A stretch of DNA of 56,285 bases from Parcubacteria group bacterium (GTDB taxonomy: Bacteria; Patescibacteriota; Minisyncoccia; Phycocordibacterales; WO2-35-19): assembly GCA_012514175.1 (NCBI GenBank), contig JAAZAU010000001.1:1-56285 (forward strand), in the 5' to 3' direction. Every line of letters begins with the position of its first letter. Positions within the stretch are counted from its first letter, which is position 1. Under the pieces are notes generated by a model. The model worked only from the letters and a program-made list of their open reading frames with translations, searched no databases and was not told where the DNA came from. Below are positions 1-56,285 of the stretch, one piece after another. The position numbers were made by a program, and so were the translations under genes.

Positions 1-200
1 ATTTTTGAGTTTTTGTTTTGTTCTTTTATGGAGTCAATCAATTCAAAAAGTTCTTTCTTTGTTTCAGAAGAAATACCACCTTCTGGATCAAAACCATCTT
101 TAAAAGCAATACTTCTTTGAAGTAGTATTTGAACACCTTGTTTAGTGTTTTTATATGTTTTTATGGTTGAGGACCCCACATCTATTAAAATTGTGTTCAT
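1..200 (-). CDS. Ppx/GppA-like (ASKHA superfamily) protein, N-terminal part, runs off window
   Basis: Manual translation from ATG at 200: MNTILIDVGSSTIKTY..., open to window edge; IDxGSxTIK resembles the Ppx/GppA phosphate-binding loop. Confidence 0.55.
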   Translation of the reverse strand, partial: MNTILIDVGSSTIKTYKNTKQGVQILLQRSIAFKDGFDPEGGISSETKKELFELIDSIKEQNKNSK

Positions 201-354
201 GGTTTTGTAAATTAGTTTGGTAAATTTTTATAAACCTTCAATAATAGCGCAAGCGTCTTGTTTATTCCTGTTACTATCCAAATACTTAGCTTATTAATTG
301 TGTCGCGTGTTTAATAATTATCCCTTTGGTTGTCGTTTTTCATTAGGTTGAGTT

Positions 355-428
355 TGGTGCGGGATGGGAGAGTCGAACTCCCCACTACAGTTTGGAAAAC
401 TGTCATTTTACCGATAAACTAATCCCGC
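355..428 (-). tRNA. tRNA-Gly(TCC)
   Basis: Reverse complement GCGGGAT...ATCCCGC-A-CCA; anticodon arm ACAGT-TT-TCC-AA-ACTGT; GTTCGA T-loop. Confidence 0.95.
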
Positions 429-505
429 TTTCGCAAAGTTCTAAAAATCAACACACTAACTTTGCTTTTATATACTATCATATTTTATGATAGTATCTAG
501 TCAGC

Positions 506-581
506 GCCGCCGTAGTTAAATGGATTATAACAGTCCCGTCCTAAGGGATAGTTGGGGGTTCGATTCCCTCCGGTGGCACCA
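506..581 (+). tRNA. tRNA-Arg(CCT)
   Basis: GCCGCCG/CGGTGGC acceptor, GTCCC-GT-CCT-AA-GGGAT anticodon arm, GGTTCGATTCC, encoded CCA. Confidence 0.95.
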
Positions 582-582
582 C

Positions 583-894
583 TTAAACATCAAAATAACG
601 TCCAGCAGAAATTTTAATAATCTCATCAAAATCGTCTTCTTTTGAGATCCTATTCTTCTGCTCCCTTCCACATTTTTTGCATTTGTGGACAATAAACCAC
701 TCTCCCCCATTTTCACCCGCTGTGATGGGTTCCATTAAACCACCACAACTCTCTGCCCTGTCTCCGGGAAAAATATCCACGTGTTTAGAATAGAGGCATT
801 TTGAACAATGGTTGGTATAACCATCACCACTTATGTTTTCTCCACAGTTTTCACAAACAAAATCCTCTTTTTTTCTTTTAAATTTTGAAGACAT
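583..894 (-). CDS. RNHCP domain zinc-binding protein
   Basis: FxCxxCG...NHCxxCLxSxHVDxxPGDRxxxCGGxMxP...HxCxxCG pattern. Confidence 0.85.
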   Translation of the reverse strand: MSSKFKRKKEDFVCENCGENISGDGYTNHCSKCLYSKHVDIFPGDRAESCGGLMEPITAGENGGEWFIVHKCKKCGREQKNRISKEDDFDEIIKISAGRYFDV

Positions 895-940
895 AAAAAT
901 TGGCTAATTGGATTGATTTATAGTATCATCTTTCTTATTG

Positions 941-1014
941 CGGAGTGTAGTATAGTGGTAGTATAAATGCTTTGGGAGCATTAGGTCCGAGTTCGATTCT
1001 CGGCACTCCGACCA
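941..1014 (+). tRNA. tRNA-Pro(TGG)
   Basis: CGGAGTG/CACTCCG acceptor, AATGC-TT-TGG-GA-GCATT anticodon arm, encoded CCA. Confidence 0.95.
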
Positions 1015-1055
1015 GCTTAAACTTTTTCAATAAATTTCTTCAATAAAAGTTAAAT

Positions 1056-1451
1056 TTATAAAATTAGGTTTTGCATAAACTTTACTTTAGCCACCTTGGC
1101 TTCTACATCTAAAAAAACGCAAGCTAAATCAAATTGCCATAAAGGTTCCCCGTTTTGGTGTTTCTCCATTAAATAAGTTTGGACAGCTCTTCTTAGTCTT
1201 TGAAGTTTCCAAGGGTGCATATTGTCTTCTGGCTGATAACTATTTATTTCTTGATGAAATTTGCCATTAAAACTTTTTCGGCTAACGGTCTTTACTTCTA
1301 CAAAATGAAGGACTTTGTCTTTTTCAGCTATTATATCTATCTCACCCCACTTCTTCCTATAATTTCTACAAATTACCTCAAAACCCTTTTTTATAAGGAA
1401 ATTAGTCATAATGTTTTCCCCTATTTCTCCGATTTGGTTGTGTTTAGCCAT
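1056..1451 (-). CDS. YraN/UPF0102 family endonuclease-like protein
   Basis: GxxGE...RNYRKKWGEIDIIA...LHFVEVKT motifs. Confidence 0.9.
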   Translation of the reverse strand: MAKHNQIGEIGENIMTNFLIKKGFEVICRNYRKKWGEIDIIAEKDKVLHFVEVKTVSRKSFNGKFHQEINSYQPEDNMHPWKLQRLRRAVQTYLMEKHQNGEPLWQFDLACVFLDVEAKVAKVKFMQNLIL

Positions 1452-1694
1452 AAAAGACCCGTGTTTTGTTTAAGTCATAAAAAAGCCTTATTTTAAGCCA
1501 CTTGTCTTTTGAAGGAGTTTGACTTATACACTTTGTCCCCTACTTTATCCACAGTTTTGTTGAAAACTAAGGCTGATTAGACCACAAAGACATTATACTA
1601 ATTTGGGGACATTTTTATTAGTTCAAATTGTGTTAATAAAGGCAAAAAGATGACTTTTGTTAAAAAAATTTTTTTGTGGTAAATTAAATAAGTT

Positions 1695-1768
1695 GCGGGT
1701 ATGGTTTAGTGGTAGAACGCGTCCTTGCCAAGGACGAAACGGGAGTTCGATTCTCCCTACCCGCACCA
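1695..1768 (+). tRNA. tRNA-Gly(GCC)
   Basis: GCGGGTA/TACCCGC acceptor, CGTCC-TT-GCC-AA-GGACG anticodon arm, encoded CCA. Confidence 0.95.
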
Positions 1769-1845
1769 ACAGTGAGCAAAGCTCACAAACTCATTTTTGT
1801 AACAGTGCGGAGACGGCTCGCCTGATTTATGTTCAACTTTTTAAT

Positions 1846-1920
1846 TGGTGCTCCCGGAGGGATTCGAACCCCCAACAAGTGCTTCGAAGGCACGCATGAT
1901 ATCCATTTCACCACGGGAGC
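1846..1920 (-). tRNA. tRNA-Arg(TCG)
   Basis: Reverse complement GCTCCCG...CGGGAGC-A-CCA; anticodon loop CT-TCG-AA; GGTTCGAATCC. Confidence 0.93.
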
Positions 1921-1978
1921 GTTGCCTTATTGTGCCACAAAACTGGTTGTTTTTCAAAAATTATAATAAAATTAAGCA

Positions 1979-3460
1979 ATGAAAGCTAAGATTGAAAAAT
2001 TTAATATCCCAACCGAAGTTTCTCGTGTAACCAAAGCGCTCAAAGAAGCCAATTTTGAGGCTTTTTTGGTTGGAGGTTGTGTCAGAGATTTGTTTATTGG
2101 CAGAAAACCTAAAGATTGGGATGTAACCACCAATGCTAAACCAGAAGAGATTATTGCCCTATTTCCAAAGACTTTTTACGAAAACGAATACGGAACCGTT
2201 GGGGTGGTTAATGAGGATGTTTCTGATGAAACCTTGAAAATAATAGAAGTTACTCCTTATCGCTTAGAAAGTTCTTATTCTGACCACAGAAGGCCTGATG
2301 ATGTGAAATTTAGTGATAATCTTACAGATGATTTAAAAAGACGCGATTTTACTATAAATGCCATAGCTTATGACAATGAGACCGGAGAAATTGTTGATCC
2401 TTTTGGTGGTGTGGCAGATTTGCACAAAGGTGTTATAAAAACAGTTGGAAACCCAAACGAAAGATTTTTTGAAGATGGTTTAAGAATATTAAGAGCCGTC
2501 AGGTTTCATGTGGAACTTGGTTTTGTTCTGGACCCAGAAACCGAAAAATCAATATTAGAAAATAGCGATATTTTGGGAAAAATCTCAAAAGAAAGAACCA
2601 GAGATGAGTTTGTGAAAATAATTATGTCTCAAGAACCAGCGACAGGCGTTTCCCTACTGAAAAAGCTTGGTTTATTAAAATATATTATTCCAGAATTGGA
2701 AGAAAGTGTTGATGTTGAACAGAACCAAGCTCACGCTTTTGATGTTTGGACTCATCTTATGAAAACACTCCAACATTCCGCCGACAAAAATTATCCGTTA
2801 CACGTGAGACTTGGAGCTCTTTTGCACGATGTTTCCAAGCCTTTTACCAGAAGGTGGGATAATGAAGCAAAACAATGGACTTTTTACGGTCACGAAGTGG
2901 TGGGTTCACGTGTAACCAAGAAAATATTAGAAAATCTGAAGTTTTCACGTGAAACAATTGAAAAAGTAACAAATTTGGTGCGTTGGCATATGTTTTTCTC
3001 AGACACCGAAAAAATAACTCCTTCAGCTGTGAGGAGACTTATTGCGAACGTTGGTAAAGACAATATTTGGGATTTAATAAACATGAGAGGCTGTGATCGT
3101 GTGGGCACCGGTAGACCAAAAGAAAACCCTTACCGACTTAGAAAGTATAAAGCTATGATAGAGGAAGTAATGAGAGACCCTATTTCTGTCAGTATGTTGA
3201 AAATTGACGGCAACAAAATTATGGAAATTTTAAATATAACTTCGGGTCCGAAGGTGGGGCAGATACTCAATGCGCTTATGGAGGAAGTATTAGAAAATCC
3301 AGCATTAAATACTGAAGAATATTTAAACAAAAGAACTGTAGAATTATCAAAAATGTCTGATATAGATTTGCAAAAATTAAGCGAAAAAGGTAAAAAAACC
3401 AAGGAAAAACAAGAGGAAATTGAAATCAGTAAAATAAGAGATAAATATTATGTGGAGTAG
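1979..3460 (+). CDS. cca: CCA tRNA nucleotidyltransferase / poly(A) polymerase family protein with HD domain
   Basis: LVGGCVRD, KDWDV, DLKRRDFTINAIA, EDGLRILRAVRF, LLHDVSKP motifs. Confidence 0.9.
   Translation: MKAKIEKFNIPTEVSRVTKALKEANFEAFLVGGCVRDLFIGRKPKDWDVTTNAKPEEIIALFPKTFYENEYGTVGVVNEDVSDETLKIIEVTPYRLESSYSDHRRPDDVKFSDNLTDDLKRRDFTINAIAYDNETGEIVDPFGGVADLHKGVIKTVGNPNERFFEDGLRILRAVRFHVELGFVLDPETEKSILENSDILGKISKERTRDEFVKIIMSQEPATGVSLLKKLGLLKYIIPELEESVDVEQNQAHAFDVWTHLMKTLQHSADKNYPLHVRLGALLHDVSKPFTRRWDNEAKQWTFYGHEVVGSRVTKKILENLKFSRETIEKVTNLVRWHMFFSDTEKITPSAVRRLIANVGKDNIWDLINMRGCDRVGTGRPKENPYRLRKYKAMIEEVMRDPISVSMLKIDGNKIMEILNITSGPKVGQILNALMEEVLENPALNTEEYLNKRTVELSKMSDIDLQKLSEKGKKTKEKQEEIEISKIRDKYYVE
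2017..2956. promoter_or_regulatory. Cluster of five parS-like 16-mers inside cca
   Basis: 2017 AGTTTCTCGTGTAACC, 2502 GGTTTCATGTGGAACT, 2796 CGTTACACGTGAGACT, 2902 GGGTTCACGTGTAACC, 2941 GTTTTCACGTGAAACA vs consensus TGTTTCACGTGAAACA. Confidence 0.7.
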
Positions 3461-3487
3461 AAAATATAATTATCCACAGTATTGTCC

Positions 3488-3820
3488 TTTACACTAAATC
3501 TTAAAAGACATAAAATCTGTATCAGACATAGCTGATAAATTAAAAGACATTTTCAGCATTGGTTCTTTATAAAAGTTGTCGACAAATTTTAAAGAAAGTT
3601 TGGTTGATTATAAGAATAGGTTATATATATCTTCACTCATTATTTTTTAAATGAGATATCATACGATTTCTTATAATATCGCGTTTCAACGAAACTTATC
3701 TTTAATCCTAGCTCTACCTTTGAACATAAAGTTTTGTGTTTAAAAGTGGGGCTAGGAAAGAGTTCTTTATAAACCGCCTTGTCGTGCGAAATTCCTCCAC
3801 CGCATCTTGGCGGTTTTTTT
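3488..3820 (+). ncRNA. Candidate structured non-coding RNA unit (promoter to terminator)
   Basis: TTTACA-17-TAAAAT promoter (3488-3516), nested hairpins 3591-3703 and 3706-3757, terminal AAACCGCC/GGCGGTTT stem plus T run; no ORF in the track. Confidence 0.45.
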
Positions 3821-3854
3821 ATTGTCTACAATGTCAAAAGTGTTAACGGTGTGG

Positions 3855-4649
3855 TTAAGCTATTTCTAGCAAAACAGGGCAGTGGTCAGAACCAAAAACA
3901 TCTTTTAATATTTCTGATTTTTTAATGTTTGGTAAAAACTCTTTATTTACAAAAAAATAATCAAGTCTCCAACCGACGTTTCTGGCGCGAGAGTTAGCGA
4001 AAGGTGTCCACCAAGTGTAAAAACCTTTACCTTTTGTGAAATGTCTAAAAGTGTCTACAAAACCACTGTTTACAACGTTATCAATACCCTCGCGTTCTTC
4101 TTTAGTAAAACCATGCTCACCTTCGTTTTGTTTTGGGTTGGCTAAATCGTCTTCGGTATGAGCCACATTTAAATCTCCGCAAAAAATTACGTTTTTTTTC
4201 TGTTTTAAAGTTTTAATATATTCAAGAAAAGCTGGGTCCCATTGTTTGTAGCGCAAAGAGAGTCGGCTTAAATCTGCTTTAGAGTTGGGGGTATAAACGG
4301 TTACTACGAAAAAATCTTTAAATTCAGCTGTTAAAACTCGTCCTTCAGCATTTGGGTCTCCGTATTTATCTTCGTTAAATTTGTATTTGTCTAAAATCTC
4401 AACAGGGAAACCAAAGGTGATGCTTAAAGGTTTTTCTTTGCAAAATATAGCTGTTCCGCTATAACCTGGTCTTTCGGCTGGATTCCAATATTCTAAATAA
4501 TCTTCTAAATCTAGCTCATTTTGTTCTTTTCTGGATTTGATTTCTTGCAAACACAAAATATCTGGTTGGTATTCTTTAATAAAAGGTAAAAATTCACCTT
4601 TTCTGTGCACCGCTCTAAGCCCGTTTACGTTCCAAGATATTATTTTCAT
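3855..4649 (-). CDS. xth: Exodeoxyribonuclease III
   Basis: MKIISWNVNGLRA, LCLQEIK, GYSGTA, CGDLNVAH, GWRLDYF, GSDHCP motifs. Confidence 0.95.
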   Translation of the reverse strand: MKIISWNVNGLRAVHRKGEFLPFIKEYQPDILCLQEIKSRKEQNELDLEDYLEYWNPAERPGYSGTAIFCKEKPLSITFGFPVEILDKYKFNEDKYGDPNAEGRVLTAEFKDFFVVTVYTPNSKADLSRLSLRYKQWDPAFLEYIKTLKQKKNVIFCGDLNVAHTEDDLANPKQNEGEHGFTKEEREGIDNVVNSGFVDTFRHFTKGKGFYTWWTPFANSRARNVGWRLDYFFVNKEFLPNIKKSEILKDVFGSDHCPVLLEIA

Positions 4650-4728
4650 AAAAATATATTATCATAATCGTTTGCTTTATTAAGGCGGGGGTAATAAAAT
4701 CAGGTTATTAGTGTTAATTTAAAATGTG

Positions 4729-5040
4729 ATGGAAAAGGAATCAGAATCTAAAAAAGATTTTACCAACATAGAAGATCCCTTAATGTTGTCTGATAAAGAA
4801 AAAGAGTTATTGATAAAGGGAGTGCAGAGTTTTGGCGAACTTTATCAAGTGTTGGAACAAATTGGGGTTTTGGTAGATTCGGATAATACTTTTGAAAGTG
4901 GGGAATTGAAAGACATTATTGAAAAAGCTAAAAAAGAAGAGATAGATACAGACCTTGTTCCTAGAGTGGGGGGTTTGAAAGAAAAAGTGGAAGAATTGAT
5001 GCGAAAGGAAAACGGAGGAGCCGAAAATCTTGAAAAGTAG
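4729..5040 (+). CDS. Hypothetical acidic protein
   Basis: Open frame of about 103 aa with coding-like composition; no motif recognised. Confidence 0.6.
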   Translation: MEKESESKKDFTNIEDPLMLSDKEKELLIKGVQSFGELYQVLEQIGVLVDSDNTFESGELKDIIEKAKKEEIDTDLVPRVGGLKEKVEELMRKENGGAENLEK

Positions 5041-5042
5041 AA

Positions 5043-5972
5043 TCACCCTTTTTTGTTATGAAACTTTTTGTGTATGTCTCGCAAATGTTTGTCGGTGACG
5101 TGGGTGTAAATCTGGGTTGTGCCAATGTTGGCGTGGCCAAGGAGGGCTTGAACAGAACGTAAATCAGCACCATTGCTTAGTAAATCTGTTGCAAAACAAT
5201 GGCGAATCGTGTGCGGAGTGACTCTTTTAGAAATACCAGCTTTAATAGCGGATTGTTTTACTATTCGTTCCACAGAACGTTTGCTTAAGGCCAGGCTTTG
5301 ACCTCTGGCTTTTTGACTTTTGCCATTTTTAGAAAGTTGAATAAAAAGCGCGTCATCTAAATCTGTTCTTTTGGCCAAATAATCTTTTAAGATTTTTTTT
5401 GAATGATCAGAAATAAAAACTACTCGCACTCTGCGACCTTTGCCAATAATAGAAAGTTCGTCCGTTGATAAATCTATGTCGCGGGTAAGAGAGCAAAGTT
5501 CAGAAACACGCAAACCGGTAGAAAATAAGAGTTCTAAAATGGCGCGATCTCTTAAACTGGCAAGATCGTTGCCTTTAGGAGCTTCCAAAAGTCTTTGGAG
5601 TTCTTCTTCAGTGATTAGATCTAATGATCTTTCTGGCACTTTAGCCAGTTCTATTCTTTCGGGAGACAATGATTTAATTCCTTGTCGGGCTAAATATTTA
5701 AGAAAAGCTCTGATTGCAATCAGATAGTAGTTTTGGGTTTTTTTAGACATAGTTTCACCGGTTTTTATATTTTTACCGGTGATCTGACGATTGAGCCATA
5801 ATCTAAATTCCCTAACTACGTCGTCGGTGATATCTTCAGGGTTTTTAACTTGGGTTTGTTTTAAGAAAACATCTAAATAATGTTGATAGTTCTCAACGGT
5901 TTTGAGCGCCCGACCTTTTTCAATTTCCAGATATTCCAAAAATTGCCTTTTGAGTTGTTCTAGATTTTTCAT
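5043..5972 (-). CDS. XerC/XerD-like tyrosine recombinase (start uncertain; ORF extends to 6050)
   Basis: N-terminal core-binding domain; catalytic set TGLRVSEL, GKG, HTIRH, LLGH, TTQIY. Confidence 0.93.
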   Translation of the reverse strand: MKNLEQLKRQFLEYLEIEKGRALKTVENYQHYLDVFLKQTQVKNPEDITDDVVREFRLWLNRQITGKNIKTGETMSKKTQNYYLIAIRAFLKYLARQGIKSLSPERIELAKVPERSLDLITEEELQRLLEAPKGNDLASLRDRAILELLFSTGLRVSELCSLTRDIDLSTDELSIIGKGRRVRVVFISDHSKKILKDYLAKRTDLDDALFIQLSKNGKSQKARGQSLALSKRSVERIVKQSAIKAGISKRVTPHTIRHCFATDLLSNGADLRSVQALLGHANIGTTQIYTHVTDKHLRDIHKKFHNKKG

Positions 5973-6056
5973 TACACCTTTTTTTAACCTCTCCTTATTT
6001 AGAGGAGGGGAGAAACTATATTGTATCATTTTTATTTTTAAACGTCGCACAATATA

Positions 6057-6087
6057 AAACCGTCTCCTTTCCTAAGGGAGACGGTTT
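6057..6087 (-). terminator. Intrinsic terminator after small ORF
   Basis: AAACCGTCTCC / GGAGACGGTTT inverted repeat. Confidence 0.75.
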
Positions 6088-6099
6088 GGGTGAGAGGCA

Positions 6100-6261
6100 T
6101 TATGGACCTACGACATACCGCTCAATGCGCTTTAGCATCTTGACGGTCCAGCGCAAGAACTGGCGATGTCGTCCAAAAATCAAGGAGATAACGAAACCAG
6201 TGGTCCACGGAATCGTTATCGTTCCAAATAATCCAAGATAAAGGTCTTTGGTGGTGATCAT
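6100..6261 (-). CDS. Small (53 aa) predicted single-pass membrane protein
   Basis: AAGGAGA SD before ATG 6261, upstream TTGACA promoter (6341-6336), hydrophobic helix then basic tail, own terminator. Confidence 0.6.
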   Translation of the reverse strand: MITTKDLYLGLFGTITIPWTTGFVISLIFGRHRQFLRWTVKMLKRIERYVVGP

Positions 6262-6412
6262 TTTTCTCCTTTCCTTTTTGTTTAATTTATTAAAAGAACA
6301 GATCAGGACTACATTTATACACTTTTTAAATATTTTGTCAAGGGTGAAATTAGGGAAAATTAACATTTTAAGCGAGATTGCAAAAAATAGAGTAATGTGC
6401 TATTCTTGGGAT

Positions 6413-6685
6413 ATGCTTACAAAAAATAAAAAGCAAAGAATCATAAAAGAAGTAAAGGTGCACGATACTGATACAGGTAGCCCTGAGGTTCAGATCGCGA
6501 TACTTTCGCGTAGGATTAATGATTTAGCATCCCATTTAAAAAAGAACAAAAAAGATAAGCATTCTCGCCGAGGTCTTTTAGGTTTGGTGGCCGATAGAAA
6601 AGCTCATATGAAATATTTGGAGAAGAAAGACAAGAAAAGGTATAATGCTCTTGTTAAGAAGCTTGATCTTAAAAAATCTTCTTAA
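6413..6685 (+). CDS. rpsO: 30S ribosomal protein S15
   Basis: HDTDTGSPEVQIAIL...KDKHSRRGLL. Confidence 0.97.
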   Translation: MLTKNKKQRIIKEVKVHDTDTGSPEVQIAILSRRINDLASHLKKNKKDKHSRRGLLGLVADRKAHMKYLEKKDKKRYNALVKKLDLKKSS

Positions 6686-6818
6686 TTAGTGTTTCAATTA
6701 ACATTTTTGTAATTTTCATTGATTTTTCAATGTCCTATTTTTGCTAGAAGATTGTTTAATTTGGTCTTTATTGAAGATTACAAATTAGAAATTGAAAATT
6801 ATTTTAATATATAAAAAT

Positions 6819-7349
6819 ATGTCAGTTATTAAACATAAAAATCAACGTGTCGGTATATTTATAGACACTCAAAACCTTTATCATAGCGCTAAAAATATTT
6901 ATGGTAGCAAGGTTAATTTTGACCAAGTAGTTAAAGAGGTTCTTGCAGGACGTTCATTAACTAGAGCGGTGGCTTACGTTATTACCACCGAATCTGGTGA
7001 AGAAAAAGGTTTTTTTGAAGCTTTGGGCAAAATAGGGATTGAAACTAAGACTAAAAATTTACAAGTTTTTGCTGGTGGCGCTAAAAAAGGGGATTGGGAT
7101 GTGGGTTTGGCTATTGATGCTATTAAATTATCATCCAAACTTGATGCGATTATTCTTATAACTGGTGATGGCGATTTTGTTCCGTTGGTAGAATATTTAA
7201 AAAATAGTGGTTGCCAAGTAGAAGTAGCTTCTTTTGGTAAATCAACCTCGGCTAAACTTATTGAGGTGGCGGATGATTTTATAGATTTGGACAAAAATCC
7301 TCGCAAGTATCTTATCTCTGGTAATAAAAACCGAAACCGAAACAAATAA
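6819..7349 (+). CDS. NYN (LabA/DUF88, PIN-like) domain protein
   Basis: FIDTQNL, KGDWDVGLAID, TGDGDFVPLV, ADDFIDL. Confidence 0.9.
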   Translation: MSVIKHKNQRVGIFIDTQNLYHSAKNIYGSKVNFDQVVKEVLAGRSLTRAVAYVITTESGEEKGFFEALGKIGIETKTKNLQVFAGGAKKGDWDVGLAIDAIKLSSKLDAIILITGDGDFVPLVEYLKNSGCQVEVASFGKSTSAKLIEVADDFIDLDKNPRKYLISGNKNRNRNK

Positions 7350-7518
7350 TAAAAAATACTCTCTCGCTTTGCGCAGTTTTTCTGCTGAAATTTTTTTTTA
7401 TTTTCCTCTTGGTTGGGTTTGTGAAGTGTGTTGGAGAAGTATTTTATTTTTTTATTCCCATTTTTTTCTATTGTTTGTTTTATTTTTGATATAATAAATA
7501 TTCGCGGAAGCAATATTT

Positions 7519-9270
7519 ATGCACGTAGAAGATTCACAAATAAAAGATTTTATTATTGATACTGGTCTCATCTCTAAATCAGAAGTAGAAGAGATTGAAA
7601 GCGAGGCTAAATCCAAAAAAAAATCTCTAAGCGACTTGCTTGTTTCTAAAGGCAAATTTTCTGATGATGATTTGCGTCGTGTTCAAGCTTATATCTTAGG
7701 TATTCCTTTCATAAATCTAAAGGGTCAGACTTTAAATCCTGATATTTTAACTTTGATTCCTGAGCCGATTGCTAGAAAGCACAACATAGTTGCGTTCAAT
7801 AAGAAAGAAGATTCGCTGGAAGTGGCGATGCTTGATACTGATGATTTGCAAGCTCTTAACTCCATCAAGAAAAAAGTGGGACTCAAAATTTTGCCACGTC
7901 TGACTGATTCTGAATCAATGAGAAGCGTGCTTATTCAGTATCAAAAAAATCTTAAAGATGAATTTGGTGATCTCATTAAAACCGATTCTGACGAAATTAA
8001 AACAATATCTGAAAAGACGTCCACCGATAATACTTCTTTAGGTGATCTTAAAAAATTAGCTGAAGAGTTGCCGGTGGTGCGCATTGTTGACACCTTGCTC
8101 AAACACTCAATCATTCAAAACGCTTCTGATATTCACGTAGAACCTTTAGAAGAGCAAATTTTGATAAGATACAGAATTGACGGCATATTGCACGACGCTA
8201 TGATTTTGCCGAAACACATCGGTTATTCGTTGGTGGCGCGTATTAAAGTGCTTTCTAATCTAAAGTTAGACGAAAAAAGATTACCGCAAGACGGTAGATT
8301 TAAGATAGATATGAATGGTGAAAGAGTTTCTTTTCGTGTTTCAACTCTTCCGGTTTATTATGGAGAAAAAATTGTAATGAGGCTTTTGCGCGAATCGGTT
8401 TCTGGGTTCACCTTAGAGTCTTTAGGTTTTCACGGTGAAGGTTTAGAGCTTTTACATAAATCTTTGCAACGCACCACTGGTCTTATACTTACTACCGGTC
8501 CTACTGGTTCTGGTAAATCTACTACTCTTTACACAATGCTTGATATTTTAAACACGCCGGATGTAAACATTTCTACAATTGAGGATCCAATTGAGTATCA
8601 AATGAAAAGAGTTAATCAAACTCAAGTTAGAGCGGAAATCGGTTTAACGTTTGCTTCGGGTCTTCGCACCTTGGTTCGTCAAGACCCTGATATTATAATG
8701 GTGGGTGAAATTAGAGACAACGAAACAGCTTCTTTGGCTATCAACGCTGCACTTACTGGTCACTTGGTGCTTTCTACGTTACACACTAATTCAGCTTCGG
8801 GCGCTATTCCTAGACTTGTTGATATGAAAGTAGAACCGTTTCTTATCATTTCCACTATTGACGTTATTATTGCTCAAAGATTAGTTAGAAAACTTTCAGG
8901 CAAAAAAGAAAAATATTATCTTGATGATTCTGAACTTGATTCCTTTGCTAAAGTAATTGATATGGATAGGGTGTTACGAGCTTTGCGGGAAGAAAAAATA
9001 ATCGGTAAACATGATAAGTGGGAAAACATACCTTTTTATAAACCTAGTAAAGACGAGGGAGACAACGCTTTTAAGGGGCGTATTGGTGTCTATGAAGTGC
9101 TTAATGTTTCTAATGCTGTTAGAGATTTGATTATCAAAGGTGCTACCGCTGAAGACATAGAACTTCAAGCTAAAAAGGAGGGTATGCTTTCTATGATGGA
9201 AGATGGAATTTTCAAAGCTGCTCAAGGGCTTACCACTATTGAGGAAGTTTTGAGGGTGGTGTCGGAATAA
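7519..9270 (+). CDS. pilB: Type IV pilus/T2SS assembly ATPase (PilB/GspE)
   Basis: ASDIHVEP, RLPQDGR, Walker A GPTGSGKST, TIEDPIE, RQDPDIIMVGEIRD, GHLVLSTLHTN. Confidence 0.93.
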   Translation: MHVEDSQIKDFIIDTGLISKSEVEEIESEAKSKKKSLSDLLVSKGKFSDDDLRRVQAYILGIPFINLKGQTLNPDILTLIPEPIARKHNIVAFNKKEDSLEVAMLDTDDLQALNSIKKKVGLKILPRLTDSESMRSVLIQYQKNLKDEFGDLIKTDSDEIKTISEKTSTDNTSLGDLKKLAEELPVVRIVDTLLKHSIIQNASDIHVEPLEEQILIRYRIDGILHDAMILPKHIGYSLVARIKVLSNLKLDEKRLPQDGRFKIDMNGERVSFRVSTLPVYYGEKIVMRLLRESVSGFTLESLGFHGEGLELLHKSLQRTTGLILTTGPTGSGKSTTLYTMLDILNTPDVNISTIEDPIEYQMKRVNQTQVRAEIGLTFASGLRTLVRQDPDIIMVGEIRDNETASLAINAALTGHLVLSTLHTNSASGAIPRLVDMKVEPFLIISTIDVIIAQRLVRKLSGKKEKYYLDDSELDSFAKVIDMDRVLRALREEKIIGKHDKWENIPFYKPSKDEGDNAFKGRIGVYEVLNVSNAVRDLIIKGATAEDIELQAKKEGMLSMMEDGIFKAAQGLTTIEEVLRVVSE

Positions 9271-9288
9271 TTTTTTATTTGAAATAAA

Positions 9289-10500
9289 ATGCCATTTTAC
9301 AAATATAAATTTATAAAAGACGGAGAGAAACACGAAAAAACCGGAGAGTTTGCTGACAAAGCTGCTCTTTATGCTGCGGTGCGCAATGACGGTGGCTCCA
9401 TAATTTCCGTAGAAGAAACAAAACCCAAAACTTCCGCTTTGAAATTATTTTCTTTTAGAAAAAAAATAAAAACTCAAGAAATAATAACTTTAGCCAGAAA
9501 TCTTTCTGTGATGTTGGACGCGGGACTTTCGGTTTCTAGAGCTTTGACAGTTTTGGCAAAACAATCAAAAAGCCGAAATCTGGTAGAAGTGCTAAATAAA
9601 ATTAATAATTCTGTTGTGTCTGGTGTAACATTATCTAAGTCACTTGAAGCGTATCCAAACATATTTTCAAACCTGTTTGTCTCTATGGTTAGAGCGGGTG
9701 AAGAATCTGGTCAATTATCTAATTCTTTGCGCATTGTGGCTGACCAGTTGGAAAAAACTCATACGCTTTCAAAAAAAATTAAAGGCGCAATGATTTACCC
9801 TTCAGTTATTGTGTGTGTGATGATAGCTATAGGTGTCCTTGCGATGATTTTTATGGTGCCAACGCTTACGGAAACTTTCAAAGGTCTTGAAGTGGAACTT
9901 CCTTTGCCAACTCGCGTTATCATAGCCATCAGTGATTTTCTGAGAATGAATTTTATTCTGACGATTGGTGTGGTTTTGGTTTTGGTCTTTGGCATAATAA
10001 CTATGATCAGAACTCAAAAAGGTAAAAACGTTTTAGATTTTATAATTTTGCGTTTACCTTTAATAAATACTATTAGCAGAGAGGTGAATGCGGCTAGGAC
10101 TTCCAGGACTCTTTCCTCACTCATTTCTTCTGGGGTGGATATTGTTTCCGCTATAAACATAACGAGCGCAGTTTTACAAAATCATTATTTTAAAAATCTT
10201 TTAACTGAATCAGCTAAACAGGTTCAAATGGGCGAACTTCTGTCTTCTTCAATATCAAATTCTAAAGGTAATCTTTTCCCAGTGTTTGTGGGGGAGATGC
10301 TTGCTGTGGGGGAAGAGACGGGTAAAGTGACTGATATGCTTGAAAATATCGCAGACTATTATGAATCCGAGGTTGATCAAAAAACTAAAGATATGTCCAC
10401 CGTTATTGAACCGTTTCTTATGATCCTCATCGGTATTGCAGTTGGTATCTTTGCTGTCGCTATGTTGCTCCCAACCTACTCACTTGTGGATGCAATATAA
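9289..10500 (+). CDS. pilC: Type IV pilus inner-membrane platform protein (PilC/GspF)
   Basis: Two GspF repeats (AGEESG, VGEETG, IEP) with TM segments, directly after pilB. Confidence 0.92.
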   Translation: MPFYKYKFIKDGEKHEKTGEFADKAALYAAVRNDGGSIISVEETKPKTSALKLFSFRKKIKTQEIITLARNLSVMLDAGLSVSRALTVLAKQSKSRNLVEVLNKINNSVVSGVTLSKSLEAYPNIFSNLFVSMVRAGEESGQLSNSLRIVADQLEKTHTLSKKIKGAMIYPSVIVCVMIAIGVLAMIFMVPTLTETFKGLEVELPLPTRVIIAISDFLRMNFILTIGVVLVLVFGIITMIRTQKGKNVLDFIILRLPLINTISREVNAARTSRTLSSLISSGVDIVSAINITSAVLQNHYFKNLLTESAKQVQMGELLSSSISNSKGNLFPVFVGEMLAVGEETGKVTDMLENIADYYESEVDQKTKDMSTVIEPFLMILIGIAVGIFAVAMLLPTYSLVDAI

Positions 10501-10514
10501 TAGAATTTATAAAA

Positions 10515-10967
10515 ATGAAAATTAATAAAGGTTTTACTTTAATGGAAGTGATGATTGTGATAGGGGTTTTTGTCATTGTGGCAGGTATGACGTTCTATTT
10601 TTTTTCTGGACTTAACAAAAAGGAAATTTTAGAAAAAGATGTTGCTGGAGTTTCTGCTTTTATTCGTGACGCAAGAATGCTTGCGGTAACTTCAAAAGAC
10701 AGTTCTGTTTTTGGTATTCATTTTGAAAACGACAAAGTGGTTTTGTTTAAAGGAAGCTCTTATGTTGCTGGCGGTCCTGATCAAAAAGTTTTTACACTTT
10801 CAAAAGCTGTTTATATGTCTGGTTATTCTTTAAATCTTGGTGTGCCTGACGTAGTTTTTTCTAGGTTTAGTGGGGAAACTGCAAATTTTGGCACAGTTAC
10901 TTTTTCTTTAGATGATGATAGTGCTTCAATTACTATTACAATCTTAGGGACTGGAGTGATACAATAA
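10515..10967 (+). CDS. Type IV pilin-like protein
   Basis: Class III signal KG-FTLMEVMIV. Confidence 0.88.
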   Translation: MKINKGFTLMEVMIVIGVFVIVAGMTFYFFSGLNKKEILEKDVAGVSAFIRDARMLAVTSKDSSVFGIHFENDKVVLFKGSSYVAGGPDQKVFTLSKAVYMSGYSLNLGVPDVVFSRFSGETANFGTVTFSLDDDSASITITILGTGVIQ

Positions 10968-10975
10968 TAATAGCT

Positions 10976-11482
10976 ATGAAATTTTTTAAAAAATTTTTAC
11001 CCCAAGAAAAAAAACGGAATAGAGGTTTTAGTTTAGTGGAAGCTTTGATTGCGATCTTTATTATTGCTTTTTGTATTTTAGCTATTTGGAGAATTTACGT
11101 TTTCTTTGTTAAAACCTCTCTCTCAAATGCAAAATTTTTTCAAGGTGCATTTTTAGCTGACGAAGGTGTTGAGGCGGTTAAATTTATGCGCGATGGTGGC
11201 TGGTCTTCAAATATAGCTCCTTTAACTTTAGAAACTCCTTATTCTTTAATTTTTGATGGCACAAAATGGGAAGCCACTCCCGCTATTTCTTATATTGATG
11301 GGGTTTTTGACAGGCGAGCCATTTTTTCAGCAGTTTACAGAGACGCCGATGGCAACATTGCAGATTCTGGCGCCTTAGACGAGGGCACCAGAAAAGTTAA
11401 AATAATCGTATCTTGGTCTAAGGACTCAAGCACTACTACTAGAGAAATAACTACTTATGTTAGCAATCTTTTCAAAAATTAA
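10976..11482 (+). CDS. Type IV minor pilin (PilV-like)
   Basis: RG-FSLVEALIA prepilin motif. Confidence 0.85.
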   Translation: MKFFKKFLPQEKKRNRGFSLVEALIAIFIIAFCILAIWRIYVFFVKTSLSNAKFFQGAFLADEGVEAVKFMRDGGWSSNIAPLTLETPYSLIFDGTKWEATPAISYIDGVFDRRAIFSAVYRDADGNIADSGALDEGTRKVKIIVSWSKDSSTTTREITTYVSNLFKN

Positions 11483-11486
11483 AAAT

Positions 11487-11993
11487 ATGGGCAAAACGCG
11501 CGGAGTGACCTTAGTGGAAGCTATTTTGTATTTAACACTTTTTATTGTTGTTTTGGGTGTGGTTATAAATATGCTTTTGGCTATTAACAGCTCTTATAAA
11601 GAAATAAGGTTGAATAGGGAAATTGAGATTTCGGGGACTGTAACTATGGAAAGCTTGCTTAGAGAAATTCGTAACGCCTCTAGTATTGACGTGAGCAACA
11701 GTCAATTTGGCGTAAACCCAAGTAAGATTACTTTAATGGGCGTTGATGAAAGTTCAAATGCCTACACAAAAACATACGATGTTTTGGATGGTGCTTTTAG
11801 GGTTTCTAAAGATGGCGGAACCCCTGAAATACTGACTTCTTCTTTGGGTTCTGTTAGTTCTCTTGTTTTAAAACGCTTAACCACCTCTGCTTCAGAAGCC
11901 ATAAAAATAGAGTTGGAAATTACTGGAACCTTAGGCTCTCTCTCAAAAACTGAGAAGTTTTATGGATTTGCGGTTTTAAGAGGTTCTTATTAA
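11487..11993 (+). CDS. Type IV minor pilin (PilW-like)
   Basis: RG-VTLVEAILY prepilin motif. Confidence 0.82.
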   Translation: MGKTRGVTLVEAILYLTLFIVVLGVVINMLLAINSSYKEIRLNREIEISGTVTMESLLREIRNASSIDVSNSQFGVNPSKITLMGVDESSNAYTKTYDVLDGAFRVSKDGGTPEILTSSLGSVSSLVLKRLTTSASEAIKIELEITGTLGSLSKTEKFYGFAVLRGSY

Positions 11994-12001
11994 TTGGTTT
12001 T

Positions 12002-13729
12002 ATGTCTTTATTTTCTAAGAAACAAAGCAAAAAAAGAGGTCAAGTGATGATAATTATCGTGCTGTTTTTTGTTTCTATATCAATGGTTATTATTTTTGGT
12101 GTTGTAAATCCTTTAGTCAGACATATTTCAATGGCTAGATCGGTTTCAATTTCCGAAAAAAGTTTTTATACAGCTGAAGCTGCTATTGAAGATGTGATAT
12201 ATCGTTATAAGTTTGGATTGCCGGTTGTTTCTTCTAATACTTTTGAAATTGACGGAAGCAGTGTGTCAGTGACTGTGACCGACGGTCTGAACAATAAAGT
12301 TGTGGTGGCGACAGGGGACACCAATAATTATTTTAGAAAGATTGAAGCTCATTTAACGGCCGGCGCTGGAGTTTCGTTTTTTTACGGATTACAAACAGGA
12401 ACCGGAGGTATTTTTATGAGCAACAATTCTATTGTTAAGGGTAATGTTTATGCTAATGGAAATATTAGCGGAAACAATGGCGCTCGGATTACCGGTTCAG
12501 CTTATGCTGCCAATTCAGCGAGTTTAAACACAAACCAATCCAACGAGTTGCCTCTTCCGCCCACTGAGAGTATTCAATTTGGGTCTAGTTACAATGCTCA
12601 AGATGTAGCGCAAAGTTTTATGGTTACGGAGACTGCGCCAATAAATAAAATTGCTGTCTATTTAAAAAAAGTAGGCACTCCAGGCAATTTAACTGTAAGG
12701 ATTGTAAACAATAATGGTGATAAACCCGGAACAGCGACTTTGGCCCAAGGCACTATGTCGGCCTCTTTAGTGACTACTTCTTTTGGTTGGGTGGAAATAC
12801 CTTTATCTTCAAACCCTGAACTGGTTCCGGGACAAGTTTATTGGTTGGTTTTAGATGGAGGAAACAACACTAGTAAATACTATATTATCGGAGCCAACAG
12901 TGATTATTCTAATGGGGTTGCTAAAATTGGTAACCAAAGCACTTCCGTTTGGAACAACACTTCGCCTTCGGGTCTTGATTTTTACTTTAAAATATTTTTA
13001 GGGGGGTTGACTGGCACCATTAACAAAGTTTTGATTGGTTCAGATGCTCACGCCCATACTGTTACTAACAGCACTGTTACCGCCAACCTTTATTGTCAAA
13101 CAGGTAGCGGCAACAATAAATCTTGTAACACTTCTTTACCAGACCCTTCACCAGAAGCTTTTCCGATATCAGATGCTAATATTGCTGAATGGAAAAGTGC
13201 GGCCGAAAGCGGTGGGACCGTGGGCAGTCTTAATTTAAGTGGCACCTCCTCTTCTTTGGGTCCTAAAAAAATTAACGGCAATCTTAATGTCTCCAATGGT
13301 TATGTTTTAAATGTTACAGGCACGGTTTACGTGACCGGTGATATAAATATTTCAAATAACGCTACTGTAAAATTGTCTTCTTCGTATGGTTCAAATAGTG
13401 GAGTTGTTATAGCTGATGGGAATATTTATGTTTCCAACAATGCTGTTTTTGCAGGTTCAGGACAAACCGGTAGTTATATTTTACTTGTGAGCACCAACAA
13501 CAGTAGTAATGCGATCAATGTTTACAACAACGCGGGCACTGTTATTCTTAACGCTCAAAAAGGCACTATTAATTTTGCTAACAATGCTGGCGCTAAATCA
13601 GCGGTAGCGAATCGCATCAATTTAAGTAACGGCGCTACTATTACTTACGAAAGCGGACTTATCAATGTTAATTTTTCCTCTGGTCCTTCCGGAGGTTACG
13701 ATATCGTCAAGTGGAAAGAGGTTGAATAA
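12002..13729 (+). CDS. PilX-like large minor pilin/adhesin with Gly/Asn/Ser-rich beta domains
   Basis: KRGQ-VMIIIVL N-terminus lacking E5, AEAAIE motif, last gene of the pilin cluster. Confidence 0.7.
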   Translation: MSLFSKKQSKKRGQVMIIIVLFFVSISMVIIFGVVNPLVRHISMARSVSISEKSFYTAEAAIEDVIYRYKFGLPVVSSNTFEIDGSSVSVTVTDGLNNKVVVATGDTNNYFRKIEAHLTAGAGVSFFYGLQTGTGGIFMSNNSIVKGNVYANGNISGNNGARITGSAYAANSASLNTNQSNELPLPPTESIQFGSSYNAQDVAQSFMVTETAPINKIAVYLKKVGTPGNLTVRIVNNNGDKPGTATLAQGTMSASLVTTSFGWVEIPLSSNPELVPGQVYWLVLDGGNNTSKYYIIGANSDYSNGVAKIGNQSTSVWNNTSPSGLDFYFKIFLGGLTGTINKVLIGSDAHAHTVTNSTVTANLYCQTGSGNNKSCNTSLPDPSPEAFPISDANIAEWKSAAESGGTVGSLNLSGTSSSLGPKKINGNLNVSNGYVLNVTGTVYVTGDINISNNATVKLSSSYGSNSGVVIADGNIYVSNNAVFAGSGQTGSYILLVSTNNSSNAINVYNNAGTVILNAQKGTINFANNAGAKSAVANRINLSNGATITYESGLINVNFSSGPSGGYDIVKWKEVE

Positions 13730-13746
13730 ATTGCTACAATGGTGTA

Positions 13747-14517
13747 ATGAAAAAACGCAATTTGGTAGTGGCTAATTGGAAAATGAATCCAGAAACCTTA
13801 ACTGAAGCTAAGGAAATTTTTAACCCACCAAGAAACTTTGCTAAAAATCTTAAAAATACCGATGTGGTGGTGTGCCCACCGTTTCCGTTTATTCAACCTC
13901 TTTCCAAATTAAAATTACCTAAAAATATATTTTTTGGCGCTCAAAATGTTTCTAGTGAAATTAAAGGTGCTTGGACTGGAGAAATTAGTGCTGAAATGTT
14001 GAAAGGTTTGGGAGTAAAGTTTGTTTTGGTGGGGCATTCCGAAAGACGAACACTGGGTGAAAGTGGTGAAATCTTTTCCAAAAAACTCCAAAGAGCTTTT
14101 GATGCTGGTCTAACTCCAATATTTTGCATCGGAGAAAAAGAAAGAAACAAAGACGGTCGTCATTTGGAAGTAATCAAAAATCAAATTAAAGAAGGTCTTT
14201 CTGGGCTACCTAAAAAACATTTGGTCGGCATTATGATTGCTTATGAGCCGGTTTGGGCAATAGGGAAGTCATATAAAGATGCTATGACTCCGACTGATAT
14301 CCACGAAACAGTTTTGTTTATTAAAAAAATAATAAGCGAAAGTTTTGGTCGCGATATCGCGGGTGGTTGCAAAATTTTTTATGGCGCAGCCGTTGAAGCG
14401 GAAAATGTGGCTCTGATAGTGGAACAAGGTAATGTGGATGGACTTTTGGTTGGTCATGCTTCCCTTAAACCCGAAGAATTTTTAAAAATTTTAAAAGCAA
14501 TTGATATTAAAAAATGA
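13747..14517 (+). CDS. tpiA: Triosephosphate isomerase
   Basis: ANWKMN, GAWTGEIS, VGHSERR, AYEPVWAIG. Confidence 0.95.
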   Translation: MKKRNLVVANWKMNPETLTEAKEIFNPPRNFAKNLKNTDVVVCPPFPFIQPLSKLKLPKNIFFGAQNVSSEIKGAWTGEISAEMLKGLGVKFVLVGHSERRTLGESGEIFSKKLQRAFDAGLTPIFCIGEKERNKDGRHLEVIKNQIKEGLSGLPKKHLVGIMIAYEPVWAIGKSYKDAMTPTDIHETVLFIKKIISESFGRDIAGGCKIFYGAAVEAENVALIVEQGNVDGLLVGHASLKPEEFLKILKAIDIKK

Positions 14518-15506
14518 AATCAATTGAAGAAGCAGAAATAAAAGCGGGGACAAAAGTTTTAGTGAGAGTGGATTGGAATGTGCCAGTTGATGAAGCAGGT
14601 TTACCTACTGACAGTTCGCGCATAGAAGCTACGCTTTTAACTATTGAATATATAAAAAATAAAGGCGGTTTGCCGATAATAGCTAGTCATTTTGGGCGTG
14701 AAGGAGATTCTATTGAAACGGTTATAAATTTTGCCAAACAAAAATATTCAGTTTTAACTGCGGGGGTGGAATTTTTAGAAAATTTACGCATAGATAAAAG
14801 AGAAGAAAACAATGATGAAAGTTTTGCTAAAGATTTGGCAAGTAAGGCTGATATTTATGTAAATGAGGCTTTTTCTGTTTCTCACAGAGAGCACGCTTCT
14901 ATTGTAGGTGTTCCAAAATTTTTGCCTGCTTTTGCTGGTTTTCATTTTATGAAAGAATTTCAAAATCTTTCCAAAGCTTTTAATCCTGAACGTCCTTTTC
15001 TTTTTATACTTGGTGGCGCCAAATTTGAAACCAAACTTCCTTTACTAGAAAAGTTTTTGGAACTTGCTGATGATGTGTTCATTGGGGGAGCTTTGGCTGT
15101 GAAAGCGTTGGAGATGTCAGATAAAAATGGTGTGCCTATTGCTGATAACCCTAAAGTAATTTTTCCAGAGGGAGACATTGTGGCGCCTGATATTAATCCA
15201 GAAACTTTAGCTATTATAAAAGAAAAAATTGATCAAGCTCAATTTATTCTTTGGAATGGACCTTTGGGTAATTATGAAAAAGGTTTTATTGCTGGAACCG
15301 TGGCTTTAGCCAGAATGCTTTCTGAAAGTTCTGCTAAAGTTGTGGTGGGCGGGGGAGATACATTGGCTGTTGTTAATAAAGATGTGCAAAAAGTTATTAC
15401 TCAACACGGTTTTATCTCAACTGCTGGTGGTGCAATGCTTGATTTTTTGGCTAAAGGCACTTTGCCGGGAATTGAAGCGCTTCAAAACCAAATCAGTTTA
15501 GAATAA
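14514..15506 (+). CDS. pgk: Phosphoglycerate kinase (shortened form)
   Basis: RVDWNVP, SHFGR, LENLR, ILGGAK, WNGPLG, GGGDT, STAGGAML. Confidence 0.93.
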   Translation: MKSIEEAEIKAGTKVLVRVDWNVPVDEAGLPTDSSRIEATLLTIEYIKNKGGLPIIASHFGREGDSIETVINFAKQKYSVLTAGVEFLENLRIDKREENNDESFAKDLASKADIYVNEAFSVSHREHASIVGVPKFLPAFAGFHFMKEFQNLSKAFNPERPFLFILGGAKFETKLPLLEKFLELADDVFIGGALAVKALEMSDKNGVPIADNPKVIFPEGDIVAPDINPETLAIIKEKIDQAQFILWNGPLGNYEKGFIAGTVALARMLSESSAKVVVGGGDTLAVVNKDVQKVITQHGFISTAGGAMLDFLAKGTLPGIEALQNQISLE

Positions 15507-15540
15507 TTCTGGCGCACCGAGTGCACCAGAATTATTCTAA
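15498..15540. terminator. Inverted repeat between convergent pgk and HIT genes (possible bidirectional terminator)
   Basis: TTAGAATAATTCTGG...CCAGAATTATTCTAA perfect 15-bp arms. Confidence 0.65.
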
Positions 15541-15894
15541 ATTAGCTGTTATTTTTTGGGCGTTTTCTTTAAAATCTTTTTTGTCACCAGAGACTTTGTT
15601 GTTTGGATAAACCCAAATGTGGGCGTGCTCAACCTCATCACCAACAATTTTAGACAATATCCAATCGGTATTAAAAGCTTTCCTTTGGGCTTTGGCAATT
15701 TTTCGAGCAACTTCAAAATATTCACCGACGTTTGGTACATCCCAAACCCACCTGTGATGCTCTTTAGGAATAATTTGGCAATGGCCGGGAGATTGAGGGT
15801 TGATGTCAAGAAAAGCCAAAAAATTGTCGTTTTCGTAAACAATATGAGATGGCACCTCTTTTTTTATGATTTTACAAAAAATACAATTTTCCAT
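15532..15894 (-). CDS. HIT family nucleotide hydrolase
   Basis: CIFCKII, AFLDINP, GHCQIIPK, HAHIW histidine-triad region. Confidence 0.9.
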   Translation of the reverse strand: MENCIFCKIIKKEVPSHIVYENDNFLAFLDINPQSPGHCQIIPKEHHRWVWDVPNVGEYFEVARKIAKAQRKAFNTDWILSKIVGDEVEHAHIWVYPNNKVSGDKKDFKENAQKITANLE

Positions 15895-15964
15895 AACCTA
15901 ATTATAACACGTTTTTTCTTTCTTTTTTAATGTCAGAGGGGGCTAGGAGTGTTATTATTTTTCT

Positions 15965-17683
15965 ATGGCTAAAAAATATTCTGTAAAACCTAAAATTACT
16001 GATGATTTAATTGAACAGTTACTTCACAATAGAGGTATTGAAACTCCAGAAGAAAAAGAGGCCTTTTTAAACCCTGATTTTGAAAAGCATTCTTGGGATC
16101 CGTTTTTGTTGTCTGATATGAAAAAAGCGGTTAATAGGATTTTGCAAGCAATAGACAAAAAAGAGCACATTGGGGTTTGGGGTGATTATGATGTTGATGG
16201 AGTTTCTGGGGTGGCTTTGTTTTATGATTTTTTTAAAAAAATCAATTTTGATAATTTTGTTTATTATATTCCTAGCAGACAAGAAGAGGGTTACGGTTTA
16301 AATCAAGACGGATTAGATGAATTAGCTAAAGAAAAAGTAAGTCTCCTTATAACAGTTGATTGTGGAATTAGAGATTTTAAAAATGTTGAATACGCCAAAA
16401 GTTTGGGTATGGAAGTGATAATCACTGACCACCACGAACCATCTTCCTCAATTGATGCGATCAGCGAAGAATTACCTAAAGCTTTTGCGGTAATAAATCC
16501 AAAAAGAGCAGATTCTCAATATCCTGAAAAAATACTTTGTGGCACTGGTGTGGTTTGGAAAATAATTCAAGCTATTTTACAAACTAGAAGAGATTTGATT
16601 TCAGAAGGTCAAGAAAAATGGTTCCTGGACTTAGTTGGGCTAGCCACTTTGGCAGATATGGTGCCTCTTACCGGAGAAAATCGTATGCTCGCTTTTTTTG
16701 GTTTGAAAGTTATACAACGTAGTAGACGTTTGGGTTTGCTGAAACTTTTTTCAATGTTGAGAATGGATAGAGAAAATTTAAACGAGGATGATGTCTCTTT
16801 TATGATCGCTCCGCGTCTTAATGCCGCTTCACGTATGGGTCATCCTGTTGAAGCCCTCAATCTTTTGATTGCTGACAACGAAGTGGATGCTGACACTTAC
16901 GCTAAACACTTAAGCAGTATCAACGATGATAGAAAAATTTTGGTTGCTAATATTGTTAAAGAAGCCAAGAAAAAAGTTAGAGAGAAATTTAACAATGGGG
17001 GAGAGAAGCCTGTTATTGTGATCGGTAACCCTGAATGGCACCCGTCTATTTTAGGATTGGTTGCGAACTCTATTGTAGAGGAATATGAACGACCGGTTTT
17101 TCTTTGGGGTAGAAACGGAGGAGATGAAGAAAGGTTGCTCAAAGGTTCGTGTCGTTCAGATGGAGCAACTGATTTAGTGGCTGTGATGGAGAGGAGGCGA
17201 GAAGTTTTTATTGAGTTTGGTGGTCATAAAATGTCCGGAGGATTTTCGGTTAGTTTTGAAAAAATTCATACCCTTGAAGAGGTGTTAATAGAATCATTTT
17301 TGTCTCTGAAAGAAGAATTAAAAATTGATAACGAAAATGAAATTTTGGTTGACGCCGAACTTGGTTTGGAAAATGTTTCTCCAAAATTTGTTTCGGAAAT
17401 TTTAAAACTGGCGCCGTTTGGGGTGTCTAACGAAAAACCCATTTTTATTTTCCGTGACGTTATCCCAGAAAAAATAAATCGTTTTGGAAAAAACAAAGAG
17501 CACCTCTCCATAAATTTTCGCGACGGCAGTAGAAGTGTCAGAGCGATATCTTTTTTCACTTCGCCAGACCAATTTGGTGATCTGCTTAAAGAGGGGATTA
17601 AAACCAATTTGGTCGCTAATATTGAAAAATCTTTTTATGGTGGACGCTCTGAGATTCGTTTGAGGATTGTAGATTTTTTTTAA
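15965..17683 (+). CDS. recJ: ssDNA-specific exonuclease RecJ
   Basis: GDYDVDG, ITVDCG, TDHH, PRLNAASR, GSCRS, FGGH, LAPFG. Confidence 0.95.
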   Translation: MAKKYSVKPKITDDLIEQLLHNRGIETPEEKEAFLNPDFEKHSWDPFLLSDMKKAVNRILQAIDKKEHIGVWGDYDVDGVSGVALFYDFFKKINFDNFVYYIPSRQEEGYGLNQDGLDELAKEKVSLLITVDCGIRDFKNVEYAKSLGMEVIITDHHEPSSSIDAISEELPKAFAVINPKRADSQYPEKILCGTGVVWKIIQAILQTRRDLISEGQEKWFLDLVGLATLADMVPLTGENRMLAFFGLKVIQRSRRLGLLKLFSMLRMDRENLNEDDVSFMIAPRLNAASRMGHPVEALNLLIADNEVDADTYAKHLSSINDDRKILVANIVKEAKKKVREKFNNGGEKPVIVIGNPEWHPSILGLVANSIVEEYERPVFLWGRNGGDEERLLKGSCRSDGATDLVAVMERRREVFIEFGGHKMSGGFSVSFEKIHTLEEVLIESFLSLKEELKIDNENEILVDAELGLENVSPKFVSEILKLAPFGVSNEKPIFIFRDVIPEKINRFGKNKEHLSINFRDGSRSVRAISFFTSPDQFGDLLKEGIKTNLVANIEKSFYGGRSEIRLRIVDFF

Positions 17684-17704
17684 CATTAAATATAAAATGT
17701 TTTT

Positions 17705-18181
17705 ATGATTACAATTTATACAGACGGTTCATCGCGTGGCAATCCGGGTCCGGGAGGATATGGAGCTATTATTTTTGATGAGGAGCAAGTTAGAGAAATT
17801 GGCGGTCGGGAAGATAGAACCACAAATAACAGAATGGAAATGATGGCCACAATAGTGGCGTTAGAAAATGTTCCAGCAAATTCTGATGTGGAAATTTACG
17901 CGGACTCAGAATATGTGATTAAAGGCATCACTAGTTGGATAAAAAATTGGCAAATAAATAATTGGCGCACCAAAGACAGGAAAGAAGTTTTGAATAGAGA
18001 TTTGTGGGAAAAACTTTTGGCAGTTACTAAAGATAAAAATGTTGAATGGAAAAAAGTAGCAGGTCATTCTGGTCACAGTTTAAATGATAGATGTGATGAA
18101 ATAGCTACTGGATTTGCTGATAATATAGAAGTGAATCTTTTTAAGGGCTCAAAACAAGAATATAATATGTTTCACCAATGA
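17705..18181 (+). CDS. rnhA: Ribonuclease HI
   Basis: YTDGSSRGNPGPGG, TTNNRME, DSEY, NRDLW, GHSG..NDRCD. Confidence 0.95.
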   Translation: MITIYTDGSSRGNPGPGGYGAIIFDEEQVREIGGREDRTTNNRMEMMATIVALENVPANSDVEIYADSEYVIKGITSWIKNWQINNWRTKDRKEVLNRDLWEKLLAVTKDKNVEWKKVAGHSGHSLNDRCDEIATGFADNIEVNLFKGSKQEYNMFHQ

Positions 18182-19773
18182 TTTATTGGCTCGTTGTTTC
18201 ATTTGTTCTTGGAATTATATTTGAACAAGTTTTTAATTTTGGTTGGAACTTTGCTTTATTGTCAGTTACAGTTTTCTTTTTCATCTTTTTAATTTTACGT
18301 TCAGAAAAAGGACGTCTCTGGTTTTTGTGTTCAATCTTTTTTGCCATTGGAATTTTGAGAATGAGTTTTGTTGATACTTCTTTTGATAAAAATTTATTAA
18401 AACTAGTTGGCGAAAAAATTTATTTTGAAGCTACCATCACAGAGGAACCAGATGTGAGAGACAGCTCGGTGCGTTACATTGTTGAACCAGATTTTTCTTC
18501 AGAATATATTTCTGGATGCACGAACGTTTCCGCGCTCAAAAATTCTTCGTGCTCTGCTCAGTCAATCTCACAAGACGTGCAAAAATTTGTTCCAGAAAAA
18601 AATCGCGTGTTGCTGATTGCTGACCCCTACCCTAAGCTTCGGTATGGAGATCGGGTCTCAGTTTCAGGTAAATTAGATTTACCAAAAAATTTTCAAAGTG
18701 ATAGTGGTTTGGAATTTGATTACATTTCGTTTCTTGCTAAAGATAACATTTATTTTTTAATGTATCGTCCCGAAATAAATCTAGTTTCATCTAGCTCAGC
18801 AAGATTGCACACCACAGAAAAAATAGTTTCGGTTCTTTATTCATTAAAAAATATTTTTATAGAAAAAATAGGAGATGTGGTGCCCGAACCCAACTCTTCT
18901 TTTTTGGCGGGTGTGATTTTTGGCGCTAAGCAAAGTTTGGGACAGGAGTTGCTTGATGATTTTAAAAAAGTCGGACTTATACATATTGTGGTGCTCTCGG
19001 GATACAACATTACTATCATTGCGACGGGCATTTTTTATGCGCTATCTTATTTTGGCAAGAGAAATTTGAGTTTTGTTTTAAGTGTAATTTTTATGTTTTT
19101 GTTTGCGCTTATGGTTGGCTTTGGAGCAACAGTGATGCGCGCTTGCATTATGGCAACTTTAGCAATCTTGGCTAGGTTTTTAGGTCGGCCAGCTGACGCT
19201 TTGCGTTGGCTTTTTATTGCTGGTTTTTTAATGCTTCTTTGGAAACCGATGAATCTTTTTTATGATCCTTCTTTCCAACTTTCTTTTATGGCAACTCTAG
19301 GTTTGATTTTATTTTCACAACCTATTTTTTCTTTTATTACTAATAGCAAAATTTCAAAATACATTCCTATTAAATATGGTGTTCGTGAAATAGTTTCTTC
19401 CACTCTAGCTGTTCAAGTTTTTGTCTTACCTCTTCTTATTAAAATGTCTGGTTTTGTTTCAATAGTCTCTCTTTTAATCAACCCCTTGGTTTTGCCGTTT
19501 ATACCTTGGGTTATGGCCCTCGGCGCTCTTACTGGTTTGCTGGGTTTGCTTCCTTTTGTGGGTGGATTTTTATCTTGGCCTATTGGCGCTCTGGCATATT
19601 TACTTACTCAGTTTGTAATAATTGTAACGAAGTTTTTTGCAAACGTTCCATTCGCCACTTTGCAAATAGGAAATATTTCTGTTTTTGCAATTTTGGTCTG
19701 TTATCTTTTTTACGGATTTATTTATTGGAAACTGAAAAAAGGCGACTTGTTTCTTTATCAACCTTTGTCTTAA
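18178..19773 (+). CDS. comEC: ComEC/Rec2 DNA-uptake channel, membrane and OB part
   Basis: GLIHIVVLSGYN, SFQLSFMAT motifs; many TM helices. Confidence 0.9.
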   Translation: MIYWLVVSFVLGIIFEQVFNFGWNFALLSVTVFFFIFLILRSEKGRLWFLCSIFFAIGILRMSFVDTSFDKNLLKLVGEKIYFEATITEEPDVRDSSVRYIVEPDFSSEYISGCTNVSALKNSSCSAQSISQDVQKFVPEKNRVLLIADPYPKLRYGDRVSVSGKLDLPKNFQSDSGLEFDYISFLAKDNIYFLMYRPEINLVSSSSARLHTTEKIVSVLYSLKNIFIEKIGDVVPEPNSSFLAGVIFGAKQSLGQELLDDFKKVGLIHIVVLSGYNITIIATGIFYALSYFGKRNLSFVLSVIFMFLFALMVGFGATVMRACIMATLAILARFLGRPADALRWLFIAGFLMLLWKPMNLFYDPSFQLSFMATLGLILFSQPIFSFITNSKISKYIPIKYGVREIVSSTLAVQVFVLPLLIKMSGFVSIVSLLINPLVLPFIPWVMALGALTGLLGLLPFVGGFLSWPIGALAYLLTQFVIIVTKFFANVPFATLQIGNISVFAILVCYLFYGFIYWKLKKGDLFLYQPLS

Positions 19774-19794
19774 GTTTGAGGTATTATATTTATA

Positions 19795-20661
19795 ATGAAG
19801 TCTTCTAAACTCAAATTAATTACGCTTGGGATTTTATTTTTTGGTGCTGTTTTTTCTGTTTATGTTTTTTGGTGTGAGGAAAATAATGGAATCTTGAAAG
19901 TGACTTTTCTTGATGTTGGTCAAGGTGATGCGATATTTATTGAATCACCTAGCGGTAATCAGATTCTTATTGACGCTGGTCCAGATAAAAAAATATTACG
20001 AGAATTATCAAAGGTGATGCCTTTTTATGATCGTTCCATTAATGTAGTATTGGCTACTCACGCCGATCAAGATCATATTGGCGGACTGCCAGAAGTTTTA
20101 AAAAATTACAAAGTAAATATTTTTATGGAATCTGGTGTTCCCGGAGAATCTTCTACTTATAAAGAATTGGAAAAATTAGTCAATGATGGAGAAACGGAAA
20201 AAAACGTTAAAAAAATATTAGCGAGAAGAAATATGATTGTAGATTTGGGAGATGGGGCGGTTTTACAAATTCTTTTTCCTGATAGAGACCCGACTGGTAT
20301 GGAAACCAACACAGCGTCTGTGGTAACAAAATTAGTTTATGGAGAAAATGAATTTTTACTCACCGGAGATTCGCCAATCGCGATTGAAAACTATTTAGTT
20401 TCTGTAAGTGATCTTTCAAGTAATGTTTTGAAAGTTGGTCATCATGGCTCTAAGACTTCTACGGGGCAAACTTTTGTCTCGGCTGTTTCTCCGGAGTATG
20501 CTGTTATTTCTGTTGGCGAAGATAATAGATACAATCACCCCAATCAAGCAACTTTAGATACTTTAACTAATTTTGGTGCTGAAGTTTTACGAACCGATAA
20601 ATCGGGACGTATTATGTTTAAAAGTGATGGACTTAATTTAAGCGTAAAAACCACCAAATAG
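19795..20661 (+). CDS. ComEC-type metallo-beta-lactamase domain protein (split ComEC C-terminus)
   Basis: FLDVGQGDA, THADQDHIGG, LTGD, KVGHHGS, YNHP. Confidence 0.9.
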   Translation: MKSSKLKLITLGILFFGAVFSVYVFWCEENNGILKVTFLDVGQGDAIFIESPSGNQILIDAGPDKKILRELSKVMPFYDRSINVVLATHADQDHIGGLPEVLKNYKVNIFMESGVPGESSTYKELEKLVNDGETEKNVKKILARRNMIVDLGDGAVLQILFPDRDPTGMETNTASVVTKLVYGENEFLLTGDSPIAIENYLVSVSDLSSNVLKVGHHGSKTSTGQTFVSAVSPEYAVISVGEDNRYNHPNQATLDTLTNFGAEVLRTDKSGRIMFKSDGLNLSVKTTK

Positions 20662-20677
20662 CTTTTAATATTATTGC

Positions 20678-20706
20678 TTGACAAAAAATATCAGTTGGTG
20701 TATAAT
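20678..20706 (+). promoter_or_regulatory. Consensus sigma70 promoter
   Basis: TTGACA-17 bp-TATAAT. Confidence 0.8.
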
Positions 20707-20788
20707 TAGGGGTAGGTAGTAGTTTTTATCTTAAATAAGAAAGGAGGGTATTTTATTGGATTGGTAAACAAACCGGCATCGCCGGGGT

Positions 20789-20820
20789 GAGCTCAGCAGA
20801 ACATCGCTGAGCTCTTTTTT
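20789..20820 (+). terminator. Intrinsic terminator
   Basis: GAGCTCAGC/GCTGAGCTC stem followed by T6. Confidence 0.85.
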
Positions 20821-20879
20821 ATTCTAAAAATTCCAAAATAATTTAAGAAAATTATTTTGGGGTTTTGTGGCTTAGGTTT

Positions 20880-21122
20880 TTAAATTATACCAGCGTCTTT
20901 GAGGGTGGCATAAGCACCTTTCTTTTGGATGGTTTTGATAGCTTTAGCAGAAAGAGTGAGAGTGAAAGATTTATTTAATTCAGGCACAAAAATTTTCTTT
21001 TTTTGGAGATTGGCAAACTTCCTTGATTTACCACAAGGGTTGAATTGAGTAGCACGGGTCCTGTTTGAATAGGATCCGCCTATTTTTGATGATTTACCTG
21101 TGACTGCGCATACTTTAGCCAT
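20880..21122 (-). CDS. rpmB: 50S ribosomal protein L28
   Basis: MAKVCAVTGK...RKFANLQKKKI...LSAKAIKT. Confidence 0.88.
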   Translation of the reverse strand: MAKVCAVTGKSSKIGGSYSNRTRATQFNPCGKSRKFANLQKKKIFVPELNKSFTLTLSAKAIKTIQKKGAYATLKDAGII

Positions 21123-21187
21123 AATGAGAAATATGCTAACATATCGTTATATTGAAAGTCAAATCTTAAACTTTTAGATCTAAAATT

Positions 21188-21805
21188 ATGGAATTTGTTA
21201 TCATGATATTTATTCTCATAATGTCTGTGGTTGTTCACGAAGTGGCTCACGGTTATGCGGCTTTAGCTTTAGGTGATCCGACCGCCAAATACGCAGGCAG
21301 ATTAACTTTAAATCCTCTTAAGCATTTAGATTTTGTCGGTTCGTTTTTGGTGCCATTCATTAGTTATCAAATTGGTGGTTTTATAGTAGGTTGGGCAAAA
21401 CCAGTGCCTTTTAATCCTTACAATCTTAGAAATCAAAAATGGGGTGAAGCAATAGTAGCTATATCTGGGCCGCTTTCTAACTTAATTTTAGCGTTAATAT
21501 TTGGATTGGCTATAAGAATAACATCTGATTATTGGTGGGATTCGGCTATTTATCAAAGTTTTTTTGGTATGGCGGGATTTGTGGTTTTGATAAATATCAC
21601 TTTGGCAATTTTTAATCTTATACCTATCCCACCACTTGATGGTTCCAAAATACTTTTTACGTTTTTGCCTTATAATAAATGGCAAGCTTTGCGTGAATTT
21701 TTTGAAAAATACGGATTAATTTTAGTTTTTTTCTTAGTCTTTTTCTTTTGGAGGTTTGTTATTCAAATAGTGGTATTTTTATTTAGAATTTTTGTTGGGG
21801 GTTAA
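21188..21805 (+). CDS. Site-2 protease (M50 family)
   Basis: HEVAH, GRLTLNPLKH, NLIPIPPLDG. Confidence 0.93.
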   Translation: MEFVIMIFILIMSVVVHEVAHGYAALALGDPTAKYAGRLTLNPLKHLDFVGSFLVPFISYQIGGFIVGWAKPVPFNPYNLRNQKWGEAIVAISGPLSNLILALIFGLAIRITSDYWWDSAIYQSFFGMAGFVVLINITLAIFNLIPIPPLDGSKILFTFLPYNKWQALREFFEKYGLILVFFLVFFFWRFVIQIVVFLFRIFVGG

Positions 21806-21807
21806 AT

Positions 21808-23139
21808 ATGTCTAATAAGAAAAGCACGTTTATAGGAGAACATTTGATCATTGCCGGAGCTTCTTTGTTTATTTTGCTTGGGCTTCTTTATCTTTCATCT
21901 TTATTTATGGAAGATTTTTCCACAGACTCCATTACCATTTTTGGGACTGAGTTTTTGATTGCTGATATTCAACCTCATATAATTCAAATACTTTTTATTG
22001 TCGTTAGTGTCTTAGTTTCATATTTAATATACCTTTTGCTTTCTTTGCGCACTCGCGCCGAACTTACAGCCGCAATTGCCACGAGATCATTATCTAATTC
22101 TCTGGCCCACTTTGAAAAACTCTACGAAGAAGCACCAGTTCCTTATGTTATTTTGAATGAAAAAGGAGAAATTATTAAACCCAACAAAGCCACTTTACGT
22201 TTTTTTGGTGTGGTTTTAGAGGAGATAGAGGGCAAAAATCTTTTCTCTCTTTGTTTTGAAGAAGATCAAGAAAAAGCGGAAAAATTATTTAGATATTACA
22301 AATCTAATCTACCGATAAACAGTGAAGAAATTAGGTTGATTACAAAAAAAGGGGCTGTTAAGTGGGTGCTTTTGTCTGTTTTTGGCGAAACGAGTTTTAA
22401 TAATTTAAAAAAAGCGAGACTAGGTGTCATTTTTGATATCACAGAACGTAAACAACTTGATCAAGCTAAAACCGAATTCGTTTCTTTAGCTTCACACCAA
22501 TTACGCACCCCTGTTTCTACTATTAGGTGGTATACCGATATGCTTTTATCTAATAGTTTTGGAGAACTTTCTGGCGAACAAAAGGAGTATGTGGAGACTA
22601 TTCACAAAGTAAATCAAGGTATGATAGAGCTCATAGACACTTTACTTAATGTTTCTAGGATTGAGATGGGTTCTTTGAAGATTGATTTGAAGCCCACCAA
22701 CGTTTCAGATTTGGTGGAAAGTGTTTTGGTAGAACTATCTTCACAAATAGAAGAAAAAAATATAAATATAGAAAAAAATTACGGAGGCAATCTTGAAAAT
22801 ATAGAAAGCGATCCTAAGCTTTTACGCATAGTGATACAAAATCTTATTTCTAACGCCGTTAAATACACTCAGCCAAACGGTACGGTCAGCATAACCCTCA
22901 AAGATTCTTTTAAAGAAAAAGCGATTGTGGTGACAGACACAGGTGTTGGTATTCCAGAAAAAGATCAAGAAAAAATATTTACCAAACTCTTTAGAGCTGG
23001 CAATGTTGACGTTTTATCTAGCAGTCAAGGTACCGGACTCGGTTTGTATTTGGTAAAATCAATAATGGAAACCATGGGTGGTAGCATTTCTTTTGTTTCT
23101 GAAGAAAATAAAGGTAGCACTTTTACCATCACAATTTAA
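21808..23139 (+). CDS. Membrane PAS-domain sensor histidine kinase
   Basis: Two TM segments, PAS domain, ASHQLRTP H-box, NLISNAVKY, DTGVGI, GTGLGL. Confidence 0.93.
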   Translation: MSNKKSTFIGEHLIIAGASLFILLGLLYLSSLFMEDFSTDSITIFGTEFLIADIQPHIIQILFIVVSVLVSYLIYLLLSLRTRAELTAAIATRSLSNSLAHFEKLYEEAPVPYVILNEKGEIIKPNKATLRFFGVVLEEIEGKNLFSLCFEEDQEKAEKLFRYYKSNLPINSEEIRLITKKGAVKWVLLSVFGETSFNNLKKARLGVIFDITERKQLDQAKTEFVSLASHQLRTPVSTIRWYTDMLLSNSFGELSGEQKEYVETIHKVNQGMIELIDTLLNVSRIEMGSLKIDLKPTNVSDLVESVLVELSSQIEEKNINIEKNYGGNLENIESDPKLLRIVIQNLISNAVKYTQPNGTVSITLKDSFKEKAIVVTDTGVGIPEKDQEKIFTKLFRAGNVDVLSSSQGTGLGLYLVKSIMETMGGSISFVSEENKGSTFTITI

Positions 23140-23162
23140 AAATTTATTAATAAATAAAAATT

Positions 23163-23549
23163 ATGGAAGAAGAACAAAACAAAAAGAAAGTACTTGTCGT
23201 AGACGACGATGACAATTTAAGAAGGGTTTTAACAGATAAACTTAAAGCTTCAGGTTTTGAAGTTATTAACGCTTCAAACGGGGAAGAAGGTTTAGAGAAA
23301 GCTTTGGCGCATCATCCAGATATAATATTACTTGATGTTATGATGCCAATAATGAATGGTCAAGTAATGCTTAGCAAACTTAGAGAAGATGAGTGGGGTG
23401 AAAAAGCTAAAGTGATTATGCTTTCAGTGATTGAAGATTCTGAAGTTATTGCTCAAGCGGTAGTTGATCGCAGTTTAGCTTATTTTATAAAGACAGACCA
23501 AAGTATGGATGATATAGTTAAACGGGTTAAAGCTATGCTGGAGGATTAG
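23163..23549 (+). CDS. Single-domain response regulator (receiver)
   Basis: VLVVDDD, LLDVMMP..NG, adjacent to the kinase. Confidence 0.9.
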   Translation: MEEEQNKKKVLVVDDDDNLRRVLTDKLKASGFEVINASNGEEGLEKALAHHPDIILLDVMMPIMNGQVMLSKLREDEWGEKAKVIMLSVIEDSEVIAQAVVDRSLAYFIKTDQSMDDIVKRVKAMLED

Positions 23550-23626
23550 TTTGAAAAAACACCAAGCATTTGCATTTTTTATCAGAATGTATTAAATTGG
23601 TGTTTCAGCCGGTTAGGCTGATTTTT

Positions 23627-24043
23627 ATGCCAACGATAAACCAATTAAAAAGAAAGAAAAGAAAAACTCTCCGCTCAAAATCTAAAGCGGTGGCTTTAGC
23701 TCGTGGTTTTAATACTAATAAAAATAAGCCTGTTTTTTATGCTTCACCGTTTAAGAGAGGGGTTTGTGCTAAGGTGACTACCAAGACACCAAGAAAACCT
23801 AACTCCGCTATCAGAAAGATTGCTAGAGTTCGTTTGACCAATGGTATGGAAGTTACAGCTTACATTCCAGGTATCGGGCACAATTTGCAAGAACACTCAG
23901 TTGTTATGCTTAGAGGTGGTAGAGTTAAAGATATTGGTGTTAGATACACTATTGTTAGAGGTCGCTTGGATGCAGGAGGAGTAGAAAAAAGAAGAACTTC
24001 ACGATCGGTTTATGGTGTTAAAAAACCTAAAGATTCAAAATAA
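23627..24043 (+). CDS. rpsL: 30S ribosomal protein S12
   Basis: [31 protein letters not shown]. Confidence 0.97.
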
Positions 24044-24046
24044 TAT

Positions 24047-24517
24047 ATGAGAAGAGCGGTAAAAAACAGAAATATAACTAAACCAGACATCAAATTTAAT
24101 TCTCAAAAAGTTGAGAAGTTCATAAATTATGTAATGGAAAGAGGAAAGAAGAACACGGCTAGAAGTATAGTTTACAAGGCTTTTGATCTTGTTAAAGATC
24201 AAGCTAAAGTAGAAGATCCGATGGAGGTTTTTGATACTGCTCTCAAAAACGCTGGACCAACTATGGAAGTGCGCTCTCGTCGTGTTGGTGGCGCTAACTA
24301 TCAAGTGCCTAGAGAAGTGAGGCCAGAAAGAAGAACTTATCTTGCTATGAATTGGATTATTGATGCCGCAAAAGCTAGAAAAGGCAAACCAATGGCTGAA
24401 AAGCTTTCTGAAGAAATTATTGCTGCTAGTAAAAACGAAGGGGAAGCTATCAAAAAGCGTGAAAATGTTCACAAGATGGCTGAATCTAACAAAGCTTTTG
24501 CTCACTTTGCGTGGTAA
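24047..24517 (+). CDS. rpsG: 30S ribosomal protein S7
   Basis: GKKNTA, RRVGGANYQVP, HKMAESNKAFAHF. Confidence 0.97.
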   Translation: MRRAVKNRNITKPDIKFNSQKVEKFINYVMERGKKNTARSIVYKAFDLVKDQAKVEDPMEVFDTALKNAGPTMEVRSRRVGGANYQVPREVRPERRTYLAMNWIIDAAKARKGKPMAEKLSEEIIAASKNEGEAIKKRENVHKMAESNKAFAHFAW

Positions 24518-24541
24518 AAACTCTTAAAAATAGCGTGTAGT

Positions 24542-25252
24542 TTATTCTGTTTTTCTGGTATAGACTTCAAAAGCGCTATATTTTAAGCATTGTAAGTCAA
24601 CAGGATGAATATCTGAACTGGTTGAAATAAAAGCGCCTCGGTCAGAAAGAACTCTGCTGATTTCTTTTGCTACATTTCTTAAATATTCTTTGTTTACAAT
24701 AATATCTTCTGAAATTCCTCCAGCAAAAACACTGACTGATTTATTTGGCAATCTTTTCAAAAAAGAAAGCATATCTTCTGGCACGATAGTGTAGGGCAAC
24801 AAGGTTTCGTCGGCCCTTTCTTTGGTGCGAAAATAAGTCAAAATGTCTTTTAGATCGTCAAAATATATGGGTTCTACTGCTACATAAGATTCTGCTTTGC
24901 CTAATTCGGCGATTCTGTAACCGTCTGTGTTTTTACCAGCCCCTAAATCAATTACAATCTCGCCATCAAATCTTTTTAGAGCTTCTTTGGCTTGCGTGTA
25001 TAGTTCTTTTTCTTTTATATCACCCAAACCTTCTTTGAAGTCTCTATAAACAAACTTACCAAAACTGGTAGCGTAATTACTACCAATGAAAGCATAATTC
25101 AAATCTCGGCCTTTTCCGAATAAGTGTTGCTTAGTTTTTTCTTGCACCCTGTTTTGTGATTGAGTGTCCTCAGCAATTTCTGCTATGTTAAGCAAACCTT
25201 CTTGGTTTATGTTGGGAATGAGGTCTTCAACTCTAGAAATGTCTAAACTCAT
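24542..25252 (-). CDS. Hypothetical protein with class I SAM-methyltransferase-like motif
   Basis: VIDLGAG, YVAVEP, EISRVL..GAFI resemble Rossmann methyltransferase motifs. Confidence 0.55.
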   Translation of the reverse strand: MSLDISRVEDLIPNINQEGLLNIAEIAEDTQSQNRVQEKTKQHLFGKGRDLNYAFIGSNYATSFGKFVYRDFKEGLGDIKEKELYTQAKEALKRFDGEIVIDLGAGKNTDGYRIAELGKAESYVAVEPIYFDDLKDILTYFRTKERADETLLPYTIVPEDMLSFLKRLPNKSVSVFAGGISEDIIVNKEYLRNVAKEISRVLSDRGAFISTSSDIHPVDLQCLKYSAFEVYTRKTE

Positions 25253-25384
25253 ACCTTATTTATATCATTTTGTAAAACAAAAAGCTAACCAGTATAAACC
25301 AATTGTTTTTGCAATTATTTTCTATATAGTGTATATTTTTTCTAAGTCCCTAAGGGTTTTTTTATTATCAATTATTTATTATTT

Positions 25385-27538
25385 ATGAACCGCGATTATC
25401 CATTAGAAAGAGTTAGAAACTTTGGCATTATTGCTCACATTGATGCTGGGAAAACTACAACTTCCGAGCGCATTTTGTTCTATACTGGTTCTCAACACAA
25501 AGTTGGGGAAGTGCATGAAGGTGAAACTACAACTGACTGGATGGAACAAGAAAGAGAGCGCGGTATTACTATTACTGCTGCCGCTATTACTTGTTTTTGG
25601 TGTCCAACTTATTTGTCTCAGGAGGAAAGAACAAAACTGGAAAATAAATGTCGTTTTAATGTTATTGACACTCCAGGACACATTGACTTTACTGTAGAAG
25701 TTATTAGATCAATGCGTGTTTTGGATGGCGCGGTTATTGTTTTTGATGGTGTGGCTGGGGTAGAACCTCAATCTGAGACTAACTGGCGTTATGCTGAAGA
25801 TGAAAAAGTGCCTAGACTTTGTTTTATTAATAAACTGGACCGAACTGGAGCTAATTTTGAAAGATCCTATCAATCCATATTGGATCGTTTGACTAAAAAA
25901 GCTATTAGAATGCAAATTCCAATCGGTGAAGAAGATCAGCATGAGGGTGTTGTGGATTTGCTTACTATGAAAGCTTTCAAATTTGAAGGTCAACTTGGTA
26001 GTAACATTGTAGAAGTTCCTATTCCCGAAAACCTTAAAGCTGATGCCGAAAAATATCACGCTGAACTTATTGAAAGAATTGTAGAAAACGATGAAACTGC
26101 TATGAATAAATATTTGGGTGGAGAAGAAATTCCTGTTGCAGAGCTTAAAAAGATTTTAAGAAAAGCTGTTATTGCCAACCAAGTTTTCCCAGTGTTTACG
26201 GGTTCTGCTTTGAAAAACAAGGGTATCCAATTAATATTGGATGCGGTGGTAGATTACCTCCCTTCTCCTTTGGATATTCCTCCAGTTAAAGGCACCGATC
26301 CAGAAACAGGTGAAGAAATAGAGAGAAAAGCTTCTGACGAAGAACCTTTTGCCGCTTTAGCTTTTAAATTGCAAACCGATCCGTTTGTTGGACAACTCAC
26401 TTTCTTCCGTGTTTATTCGGGCACTATTGAAGCGGGTTCTTATATCTACAATGCTTCAACTGGTGAAAAAGAAAGACTGGGTCGCATTGTGCGCCTTCAG
26501 GCCGATAAAAGAGAAGAAGTAAAGAAGGTTTTTGCTGGTGAAATTGCGGCGGCTGTTGGTCTTAAAAGCGCTAAAACTTCTCACACTTTTTGTGATGAAA
26601 ACCACCCAATTATTTTGGAATCCATTAAATCTCCGGAACCGGTTATTTCTCTTCGTATAGAACCAAAAACTAAAGCGGACCAAGAAAAAATGGGTATGGC
26701 TCTGCACCGTTTAGCCGATGAAGATTCCACTTTTAGAATTACTTCTGATCAAGAAACTGGCGAAACTGTTATTTCAGGTATGGGGGAACTTCACTTGGAA
26801 GTTTTAGTTGATCGTTTGAAACGAGAATTTAACGTAGAAGCCAATGTGGGCGCTCCTCAGGTGGCTTATAAAGAAACTATTACCGGTTCTGCTGAAGCCG
26901 AAAGCAAATATATCAAACAAACAGGAGGTAAGGGTCAATACGGTCACGTTAAAATTACTTTGAAACCTTTAGAGCCAGAAAAAGAGGGAGTTAAAAGACC
27001 AAAAAATGTTCATCGTGATGACATTTTTGAATTCATTGATTCCATTAAAGGCGGTATTATTCCTCAAGAATTTATTCCGGCCGTTGAAAAAGGTGTCAGG
27101 GAAGCTATGGAAAGAGGTATTGTTGCCGGCTACAAAATGGTTAATATTTCTTGCGAACTGACATTCGGTTCTTATCACGACGTGGACTCATCGGAAATTG
27201 CTTACAAAATTGCTGCTTCTCAAGCTTTTCAAGAGGCTGCCAAGAAAGCCAAACCTGTTATTCTTGAACCAATTATGAAAGTTGAAGTATCTATACCTGA
27301 GAAGTTTATGGGTGATATTACTGGTCATCTTTCTTCTAAGAGAGGTATTGTTGAAGGAGTGGATGATAGGGTGGGACTCAAAGTGGTTCGCGCTAAAGTG
27401 CCTCTTTCAGAACTTTTTGGTTACGTTACTACTTTGCGCTCTATGACTGAAGGTCGCGGTAATGCCAATATTGAGTTTGATCATTATGCTATTGTTCCTC
27501 CTAATGTGGCCACCACGATTGTTGAAGCCAGAAAATAA
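25385..27538 (+). CDS. fusA: Elongation factor G
   Basis: [38 protein letters not shown]. Confidence 0.98.
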
Positions 27539-27559
27539 TTACAACCTTAAAAATCAATA

Positions 27560-27594
27560 CAAAAACGCCCCAGATTTTGTTTGGGGTGTTTTTT
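27560..27594 (+). terminator. Intrinsic terminator after fusA
   Basis: CAAAAACGCCCCA...TGGGGTGTTTTTG stem with T run. Confidence 0.75.
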
Positions 27595-27723
27595 GTTATG
27601 CATTTTGAAATTATTATGATACATTTTAATTATTATTATAATTGCGAGACGTCAGATTTGAATATTTTTGAGCCTAATTTGGTTTGGGCGTAAAAACATT
27701 CAAAACTCTCTCGCACAAAATAA

Positions 27724-29844
27724 ATGACATCTAAAAAATTTGAAATTGAAATTGGTGGTGAGAAAATGGTAGCCGAATTTAATGATTTAGCAGAAAATGC
27801 TCATGGTTCGGTAATTTTGCGATGCGGTGACACGGTGGTGCTTGCCACCGCGGTGATTTCTAAAAACGAAAAAGATTCTAACTTTTTCCCTTTAACTGTT
27901 GAATACGAAGAGAGGTTTTATGCTACCGGTCAAATCTTAGGTTCTCGTTTTATAAGAAGAGAAGGTAGACCTTCTGATGAAGCCATTCTCTCGGGCAGAA
28001 TTGTAGACAGAACCATTCGTCCACTTTTTGATCAGACTATACGCAATGAAGTCCAAGTGATAGTTACTGTGCTTTCGCTTGATAAATATGATCCAGATGT
28101 TTTGGGGGTTATTGCCTCTTCTTTAGCTTTAGGTATTTCTAAAATACCTTGGAACGGTCCAGTTTCAGCAGTAAGAATTGGCAAACTTAAAGGAAAAAAT
28201 GAATTTTTAATCAATCCTTCTTATGAAGCTAGAAATCTTTTAACTCCTGAAAAAAATACTAATGAGGAATATGAATTAGACCTTCTTGCTTGCGGTAAAG
28301 ATGGTGTGATAAATATGATTGAAGTGGCTTCCAATGAAGTTTCTGAGGAAGTTTTGATGAAGGCGCTTGATAAAGCTAAAGAAGAAATTGAAAAAATCCA
28401 AAAATTTCAAGAAACTATCATTAAAGAATTGGGAGTCGCCAAAATGGAAGTTAAAAAAGTGGAAATACCTACTGATTTGAAAGAAGCTTTTGAAAAAGTG
28501 GTAGTTACAAAAATTGATACGATTGTGGGTGAAGCTGGTAAAGACAAGATTTATGCGTTAGAAGAAGAATGGTTACAGTATTTAAATGAAAATATGCCAG
28601 AAGCTGATCAAAAGTTGGCCAAAGTGCTTTTTGATGAAGCGATAAATGATTTTATTCACAAAAAAGCCATTGAGGATGGTGTAAGGTTTGATGGCCGAGG
28701 TTTTGATGAATTGCGTCCACTTTATGCCAAAGCCGGAGGCGTTTCTTCTGTTCTTCATGGTTCGGGTATTTTCTATCGTGGTGGAACTCATATTTTTTCT
28801 GCTCTGACTCTTGGTGGCCCAAGTGATTCTCAAGTGATAAATGGTATGGAATCTCAGATTAATAAAAGATTTATGCATCATTATAATTTTCCACCATTTT
28901 CTTCTGGTGAAGTTGGTCGGGTGGGTGTGACTAACAGAAGAGCTACTGGTCATGGTGCTTTGGCAGAAAAAGCTTTGGTGCCTATTTTGCCAGACAAAGA
29001 AATTTTTCCTTATACTATTCGCATTGTTTCTGAAGCTCTGGCTTCAAACGGCTCTACTTCAATGGGTTCAGTTTGTGGTTCTACTTTAGCGCTTATGGAT
29101 GCTGGAGTGCCGATCAAAAGGCCAGTAGCTGGTATTGCTTCAGGTCTTATGATGTCTGGTGATAAATATAAAGTTCTCACTGATATTCAAGGTCCAGAAG
29201 ATGAACATGGCGATATGGATTTTAAAGTGGCGGGCACCAGAGAAGGTGTAACAGCCGTGCAAATGGATGTGAAAGTAAACGGTATTCCTTTACCTATTCT
29301 TAAAGAAGCCTTTGAAAAAGCCAAATTAGCACGAATAAAAATTTTGGATGTGATTGAAGCTGAAATTAAGGAACCAAGAAAAGAAATATCACCAAGAGCT
29401 CCAAGAATTATTTCTATGAAAATACGTCCAGATCAAATTGGAATGGTTATTGGTGGAGGTGGTAAAGTTATCAATGAAATTAAAGATAACACTGGAGTAG
29501 AAATTAATATTGAAGAAGATGGCACAATTTATATTACTGGTGAAGCGGAGGGTGCCAAAAAAGCCCAAGCGATTATTGAAAGCATTGTTAGAGAGTTTAA
29601 GGTGGGGGATAGAACTACGGGGGTTGTGACGAGAGTGGCTGATTTTGGAGTGATTGTAGAACTTGGACCGAAAACTGATGGTATGGTGCACATTTCAGAA
29701 ATGGCTAATTTCCGAATAGATAAAGTAGAAAATTATATAAAAGTAGGTATGAGTGTGCCGATACTTATTAAGGGTCTTGATGATAAGGGTCGTCTCAAAC
29801 TTTCTATTAAAGATGCTGATCCTAACTTTATTCAGAAAAAATAG
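27724..29844 (+). CDS. pnp: Polyribonucleotide nucleotidyltransferase
   Basis: FFPLTVEY, RIVDRTIRPLF, HHYNFPPFSSGE, SNGSTSM, GDMDFKVAG, KH and S1 domains. Confidence 0.97.
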   Translation: MTSKKFEIEIGGEKMVAEFNDLAENAHGSVILRCGDTVVLATAVISKNEKDSNFFPLTVEYEERFYATGQILGSRFIRREGRPSDEAILSGRIVDRTIRPLFDQTIRNEVQVIVTVLSLDKYDPDVLGVIASSLALGISKIPWNGPVSAVRIGKLKGKNEFLINPSYEARNLLTPEKNTNEEYELDLLACGKDGVINMIEVASNEVSEEVLMKALDKAKEEIEKIQKFQETIIKELGVAKMEVKKVEIPTDLKEAFEKVVVTKIDTIVGEAGKDKIYALEEEWLQYLNENMPEADQKLAKVLFDEAINDFIHKKAIEDGVRFDGRGFDELRPLYAKAGGVSSVLHGSGIFYRGGTHIFSALTLGGPSDSQVINGMESQINKRFMHHYNFPPFSSGEVGRVGVTNRRATGHGALAEKALVPILPDKEIFPYTIRIVSEALASNGSTSMGSVCGSTLALMDAGVPIKRPVAGIASGLMMSGDKYKVLTDIQGPEDEHGDMDFKVAGTREGVTAVQMDVKVNGIPLPILKEAFEKAKLARIKILDVIEAEIKEPRKEISPRAPRIISMKIRPDQIGMVIGGGGKVINEIKDNTGVEINIEEDGTIYITGEAEGAKKAQAIIESIVREFKVGDRTTGVVTRVADFGVIVELGPKTDGMVHISEMANFRIDKVENYIKVGMSVPILIKGLDDKGRLKLSIKDADPNFIQKK

Positions 29845-29896
29845 ATTACTTCATTATTTTTTAGTGTATAATTAGATTGAATTATTGTTTAATCTA

Positions 29897-31021
29897 ATGA
29901 GTGAAGAAAACACAAAAAACAATTCTAATAACTTTAAAAAAGTTGTAGAGAATTTACACAACAAAACTAAACTTCCTGCTCTACGCACCTATCAAGGTGA
30001 TATGGCTGAATTCATAAAAGAGAAAAACGAATCAGTTTTTTCTATTGCCGCTAAAGAAAAACTTAGAAAAGAAAATGAAGAAAAAGCAGAAAAAGAAAGA
30101 TTGAAAAAATTACAAGAAGAAACCGAAGCAGAGAAAAAACGAATAGAGGAGGAGAAAAAAAAGAAAAAAGAACAAAAAGCCAAAGAAAGAAAAGAGGTTG
30201 AGGAACACAAGATAGTTAAAGAAGTTAAGGAAGTCAAAGAGTCAGAAGTAATGTTTCCGCGACCAGAACCAAAATTACCGAAAAAGAACAATTTTAAGAC
30301 TAATTTAGTGGTTGGCGCAGTCAGTTTGTTGCTTATCGCAGGTGGAGTTTTTATCTCTCTTTACGTTTTTAGGTATGTAAATACTGAACCTGTGGTTAGT
30401 GTGCCGATTGATACGGAAATTATTCCTTACAATGACACTATTACCTTGACCGGTGTAACTAAGGAATCTTTAGATGAAGAAATTGCCAGGTTGTCAGCTA
30501 AAAGCGGAGTGAGTTTGGTAAAAATCATAAATAGTGATGGTTTACCATTTGAAAAGTCAATGGACTTTTTTAACGCTATGAAAATTCCGGTGCCGAGAAT
30601 TTTAGAAAGAACTTTGAGTGGTAAATATATGATAGGTATATTTTCTCAAAATGAAGAAATGTATCCTTTCATTTCATTATCTGTTAATGATTTTGGTAAT
30701 GCTTTTTCTGCTATGTTAGATTGGGAAAAAACTATTACTCAAGATTTATCTTTTTTGACAAAACAAATTCAAAATACGGTTCCGGTTGATCCTACTTCTA
30801 CTACAACTAACACTAATTCAAATCCAAATTCAAAATCAGATTCATTTGTTTGGCGAGATATAATTATCAAAAACAAAGATATTAGAGGCTTGGTTAATAA
30901 AAGAAATCAAGCTCAAATCGCCTATACTTTTTTGGATAAAAACACGGTTTTGATCTCTAACAATGTCTTTATTTTAGGTGATATTTCGGCTATTTATGTT
31001 TCTCGCTCAATTGTCAGATAA
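29897..31021 (+). CDS. Hypothetical single-TM protein with charged coiled-coil N-terminus
   Basis: LRTYQGD motif, K/E-rich stretch, one TM helix. Confidence 0.7.
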   Translation: MSEENTKNNSNNFKKVVENLHNKTKLPALRTYQGDMAEFIKEKNESVFSIAAKEKLRKENEEKAEKERLKKLQEETEAEKKRIEEEKKKKKEQKAKERKEVEEHKIVKEVKEVKESEVMFPRPEPKLPKKNNFKTNLVVGAVSLLLIAGGVFISLYVFRYVNTEPVVSVPIDTEIIPYNDTITLTGVTKESLDEEIARLSAKSGVSLVKIINSDGLPFEKSMDFFNAMKIPVPRILERTLSGKYMIGIFSQNEEMYPFISLSVNDFGNAFSAMLDWEKTITQDLSFLTKQIQNTVPVDPTSTTTNTNSNPNSKSDSFVWRDIIIKNKDIRGLVNKRNQAQIAYTFLDKNTVLISNNVFILGDISAIYVSRSIVR

Positions 31022-31045
31022 ATGGGTTATGATACAATTAAATAT

Positions 31046-31414
31046 ATGAGAGAAGATATAGATATAAATTATTTTAAAGAAAAATTAGAAGAAGATTTGC
31101 TCCAAATTGAAAGAGAGTTGGATGATGTTGGTCGTAAAAATCCAGATAATGAATTAGATTGGGAAGCCGAACCAGCTGATATGGATGTAAGTAGAGCGGA
31201 TCCAAACGAAGTGGCTGACAGTATTGAAGAATTTGAAGGCAACACAGCTGTTCTCAAAGAGCTTGAGATTAGATACAACGATATTAAAGATGCGCTTGAT
31301 AGAATTGAAAAAGGAAATTATGGTATTTGTGAAGTGTCGGGTGAACCCATAGAAGAGGACAGATTGATCGCTAACCCAGCTGCTCGCACTTGCAAGAAAC
31401 ATATGAATCAATAG
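31046..31414 (+). CDS. TraR/DksA family protein (alternative start 31022)
   Basis: ALDRIEKGNYGICEVSGEPIEEDRLIANPAARTC. Confidence 0.85.
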   Translation: MREDIDINYFKEKLEEDLLQIERELDDVGRKNPDNELDWEAEPADMDVSRADPNEVADSIEEFEGNTAVLKELEIRYNDIKDALDRIEKGNYGICEVSGEPIEEDRLIANPAARTCKKHMNQ

Positions 31415-31415
31415 A

Positions 31416-32954
31416 ATGAGTTACGCCAAAGTTCACAGTGCTCAAGCTAATCTTTTAAAACCTTATATTGTTGATGTTGAATCGGACCTTTCTAGAGGTC
31501 TGAATTCTTTTTCCATTGTTGGTTTGCCGGATAAAGCCGTTGAAGAAGCAAAAGACAGAATAAGCGCGGCTGTCAGAAATAGCGGTTTTGAATCTCCCAA
31601 AGCTAAGAATCATAAAATAATTATTTCTTTAGCGCCCGCTGAAGTTAAAAAAGAAGGTTCGGGTCTTGATGTTGCTATTGCACTTTCGTATTTGCTGGCC
31701 AGTGGGGATATTATTTTTGATGCTAAAGATAAAATATTTTTAGGAGAGCTTTCGCTTGACGGTTCTTTGCGTCCTGTTAAAGGTGCTCTAGCTTTTACCA
31801 GAAAAGCCAAAGAGGCGGGGTTTAAAGAAATTTTTTTGCCAATTCAAAATGCTCTAGAAGCTGCCTTAGTAGATGGTATGGTTATTTATGGAGCTGAAAC
31901 TTTGAAAGAAATAATAAATCATCTCTCTGGTGATACTGATTTAAACCAAAGACTAAAATCATTTAAAAACGAAAAAGCTACTAATTGGCGAGCGCAAGAA
32001 ATATCTTCCGATTTGGCTGATATCAAAGGTCAAGAAGCAGCAAAGAGAGCGCTTGAAATCGCAGCGGCTGGTGGTCACAACATTGCTCTTTATGGTCCAC
32101 CGGGCACCGGTAAAAGTATGCTCGCTAAAGCAATGCCTGGCATATTACCACCTCTTTCGTTTGATGAAGTTTTAGAAGTGACGGAAATACATTCTATGAC
32201 TGGCGCCTTAGGAGGCAATTTGGTGGCGGAAAGACCTTTTCGCAGCCCTCACCATACTGCTTCGCATGTAGCCATTATTGGCGGTGGTTCCAATCCTCGG
32301 CCGGGAGAAGTAACTTTAGCTCATAAAGGTGTCTTGTTTCTTGATGAATTTCCAGAATTTGAAAATAAAGCGATTGAATCTTTGCGCGAGCCACTTGAAG
32401 AAAGAGTGGTTTCGGTCTCTCGAGCTAAAGGCACAGTTAAATTCCCGGCGCATTTTATTTTAGTTGCCGCGATGAATCCTTGTCCTTGTGGTAATTTTGG
32501 TATAAAAGGGAAACCTTGCACTTGTAGTCCAATGCAGATTGAAAGATATAAAAGGAAAATTTCAGGACCTATTATTGATCGTATTGATATTTGGACCGAA
32601 GTTTCTAAAGTGGATCATGATAAACTGACTGAAAAAGCCGAAAAAAGCGAAAGCTTACCAGCAAGAGAAAGAATAATTAAAGCTCGTGGCATTCAAGCTA
32701 AAAGATTTCGTGATGTTGGGCGTAGAATTGCCACTAATTCTGAGATGAGCGCTCGTGATATTACTACAATTTTAAAAATTTCTGATGAGGTTAAAGAAAT
32801 TTTAAACAGATCGGCTCGCACTTTAGATTTGTCCGCTAGGAGTTATCATAAAATTATTAAACTAGCTCGCACTATTGCTGATTTAGATTCCGCTTTTGAA
32901 ATCTCTCCTTCCCATATTCTTGAAGCTATATCTTATCGTCCTAAACAAAAATAA
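31416..32954 (+). CDS. comM: YifB/ComM Mg-chelatase-like AAA+ ATPase
   Basis: IVGLPD, GELSLDG, GPPGTGKS, RSPHH, LFLDEFPE, AMNPCPCG. Confidence 0.92.
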   Translation: MSYAKVHSAQANLLKPYIVDVESDLSRGLNSFSIVGLPDKAVEEAKDRISAAVRNSGFESPKAKNHKIIISLAPAEVKKEGSGLDVAIALSYLLASGDIIFDAKDKIFLGELSLDGSLRPVKGALAFTRKAKEAGFKEIFLPIQNALEAALVDGMVIYGAETLKEIINHLSGDTDLNQRLKSFKNEKATNWRAQEISSDLADIKGQEAAKRALEIAAAGGHNIALYGPPGTGKSMLAKAMPGILPPLSFDEVLEVTEIHSMTGALGGNLVAERPFRSPHHTASHVAIIGGGSNPRPGEVTLAHKGVLFLDEFPEFENKAIESLREPLEERVVSVSRAKGTVKFPAHFILVAAMNPCPCGNFGIKGKPCTCSPMQIERYKRKISGPIIDRIDIWTEVSKVDHDKLTEKAEKSESLPARERIIKARGIQAKRFRDVGRRIATNSEMSARDITTILKISDEVKEILNRSARTLDLSARSYHKIIKLARTIADLDSAFEISPSHILEAISYRPKQK

Positions 32955-32955
32955 T

Positions 32956-33912
32956 ATGAAAAAAATTTACACAATAATACTGCTTTTGATTCTGATACTG
33001 CTAGCCGGGTTAGTTTTTCCGTGGCGCCAAGAAAGTCAAGAGGGGGGTAAAATTGAAAATCAAAAAGAAAGCAAAAAAGTTATAAAAAAAGATGACAAGG
33101 AGGCTAAAATTTTGTTTGTGGGAGATATGATGTTTGATAGATACATAAGACAAGTGGGGAACAACAAAGGCGAGGATTTTGTTTTTTCTTGCATTGGAGA
33201 TTTTTTGCGCGATTCCGATCTGGTAGTGGGTAATTTGGAAGGTCCAATTACTGAAAATGCTTCAATTAGTATGTTTACAACCCCGGGAGGAGAAGGTAAT
33301 TATACTTTCACTTTTCCTACCAATACAGCCAAATTATTAGCGAAGAATAATATAAGGCTGGTAAGTTTGGGCAATAACCACATTTATAATTTTGGTGAGG
33401 CGGGGGTTGCTTCAACTAAAAGATATTTGACAGAAGCGGGCGTTGATTATTTTGGTTTGCCGGCCAACAGAGAAAGTTTAGTCAGTCAAATTGAGATAAA
33501 GGGTAATAAAATTTCTTTTATAAACTATAACGAGTTTGGAAACATTGCCGTAAACGATGTAGTGCAAAAAATAGAAGAAGAAAAACAAAAAGACCGAATA
33601 ATAATAGTTTATACTCACTGGGGAGATGAATATGTGGCTCCACCACAAAGAGTTAAAAATATTGCTAAAAAATTTGCCGACAATGGAGCCGATTTTATTA
33701 TTGGTTCACATCCGCACGTAATTTTAGAAAGTGAAAATATTAATGGTGCGCCAGTTTATTATTCTCTAGGTAACTTTATTTTTGATCAATATTTTAATGA
33801 AGAGGTTTCTACTGGTTTGGTTTTGGAGCTGAATATAAAAAATGGAAAAATTAAAACTTTTGAACACAAAGTTTTAATTTCTCGTGATGGCAGAACCTGC
33901 TTAGCGGATTAA
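32956..33912 (+). CDS. CapA family metallophosphoesterase
   Basis: VGDMM, GNLEG, GNNH, HWGDEY, GSHPH, YSLGNFIFDQ; N-terminal anchor. Confidence 0.9.
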   Translation: MKKIYTIILLLILILLAGLVFPWRQESQEGGKIENQKESKKVIKKDDKEAKILFVGDMMFDRYIRQVGNNKGEDFVFSCIGDFLRDSDLVVGNLEGPITENASISMFTTPGGEGNYTFTFPTNTAKLLAKNNIRLVSLGNNHIYNFGEAGVASTKRYLTEAGVDYFGLPANRESLVSQIEIKGNKISFINYNEFGNIAVNDVVQKIEEEKQKDRIIIVYTHWGDEYVAPPQRVKNIAKKFADNGADFIIGSHPHVILESENINGAPVYYSLGNFIFDQYFNEEVSTGLVLELNIKNGKIKTFEHKVLISRDGRTCLAD

Positions 33913-33925
33913 TTTAAAATTATTT

Positions 33926-34351
33926 TGGTGGAGAAGGGGGCATTGAAGCCCCATGCAAACAAGTTTTGATAATGCTTCTACGTGATTTAGTTAATTTTAT
34001 CCACCTAGGTGGAGTTCAATGTTTATTCTATAAAATTAACAAAATAAACAAACATCTAGTTTCTTGATTTCAAAAATAAAACGAAACAATTTTTATTTTC
34101 TAAGTCCGAAGTTATTACAATTCCTTTCCTGAACAGACTTGAGGAGGGAACCGTCGCTTAGGCGAGAGTCTTGAAATTAAGCTCTAACGTAAGCGAAAGC
34201 AAAATCATTGACTCCAAAATATGGAGAAACAACTGACTTAGCTTTTGCAACTATATTTTTTGCATTTGTGTTTCGGAAACTTTTTTAGAGTTTTTCCAGC
34301 TCTATCACGCACATTGTCAAAGAATCTTATTTGTCTAAACCTTTCATCCCC
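33926..34351 (-). ncRNA. ssrA: tmRNA
   Basis: 5' GGGGATG and 3' CTTCTCC-ACCA with G3:U70; ATAGTT-GCA resume context; tag ORF 34248-34177; directly downstream of smpB. Confidence 0.9.
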
Positions 34352-34408
34352 GCCAAATTTATTTGTTAGCTGTGAAAAAGAAACAGGCAAACTTGGCGCG
34401 GACGATGT

Positions 34409-34846
34409 TTATTTTAAATTTCTGCGGAGTTCTCTTTCGGTATCTCTCTTTTTGATAGTTTCGCGCTTATCAAATTGTTTTTTACCGCGAACTACCGCAA
34501 TCTCTAATTTAACCTTCCTACCCTTATTATACACCGAAATAGGCACAATTGTCAACCCCTTTTGGCTCTCCATTTTAGTCAATTCGGCTATTTCTTTTTT
34601 AGTGATTAATAACCTGCGGTTTCGCAAAGAGTCGTATTCTTTTGGGGTATTTGCTGGTTGATAGGGTGGAATATGCATATTTATAACAAAAGCTTCGCCT
34701 CCACGCAGAGTGACATAACTACCCTCTAGAGAACCTTGGCCTTTTTTGAGGGATTTTACTTCAAAACCAAACAATTCAATACCAGCCTCTATTTTTTCTA
34801 GAATTTCATAATTAAAAAATATTTTTTTGTTTTGTATTAACGCCAT
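34409..34846 (-). CDS. smpB: SsrA-binding protein
   Basis: EAGIELFGFEVKSL, RRLLITKKEI, GKKQFDKRETIKKRD. Confidence 0.96.
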   Translation of the reverse strand: MALIQNKKIFFNYEILEKIEAGIELFGFEVKSLKKGQGSLEGSYVTLRGGEAFVINMHIPPYQPANTPKEYDSLRNRRLLITKKEIAELTKMESQKGLTIVPISVYNKGRKVKLEIAVVRGKKQFDKRETIKKRDTERELRRNLK

Positions 34847-34915
34847 TATGCAACTTGTTTAGTTTCGTAATTTTAGCATTTTTATGATATTATTGCCTTA
34901 TAATTTATAACCAAG

Positions 34916-36829
34916 ATGACAAAAACTAACAAAAAAGACAAGAACAAGAAAAAACCTGCCGGTAAGATGCCTCCTAATATCAAAGGTTCTTTTTTGGGTA
35001 ATTTTATAGCTAGTGTATTAATTTTATTCTTAACTATTTCTATTTATTCTTATCTTGGTGGTAGTAGGGTAAACGAAAAAATAAGTATTTCTGAATTAGC
35101 AAAGGCAGTAGAATTTGGAGATGTTAAGTCCATTACTGTTAAAAGCGGTTCCATTGAAGCGGTTTTTGTTGATGATACAACCAAAATTTCTACCAAAGAA
35201 GAAACTTCTGGTATAGAAGAAGTTTTGTCAGCTTATGGAGTTACCACCGAACAGTTAAGTAAAGTTGATATAAGTGTTGACCGAGAAGGGGGTTTTCTTT
35301 ATTGGCTTATCAGTCTTTCGCCAATACTTTTCCCAATACTTTTTATTGTAGTTTTTCTTTGGATTATGACTCGTCAAGTAAAAGGTGCTGGTATGCAAGC
35401 ATTTTCTTTTGGGCAATCTAGAGCGCGATTGACGGCGCCGGATGATCAAAAACAAAGAGTTACTTTCAAAGATGTGGCGGGTTGTAAAGAAGCTAAAGAA
35501 GAGCTTTCTGAAATTGTAGATTTTCTTAAAAATCCAAAGAAGTTTTTTGAAGTTGGAGCCAGGATTCCCAAAGGGATTTTACTTATGGGCGCCCCAGGCA
35601 CCGGTAAAACTCTTTTAGCTAGGGCAGTTGCCGGAGAAGCGGGTGTGGCTTTCTTTTCAATTTCTGGTTCAGAATTCGTAGAAATGTTTGTTGGAGTCGG
35701 AGCTTCTCGGGTGCGTGATTTGTTCCAAACAGCTAAAAAAGCAGCTCCAGCTATTATCTTTATGGATGAGATTGATGCGGTTGGTAGAGTGAGAGGTGGT
35801 GGTCTAGGTGGTGGCAATGATGAAAGAGAACAAACCTTAAACCAAATTTTAGTGGAAATGGATGGATTTGAACCAACGGAAAAAGTTGTTGTGATGGCTG
35901 CCACCAACCGTCCAGATGTTTTAGACCCAGCTCTTTTGCGTCCGGGTAGGTTTGACCGTAGAGTAACCATTGATTTACCAGATCGCTCAGATAGAGAAGA
36001 AATTTTGAAAATACACTCTAAATCCAAACCTTTTGCTGAAGATGTTGATTTGACAGTGGTGGCTGAAAGGACACCAGGTTTTTCTGGAGCAGATTTGTAT
36101 TCTCTTATGAATGAAGGCGCCATTTTAGCTGCGAGAGAGAATCGCACCAAGATTGCTCAATTTGATTTGATTCGTTCTATTGAAAAAGTTATGCTTGGTC
36201 CAGAACGTCGTAGTCATGTGCTTTCTAAAAAGGAAAAAGAAATTACTGCATACCATGAAGCGGGGCACGCTTTGGTGGCTAGTGTTTTGCCTTATACTGA
36301 TCCAGTTCATAAAATTTCAATTATTAGTCGCGGTAGAGCTGCTGGTTATACTTTGAAACTGCCAATAGAAGATAAAAAATTACAATCAAAGAATGAATTT
36401 TTGGATGATATCGCTATGTCTCTTGGGGGTTATGTGGCAGAAAAAATAATTTTTGGAGATTTAACTACTGGCCCATCAAACGATTTACAAGTGGCAACTG
36501 CTTTGGCTAGAGATATGGTGACTAAATATGGTATGTCTGAAAATGTGGGGCCGATGGCTCTTGAAGGTTCTAATGGTAAAACAATTTTTGGCCGAGGATT
36601 AAATGAAAAAGAATATTCAGAACAAGTTAGTTCGGTTATAGACAAAGAAGTCTCAAGAATAATGAAAGAGGCTCATGATAAAGCTGAAAAAATTATTAAC
36701 GAACACAGGCCACTTTTAGATACTATTGCTAAAAGACTTATAGAAAAAGAATCTATAGAACGTGATGAATTTGATTCTATACTTGTTGCAAATGGTATTC
36801 AGCCAAAAATAAGCGAAGCTTCGTCCTAG
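34916..36829 (+). CDS. ftsH: ATP-dependent zinc metalloprotease FtsH
   Basis: Two TM segments, [30 protein letters not shown]. Confidence 0.97.
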
Positions 36830-36866
36830 TTTTAAACTGCGGTGGTTTGTGATATATTTCCCCTAT

Positions 36867-36940
36867 GCGCGCGTAGCTCAGTTGGTAGTAGCACCGAGCT
36901 TATACCTCGGGGGTCGTAGGTTCAAATCCTACCGCGCGCA
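36867..36940 (+). tRNA. tRNA-Ile(TAT); CCA incompletely encoded (A-CC-T)
   Basis: GCGCGCG/CGCGCGC acceptor, CCGAG-CT-TAT-AC-CTCGG anticodon arm, GTAGG-TTCAAAT-CCTAC T arm. Confidence 0.9.
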
Positions 36941-36985
36941 CCTATTTATTCCTTAAAATGTGCCTGAAACAATGATGTTACACGC

Positions 36986-39160
36986 TTATTCTAGGTGGAT
37001 TACTTGTTTTTCGGCTAAATGTTTAGCAAGGAGGGGGTATTTTTTTAATTCAAAATCTTTTTCAATCAAAGTTTGAGCTTCAGTTCGGGCAGCTTCAACC
37101 ATTTTGATATTTTGAAGAGCTTCCATAGCTAAATCAGAAATGCCCCATTGTTTAATACCAGAAAGGTCTCCAGCACCACGCTGTTTCAAATCGGCTTCGG
37201 CTAGCTCAAAACCATTTTTGGCGTTGACGAAAGATTTAAGTCGGGAAATGGTTTTTGTTGATTTACTTTCAGTGAAAACAAAACAATAAGGTTTAAAAGA
37301 ACTTCTGAGAACCCGGCCACGCAGTTGATGAAGTTGAGCTAAACCAAATCTTTCTGCGTTTTCAATTATGATAACTGTGGCGTTAGGGATATTAACTCCA
37401 ACTTCTACGACTGAAGTAGCTACTAAAATATCAGCTTTTTTATTTTTAAAATCTAACATAACCTGCTCTTTTTCAGCGGGTTTTAATTTTCCAGTTATGG
37501 CAGAAACTTTAAATTCTGGAAAAATTTTCTTTTGAAGTCTTTCGGTTTCTGATTTGACAGATCTTGCGTTTATGGCGGTTTCTTTTTCTGGATCAGGGTC
37601 ATTAATACGCGGACACACAACAAAAGCTTGTCGTCCGTTTCGTAATTCATTTCTTACTTTTTCATAAACTTTTTCTCTTTCGTGAGGTAGAGCTATTTTG
37701 GTTTCTGGTAATTGTCTACCGGCTGGCAATTCGTCTAAGATTGATAAATCTAAGTCGCCAAAAATTGTTAGAGCTAAAGTGCGAGGGATAGGGGTTGCGG
37801 TCATAGAAAGTAAATGGGGCGCTATATCGTGTTTGCGACGCAATTGCATCCTTTGTTTAACTCCAAAGCGGTGCTGTTCATCTATGATGATAAGCGCTAA
37901 ATTTTTAAATTTAACAGTTTTTTGGATGAGGGCGTGGGTGCCAATCAGAATTGGGATCTCACCGTTTGCTACCCACTTCAAAAGTTGCGGTTTAGAAATT
38001 TTCGTCCATTTATTTTTATCTGTTTTGGAAGGAAATTTTTTAGCGCCACTGCCCGTGATTAGTCCGATTGCAAGTTTGTGTTTGGAAAAATATTCTATGA
38101 AAGATTCAAATTGTTGTTCGGCTAAAATTTCGGTTGGTGCCATGTAGGCGATTTGTAAGTTGCCCGCTTCTGCTGGCAGGTCGGTTTTGGAATTTATCGG
38201 AGTGGTTTTAGCGGTTGCGAAAGCGATAGTAGCCGCTACTGCTGTTTTGCCCGAACCAACATCTCCTTCCAAAAGACGCGACATCGGATGCCCGCTTTGC
38301 AAATCTTTAAAGATGGTTTTTATAGATTTAGATTGAGCTGAAGTTAGGGGAAAAGAAAAATCTTTTGTGAATTTTTTTACTTCTAAGTTTTTTTCCGGTA
38401 TAACGAAAGATTTTTCTTTTCTAGCCAAATATCTTTCTTTTTGGCGATCAAGTTGCACAAGAAATATTTCTTCAAAAGCAAATCTTTTTCTAGCTATTTC
38501 GGCGTCTTCTTTTTTTCTAGGGGAATGAATCCAGATGATTGCTGTTTTAAGAGAGGGAAGGTGATATTTTTCCAAAATATTTTTTGGAATAGGGTCTTTT
38601 AAATTTTCCAAAATTCCATTTCTAAATACTTTTTGTAAAGCATGATAAATCCAATTTGAGGAAATACCTCGGCTTTCTGGATAGATTGGAGATAAGTTAA
38701 GATTGTTTTCGCCAGAAAATAATGAACCGCTAATTTCTTCGGGGATTTTGTTTACCTTTTCTATTTTGGGATTAAGAATGCTTAGTTCGCCATTTTTTTC
38801 TGAAATCTTGCCTTCTAGTCTTACCAAATTTCCTTCAGAAAACATTTTGGCGATATAGGGTTGACTAAACCAAATTAATTTTATTTTACCAGTTTGATCT
38901 TCAACTTCAGCGGTGGAAATAGCCACTTTTGATTTAAAAGTTTTACCTAATTTAAGTTTGGAAATTTTGCCAAATATAACCGCTTTCTCGCCGGCTGTTA
39001 AAAATTCTATGGATTTTACCAAACCAGCTTCTCCATAACGAGTTGGAAAATGTCGGATTAGATCAGAAACTTTTAACAGACGCATTTTAGCGAGCGCTTT
39101 TTTTTGGAATGGTGATAACCGAAATATTTTTTCAAGAGGGGTTTCTGGTTGGATAATCAT
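36986..39160 (-). CDS. recG: ATP-dependent DNA helicase RecG
   Basis: GDVGSGKT, MAPTEILA, DEQHRFG, MTATPIPRTL, QLHQLRGRV, RGAGD. Confidence 0.96.
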   Translation of the reverse strand: MIIQPETPLEKIFRLSPFQKKALAKMRLLKVSDLIRHFPTRYGEAGLVKSIEFLTAGEKAVIFGKISKLKLGKTFKSKVAISTAEVEDQTGKIKLIWFSQPYIAKMFSEGNLVRLEGKISEKNGELSILNPKIEKVNKIPEEISGSLFSGENNLNLSPIYPESRGISSNWIYHALQKVFRNGILENLKDPIPKNILEKYHLPSLKTAIIWIHSPRKKEDAEIARKRFAFEEIFLVQLDRQKERYLARKEKSFVIPEKNLEVKKFTKDFSFPLTSAQSKSIKTIFKDLQSGHPMSRLLEGDVGSGKTAVAATIAFATAKTTPINSKTDLPAEAGNLQIAYMAPTEILAEQQFESFIEYFSKHKLAIGLITGSGAKKFPSKTDKNKWTKISKPQLLKWVANGEIPILIGTHALIQKTVKFKNLALIIIDEQHRFGVKQRMQLRRKHDIAPHLLSMTATPIPRTLALTIFGDLDLSILDELPAGRQLPETKIALPHEREKVYEKVRNELRNGRQAFVVCPRINDPDPEKETAINARSVKSETERLQKKIFPEFKVSAITGKLKPAEKEQVMLDFKNKKADILVATSVVEVGVNIPNATVIIIENAERFGLAQLHQLRGRVLRSSFKPYCFVFTESKSTKTISRLKSFVNAKNGFELAEADLKQRGAGDLSGIKQWGISDLAMEALQNIKMVEAARTEAQTLIEKDFELKKYPLLAKHLAEKQVIHLE

Positions 39161-39165
39161 TGTGG

Positions 39166-39423
39166 TTATTGAGGAAGGAGAGTGCCATCTTCAAAAATGG
39201 GAGCGGTGCTACTAGCGGTGGGACAAGGATCAAACTCGCAGTTTGGACCGCTTCGCCCTACATAAGAACCGTCAGGACATAATTTAGCATCGGCGGTGCA
39301 GACTACCGGCTCTAGTTCGTTAGGATTTTTATATTCAACAGGTTTGGAATTATAGATATAAAGCAGGCCTCCAGAAATAAAAACTATGGCTACAAAAGTT
39401 AAAACAAAAATTTTATTATCCAT
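39166..39423 (-). CDS. Small membrane-anchored cysteine-motif protein
   Basis: N-terminal TM helix, CTADAKLCPDGSYVGRSGPNCEFDPCP. Confidence 0.75.
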   Translation of the reverse strand: MDNKIFVLTFVAIVFISGGLLYIYNSKPVEYKNPNELEPVVCTADAKLCPDGSYVGRSGPNCEFDPCPTASSTAPIFEDGTLLPQ

Positions 39424-39435
39424 ATTTTAATACTA

Positions 39436-40365
39436 TTATTTATTAACAAAAAATTCCACTAACACAAAAATTACCCAAAACACAAACAACACAAAAGCCT
39501 CTTTTTTTGTTAAAGTTTTGCCACTTCTCATAAAATGCAAAAGCATAAAAGCTGCTACTACCATAAATACACCAGTTACATAAACGATTCTAGGAGGAAA
39601 AGAAAAAGGGTTGATAAGTGCTAATATACCAACTAGGATTGTGGCGTCAGCAAGGACTGTGCCGAGCAAATCGCCGATAGCCAGAGAATCATCATTTCTT
39701 TTCAGTGATTCTAAAGAGAAAAATAATTCTGGCATAGTGGTGCCGAGACCAACAATGAGCATCCCAATAAGCACAGGATTTATACCAATCTTTTCAGCTA
39801 AGAGAGTGGCTGAATTTACAGTGAAATAAGAACCAGCAAGGAGTATTGCCATACTACCAAACAAAAAAATAAAATTTTTCCACCTGTTTTTGGGTTTGTA
39901 TGCAATTATAGGTTCGCCCGCCTCTCTTTTTATGGTTGTGTAATAAAATATAGCCCCGATGATTACTAGAACTAATCCTTCAATGCGTGAAAAATGTCCG
40001 TTTAAACCAAAAATTAAAGGTATAAGTAATATAAAGGGATAAATCGTGTGGTTTTTTATAATCTTACTTTCTACTTTTAAGTTTCTTCCAGTGAAAAATA
40101 CGAGAATAGCAAAAATCAAAGTGAGGTCTGCGATGTTGGAACCAAACAAAGTGCCAAGACCAAAATCGGGAACACCTTGTAAGCTTGAATTGATGGAAAC
40201 AAACGCTTCAGGCAAAATTGAAATAATGGCTATTATGATAAAACCAACTGTATATTTTGAAAGGTGGTAACTTTTTGCCAACTTGTCGGCATATCTGGTT
40301 GATAAAGTGGCGCCTTTGATAACCAAAAACAGCGAAAAACAAAAAATTAAAAATGCTTGAATCAT
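39436..40365 (-). CDS. Ca2+/cation antiporter (CaCA, YrbG-like)
   Basis: Two alpha repeats (SILPE...GSNIAD; GTTMPE...GDLLGT), about 10 TM helices. Confidence 0.88.
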   Translation of the reverse strand: MIQAFLIFCFSLFLVIKGATLSTRYADKLAKSYHLSKYTVGFIIIAIISILPEAFVSINSSLQGVPDFGLGTLFGSNIADLTLIFAILVFFTGRNLKVESKIIKNHTIYPFILLIPLIFGLNGHFSRIEGLVLVIIGAIFYYTTIKREAGEPIIAYKPKNRWKNFIFLFGSMAILLAGSYFTVNSATLLAEKIGINPVLIGMLIVGLGTTMPELFFSLESLKRNDDSLAIGDLLGTVLADATILVGILALINPFSFPPRIVYVTGVFMVVAAFMLLHFMRSGKTLTKKEAFVLFVFWVIFVLVEFFVNK

Positions 40366-40542
40366 TTTTCAATTGTCTCATCTTTTATCTTAAAATCCAA
40401 ATATTTATAATAGTGTTAATAATTACGATGTTACCAAGTCTTTAATTTAAAAATACGCCTTTTTTACTTTGTGTTTTAGTTTTTCATCTTTGTGGAATTC
40501 GTTGGTTATTTTTTTGATACAATTTGATACAATAAAAGCGTC

Positions 40543-43500
40543 ATGATTAGAAATTTTAATTTTAAATTACTGACAATTGTTGTCGGGGTTGTTGTTTTGA
40601 TTTTAGGACCATCAATTTTCGGAGGTGATGTTCCTGTTGTATCAGCGTCATACGATCCTGGCTTGTTTGTTACCACATGGCAAACTAATGTAGATGGGGC
40701 GACTGAACCAACTACAGTTACTCTAAATTTTCAATTATCTGGGGCGACGGGATATTATTATGTTGATTGGAGATGTAATGGTGATTTTCGGGTTGTTGAT
40801 AAAAATAAAGTTGTTTATGACTACGAAGAAGAAGGCACTTTTGATATTTGTATAAAGTCACCAGTTACCTCCTTGGCTTTTTCTGCTCCCGGTCTTGCAA
40901 CTGACGAAAGGGCCAAACTTCAAGAAATTAAACAATGGGGCAATATTAAGTGGTCAAGTTTTGCCAAAGCTTTTCAAAGTATGCCAAATATGCAACTTAC
41001 CGCGGATGACGTGCCAGATTTGTCACAAGTCAAAGATATGTCTTTTGCTTTTGAAAAACAAATTTTGATGGCAATGAGTCTATGAACCGTTGGAATACTG
41101 GCAATGTAACTAATATGGCGGGTATGTTTAGAGATACTCCTAACTTCAACGCTCCTATTGGCAGTTGGGATACTAGCAAGGTTACTAGTATGCACGCTAT
41201 GTTTAATAATGCCACTATTTTTAATCAAGATATTGGAAACTGGCAGACTGGGAATGTTATCAATATGTCAAATATGTTTAGTGGGGCTACAAAATTCAAT
41301 CAGGATATTAAGAAGTGGCAAACAGGCAAAGTTATAAATACCGCCGGTATGTTTATGAACACTTCATTCAATCAAGATATCTCAAATTGGAACACCAACA
41401 GCTTTACTAATATGGGATATATGTTTAAGGGTGCTGTAACCTTCAACCAGCCAATTGGTTCTTGGAATGTTTCAAAGGTATACAATATGGACCGATTGTT
41501 TGAAAATGCCGCAGCTTTTAACCAGCCGCTTGGCAGTTGGAATTTATCAAGCACTACCAATATGGCAGGTATGTTTAGAGGCGCTGTTCTGTTTAACCAA
41601 CCAATTGGTAATTGGGATACTTCAAATGTGAGCAATATGGGCGCGGTGTTTAGTGGCGCTAAAGCTTTTAATCAAGATATTTCAAATTGGAATGTTGAGA
41701 AAGTTACCACTTTTCATCAAGTACTCAACAACTCTAATATGAATCCGGATAACTACGATAAATTGTTAAACCGCTGGAGTTCACAGAACGTTTGGTCCGA
41801 TGTGTTATTTGGTGCAACCGGTGTTTATTACTGTGGTGCGGGACAAGCTAGAAGCACCTTGGCTAGCACTTATAGATGGGAAATCACTGATGGTGGTAAA
41901 AATTGTCCGCCATGGGATTTGACTTTATCTGACGATGAAATTTTTGAAAATACTACTGAAGTCGGTACGGTTTCGGCGCTTGACGAAGCAGCTACTATTA
42001 GATATTCCTTAGTTCCAGGTGAGGGAAGTGAAGATAATACAAAATTCTCTCTTGATCTAACTAGTGGAAAGTTAGTTTTTATCAAAGCCCCAGATTTTGA
42101 AAAACCAACTGATATTGGCGATCCAGACAAAGAAAACACCTATTCTATCCGAGTGCGAGCGACTGACGCGACAGATTTGTATTCCGAAGAAGTTTTCATA
42201 ATTACCGTGCTTGATGTTGATGATGTCGCGCCAGTTATTACAATTGATGCTCCCACCAAAATGAACGAAAACAGTATTACCAATACCACCTTTACTGTTT
42301 CTGATCGTTTCTCAATTAGAGATGTTGTGGTTGATACTTCTAGTGTGGCTGCTGCTACGGGTATTAATTGTAAACCAGCCCCTAATGCGTCTACAACAGA
42401 CATAAATTTTCCGTTTGTAAACACTAACCCTAGCCCAACTAATCATTTGGTGCTTGAATGCACAATTGAAATTATTAGTTCGGGTAAACTAGTTCTGAGA
42501 GCCATTGATAAGGCTGGTTATAGCTCTACGAAGACGGAAGAAGGTTATGTGATTGACTCTTTGGGTCCAACCTTTACGGTGGCCAATGTTGATATCACGT
42601 CTCCGGGAAATAGTTTATTTTCACCAACGGTTAGATTCAATGCTGTGGCTCCAGTTGGAGTTAAAGAATACGAAATTATTTATACCGAAAACAATGGCGT
42701 GGAAGGAACGTGGGATCTGGAGAAAACTACTCAAAAGGTGGGTCATACTGGACAGTTGCAACAATGGAAACTTGATCTTGATCCTGATAAGGATTCACAC
42801 GTAGTGGAAATCAAAGCTTACAGTAATGCTAATAAAGCTACTACTAGGAGAATTACTTTTCCGTTAGAGGTGACTATGACCGCTCCAACAATTATTAGTA
42901 ACAAAACTATCAATGACACCAAAGTCACGATTACTACACCTAATGTCGGTAACGAAATTGGTAATATAGAATTTACTGGTTCGGCTTCGTCTAGCGTGAG
43001 TTTAGGGGAGTGTAGAGATTCCGATGGTAACATTGTCACTTCTTCATACACCACAAGTGTAACTTGTGAAGTTTTAGGTATTCATAATACCGGTATGTTG
43101 GAGATTAAAGCTACGGATCTTGGCACTAATATGACTGGTAGCAACCAACAAAAATATTTTTATGATACAGAAGCCCCAACCACTACTGTGAGTGCGCCAA
43201 CCAAAATTAAAAAAGATGATATTGACGACATCTCAATTACTGTAACCGACAATGTTGAAATGTATGCTAGTAGCACTTCGCTTGTGACAGATTCAACCAC
43301 TGCCTCGGTTACAAATTGGGACTGTCAAATTTGTGATATTGATCGCCGAAAATTAAATTGTGCTGCTACGGTTGCTAGCTCGGGTGATATAGTTTTTCGG
43401 TCAACTGATCAGGCGGGCAATACTTCTACTACCACTATAGCCGGTTTTGTTGTTGACCGTGTGGCGCCAGTTGTGGTCATTAGCACTTCAACTTCTATTA

Positions 43501-45104
43501 TTAATAATAACAATCACACTAACTACACTTTGTCGGGTGAATGCACAGCAGGTGACGATAATTTGTTGGTAACAATCGGTGAGCAACCTTATGTCACAGC
43601 TTGTGACGCTTATGGTCAGTGGACTTTGTCGGCCGATTTATCTAGTTATGATGATGGTGCAATTGCTGTTACTGCTCAACAAGCTGACGCTGTTGGCAAC
43701 GAAACGACAACCAATGGCAGTCTCCTCAAAGACACGATAGCTCCGACCATAAGTTTTATCAATAAAATTACTAATGTTACTTCACCGCAACTAATCGGTC
43801 TGGTTAATGAAGCAACGACAACAATCACAATTACAATTGATGGCAATGATTATTTTGCTGACAACAAAGGTGACGGCACTTGGGAATTGTCGGCAGGACA
43901 AATCAACGCTTTAGCTGATGGGGTTTATGCGGTTAGCATCACTGTTTTGGGTCAATCCGGTAATACTAGAAATTACTATTATCCCAGCGGTTTAACAATT
44001 GATACTGTTCTTCCGGATGTGACTATTGAGCAAGCTCCTACTCAAGCCGATCCGACTAACGTCAATCGTGCTGAATTTATTGTTGAGTTTTCAAAAGAAA
44101 TCCACGGAGAGCTTCTCTTGGCGAGCGATTTTACAATCACGGGCTCAAGCGGGGTGGTTGGGTTGGAAAAAATTGATAACCGTAAATTTAAAGCAGTAGT
44201 AACCAATATGACAAGCGGAGAAACAGTCACTTTAAGTCTTCAAGCTAACAAGGTTCAAGATGTGGCTGGCAACTTTAATACCGCCTCGGTTTCAGTTGAT
44301 AATCAGGTTACCTACAGAGCGGACAATATAACTGTTTCTGAAAATAAACCTTCTGGGTCTGGATTTAGAACCCGAACCAAAACTGATCTTTGGTTTGATG
44401 ATTTGGTTCATAACGTTAATACAGTTGCTAAAAATTTCAATTTCAGTCTTCCTACTTTTTCAACTGACTCCATTTGGTCACCTAACAAATCAATCACAGC
44501 ATCAGGTTCTTCTTTATTCTCTTCGCCAAAAAAGTTTTATCTAAAAGATCAATATGGTAACCAGGGTAAATCAAATATTGTTAATCGGGCGATTATTGTG
44601 GTTTTGGATGGTTCTTGCCAAGCCAATGTTATAAAAGCTAACAGCTTAAAGGGTAACATTAAAGCTCCCGAACAAGGTGTTGAAATTATTGGTGGTCTGA
44701 CTTACAAGTTGGACTGTGAAAAACTTGGTGGTGATGCTACTGTTGGTGTTGTTTTAGGAGAGTATTACCCAAATCTTGATATCTTACGTATTTACAAGAA
44801 GCAAGATGGCGAACTGGTTGATATTACAAAAGTTGTTAATTTATATAACGAGAACAAGGAAACCAGAATGACTTTAACTCTCATTGATGGCGCTGATTAT
44901 GACGAAGACGGCAAGCCAAACTATGAAATTCTTGATCCGCTTTATGTTGGTGTTTACAAGGAGTCAGCGACAACCACATCTACTGATATCGCTGAAAACG
45001 AAGGTTGTTCTTGGAAATTTATCGTTACCATTTTGGTTGTCTTAATGGTTGTAGTTATAATATTTTTAGTAGCCAAAAAGGAAAGACAAAACAAACGCAG
45101 GTAA
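40543..45104 (+). CDS. Large surface protein (DUF285/BspA-like repeats, cadherin and Ig-like domains, C-terminal TM), frameshifted near 41054-41058
   Basis: Signal peptide, FVTTW/QWGNIKW domain, tandem WNTSxVTNMxxMF..FNQxIxxW repeats, PDFEKP cadherin motif, DTxAP Ig linkers; two overlapping ORFs join by adding one A to an A5 run. Confidence 0.8.
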
Positions 45105-45150
45105 ACTTTTAAGGAGTAACAAGCAAGTTTCTAAGTGTGTGAATAGTAAA

Positions 45151-46557
45151 TTATTTTTCTTTAACTAATTCGTCAGCTATTTCAAAGATATCTCCAGCTC
45201 CCATTATCAGCACTACATCATCAGAACAAACTTTTTCTTTAATAAGTTGCATCGTTTCAGACAAATTTTCGGTATATGCGACTTTTCCTGCAAGTTTTGG
45301 ATTATGTTTTTCAATATCGCGTGCTAAATCACAAGAACTAATATTTTGATCTTCTTTTTCTTCGCGTCCAGTGACATCATAAATTTCTGAAAGAATAATT
45401 TGATCAGCAAAATCAAAAGCGCAAACAAAATCGTTGTAAAGTCCGCGTAGGCGATTGTGTTGATGCGGTTGAAAAATCGCGACAATGCGTTTGTTTGGAT
45501 AAAATTCTTTGGCGGCTTTTAGTGTTTCCTTAACGGCGGTTGGGTGGTGAGCATAATCAGAAATAATCAAGGCTCCGCGATACTCTCCTTTAACTTCAAA
45601 TCTTCGCCAAATTCCTGAGAAATTTTCAAGCGACATTTTGATTTTTTGGATATCAATACCAAAATAAACACCGATTGCGACAGCAACAAGCGCGTTTAAA
45701 GCGTTAATTTCACCAGGAACCTTCAAGACAAATTTTCCCAGATTTTTTTCTTGATGAAAAACATCAAAAATGGTCTTTCCTTTTTCTGTCTCAAAATTTT
45801 GGAAATAAAAATCATTTTGGTTGTTTTTGCCAAAATAAAAAATTTGTACGTTTGGTTTTTGGGTCTGTATTCTTTGAGCAACTTCTCGTGTTTCTTTACT
45901 GTCGCCATTTGCAAACAAAACTCCGTTTGTCGGCAGGTGTTCACAGAACTCCGCAAAAGCGTCTTTCATTTTTTCTACATTTTCATAATAATCGGTATGA
46001 TCCAACTCAATATTATTAAGCGCGATTATTTGCGGATAAAGACTTATAAAATTCTTGCGATATTCGCAAGCCTCAGCCACAAAAATTTCTCCTTTACCTA
46101 CACGTAAATTACCTTGATAGCGGGGGACAATACTACCCACCAAAACCGACGGATCCAAATCTCCATCTTCAAGAACAGCTCCTGTCATTGCGGTAACGGT
46201 TGACTTCCCGTGTGTTCCACAGATTGCTATACCTTTTTTCACATTAAAAATCATCCCCAATGCCTCACCGTAAGTGGCGGTTTTAATACCTTTTTCTTTG
46301 GCGACACACAACTCCGGATTACTTACTGGAACGGAGGCAGAATAAACAATTAAATCAATGTCATCGGTTATATTTTCGGCAACTTGCGAATAATTTATTT
46401 TAATACCTTCTTTTTCCAATTGTTTCGTTACTGCTGACGATTTAAGGTCAGACCCAGCTACTTCTTTTCCTGTTGTCAGTGTATAACGAGCGATTGCGCT
46501 CATCCCAATTCCACCCACACCCACAAAATATATTTTTTTTGCTTTGGTTATGCTCAT
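45151..46557 (-). CDS. murC: UDP-N-acetylmuramate--L-alanine ligase
   Basis: GVGGIGMSAIA, GTHGKST, EACEY, DHTD, RRFE, DYAHHP, FQPH, MGAGD. Confidence 0.95.
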   Translation of the reverse strand: MSITKAKKIYFVGVGGIGMSAIARYTLTTGKEVAGSDLKSSAVTKQLEKEGIKINYSQVAENITDDIDLIVYSASVPVSNPELCVAKEKGIKTATYGEALGMIFNVKKGIAICGTHGKSTVTAMTGAVLEDGDLDPSVLVGSIVPRYQGNLRVGKGEIFVAEACEYRKNFISLYPQIIALNNIELDHTDYYENVEKMKDAFAEFCEHLPTNGVLFANGDSKETREVAQRIQTQKPNVQIFYFGKNNQNDFYFQNFETEKGKTIFDVFHQEKNLGKFVLKVPGEINALNALVAVAIGVYFGIDIQKIKMSLENFSGIWRRFEVKGEYRGALIISDYAHHPTAVKETLKAAKEFYPNKRIVAIFQPHQHNRLRGLYNDFVCAFDFADQIILSEIYDVTGREEKEDQNISSCDLARDIEKHNPKLAGKVAYTENLSETMQLIKEKVCSDDVVLIMGAGDIFEIADELVKEK

Positions 46558-46684
46558 CCTCTTTTCTTTGATGATTTGATTATACCACCATAAAGGTGTT
46601 TCATTTATAGCCAAAGAATTATATCCCTTTGATTTATAAAATGTGTGTGTTAAATTATACTGTGAAGTTATAACAACAACGTCT

Positions 46685-47856
46685 ATGAGTTTTGAAAAGC
46701 CGAAACCGGCACAAATAGAAAAAAGTCAAGAAAAGGAGCTTATTTTACAGCGTATTGAGAAAATAAAAGACTTGTGGTCGGTTTTGCAAAAACATTGGGA
46801 AGATAGTGGTGTGGCGGATCCGCTTGCTGAAATTTCCTCAGAAGTAACGCAAGCTGAAGAATTATTCAAGAGTGAAATTGTCAAAATGCTTGCTTGTTCT
46901 CCAGAGGAAGCGGAGGTGCTTTACGAAGAAGCAAGGAGGATCAAGGCTGATACTATTGGCGAACCAATTCATCTGAGGGCAGCGATATATGTTACAAATG
47001 TATGTAGACAAAATTGCCGTTGTTGCACGATGAGGAGTGATAATCTCAAAGAGGGAACAGTTGAAAGAAAAAGAATGAATAAGGATGAAATTGTGGAAGC
47101 GATTGTGCAAGCGCGTGAGGGGGGGGAATTAAAGACATATTTATTCAAGGAGGAGAGGATGTGGAAATCATCTCGACAGTTATTGAGGCGGTGAAAAAGG
47201 CCAAAGAAGACTACCACGACATTGATATAACTCTTAGTTTCGGAAATTTGTCACAGGAACAGTATAAGGAAATTTATGATGCAGGCGTAAGAAAGTATGT
47301 TATTAAAATTGAAACTGCTAACTCAAGAATTCATGAGGAGCTTAGAAGCCGAACTATTCAAGATCGTATCAATTATATGGTGTCCGCCAAAGAAGCGGGG
47401 CTTGCAATTGGTTCAGGGAACATTATAGGATTACCAGGTCAAACAGATGATGATCTTGCGTCCGATCTCATTTTTCTTGGTCGGTTTGGGGTTGACGAAA
47501 TGATAAGTAGCACGACCTACACACCATCCGAAGTTTTGCCGGAACCATACAATAGACAACCGGCTGGTGATTGGGAAAAGACCAAAAGATTCATTGCATT
47601 ATTGCGCTACCTTTTTCCGAAAGCATATATTGAAGTTCCAAGTAATGTTGACGGGCAGGGAATAATAAGAAAAAACCAAGAAATACTAGGTCAAACCGAA
47701 CTGATTATGGCGGGCGCTAATGACATGCTGGTTGAGTTTACTCCTCAAGAAATGGCTAAGAGTTATGGCGCAACTGCTACTCCAGAAAATCGCCATGTGG
47801 TAAATATGGAAGTCGCGCAAAGAGTGGTTGCGGAGGTGGAAAAACTCTCCAAATAA
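46685..47856 (+). pseudogene. Radical SAM enzyme (BioB/HydE/PylB-like), frameshifted at G8 run 47119-47126
   Basis: TNVCRQNCRCC (CxxxCxxC); restored frame IFIQGGED, LSFG, KIET, GSGNIIGLPGQT, AGAN. Confidence 0.75.
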
Positions 47857-47883
47857 ATCTTTTTGTCTTTTTGCACCTTGTTA

Positions 47884-48913
47884 TTACCCTTTTTTGATAA
47901 TTTTAAAAATTGAAGCCTTTTTCCTGGAAACCAAAATCTTCAGTTTCTTTTGACCTTCAAAAAAATTTTTGAATTGAAGTATTGCTCCCTCAAATTTTTC
48001 AACAGAGCCGGTTAAGATAACAGCAATTCCTTTATTAACGAGCATTCGTTTGAATGCTTTCAACATATCAATATAGAAAGCAACCAGATTGTCAATTTTT
48101 TGATATTCTCCCCACGGAGGATCTGTAATAATCTTGTCCATGGTTTCATCCTTGATCTCTTTTAAGTTCAAGGCGTTAGCGCACAAAATTTCTATATTCC
48201 TATGTTTACTTAGATTGTTTTTTAATTTTAAAGTTAGGCTTTTATCTTGATCTACTGCAATTAAAAATTTGTATGGAAAACTATGGATTCTTTCTTTGGG
48301 AATAGCGCCATAACCAGCAAACGGATCTAGAATAATGTCTTTAGGAGAAGGGGCTGACAAAAAAGATAAAAGGTGAGCCAATTCTGTTTTGAGTTTGCCT
48401 TTTTGTTTTGATTTAATTTTGTCATAGTTATATGAAATTCTGGTGCCAAAAAAATCAATTCCTTCGGACCTCAAAATAAACCAAAATTCCAAATCAGGGT
48501 TCTTTACGCTTAGTTTGAGATCTTCTATAAAACACAACTTCTCTTCTAATTTTTTTACTAAACCGCGATCAACTGAAATCATTTGATTTGCTAAAGAAAA
48601 AACAATCTTAAACCTTCTTCTTTTAGGGGGGGGGCAGACTACTCTTGATTAGGGGAATAAAGTTTTTAACCCCCAAAACTTTTTTTACCATTAGAACAAA
48701 ATATTCACTCGTTGGGTTTGCATCTTTAAACTCGTATAGCAATCTAAAAACATTATTTAGAAAACGATAATTTCTTACGTCTCTTTCGGTTGCCTTAGTC
48801 TCAAATACAACTAAACCATCAAAGATTTTAATATCTTAGCTTTTCCTTTTTTTGAGCAAAATCTCAATTATTTCTTGAGTCCCACTAATAAATGTTGAAA
48901 AATAAACTTTCAT
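47884..48913 (-). pseudogene. RNA methyltransferase (Trm11/UPF0020-like), N-terminus disrupted
   Basis: LDPFAGYG and ITDPPWG in 47884-48582; upstream frame from ATG 48913 has an in-frame TAA and a frameshift in a C9 run (48626-48634). Confidence 0.7.
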
Positions 48914-49035
48914 ATGTTTTTTGTAAATACTTTGTTGAATTTATCATGGGTCACAAGTTTGGGTTCTTCTTAAACTTTATTAAAATACTCGCAATTTGTT
49001 TTGCTTTAGTTTACACTTCCTGCAACTTTACGTCT

Positions 49036-49240
49036 AATCCGAACTCTTGTTTGTCCTATCAAATGTTTTTGACGGAATCTCCTCCGCACATCCTTCCGCC
49101 TCGCCCTCGCTCGTTCAAAAAATTTCAGGGCAAAACTGAAACGCTCGGGCGAGCAAAAAGGAAGGGATTAGGGGAAAGGAATTTTTACCCACCCTCGCTT
49201 TCCACCATCGCCGAATTTCGTGCCAACGAAGTTGACACGT
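49036..49240. repeat. GC-rich repeat element, left island flank
   Basis: Shares CTCGCTCGTTCAAAAAATTTCA (49106-49127), AATCCGAACT and GGCGAGCAAA with 56110-56285. Confidence 0.6.
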
Positions 49241-49257
49241 TGCTATTTGTTTTCTTC

Positions 49258-51057
49258 TCACTTTTTCACAAGCGATAAGCATGTCATAATATGAAAAAGT
49301 CGGTCTGACACATCTCTTGTAAAAAATTTCTTTTTGCCAAAACCATGAGCGAAATCATTTCTCAAATTCATTCCTAATTTTTCCGTCAGCACCAATCTGA
49401 AGTAAAAAGCCATATTTTGCCCCGTTCCAGCAAAAACTCTTTCAATAATTTCACCTTGTTTGTTCAATAATTGGCGAAGGGTAAGGCGATCGTATCCGCC
49501 AAGATTATTTGGCCTCAAAACAATACCACCGCAATTTTTTACCAATTCCCTGATTGCGCTTTCGATCAACGGACTGAACAAGTGTGAAGAAACAAGATAA
49601 TCATTATCCCAATATACTGAGATTGCTCGCTCTAAATACTCTTTATTTTCATTCTCAAAAAGTGTTGAGTTTCTAAAATAATCCGTAATGTTTTGTTTAG
49701 AAACTCGCTTTTTCAGTTCATCGATCACAAGAGTTAGAAAAAACGAACCAAATTGAATATACTGCGAAGCGTATCGCTGGAAATGATTGTCGTAATCTTC
49801 CCCAAGCGTGGAAAGTTTAGCTATTGGTATTCCGTCATCGGAAATAATTTGTGTCGTGCATAAAAACTGGATCGGGTGTTTTCCGGAAACATCTTTTAAT
49901 TGCTTTTCTACCGCTTCTTTTTTCGGTAAAAAATTGATTGCTATTTTAGCGATAATCGCTTCTAATTTACTTTGCTCTTTCTCGCCAAAAATTGCTTTCA
50001 AAAAATCGTCAATATCTTTCTGTTTTATTTCCGTTGTTACGGAAATTTCTTTGAGGGATTTATTCCAATCCAAGTCCAGCTGCCCCATTTCCTGCGAAAT
50101 TCTGTTGCTGGCGGCTGTTGCCTTTGAAAATCCTTTGTCTCTGTATTTTTGATATATCTCGTGTACTTTTTCGTATGCGTGTACTTTCAATAATGCGTCA
50201 GAATTTGTGCGGTCGTTTGTTTTTAATAATTTTTCCAAAACATCTAAAACACGCATTAAATTATCTTCGTCTTTTTCGTTTGCGTAATATTCAGCAAGCA
50301 AGGAAACGGCGTTTTCCGCCAGCCACACATCTTTTTCAACCCTTTTCAACCTATCTTCTAACGCTTTAATCAATTCCGATTTTTCTGTTTCCGTAATCGT
50401 AATTTTTTTTTCAAAATCCAAAATGAGCCACTTAAAAGCAAAGCCCCACAGCCCCGGCTTATCGTCTGTCGCCACTTTTTTCTCAAGATTGATTATTGCT
50501 TCTTTTGCTTTGGCGATTTTTTCTTGATTGTTAATTTGAATTGCCAAAACTAACGCTCTTTTGATTTTTGTTTTGCAATCAAGAGGGTCGGCTAATGATT
50601 TTTCGCAAATTGCGATATTTGAATCTATAACTATCTGAAACAAATCAATATCGGCACTTTTGTTTATAACTTTCGGTGAAAAATCAACAACCAAATCGGC
50701 GTAGCGTGATGATAAAATAGGGTTTTTGCTTTCCTTTGCTCTTTTTGTCCAATATTCCAACATTTCTTGATCCACTTGCCTAATACTTGGATATTCCACC
50801 ATTTGTTCTTTGTTGTCTGGTAAAACAAACATTGGTCCATGATAAGTTTCCCAGTCATTATTATCATTCGGATAATCTGCCATGAAATCAAAAGCTATTT
50901 GCTCCGCAATGTCTTCTTTTGTTGGCTCATATTGTTTATCTTTTTTGAGAAGATCTTTTATTTTTTGTGCAATATTATGCTCTCTACAAAAAGACGTAGG
51001 AGTTATTTGTTCTCGTTCTAAACTTTCAAGATATTTTTTTACCTCATTATTGAGCAT
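49258..51057 (-). CDS. DUF4209-like protein with C-terminal HEPN-type RxxxxH motif
   Basis: 599 aa, helical; C-terminal PLIESAIR...GMNLRNDFAHG. Confidence 0.65.
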   Translation of the reverse strand: MLNNEVKKYLESLEREQITPTSFCREHNIAQKIKDLLKKDKQYEPTKEDIAEQIAFDFMADYPNDNNDWETYHGPMFVLPDNKEQMVEYPSIRQVDQEMLEYWTKRAKESKNPILSSRYADLVVDFSPKVINKSADIDLFQIVIDSNIAICEKSLADPLDCKTKIKRALVLAIQINNQEKIAKAKEAIINLEKKVATDDKPGLWGFAFKWLILDFEKKITITETEKSELIKALEDRLKRVEKDVWLAENAVSLLAEYYANEKDEDNLMRVLDVLEKLLKTNDRTNSDALLKVHAYEKVHEIYQKYRDKGFSKATAASNRISQEMGQLDLDWNKSLKEISVTTEIKQKDIDDFLKAIFGEKEQSKLEAIIAKIAINFLPKKEAVEKQLKDVSGKHPIQFLCTTQIISDDGIPIAKLSTLGEDYDNHFQRYASQYIQFGSFFLTLVIDELKKRVSKQNITDYFRNSTLFENENKEYLERAISVYWDNDYLVSSHLFSPLIESAIRELVKNCGGIVLRPNNLGGYDRLTLRQLLNKQGEIIERVFAGTGQNMAFYFRLVLTEKLGMNLRNDFAHGFGKKKFFTRDVSDRLFHIMTCLSLVKK

Positions 51058-51161
51058 ATTTTTGATAGAATTTGCTGTGGATAATTGACTACGGACTTTC
51101 TATTTTCTTTCTATTATACTATAAGAAGTATAGATTTAACAAAAGATAAAGTGAAATATTT

Positions 51162-52694
51162 ATGCTTACAAAAAAACAGAAACAAGTTTTAGATTTTATA
51201 TCCTCCTATCACAAGAAAAAGGGATATGCCCCTTCTTTGGAAGAGATACGCAAAAAACTTAAAGTTGCCTCTGTTTCAACCGCCCATTTCCATGTAAAAA
51301 ATTTGCAGAATTTGGGATTTATCGGGAAGCAAGATAATAGACCAAGGTCAATTGATATTTATGAAAAGGAAAAAATGGTAAATGTTCCATTACTTGGATT
51401 AATTGCGGCTGGTCAACCTATTGAAGCGATACAAAGTCAAAACAGAGAAACAATCGCCGTTCCAAGAAGTAAAATATCTCGCAATGGTGAATTTTACGCT
51501 TTAAGAGTAGTTGGTGACAGTATGATTGATGAAAATATAAATGACGGCGATTTAGTTTTAGTTAAACAACAAGATACCGCTAAGAATGGACAAAAAATAG
51601 TTGCCCTTGTGGACAACTATGAAGCTACTTTGAAAAAATTTTATAAAGAAAAAAATTATATAAGATTACAACCTGCGAACAAAACAATTGAGCCGATTAT
51701 TATAAAAAGAAATAGAGAGTTAACAATACAAGGTATTGTTATTGATGTAATAAAAAATGAAGAAGAGATACAAGCTGAAACACTTTTAGAAAATAAAGAA
51801 ATAAAAAGAAGTCAAACACTTCCTTTGAATAAAATTATTTTAGGCGATGCCGTAGAAGAATTAAAAAAATTACCAAATGAAAGTTGTGATGTTGTTATTA
51901 TTGATCCACCATATAATATCGGAAAGGATTTTGGAAATAACTTAGATAAGCGCGAATTAAAAGAATATGTCGCTTGGTGTAAAGAATGGATAAATGAATC
52001 AATTCGGGTTATGAAGCCCACGGGAACAATGTTTATTTATGGGTTTAGTGAAATACTCGCCTATCTTTCAGTTGAAATTTCGATCAATAAACGCTGGCTT
52101 ATTTGGCATTACACAAACAAAAATGTTGCCTCGTTAAATTTTTGGCAAAGAAGCCACGAGGCTATAATTTGCGCTTGGAAAGATATCCCAATTTTTAATA
52201 AAGATGATGTTAGAGAGCCATACACTGAAGGTTTTTTAAATGGAGCCGCGGGAAAAGTTAGAAAAGGAACCGCTGGGAGATTTAGCCGTAATGGAAAAGA
52301 AACAATTTATAATGCTCATGCTGGCGGGGCTTTACCTCGCGATGTAATAAAAATACCAGCTTTAGCTGGTGGAGCGGGAATGAATGAAAGATGGTTTATT
52401 TGTAAAACTTGTAAAAATCAAGTTTTTGAGCCAAGAGAATTAAAAAACCATGCAAAGCATGATATAGTCAAGCACCCTACGCAAAAACCTCTTGAATTAT
52501 CAAAAAAATTAGTGATGTCCGCAATGCCCAAAAAAGACGGGGTTGTGTTGGTGCCATTTGTTGGAACCGGTTCTGAGTGTGTAGCAGCTAAAAAGTTGGG
52601 TCAATCTTATATAGGGTTTGAAATAAATCCCGACTATATAAAATTGGCTGAAAAATATCTGGAAAAAAGCAAATACACTCCAAAATTATTTTAA
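51162..52694 (+). CDS. lexA: LexA repressor fused to beta-class N6-A/N4-C DNA methyltransferase
   Basis: LTKKQ..YAPSLEEI wHTH, IAAG cleavage site, VGDSM (Ser), ATLKK (Lys); then IDPPYN, HPTQKP, PFVGTGS, IGFEIN in one frame. Confidence 0.9.
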   Translation: MLTKKQKQVLDFISSYHKKKGYAPSLEEIRKKLKVASVSTAHFHVKNLQNLGFIGKQDNRPRSIDIYEKEKMVNVPLLGLIAAGQPIEAIQSQNRETIAVPRSKISRNGEFYALRVVGDSMIDENINDGDLVLVKQQDTAKNGQKIVALVDNYEATLKKFYKEKNYIRLQPANKTIEPIIIKRNRELTIQGIVIDVIKNEEEIQAETLLENKEIKRSQTLPLNKIILGDAVEELKKLPNESCDVVIIDPPYNIGKDFGNNLDKRELKEYVAWCKEWINESIRVMKPTGTMFIYGFSEILAYLSVEISINKRWLIWHYTNKNVASLNFWQRSHEAIICAWKDIPIFNKDDVREPYTEGFLNGAAGKVRKGTAGRFSRNGKETIYNAHAGGALPRDVIKIPALAGGAGMNERWFICKTCKNQVFEPRELKNHAKHDIVKHPTQKPLELSKKLVMSAMPKKDGVVLVPFVGTGSECVAAKKLGQSYIGFEINPDYIKLAEKYLEKSKYTPKLF

Positions 52695-53375
52695 AGAATT
52701 ATCTATTTCTTTTTTCTTCGGCAAAAAAGTATCTGGTGTAAAAACAACAAAACCATTATCAAAAGCCTTTGTTCGTTTGTCTTCCAAAAATCTTAAGTAA
52801 GGCAATCTAAATTCGCCACTCTTTGTTTTTGGATCAGACAAACAAGTCGGCACTTCATATTTTATATCTATATTTTCGCCGTTATTTTTCTTTTTTCTCG
52901 GCAAAGGAACTCTGCTCATCACTCCACTAAAACTTGTTTTCTTGACTTGATAATTTAAAATACGATTTTTATAATTAACTCTTATATCTGCGCCTAAAGA
53001 ATCAAGCTCACGAGACATATCCACTGTTCCATTTCCAAAAACGGATTCGGCAACATAACCGCCGTGAATTTGAGTTATTAACCCCGCCCAAGTTCTGTAA
53101 ATTCGGGCTTCTATTCCGCGATAAAAACAATCTTTACACATTGTTGTTTTCTGTCTAAACTTTTCAAGTAAATCTCCTTTCTCTTTCGTATATCTTTTAT
53201 AAAATTTTTCAAAAGTAATAAATTTTTTCTCTTCCCAATATACTTTATATAAAAGTTCAATGGCTTGAATTCCTTTTGGCAAATCCATTTCAACAATTTT
53301 AATAGTGCTATATTTTTTTCTATAGTCTTTTAAGGGAACAGTTTGTAGAAATTTATCAAATTTTTCTAAATACAT
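52686..53375 (-). CDS. TaqI-family type II restriction endonuclease
   Basis: FL..YRKKY..IK.VEMDLP, GIEARIYRT, TQIH, ELDSLGAD, YQVKK, NGFVVF match my recollection of R.TaqI in order. Confidence 0.8.
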   Translation of the reverse strand: MYLEKFDKFLQTVPLKDYRKKYSTIKIVEMDLPKGIQAIELLYKVYWEEKKFITFEKFYKRYTKEKGDLLEKFRQKTTMCKDCFYRGIEARIYRTWAGLITQIHGGYVAESVFGNGTVDMSRELDSLGADIRVNYKNRILNYQVKKTSFSGVMSRVPLPRKKKNNGENIDIKYEVPTCLSDPKTKSGEFRLPYLRFLEDKRTKAFDNGFVVFTPDTFLPKKKEIDNSLK

Positions 53376-53376
53376 A

Positions 53377-53595
53377 TTAAATAAAATAATTTATTTCTTT
53401 TTTATATATTTTTGCGAGTTCTTGTAATTCTGCTACATCAATTCTGCGTTCGCCTCTTTCAATTTTTGATAAATAAGATTGAGGTTTTTTTAATTTTTTA
53501 GCAACTTCTTCCTGTTTTAAACCAATTTCAAACCTAGCTTTTTTAAGCCTTTCAATAGTTTTTTTATATTCTTTTGAATAAATTGACTTGTTCAT
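53377..53595 (-). CDS. XRE-family HTH controller (C-protein-like)
   Basis: 72 aa, LKQEEVAKKLKKPQSYLSKIERGERRID; immediately upstream of and co-oriented with the endonuclease. Confidence 0.85.
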   Translation of the reverse strand: MNKSIYSKEYKKTIERLKKARFEIGLKQEEVAKKLKKPQSYLSKIERGERRIDVAELQELAKIYKKEINYFI

Positions 53596-53602
53596 ATTAC
53601 TT

Positions 53603-53648
53603 TTAGTATATATCCTATTGTAGGATATCCCAAAATAGGTTATACTAA
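53603..53648. promoter_or_regulatory. Tandem palindromic operator between divergent -10 boxes
   Basis: ATATCCTA-TTG-TAGGATAT (53610-53628) and ATATCCCA-AAA-TAGGTTAT (53625-53643), flanked by TTAGTATA/TATACTAA. Confidence 0.65.
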
Positions 53649-53882
53649 TTTAGGGAGCTTCTCTCTGTTGCTCGCGCATGGGTGGGCGAGGCAAATACAG
53701 CTCAATTAATTTGCTATACTACATAAGTATTCAGCTAAGGTGTTCTTATAAATAAACACCTTATGGACTCTCAGGATTAGACTTTGGTCTAATCTTACTT
53801 TCTTTACTGGGTTCACAAGCATGGTGCTTGCGGATTCCGAGAGGTTCGGCTCTTTGCAAACCACAAACAAAAAGGAGAGAAT

Positions 53883-54722
53883 ATGACTCATTCAAAACCA
53901 ATTAGAATTCTTTTGGTGATGGGAGACTCGCTTCTGAGAGCAGTCAAGCAGGTTTTGTTGACTGTTGGAAACAAGTCCTTGTACACTTTTGTGGAGGATG
54001 TTAGTCAGGCAGATCTTGTCATCTTCACAGAAGTTCGAGATGTTGAGCGCGGGTACGACAGGAATAAAATCTACGCGTATCTGCAGGCAGGATCAAGGGT
54101 AACAACAAAGCTACCCGAAAACTGTCTGATTATAAACACTCTTGCTGGAAATGCTGTGGAGGTTATTATCGAGGCAATTGAAAAGGCCAGAAAGCTTCTT
54201 AAACCGACCACTGAAAAGTCGGTTATTCGAAAAGAAAAATCGGTCCCGCTTCTGCCAGACGCTCTGCGGATTCTCATCATTGATGATGAGCCAATGAATA
54301 TCGCCAGTGCTAAGAAAACTCTGGCTGGGCACCGACTCTCGACAGTAACAGGCTACGAAGACGCGATGAATATTCTTGAAAAAGAAAAATTCAACGTTGT
54401 TCTCACCGACTTGCATCTGCCGATGAGTTCAAAAATGCTCAGCGACAAAGCTTTCAAGCTCGGTGAGCTCATTCCTTACGGAATTCTGCTCATGGTCGAG
54501 GCAGCGCGACGGGGTGCAAAACATGTGGCCGTCGTTACTGACCTCAATCACCATGATGACCCTTTCTCGGCAGCGTTTGATCACTACTCTAATTTTCCCG
54601 TGAAAATTGAAGGAGCGAAAGTGGTTATGATGCACGCGCCGATGATTGAAATCAAGAAAAACAAATGGGTTAAAGATTGGGCAATGGTTCTTGATTTCTT
54701 GGTTGGGGGAAACGAGTCATAA
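53883..54722 (+). CDS. Atypical response-regulator-like protein (C-terminal receiver domain)
   Basis: AAGGAG SD; RILIIDDE and VLTDLHLP receiver motifs; N-terminal domain unrecognised. Confidence 0.65.
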   Translation: MTHSKPIRILLVMGDSLLRAVKQVLLTVGNKSLYTFVEDVSQADLVIFTEVRDVERGYDRNKIYAYLQAGSRVTTKLPENCLIINTLAGNAVEVIIEAIEKARKLLKPTTEKSVIRKEKSVPLLPDALRILIIDDEPMNIASAKKTLAGHRLSTVTGYEDAMNILEKEKFNVVLTDLHLPMSSKMLSDKAFKLGELIPYGILLMVEAARRGAKHVAVVTDLNHHDDPFSAAFDHYSNFPVKIEGAKVVMMHAPMIEIKKNKWVKDWAMVLDFLVGGNES

Positions 54723-54855
54723 ATATCCCAGTTAAACAGTTCTTTTGTTCACCCGAAGGGAGGTGATAAATTGGGAGGATAGCATTATCCTCCTCCCATT
54801 AAAATTTTTAACACGTTTGAAGATTTTAGTGGGAGAATTTTCTCTTAAAAATCGC

Positions 54856-54884
54856 TTGACATAAAAAGTGGAATATGCTATACT
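54856..54884 (+). promoter_or_regulatory. Strong sigma70 promoter with extended -10
   Basis: TTGACA-17 bp-TATACT with TG at 54876-54877. Confidence 0.8.
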
Positions 54885-54889
54885 TGAAG

Positions 54890-55235
54890 AGTATTGAGTT
54901 CTTTGGCATGACAGCTTCGTTTCTCCCCATAAATCCGCTAAAACGTTGGTTTATGGGGGGAGAGGAAAAAGAGCTAGCAGGCTACACACTCTAACCAAGC
55001 TTTCATAATCCCGATATCGGTGTTGAATCAAACCATACCGATATAAAAGGATAAGTTTGAAGGCCAATCAGAGGCGTGTGGGCGTTCGACTGGCGATGAC
55101 ATTTCTTCTTCCCTTTTGTTCTGTGAGCGCAGGTTGGGACAGCCTTGGCGCCGGCAAGTTCTTGTGGGGACCCAACTATAGCAGCAAACCGCTGGAGATT
55201 TCTTTTTTTTGTGAGATTTCCAGCGGTTATTTTTA
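54890..55235 (+). ncRNA. Candidate ~345-nt structured non-coding RNA
   Basis: Lies between consensus promoter and terminator; several nested stems; no SD-led ORF. Confidence 0.55.
55187..55235 (+). terminator. Intrinsic terminator
   Basis: AACCGCTGGAGATTTC / GAGATTTCCAGCGGTT stem followed by T-rich tail. Confidence 0.8.
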
Positions 55236-55449
55236 TTTCAATTTTTAAAAATTAAATTCCTCCGGTTTCTGTCTTATTGCTTACTCTTTAATCTGTGCTT
55301 CCAATCTCCATTTACGATTAACAAAAGCATCAACATCTTTTTGAGTTATTTTTACATCCACTCCAGAATCTCGTGTGGCGCTATACAGTTTCCTTTTTAA
55401 GGTATATAAGATTGACTAATTTCTGTTTAGGTTTAGAGTGTAGCTACCT

Positions 55450-55970
55450 ATGAGTTCCATTGATTATAGTCAGTTTCTAGAATTGATTTCCCCTAACAAC
55501 TTTTTTTGTTCTGGTATTTGTTGGTGTTGTATTACTTGTTAATAATGTTCAAGAAAGATCAAAGGTTTTTAATTGTCGAACCAATTTTATACCTAAACCT
55601 CGATAAGAAGACCGATGCCTTTATGTCTTTCTGTGCTCGCTATACAGGTGTTGGAATCTTGCCGATCATTCTCTTTTATTTTGGAACACTTGAGTACTTA
55701 TCTGGAAATATATATCTGATAACTTTTTCCTTCTCACTCATATTCCTTATTTTTACCTGGTCGGCATATGGATACTCGCTTAAAAAACTCAAGGATATTG
55801 TGCCGGTTGATGTATATTTTACAGATGAAAAGAACGAGCCATTGCAAGGAGTTAGAATTCTTAAAATAAACGATGACAATATACGTATTCGTTCAAATAA
55901 CAAGACTTTGATAATAAACAAAGGTGAAGTTCTCAAAATAGAAATGAAGACACCTGAGCATCTTCAGTAG
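55450..55970 (+). CDS. Hypothetical membrane protein, probably frameshifted at T7 run 55501-55507
   Basis: ATG 55450 (MSSIDYSQFLELISPNNFF) joins the 55506-55970 frame if one T is added; about three TM helices and a small C-terminal beta domain. Confidence 0.55.
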
Positions 55971-56109
55971 AATTCATTTTTCTGTGCGGTAACTTTTAAA
56001 TGGTCCATTATCTTATACTCTTTTGTGTGTTCATGAGGATTAACAAATCTATACCAAAGTTCGGAATGATACCAATCTTTACCACTTTATTTTCTTTTTT
56101 CGTATTTCG

Positions 56110-56285
56110 GCTTCGCCGAGCTCTCGCTCGTTCAAAAAATTTCAATTTCGCTGAATGTAAATTGGCGGTACCTTTTGGTTAAAATCCGAACTTTTTTTGA
56201 TGAAAATCCCGATTTTGACTTTTAGACCCGCCCCAGCGTTTCCGCCCGCCGAAATTCGGCGAGCAAAGCAAAACAATTTTCTTTC
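56110..56285. repeat. GC-rich repeat element, right island flank (truncated by window end)
   Basis: CTCGCTCGTTCAAAAAATTTCA at 56123-56144 identical to 49106-49127; further shared blocks. Confidence 0.6.

What the first reader, a model, noticed from the sequence alone, without database searches (positions are those of the whole stretch)
51162..53648. Candidate damage-responsive R-M system: intact LexA fused to the methyltransferase, plus endonuclease and controller
Seen: one 510-aa ORF with LexA wHTH, Ala-Gly cleavage site (IAAG) and Ser/Lys dyad (GDSM, TLKK), then a linker and a full MTase (DPPY, HPTQKP, FxGxG). It overlaps tail-to-tail by 9 bp with a TaqI-like endonuclease preceded by a C-like HTH gene. 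Known: RecA-ssDNA triggers LexA self-cleavage; C proteins time endonuclease expression. Inference: self-restriction or other DNA damage would cut off the DNA-binding domain, de-repress the gene and free the MTase, a built-in feedback protecting the chromosome while the nuclease is controlled separately. Best candidate for an undescribed system in this window.
Basis: partly seen in the sequence, partly recalled or inferred. Interest (0 to 1): 0.85.

Follow-up and report, generated by a model that had tools for sequence, protein, structure and literature searches.

The report
LexA-fused methyltransferase restriction-modification cassette
A small mobile restriction-modification unit whose protective methyltransferase is fused to a complete, cleavable LexA repressor, so methylation is probably switched up by DNA damage; the design is common in Patescibacteria and I found no paper describing it.

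Summary
Window 51162-52694 (+) is one 510-aa ORF: a LexA winged helix, an S24 autoprotease and a beta-class DNA methyltransferase. Ala83-Gly84, Ser120 and Lys158 align to E. coli Ala84-Gly85, Ser119 and Lys156. It overlaps a TaqI-like endonuclease gene tail-to-tail by 9 bp, and a C-type HTH gene sits 1 nt upstream of that gene.

The fusion is real. An independent assembly bridges the junction, and 75 other fused ORFs were recovered. The unit is a 2.6-kb cassette (51076-53686) shared at up to 94% protein identity between distant Patescibacteria.

New here:
- LexA modules are fused to three methyltransferase families, and 66 of 72 have a convergent partner ORF.
- The cleavage and catalytic residues are invariant in 76 of 76 fusions.
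- The promoter carries a tandem repeat, TTTCTAT-N4-TTTCTAT, between -35 and -10. It occurs once in the genome, and its sequence tracks the recognition helix.
- A perfect DnaA-box 9-mer heads the cassette.

Best reading: a self-repressed methyltransferase gene, de-repressed when RecA-stimulated self-cleavage removes the DNA-binding domain. Induction by damage is inferred, not shown. The cut leaves the methyltransferase attached to the S24 domain, so it is not "freed". No description was found in print, but one relevant 2017 paper could not be read.

The parts
51076..53686 (.). Whole 2.6-kb mobile cassette: control region, LexA-methyltransferase gene, endonuclease gene, C gene and C control region
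   Evidence: blastn homology to cassettes in other genomes starts at 51069-51076 in 7 of 15 loci compared and ends at 53644-53686 in 8. The flanks differ between genomes.
51076..51084 (+). TGTGGATAA, the reverse complement of TTATCCACA, which I recall as the DnaA-box consensus. It is the first conserved element of the cassette.
   Evidence: An exact copy lies in the 120 nt upstream of 59 of 74 fusion genes, across all operator classes, and 5 more have one mismatch. G000 has 14 copies, 11 of them intergenic. dnaA is present.
51092..51120 (+). Inferred promoter of the fusion gene: -35 CGGACT (51092-51097; TGGACT/TTGACT in relatives), 17-nt spacer, -10 TATACT (51115-51120)
   Evidence: Read from the sequence and from conservation in relatives. 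The consensus scan did not call it because the window's -35 is weak.
51097..51114 (+). Candidate LexA-module operator: tandem direct repeat TTTCTAT-N4-TTTCTAT, 11-bp period, filling the promoter spacer
   Evidence: One exact copy in the 635-kb genome. One-mismatch copies number 3 against 2-4 in shuffles. It is conserved in relatives and changes with helix residue 43.
51162..52694 (+). LexA-methyltransferase fusion gene, 510 aa
51165..51347 (+). LexA winged-helix DNA-binding domain (residues 2-62); recognition helix around S39-H44 (STAHFH)
   Evidence: Pfam PF01726; alignment to E. coli and T. maritima LexA
51387..51743 (+). S24 autoprotease and dimerisation domain (residues 76-194), with cleavage site Ala83-Gly84 (51408-51413), Ser120 (51519-51521) and Lys158 (51633-51635)
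   Evidence: Pfam PF00717; residue mapping; invariant in 76 of 76 fusions
51888..52655 (+). Beta-class N6/N4 DNA methyltransferase domain (residues 243-498; DPPY then FxGxG)
   Evidence: Pfam PF01555; PDB relatives 9c3u/8urk, MboIIA and RsrI; PADLOC MTase_II 8.3e-51
52686..53375 (-). TaqI-like type II restriction endonuclease, 229 aa, convergent with the methyltransferase gene and overlapping it by 9 bp
   Evidence: Pfam RE_TaqI 9.6e-28; PADLOC REase_II 8.8e-23. Adjacent in 45 of 52 window-type cassettes that have enough downstream sequence.
53377..53595 (-). C-type controller gene, 72 aa HTH_3, 1 nt upstream of the endonuclease ATG
   Evidence: Pfam HTH_3 1.8e-14; weak PADLOC Control_protein hits, best 3.7e-6; present in 20 of 41 window-type cassettes with room to see it
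53605..53641 (-). C-R promoter and candidate C-boxes: -35 TTGGGA (53633-53628), -10 TATACT (53610-53605), inverted repeat ATATCCTA-caa-TAGGATAT (53628-53610) in the spacer, and a second imperfect repeat to its left. The ATG lies 9 nt after the -10.
   Evidence: Consensus scan; sequence; a block of about 37 nt is conserved upstream of C genes in the closer relatives
53650..53686 (.). Conserved GC-rich element at the right end of the cassette, function unknown
   Evidence: Conserved in L033, L034, L035, L042, L045, L059 and L067 upstream of the C-box block

Best explanation
This is a horizontally mobile type II restriction-modification cassette of Patescibacteria.

Parts. The cassette's only methyltransferase is made as a fusion to a complete LexA module: a winged helix, a cleavable hinge and an S24 autoprotease/dimer domain.

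Resting state (inferred from comparison). The LexA module binds the tandem repeat TTTCTAT-N4-TTTCTAT, which fills the spacer of the gene's own promoter. This holds methyltransferase synthesis at a low, self-limited level, as N-terminal HTH domains do in SsoII/Ecl18kI-type methyltransferases.

Endonuclease control. The convergent endonuclease is timed separately by a C protein acting at its own conserved control region.

Damage response (inferred, untested). Single-stranded DNA appears after self-restriction, repair or replication trouble. RecA filaments then stimulate self-cleavage at Ala83-Gly84. The DNA-binding domain is lost, the promoter opens, and more methyltransferase is made, still joined to the S24 domain. 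No terminator-like site was found on the + strand between the methyltransferase stop and position 53773. Extra transcription would therefore run antisense through the endonuclease and C genes and may lower them at the same time. The net effect would be a damage-triggered shift from restriction towards modification.

DnaA-box-like site. A conserved DnaA-box-like 9-mer just upstream of the promoter may add a link to replication.

Scope. In this genome the module is a private regulator. It is not an SOS master repressor.
For: - Domain content and intact catalytic residues.
- A83, G84, S120 and K158 are invariant in 76 of 76 fusions whose LexA parts are 46-95% identical to the window.
- LexA modules are joined to three methyltransferase families: PF01555, PF02086 and PF00145.
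- 66 of 72 fusions have a convergent ORF at the 3' end. 38 of them show the same 9-bp overlap. Two of those partners are HNH nucleases.
- Modules have been exchanged. L016 vs L019: LexA 86%, methyltransferase 29%. L018 vs L020: 72% and 96%. Window vs L085: 52% and 83%. Methyltransferase classes are intermixed on the quick LexA tree.
- The operator lies between -35 and -10 in relatives and occurs once in G000.
- Helix residue 43 predicts the repeat. F/Y/H goes with TTCTA in 42 cases and TTCGG in none. Q/E goes with TTCGG in 21 and TTCTA in none.
- 8 of 13 exact TTCGGT-N5-TTCGGT sites in 41 related genomes lie directly upstream of fusion genes.
- 8 of 20 stand-alone lexA genes of the phylum carry TTCGGT-like tandem repeats after TTGACA and have T(V/I)HEH helices.
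- Direct-repeat LexA boxes are reported in print: passages of PMC7739468, and GTTC-N7-GTTC in PMC8565304.
- recA is present.
- Autorepression by an N-terminal HTH on a methyltransferase is established (passages of PMC3874152).
- No + strand terminator-like site lies downstream of the methyltransferase gene before 53773.
Against: - Nothing here shows cleavage, DNA binding, repression or induction.
- The helix-operator link is between elements about 100 bp apart that are inherited together. The counts are therefore not independent events.
- Variants exist without the S24 domain (L095, L096) or without any LexA part (L097-L100). These carry 78-84% identical methyltransferases, so the cleavable module is dispensable for the system.
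- The window's -35 (CGGACT) is weak, and the consensus scan did not call the promoter.
- The fate of the S24-methyltransferase fragment after cleavage is unknown. If it were degraded, the outcome would be the opposite of protective.
- The structure model was too poor to use: mean pLDDT 63.7, S24 region below 50.
- 10 of 74 upstream regions lack the 9-mer, and no cluster of such boxes was seen beside dnaA. Its assignment to DnaA is a lead only.
Confidence: 0.6

Rival explanations
1. The LexA module serves only as a dimeric autorepressor that sets a steady methyltransferase level and gives a burst on entry into a new host. Self-cleavage plays no physiological part.
For: Relatives with only the winged helix (L095, L096) or no LexA part (L097-L100) keep the same methyltransferase and endonuclease. 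HTH-methyltransferase autoregulation is known to work without cleavage (PMC3874152 passages).
Against: The cleavage site and Ser/Lys dyad are invariant in 76 of 76 fusions down to 46% identity. The whole S24 domain travels with the winged helix onto three methyltransferase families.
Confidence: 0.17
2. Cleavage destabilises the methyltransferase, because the fragments are degraded as LexA fragments are in E. coli (my recall). Strong RecA activation, for example during phage replication, would then lower methylation and let the endonuclease kill the cell: an abortive-infection or addiction switch.
For: The new C-terminus after cleavage would end in -IAA. That resembles the -VAA end of cleaved E. 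coli LexA, which I recall being a ClpX signal. The cassette sits beside a candidate defence gene, PDC-S39.
Against: The -IAA end belongs to the winged-helix fragment, not to the methyltransferase fragment. De-repression would at the same time raise synthesis. No data bear on stability.
Confidence: 0.13
3. The fusion is the organism's general SOS repressor, and the methyltransferase rides along on it.
For: It is the only TIGR00498 match in a genome scored 100% complete. Public annotation calls relatives 'transcriptional repressor LexA'.
Against: The operator occurs once in the genome, and near-matches are at chance level. The gene lies in a mobile cassette shared between distant lineages. Relatives carry up to three fusions plus a stand-alone lexA: G016. 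Fused LexA parts group apart from 7 stand-alone ones on the quick tree, SH-aLRT 86.
Confidence: 0.05
4. The fusion is an assembly or frame artefact that joins two separate genes.
For: None found.
Against: An independent contig bridges the junction with no differences. 75 other fused ORFs were recovered. At least 120 protein clusters of about 507 aa carry the same three domains.
Confidence: 0.01

Closest known systems
SsoII / Ecl18kI / EcoRII / ScrFI-type methyltransferases with an N-terminal regulatory HTH
   Same: A DNA-binding domain is fused to the N-terminus of the methyltransferase and represses its own promoter through an operator that overlaps it (PMC3874152 passages; PMC2760811 and PMC3978073 abstracts).
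   Different: Here the domain is a full LexA, with hinge and S24 autoprotease, so repression could be removed by proteolysis. The operator is a tandem repeat. The endonuclease gene is convergent rather than divergent and has its own C protein.
C-protein-controlled type II systems with convergent M and C-R units, such as Esp1396I (recalled) and PvuII (PMC2175313 abstract)
   Same: A small HTH gene sits directly upstream of the endonuclease gene and is co-oriented with it. Conserved symmetric boxes lie in its promoter. The leader is very short.
   Different: The C gene is optional in this family: 20 of 41 cassettes have it. I found no C-box-like sequence at the methyltransferase promoter, where control appears to come from the fused LexA module.
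LexA, the SOS repressor (TIGR00498; PDB 3k2z, 1jhh, 3jso)
   Same: Same two domains, cleavage site and catalytic dyad, and a score above the family cut-off. Operator architecture resembles the tandem repeats upstream of 8 of 20 stand-alone lexA genes sampled in the same phylum.
   Different: It is covalently joined to an enzyme, sits in a mobile cassette, and has a single site in the genome. The window's TTTCTAT specificity differs from the TTCGGT boxes of the stand-alone genes.
Restriction alleviation of type I systems after DNA damage (ClpXP acting on HsdR)
   Same: The inferred purpose is the same: to tilt the balance away from restriction when the chromosome carries unmodified or damaged DNA (PMC12707154 passages).
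   Different: That mechanism degrades the restriction subunit of type I enzymes. Here a type II system would raise its methyltransferase by cleaving a repressor domain.
TaqI restriction endonuclease family (PF09573)
   Same: The N-terminal 150 residues match the family above its cut-off. TCGA, which I recall as the TaqI site, is the most depleted 4-mer palindrome in the genome at O/E 0.25.
   Different: The partner methyltransferase is beta-class (PF01555), not the gamma-class M.TaqI type. The C-terminal third of the endonuclease does not match the model. Specificity is untested.

Membership tests
LexA (TIGR00498 / PF01726 + PF00717) | N-terminal LexA winged-helix domain plus C-terminal S24 domain, scoring above the curated cut-off | tested here: met
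   183.6 bits against a cut-off of 110.95; both Pfam domains
LexA (TIGR00498 / PF01726 + PF00717) | Ala-Gly cleavage site and Ser/Lys catalytic dyad | tested here: met
   A83-G84, S120 and K158 align to the E. coli positions and are invariant in 76 of 76 fusions
LexA (TIGR00498 / PF01726 + PF00717) | RecA-stimulated self-cleavage | not testable with these tools
   recA is present in the genome; there is no biochemical evidence
LexA (TIGR00498 / PF01726 + PF00717) | Represses a regulon of DNA-repair genes | tested here: not met
   The candidate operator is found once in the genome, and one-mismatch copies are at shuffle level
Type II restriction-modification system | DNA methyltransferase with catalytic and SAM-binding motifs | tested here: met
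   PF01555 2.5e-35; the DPPY and FxGxG positions P249, Y251, G468 and G470 are invariant; PADLOC MTase_II
Type II restriction-modification system | Adjacent restriction endonuclease gene | tested here: met
   PF09573 9.6e-28 and PADLOC REase_II 8.8e-23; adjacent in 45 of 52 related cassettes
Type II restriction-modification system | Matching sequence specificity of the two enzymes, and restriction of unmethylated DNA | not testable with these tools
   Indirect only: TCGA O/E 0.25 in the genome
C-protein-controlled R-M | Small HTH gene immediately upstream of the endonuclease gene and co-transcribed with it | tested here: met
   72-aa HTH_3 protein with a 1-nt gap to the endonuclease ATG
C-protein-controlled R-M | Conserved symmetric C-boxes in its own promoter | tested here: inconclusive
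   An inverted repeat lies in the promoter spacer, and a block of about 37 nt is conserved in relatives. PADLOC Control_protein hits are weak, 3.7e-6 to 3.7e-4. Binding is untested.
HTH-methyltransferase autoregulation (SsoII type) | DNA-binding domain fused N-terminally to the methyltransferase | tested here: met
HTH-methyltransferase autoregulation (SsoII type) | Operator overlapping the methyltransferase promoter and bound by that domain | tested here: inconclusive
   The position and the link to the helix support it; binding is not shown
HTH-methyltransferase autoregulation (SsoII type) | Divergent R and M genes sharing the regulatory region | tested here: not met
   The genes are convergent and overlap by 9 bp

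The most novel reading that the evidence does not exclude
Patescibacteria carry a large family of restriction-modification systems wired to DNA damage. A portable LexA module, derived from the phylum's own SOS repressor, has been attached repeatedly to unrelated methyltransferases. Some modules keep the host SOS box (TTCGGT repeats) and so are plugged into the host response and into each other; G016 has three such systems. Others, like this one (TTTCTAT), have drifted to a private operator. RecA-triggered cleavage raises modification and, through convergent transcription, lowers restriction. This would be the first type II counterpart of restriction alleviation. The conserved DnaA box would add coupling to replication.
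Probability: 0.45. Interest if true: 0.85.

Novelty: new variant of a known kind. Interest (0 to 1): 0.72.

Why it matters
Type II restriction systems are dangerous to their host whenever unmodified DNA appears during repair, recombination or establishment in a new cell. Known safeguards are C proteins, HTH-methyltransferases, antisense RNA and, for type I enzymes only, proteolytic restriction alleviation.

A methyltransferase carrying its own cleavable SOS repressor would be a direct, one-protein link between DNA damage and the restriction/modification balance.

The family also offers a natural series of LexA helix variants paired with their operators. That is useful for understanding how LexA specificity evolves and for building orthogonal, damage-inducible switches.

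It also bears on how genome-reduced episymbionts with few regulators control their many defence systems, and on annotation. All the database names shown among the best 120 relatives are 'LexA', 'methyltransferase/methylase' or 'hypothetical protein'. That inflates apparent SOS repressor counts and hides the restriction systems.

Tried and rejected
- Structure. AlphaFold2 on a 61-sequence alignment gave mean pLDDT 63.7, with residues 137-213 below 50. It was too poor for fold searches or for domain-packing claims, so I did not use it.
- Phage origin. A scan of viral contigs found no relative: 8 pattern matches, none confirmed.
- tRNA or known RNA near the cassette. None was found in 48000-56285.
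- A regulon for the operator. Rejected. The 2-mismatch count was 77 against 36-42 in shuffles. I put that excess down to T-rich low complexity and did not pursue it.
- The palindrome TATAC-N8-GTATA (51115-51132) as an operator. Its spacing is not kept in relatives, so I set it aside in favour of the tandem repeat.
- The C protein acting at the methyltransferase promoter. I saw no sequence there resembling the C-box block. The repeats are also present in cassettes that lack the C gene.
- RNA evidence. Two RNA-library contigs lie on the stretch: X18 at 52581-52851 and X19 at 52049-52299. Such libraries can hold DNA, and contigs give no strand or level, so I make no expression claim.
- oriC-like clustering of the 9-mer beside dnaA. 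Not seen. The only cluster was one of three boxes (two with a mismatch) on C12.
- Tree. The careful search did not finish in 288 s, so the quick tree (SH-aLRT only) was used.
- Complex prediction. Not run, because I claim no new protein-protein contact.
- Literature. Searches returned no paper describing a LexA-methyltransferase fusion. The 2025 review PMC12707154 has 0 occurrences of 'LexA', and PMC3874152 mentions LexA only for toxin-antitoxin systems. Sanchez-Osuna et al. 2017 (Environ Microbiol, Patescibacteria SOS network) and PMC4951493 are not held, and I saw only citations to them. The 2017 paper may already report the TTCGGT-type box, and possibly the fusions. Supplements were not consulted.
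Full report
**1. The observation**

The ORF at 51162-52694 (+) encodes 510 residues. Pfam finds LexA_DNA_bind (2-62), Peptidase_S24 (76-194) and N6_N4_Mtase (243-498). The NCBIfam lexA equivalog scores 183.6 bits against a cut-off of 110.95.

Aligned to solved LexA chains, IAAG 81-84 lies on E. coli VAAG. Ser120 lies on the residue that is Ala in 1jhh, and Lys158 on the residue that is Ala in 3jso. That those entries are the S119A and K156A mutants is my recall.

The methyltransferase part resembles solved beta-class enzymes: 9c3u/8urk, MboIIA and RsrI.

The 229-aa ORF at 52686-53375 (-) matches RE_TaqI over its first 150 residues (9.6e-28) and PADLOC REase_II (8.8e-23). It overlaps the methyltransferase gene by 9 bp. 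The 72-aa HTH_3 gene at 53377-53595 (-) ends 1 nt before the endonuclease ATG.

**2. The fusion is real**

The stretch is held by 17 DNA runs at half or more of its sampled words, from 11 study codes. In run X12, which is not among the runs flagged as a possible source of this DNA, a 1248-nt contig covers 51226-52473 with no differences. No indels were listed.

The protein search returned at least 120 clusters of about 507 aa at 74-95% identity with the same three domains.

**3. The host**

The genome has 635,603 bases in 14 contigs and is scored 100% complete. Named relatives of the protein come from Patescibacteria.

It has recA and dnaA. The fusion is its only TIGR00498 match.

In an even sample of 251 genomes of the phylum, 195 have a LexA match. 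Among the 150 matches listed, 13 genomes including this one show frames of 440 aa or more. The rest are frames of about 140-370 aa, mostly 200-270 aa, at 33-52% identity. 82 weaker matches were not listed. One genome in that tally, G194, is unpublished.

**4. A mobile cassette**

A scan of species-representative genomes gave 80 loci.

DNA homology to the window begins at 51069-51076 in 7 of the 15 loci compared, and further left in 4 of them. It ends at 53644-53686 in 8 of them, with unrelated flanks.

Proteins 92-94% identical occur in records labelled Dojkabacteria, Tagabacteria and Falkowbacteria, and in several short contigs with other labels. This speaks for recent transfer.

Of the 58 other fusions with this methyltransferase type:
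- 52 have at least 700 nt downstream, and 45 of those have the TaqI-like gene.
- 20 of 41 with room to see it have the C gene.

**5. A general design**

In relatives of the same genus and family, LexA modules are fused to PF01555, to D12-class PF02086 and to C5 PF00145 methyltransferases. One genome, G016, has three fusions plus a stand-alone lexA.

Across all 72 fusions with at least 500 nt downstream, 66 have a convergent ORF of 100 aa or more ending at the fusion's stop. 38 of these have the same 9-bp overlap and 13 a 4-bp overlap. Of 10 such partners scanned, two are HNH nucleases and eight have no Pfam match.

Modules have been exchanged:

| Pair | LexA identity | Methyltransferase identity |
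|---|---|---|
| L016 vs L019 | 86% | 29% |
| L018 vs L020 | 72% | 96% |
| Window vs L085 | 52% | 83% |

On a quick tree of 83 LexA parts, the 7 stand-alone ones lie on one side of a branch (SH-aLRT 86). The methyltransferase labels need 14 changes where 8 is the minimum. The careful search did not finish.

Searching the LexA part against longer proteins gave 2915 hits at E<=1e-10. The best 120 are all LexA+S24+PF01555.

Variants without the S24 domain (L095, L096) and without any LexA part (L097-L100) carry 78-84% identical methyltransferases. The loci were chosen by likeness to the whole fusion, so these proportions are biased.

**6. Selection on cleavage**

In 76 aligned fusions, whose LexA parts are 46-95% identical to the window, A83, G84, S120 and K158 are invariant.

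**7. The operator**

Upstream of nearly all fusion genes lies a tandem repeat with an 11-bp period. It fills the spacer between a -35 (TTGACT/TGGACT) and a -10 (TATACT/TATAAT). In the window it is TTTCTAT-N4-TTTCTAT at 51097-51114.

It occurs once in the genome. One-mismatch copies number 3, against 2-4 in shuffles.

The repeat unit follows helix residue 43:

| Residue 43 | TTCTA | TTCGG | Other or none |
|---|---|---|---|
| F/Y/H | 42 | 0 | 7 |
| Q/E | 0 | 21 | 5 (1 CTCG, 4 none) |

These counts are not independent events, because helix and operator are inherited together. Two further observations help:
- In 41 related genomes the exact TTCGGT-N5-TTCGGT pattern occurs 13 times (reversed control 5). 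8 of the 13 lie directly upstream of fusion genes.
- Of 20 stand-alone lexA genes sampled from the phylum, 8 show TTCGGT-like tandem repeats after TTGACA and have T(V/I)HEH helices. The other 12 have coding sequence or no such repeat upstream.

The fused modules therefore appear to derive from the phylum's own LexA and its direct-repeat box. The window's TTTCTAT class is a diverged, private specificity.

Direct-repeat LexA boxes are reported in print (passages of PMC7739468 and PMC8565304). PMC7739468 cites the Patescibacteria study that I could not read.

**8. Other control elements**

*The 9-mer.* TGTGGATAA at 51076-51084 is the first conserved base block of the cassette. An exact copy lies within 120 nt upstream of 59 of 74 fusion genes of all operator classes. 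5 more have one mismatch and 10 have none. In G000, 11 of its 14 copies are intergenic. I recognise it from memory as the DnaA-box consensus. Its role is unknown.

*The C gene.* It has a promoter, TTGGGA-17-TATACT, at 53633-53605, with an inverted repeat in the spacer and a second to its left. The block is conserved in the closer relatives.

*Terminators.* No + strand terminator-like site lies between the methyltransferase stop and 53773.

**9. Specificity hint**

TCGA is the most depleted 4-mer palindrome in the genome: 307 observed, 1230 expected. It occurs once in the cassette. In L038 the same fusion continues into a gamma-class methyltransferase with a TaqI_C domain. Both fit a TCGA system, and neither proves it.

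**10. Mechanism and rivals**

Shown:
- the domain content;
- conservation of the catalytic residues;
- the pairing with nucleases;
- mobility of the cassette;
- the position, uniqueness and helix linkage of the repeat.

Inferred:
- binding of the repeat and autorepression;
- RecA-stimulated cleavage and de-repression;
- antisense interference with the endonuclease and C genes;
- a protective outcome.

The main alternatives are autorepression without physiological cleavage, and cleavage that destabilises the methyltransferase and so kills the cell. A role as general SOS repressor is unlikely, given the single site and the mobile context.

**11. Comparison and novelty**

It works like the SsoII/Ecl18kI class of HTH-methyltransferases combined with a C-controlled endonuclease. 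The DNA-binding domain, however, is a whole cleavable LexA.

None of my searches found this described, nor did the two reviews I searched for the term. The caveat about the unread paper stands.

I rate it a new variant of a known kind. It is common in sequence databases and unexamined in the literature I could search.

Noticed in passing
window 49258-51057 (-): A 599-aa protein with DUF4209 and weak DUF7380 matches PADLOC candidate defence family PDC-S39 (9.5e-34). It lies divergently next to the cassette. 70%-identical copies flank the cassette in L033, and DNA homology extends over it in L034. Possibly a small defence island.
   Followed up: partly
window 56165-56212: A 48-bp element near the contig end recurs at 85-96% identity close to the cassette in L033, L039, L044 and L057. 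It is not a tRNA or an Rfam family. A 22-nt piece of the stretch just before it (about 56123-56144) repeats at 49106-49127.
   Followed up: partly
whole genome G000: No stand-alone lexA in a genome scored 100% complete, although recA is present. With the full fusion as query, three genomes of the same genus at 91-100% completeness (G011, G014, G015) gave no match at all.
   Followed up: partly
whole genome G000: Strong depletion of TCGA (O/E 0.25), GTAC (0.31) and CATG (0.41), suggesting several past or present restriction systems.
   Followed up: no
L038:5001-8390: A 1129-aa protein: LexA, S24 and the beta-class methyltransferase, continued in frame by a gamma-class N6_Mtase with a TaqI_C specificity domain. 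No convergent endonuclease gene is present.
   Followed up: partly
G016 (L015, L016, L026, L028): One genome holds three LexA-methyltransferase systems whose upstream regions all carry TTCGGT-N5-TTCGGT, plus a stand-alone lexA. Cross-regulation between systems seems possible.
   Followed up: no
L028 and L029, upstream of stand-alone lexA: These two stand-alone lexA genes carry TTATCCACA and a palindrome-like CTGAC-N6-GTC(A/G)G instead of tandem TTCGGT repeats. A second LexA specificity may exist in the genus.
   Followed up: no
window 53650-53686: A GC-rich conserved element (CCCAT-CGCG-GCAAC ... CTCCCT on the minus strand) lies at the right end of the cassette, upstream of the C-box block. 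Its function is unknown.
   Followed up: no
L091 and L103: Copies of the cassette in which the fusion gene is split into separate LexA and methyltransferase ORFs and the endonuclease ORF is truncated. They look like decaying cassettes.
   Followed up: no
window 47884-48582 (-): A 232-aa UPF0020/RMKL-like methyltransferase with a PADLOC mad2 match (2.7e-16) lies 2.5 kb upstream of the cassette.
   Followed up: no

Follow-up and report, generated by a model that had tools for sequence, protein, structure and literature searches.

An independently transcribed non-coding RNA is encoded close to the end of the DNA analysed here (the window), a stretch of 56,285 nt that forms the whole of contig C8 in a 635,603-bp, 14-contig Parcubacteria genome with an estimated completeness of 100%. 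The gene is framed by its own promoter and intrinsic terminator, its product has a strand-specific fold, and it is present in RNA libraries without its flanks. It is an orphan bacterial ncRNA gene that belongs to no described RNA family. The reading we lean towards is that of a genuine trans-acting ncRNA gene, confined to a single lineage and carried on an accessory segment of this 0.64-Mb Parcubacteria (CPR) genome. Its function, as far as it can be deduced, is most likely that of a stable trans-acting regulatory or protein-binding RNA.

The transcription unit and its predicted fold

The TTGACA-17-TGnTATACT promoter described in the initial annotation was confirmed, with 11 of the 12 consensus positions and the TG of an extended -10 element present (Table 1). 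A search of both strands of the 56 kb that fixed the spacer at 17 nt and allowed up to one mismatch found three sites, against 0.72 expected from shuffled sequence, and this promoter is among the three best sigma-70-type promoters of the window. Promoters of the same style precede other units in relatives. Judged from the position of the -10 box, transcription likely starts at ~54890-54896, a few bases 5' of the GAGTTC named in the earlier annotation. With the predicted ends, the gene spans about 335-345 nt. The 16-bp terminator claimed for its 3' end was recovered as 16 pairs in the fold, followed by a U-rich tail. This terminator is absent from a consensus terminator scan because its loop has 10 nt and the scan allows 3-8. 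Upstream, two hairpins 3' of the neighbouring gene P0001 probably end the P0001 transcript, to judge by their sequence, in which case the RNA would be a separate unit.

The + strand of the unit folds with a minimum free energy (MFE) of -123.7 kcal/mol, compared with -96.2 +/- 5.2 for dinucleotide shuffles (z -5.3; none of 100 shuffles was as good). For the - strand, z was -2.5 and 2 of 100 shuffles were as good. The strand asymmetry arises because 18 of the 112 pairs in the fold are G-U, and, within the limits of folding models, the G-U share and the asymmetry point to the + strand as the RNA. A genomic background was built by folding both strands of 769 windows, each of 340 nt, from contigs C1 and C2 (~14% of the genome), with z obtained by robust regression on G+C. 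Against this background the + strand had a robust GC-adjusted z of -3.2, whereas the - strand was ordinary (z -0.26). Values as low as that of the + strand were found in 56 of the 1538 strand-windows, ~40 of them within 57-61 kb of C1, an apparent rRNA stretch.

Three domains and a linker make up the predicted structure (Table 1). Pairing in the 5' domain is near-certain by unpaired probabilities. Six of the seven stems proposed in the initial annotation are present in both the MFE and centroid folds; the seventh, GGTTGGG/CCCAACT, lies outside the MFE structure and survives as an alternative with a pair probability of ~0.16. A fold forced to include it has an energy of -123.4 kcal/mol, a cost of 0.3 kcal/mol, so the 3' domain is ambiguous in these models, whereas the 5' domain and central arm are well defined. 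Neither a tRNA-like fold nor tandem repeats were found in the unit.

A word index listed 24 public runs, 20 of which hold at least part of positions 54600-55500; five of these are RNA libraries, with shares of 0.13-0.22. Every sampled word of the stretch was found in 12 runs, which may be the source of this DNA. The runs are labelled as anaerobic digester, biogas fermenter or bioreactor metagenomes. Assembled contigs of three of the five RNA runs, from three studies, and of one DNA run, were mapped onto 53600-56285 (2686 nt). Each RNA run yielded exactly one contig in this region, in every case inside the predicted unit and identical to the window; none fell on P0001, the downstream ORF or the spacers within the mapped region. 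The DNA run, from the same organism (0 differences), gave patchy cover of the flanks. Across the four mapped runs, from four studies, the sequence showed no other letters. The RNA-run contigs stop short of the first ~46 nt of the predicted RNA and of the terminator, and the stop at 55164 common to the contigs of runs X17 and X18 was not taken as an RNA end. Assembled contigs carry no information on strand, transcript ends or level, and DNA may be present in RNA libraries; the sole argument against DNA carry-over is that the RNA-run contigs lack the flanks. Recovery of this stretch and nothing else of the region in three studies matches what would be expected of an abundant stable RNA.

Table 1. 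Positions in the window of the RNA gene, its structural elements, matching contigs and neighbouring features
Feature	Position	Strand	Basis or remark
RNA gene	~54891-55235	+	Predicted ends
Promoter, TTGACA, 17-nt spacer, extended -10 TGCTATACT	54856-54884	+	TGC before TATACT
5' domain: closing helix (GAGUUCUUU.../...AAAGAGCU) enclosing a small hairpin and a 16-bp C-rich/G-rich hairpin (54920-54963)	54896-54976	+	MFE and centroid folds
5' hairpin helix	54920-54935/54948-54963	+	MFE and centroid folds
Central arm, long irregular hairpin of ~103 nt	54981-55083	+	MFE and centroid folds
Central-arm helices	54981-54992/55070-55083, 54999-55005/55058-55064, ATCC/GGAT, 55014-55021/55037-55044	+	MFE and centroid folds
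Linker, pyrimidine-rich, mostly unpaired (AUGACAUUUCUUCUUCCCUUUUGUUCUGUGAG)	55096-55127	+	Unpaired probabilities
3' domain, two competing folds	55128-55185	+	One holds GGUUGGG/CCCAACU
GGTTGGG/CCCAACT alternative stem	55132-55138/55171-55177	+	Outside the MFE fold
Intrinsic terminator: 16-bp stem, 10-nt U-rich loop, then UAUUUUUAUUU	55186-55235 (stem 55186-55202/55213-55228)	+	MFE fold
Two hairpins 3' of P0001: GGGAGGA..TCCTCCC, then a 19-pair stem (54793-54835) followed by T-rich sequence	54758-54835	+	Sequence; 54793-54835 in terminator scan
Contig of RNA run X16	54942-55189		100% identical to window
Contig of RNA run X17	54964-55164		100% identical to window
Contig of RNA run X18	54990-55164		100% identical to window
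tmRNA	33926-34351		
Methyltransferase	47884-48582		
~180-nt element, first copy	~49090-49250		
LexA-methyltransferase fusion	51162-52694	+	
TaqI-like restriction endonuclease	52686-53375	-	
HTH control protein	53377-53595	-	
P0001, receiver-domain protein	53883-54722		
Open stretch of 44 codons	55284-55415	-	
Promoter-like site	55412-55439		
Small membrane-protein gene	55506-55970	+	
~180-nt element, second copy	56105-56285		

Homologues, known RNA families and coding potential

BLAST searches were run against three overlapping sets of genomes. Among 61 relatives, the one match was of 30 nt and covered the promoter (in genome G015). Among 401 genomes of the order, 39 contained matches of 18-44 nt (best E 0.002), many of them in the T-rich terminator, and these were judged to be chance. 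The 401 genomes of the class gave one 25-nt match (E 8e-4), likewise regarded as chance. A covariance model built on the single sequence (R1; the first 195 nt of the RNA, 62 pairs) was run with the stricter filters of Infernal; over 150 genomes it found itself and one further match, in genome G140, and over 151 genomes of the class it found nothing. The G140 match (21 bits, E 0.003 per genome, ~0.5 expected over 150) was rejected, as it lacks a promoter, lies in different surroundings and has a second arm that is much shorter. Two exact patterns searched against viral contigs, and blastn against phages and plasmids, returned nothing. The homologue search that had been proposed with the initial annotation, carried out with BLAST, nhmmer and the covariance model, therefore leaves the RNA without a second sequence in any set searched. 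Since nothing alike was found outside this organism, the RNA would be young or fast-evolving.

Several partial resemblances were followed. A promoter look-alike at locus L106 drives a lipoprotein gene and was set aside. On contig C4 of G015 (locus L002, ~1530-1345, - strand), a promoter matching that of the RNA at 27 of 30 positions is followed by a terminator-like hairpin after ~130 nt without a real ORF, and further on lie ~300 nt of GC-richer, ORF-free sequence; this locus is a candidate for another small RNA, unrelated in sequence. Within the genome itself, positions 54951-54970, the 3' strand of the 5' hairpin, match contig C6 (~19966-19990) at 19 of 20 positions, in the last codons of a 443-codon ORF that we guess from its C-terminal peptide to be serS. 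This match is purine-rich, has a genome-wide E of 0.055 and does not extend, and is probably due to chance.

At the gathering threshold, Rfam 15 gave seven matches in the window (six tRNAs and one tmRNA), none of them in 54856-55235. At E <= 10, 12 matches were obtained in 54600-55500 (best E 1.5), all far below gathering; among them, a SprD match (14 bits, E 3.5, - strand) was attributed to chance and a CRISPR-DR match (E 6.3) lies outside the unit. Infernal thus assigns no Rfam family to the unit at either level. The description of the unit as an unclassified ncRNA was upheld by this absence of Rfam matches, together with inner ORFs without relatives and RNA-library contigs confined to the unit.

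The initial annotation had also recognised no hallmarks of RNase P RNA, SRP RNA, tmRNA or a riboswitch; in agreement, no such model matches the unit, and RNase P RNA and tmRNA were located elsewhere. RNase P RNA was found on contig C4 of this genome (13544-13924; 83 bits, E 3e-26), below the Rfam gathering score of 100 bits for RF00010, so standard annotation would miss it. The tmRNA lies in the window itself (Table 1). Neither model touches 54856-55235, and both identities were rejected for the unit. The 6S RNA model (RF00013) had no match at the unit or in the genome. After ndk on contig C10 (~7345-7520; L114:1846-2020), a -10-like box is followed by a rod-like RNA of ~140 nt with large internal loops and a terminator. 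This rod, undetected by RF00013, has a folding z of -7.6 and is, on its modelled structure, a candidate 6S-like RNA. The unit itself was rejected as 6S RNA, having a three-domain fold and no rod.

SRP RNA models (RF00169 and RF01854) matched nothing here or across 41 genomes of the order. Searches for Ffh and FtsY in this genome found no SRP_SPB or SRP54 domain; an SRP54-type search of the 41 genomes gave weak matches of ~30-40 residues in the P-loop region in five, and an Ffh M domain was found neither here nor in 40 relatives. A passage in Nelson and Stegen 2015 (PMC4508563) describes ffh and ffs alike as undetected in all Parcubacteria genomes, and the absence of Ffh, FtsY and SRP RNA here agrees with that passage. 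With no model match and no Ffh or FtsY partner in the genome, SRP RNA was rejected as an identity for the unit. Retron msr/msd and DRT-type ncRNAs were rejected because the 635-kb assembly contains no RVT_1 domain (the contig ends 1 kb downstream of the unit, and an unassembled gene may lie beyond), mobile-element guide RNAs (omega RNA, IS110 bridge RNA) because the unit adjoins genes for a REC-like and a small membrane protein and the HEARO model has no match, and CRISPR or tracrRNA because the unit has no tandem repeats and no CRISPR model match.

Coding potential was assessed in the six inner ORFs of the unit (34-63 codons). None matched a Pfam family, and four were also compared with PHROGs without a match; the 63-codon frame, searched against 5.8 billion proteins, matched its own called product alone. 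Full-text literature searches yielded no publication that describes this RNA or catalogues the ncRNAs of CPR bacteria.

An accessory genomic setting

The product of the gene upstream of the RNA, P0001, is 279 aa long. A receiver domain, with conserved acidic residues visible in the alignment, occupies part of its C-terminal half and is preceded by an N-terminal domain of unassigned type; no output domain is recognisable. The P0001 family comprises 132 hits at E <= 0.001, mostly with 45-60% identity and from CPR metagenomes, and its relatives carry the names Parcubacteria, Paceibacterota or Taylorbacteria. The distribution is patchy, with P0001 present in 2 of 61 genomes including this one, and the closest homologue (P0004) is 69% identical by BLASTP and 71% in the alignment. 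A single-protein search of genome contigs gave generic receiver domains from unrelated phyla, and a search of viral contigs with the P0001 alignment gave nothing. A metagenome search with a 33-sequence alignment yielded 25 loci, in none of which was such an RNA found by nhmmer, blastn, ORF maps or R1. At these loci and in genome G020, ordinary ORFs follow the P0001 homologue in the absence of any such RNA.

Further upstream lie genes for an HTH C-protein, a TaqI-like REase, a LexA-peptidase-methyltransferase fusion and a DUF4209/PDC-S39 protein. The fusion ORF is unusual: its 510 aa combine a LexA DNA-binding domain, an S24 peptidase and an N6/N4 DNA methyltransferase, an arrangement through which the amount or activity of the methylase could be tied to SOS-type self-cleavage. 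The R-M genes and the DUF4209/PDC-S39 gene make the label "defence island" in the initial annotation a fair one. The tie that it suggested between the RNA and these defence genes was not supported, as 25 metagenome loci and one relative with P0001 lack the RNA and there is no reverse transcriptase. Neither R-M genes nor a PDC-S39-type gene is known to need an RNA.

Downstream, 277 nt separate the terminator from the small membrane-protein gene, with a promoter-like site between them. An element of ~180 nt occurs in two diverged copies (~70% alike, with indels) that bracket a 7-kb segment (49.1-56.1 kb) containing the PDC-S39-type gene, the R-M genes, P0001, the RNA and the membrane-protein gene. 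No further copy was found in the genome by blastn, and the two may be att-like sequences or recombination scars. A contig of DNA run X13 follows the window over 56032-56168 and then leaves it for sequence that resembles the 3' half of a tRNA in - strand orientation; other contigs join positions 56159, 56236 and 56264, in the terminal part of the window (56159-56285), to different DNA. By ARAGORN, the assembly has tRNA-Ser genes with anticodons GGA, UGA and CGA and none with GCU. The contig probably breaks at a repeat beside an unassembled tRNA-Ser gene.

The RNA has a G+C content of 46%, compared with 36% for the genome, and P0001 and the RNA together stand at 43-50% against 20-38% on either side. 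Because the raised G+C is common to both, it may reflect foreign origin and not selection on the RNA. The methyltransferase at 47884-48582 occurs in 1 of 17 genus genomes, this one. Collectively, the patchy occurrence of P0001 and the methyltransferase, the repeats, the tRNA-like junction and the raised G+C indicate that the RNA lies on accessory, strain-specific DNA, which was probably acquired. Convergent with the terminator of the RNA is a 44-codon open stretch that ends in a stop and has no start and no Pfam match; its sequence reads like the C-terminal remnant of a lost gene.

Proposed role and alternative explanations

As a trans-acting ncRNA, the transcript would accumulate as a stable molecule and act away from its own locus. 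The rigid 5' domain and central arm could stabilise the molecule or offer a surface to which proteins bind. Contact with a partner, either a purine-rich RNA or a protein, could fall to the unpaired pyrimidine-rich linker and the flexible 3' domain. The linker is, on the modelled fold, a candidate interaction site. A seed scan of the linker against 694 putative start regions (approximated) gave a minimum of -22.6, compared with -23.7 +/- 1.7 for shuffled linkers. Since the predicted duplexes were no better than those of shuffled linkers, a protein partner is at least as likely as RNA targets.

Island-encoded sRNA genes, such as those of the Spr RNAs in Staphylococcus aureus pathogenicity islands and the Isr RNAs in Salmonella islands, offer the closest parallels. 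Like the unit, they have their own promoter and intrinsic terminator, lie on horizontally acquired DNA, show narrow or no spread and contain no ORF. With ~340 nt and three domains, the unit exceeds most of them in size and degree of structure; the target scan revealed no complementarity, and the host is an uncultured CPR bacterium. In RNAIII of S. aureus, exposed pyrimidine-rich stretches pair with ribosome-binding sites. RNAIII resembles the unit in its length of several hundred nt, its stable helical domains and its exposed pyrimidine-rich stretches, but the unit has no sequence or model similarity to RNAIII, contains no conserved peptide, and its predicted targets do not rise above background. 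The raiA, ROOL, GOLLD, OLE and HEARO RNAs are often found in mobile DNA or near tRNA genes and are, like the unit, strongly folded and protein-free-looking; unlike the unit, which matches none of their models at E <= 10, they are defined by wide conservation and covariation. By analogy, the unit's mode of action would come closest to that of lineage-specific sRNA genes on islands and of multi-domain regulatory RNAs.

The location of the gene would also suit an RNA of the island or of a mobile element that cooperates with adjacent genes, by regulating the R-M system or P0001 or as a maintenance or antitoxin-like RNA of the 7-kb segment. The segment carries the TaqI-like REase, the C protein, the LexA-methyltransferase fusion and the PDC-S39-type gene, it has diverged flanking repeats and, in another assembly, a junction into tRNA-like sequence, and raised G+C is common to P0001 and the RNA. 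We nevertheless consider this role unlikely, as P0001 homologues occur without such an RNA in 25 metagenome loci and one relative, the unit has no repeats and there is no RT and no adjacent Cas, TnpB, IscB or IS110-type gene. Antisense RNAs of R-M systems overlap their targets, and the RNA here is separated from the R-M genes by 1.3 kb. The unit's orphan status in every search, and the rearrangement scars nearby (the repeats and the startless 44-codon stretch), are what might be seen if a strong promoter and terminator had come to surround functionless foreign or decayed DNA that happens to fold well. Such a transcribed relic is given a low probability, because a z of -5.3 on one strand, clean helices with G-U pairs and a precise promoter-terminator frame are unexpected of junk, and because the sequence is identical (no other letters) in the four mapped runs from four studies. 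Twelve further runs contain all sampled words, though these may be the source of this DNA.

Other alternatives assign the transcript to familiar classes. It might be an mRNA or dual-function RNA for a small protein, given open frames of 28 codons from an ATG at 54908 and of 50 codons from an ATG at 55097 (inside the ORF at 55057-55248) and a 56-aa product (P0123) reported by one gene caller. This is quite improbable, as the product finds only itself among the 5.8 billion proteins and belongs to no family, the longer frame crosses the terminator hairpin and no purine-rich ribosome-binding site precedes either ATG. A role as cis-acting leader of the membrane-protein gene, whether riboswitch or attenuator, would accord with the shared strand and with a terminator that precedes that gene, but it is very unlikely: the 277-nt gap to the ORF contains a separate promoter-like site, no riboswitch family or aptamer model matches, no alternative pairing was seen for the 5' strand of the terminator (by reading) and no RNA-run contig extends beyond 55189. 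A very divergent universal RNA (SRP, 6S or RNase P RNA) would have a fitting size, and Rfam models detect neither SRP RNA nor 6S RNA in the genome. We give this identity almost no weight, since RNase P RNA lies on C4, a 6S-type rod follows ndk, Ffh and FtsY are absent and a universal RNA would be expected in the 16 genus relatives, none of which has the unit. The passage cited above from Nelson and Stegen 2015 (PMC4508563), in which the lineage lacks ffh and ffs, argues against it as well.

A bolder and improbable reading extends beyond this locus. The unit could be a member of an unrecognised class of fast-evolving, strongly promoted, structured RNAs of 260-580 nt on Parcubacteria accessory DNA, each private to a narrow lineage and acting in mobile-element conflict or in dealings with the host cell. 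An RNA of this class might, for example, lure away a host or phage protein as a decoy, or act as a scaffold for one. Were this true, the missing homologues would reflect arms-race turnover, not lack of function.

The reading we lean towards, a trans-acting ncRNA gene of a single lineage, concerns the CPR bacteria, which account for a large share of bacterial diversity and whose RNA biology is almost unexplored. The gene described here is an orphan with unusually complete circumstantial support, comprising a promoter, a terminator, structure on one strand and presence in three independent anaerobic-digester metatranscriptomes. If private, highly expressed RNAs of this kind are common in reduced CPR genomes, they would represent a layer of regulation or conflict that annotation has missed.
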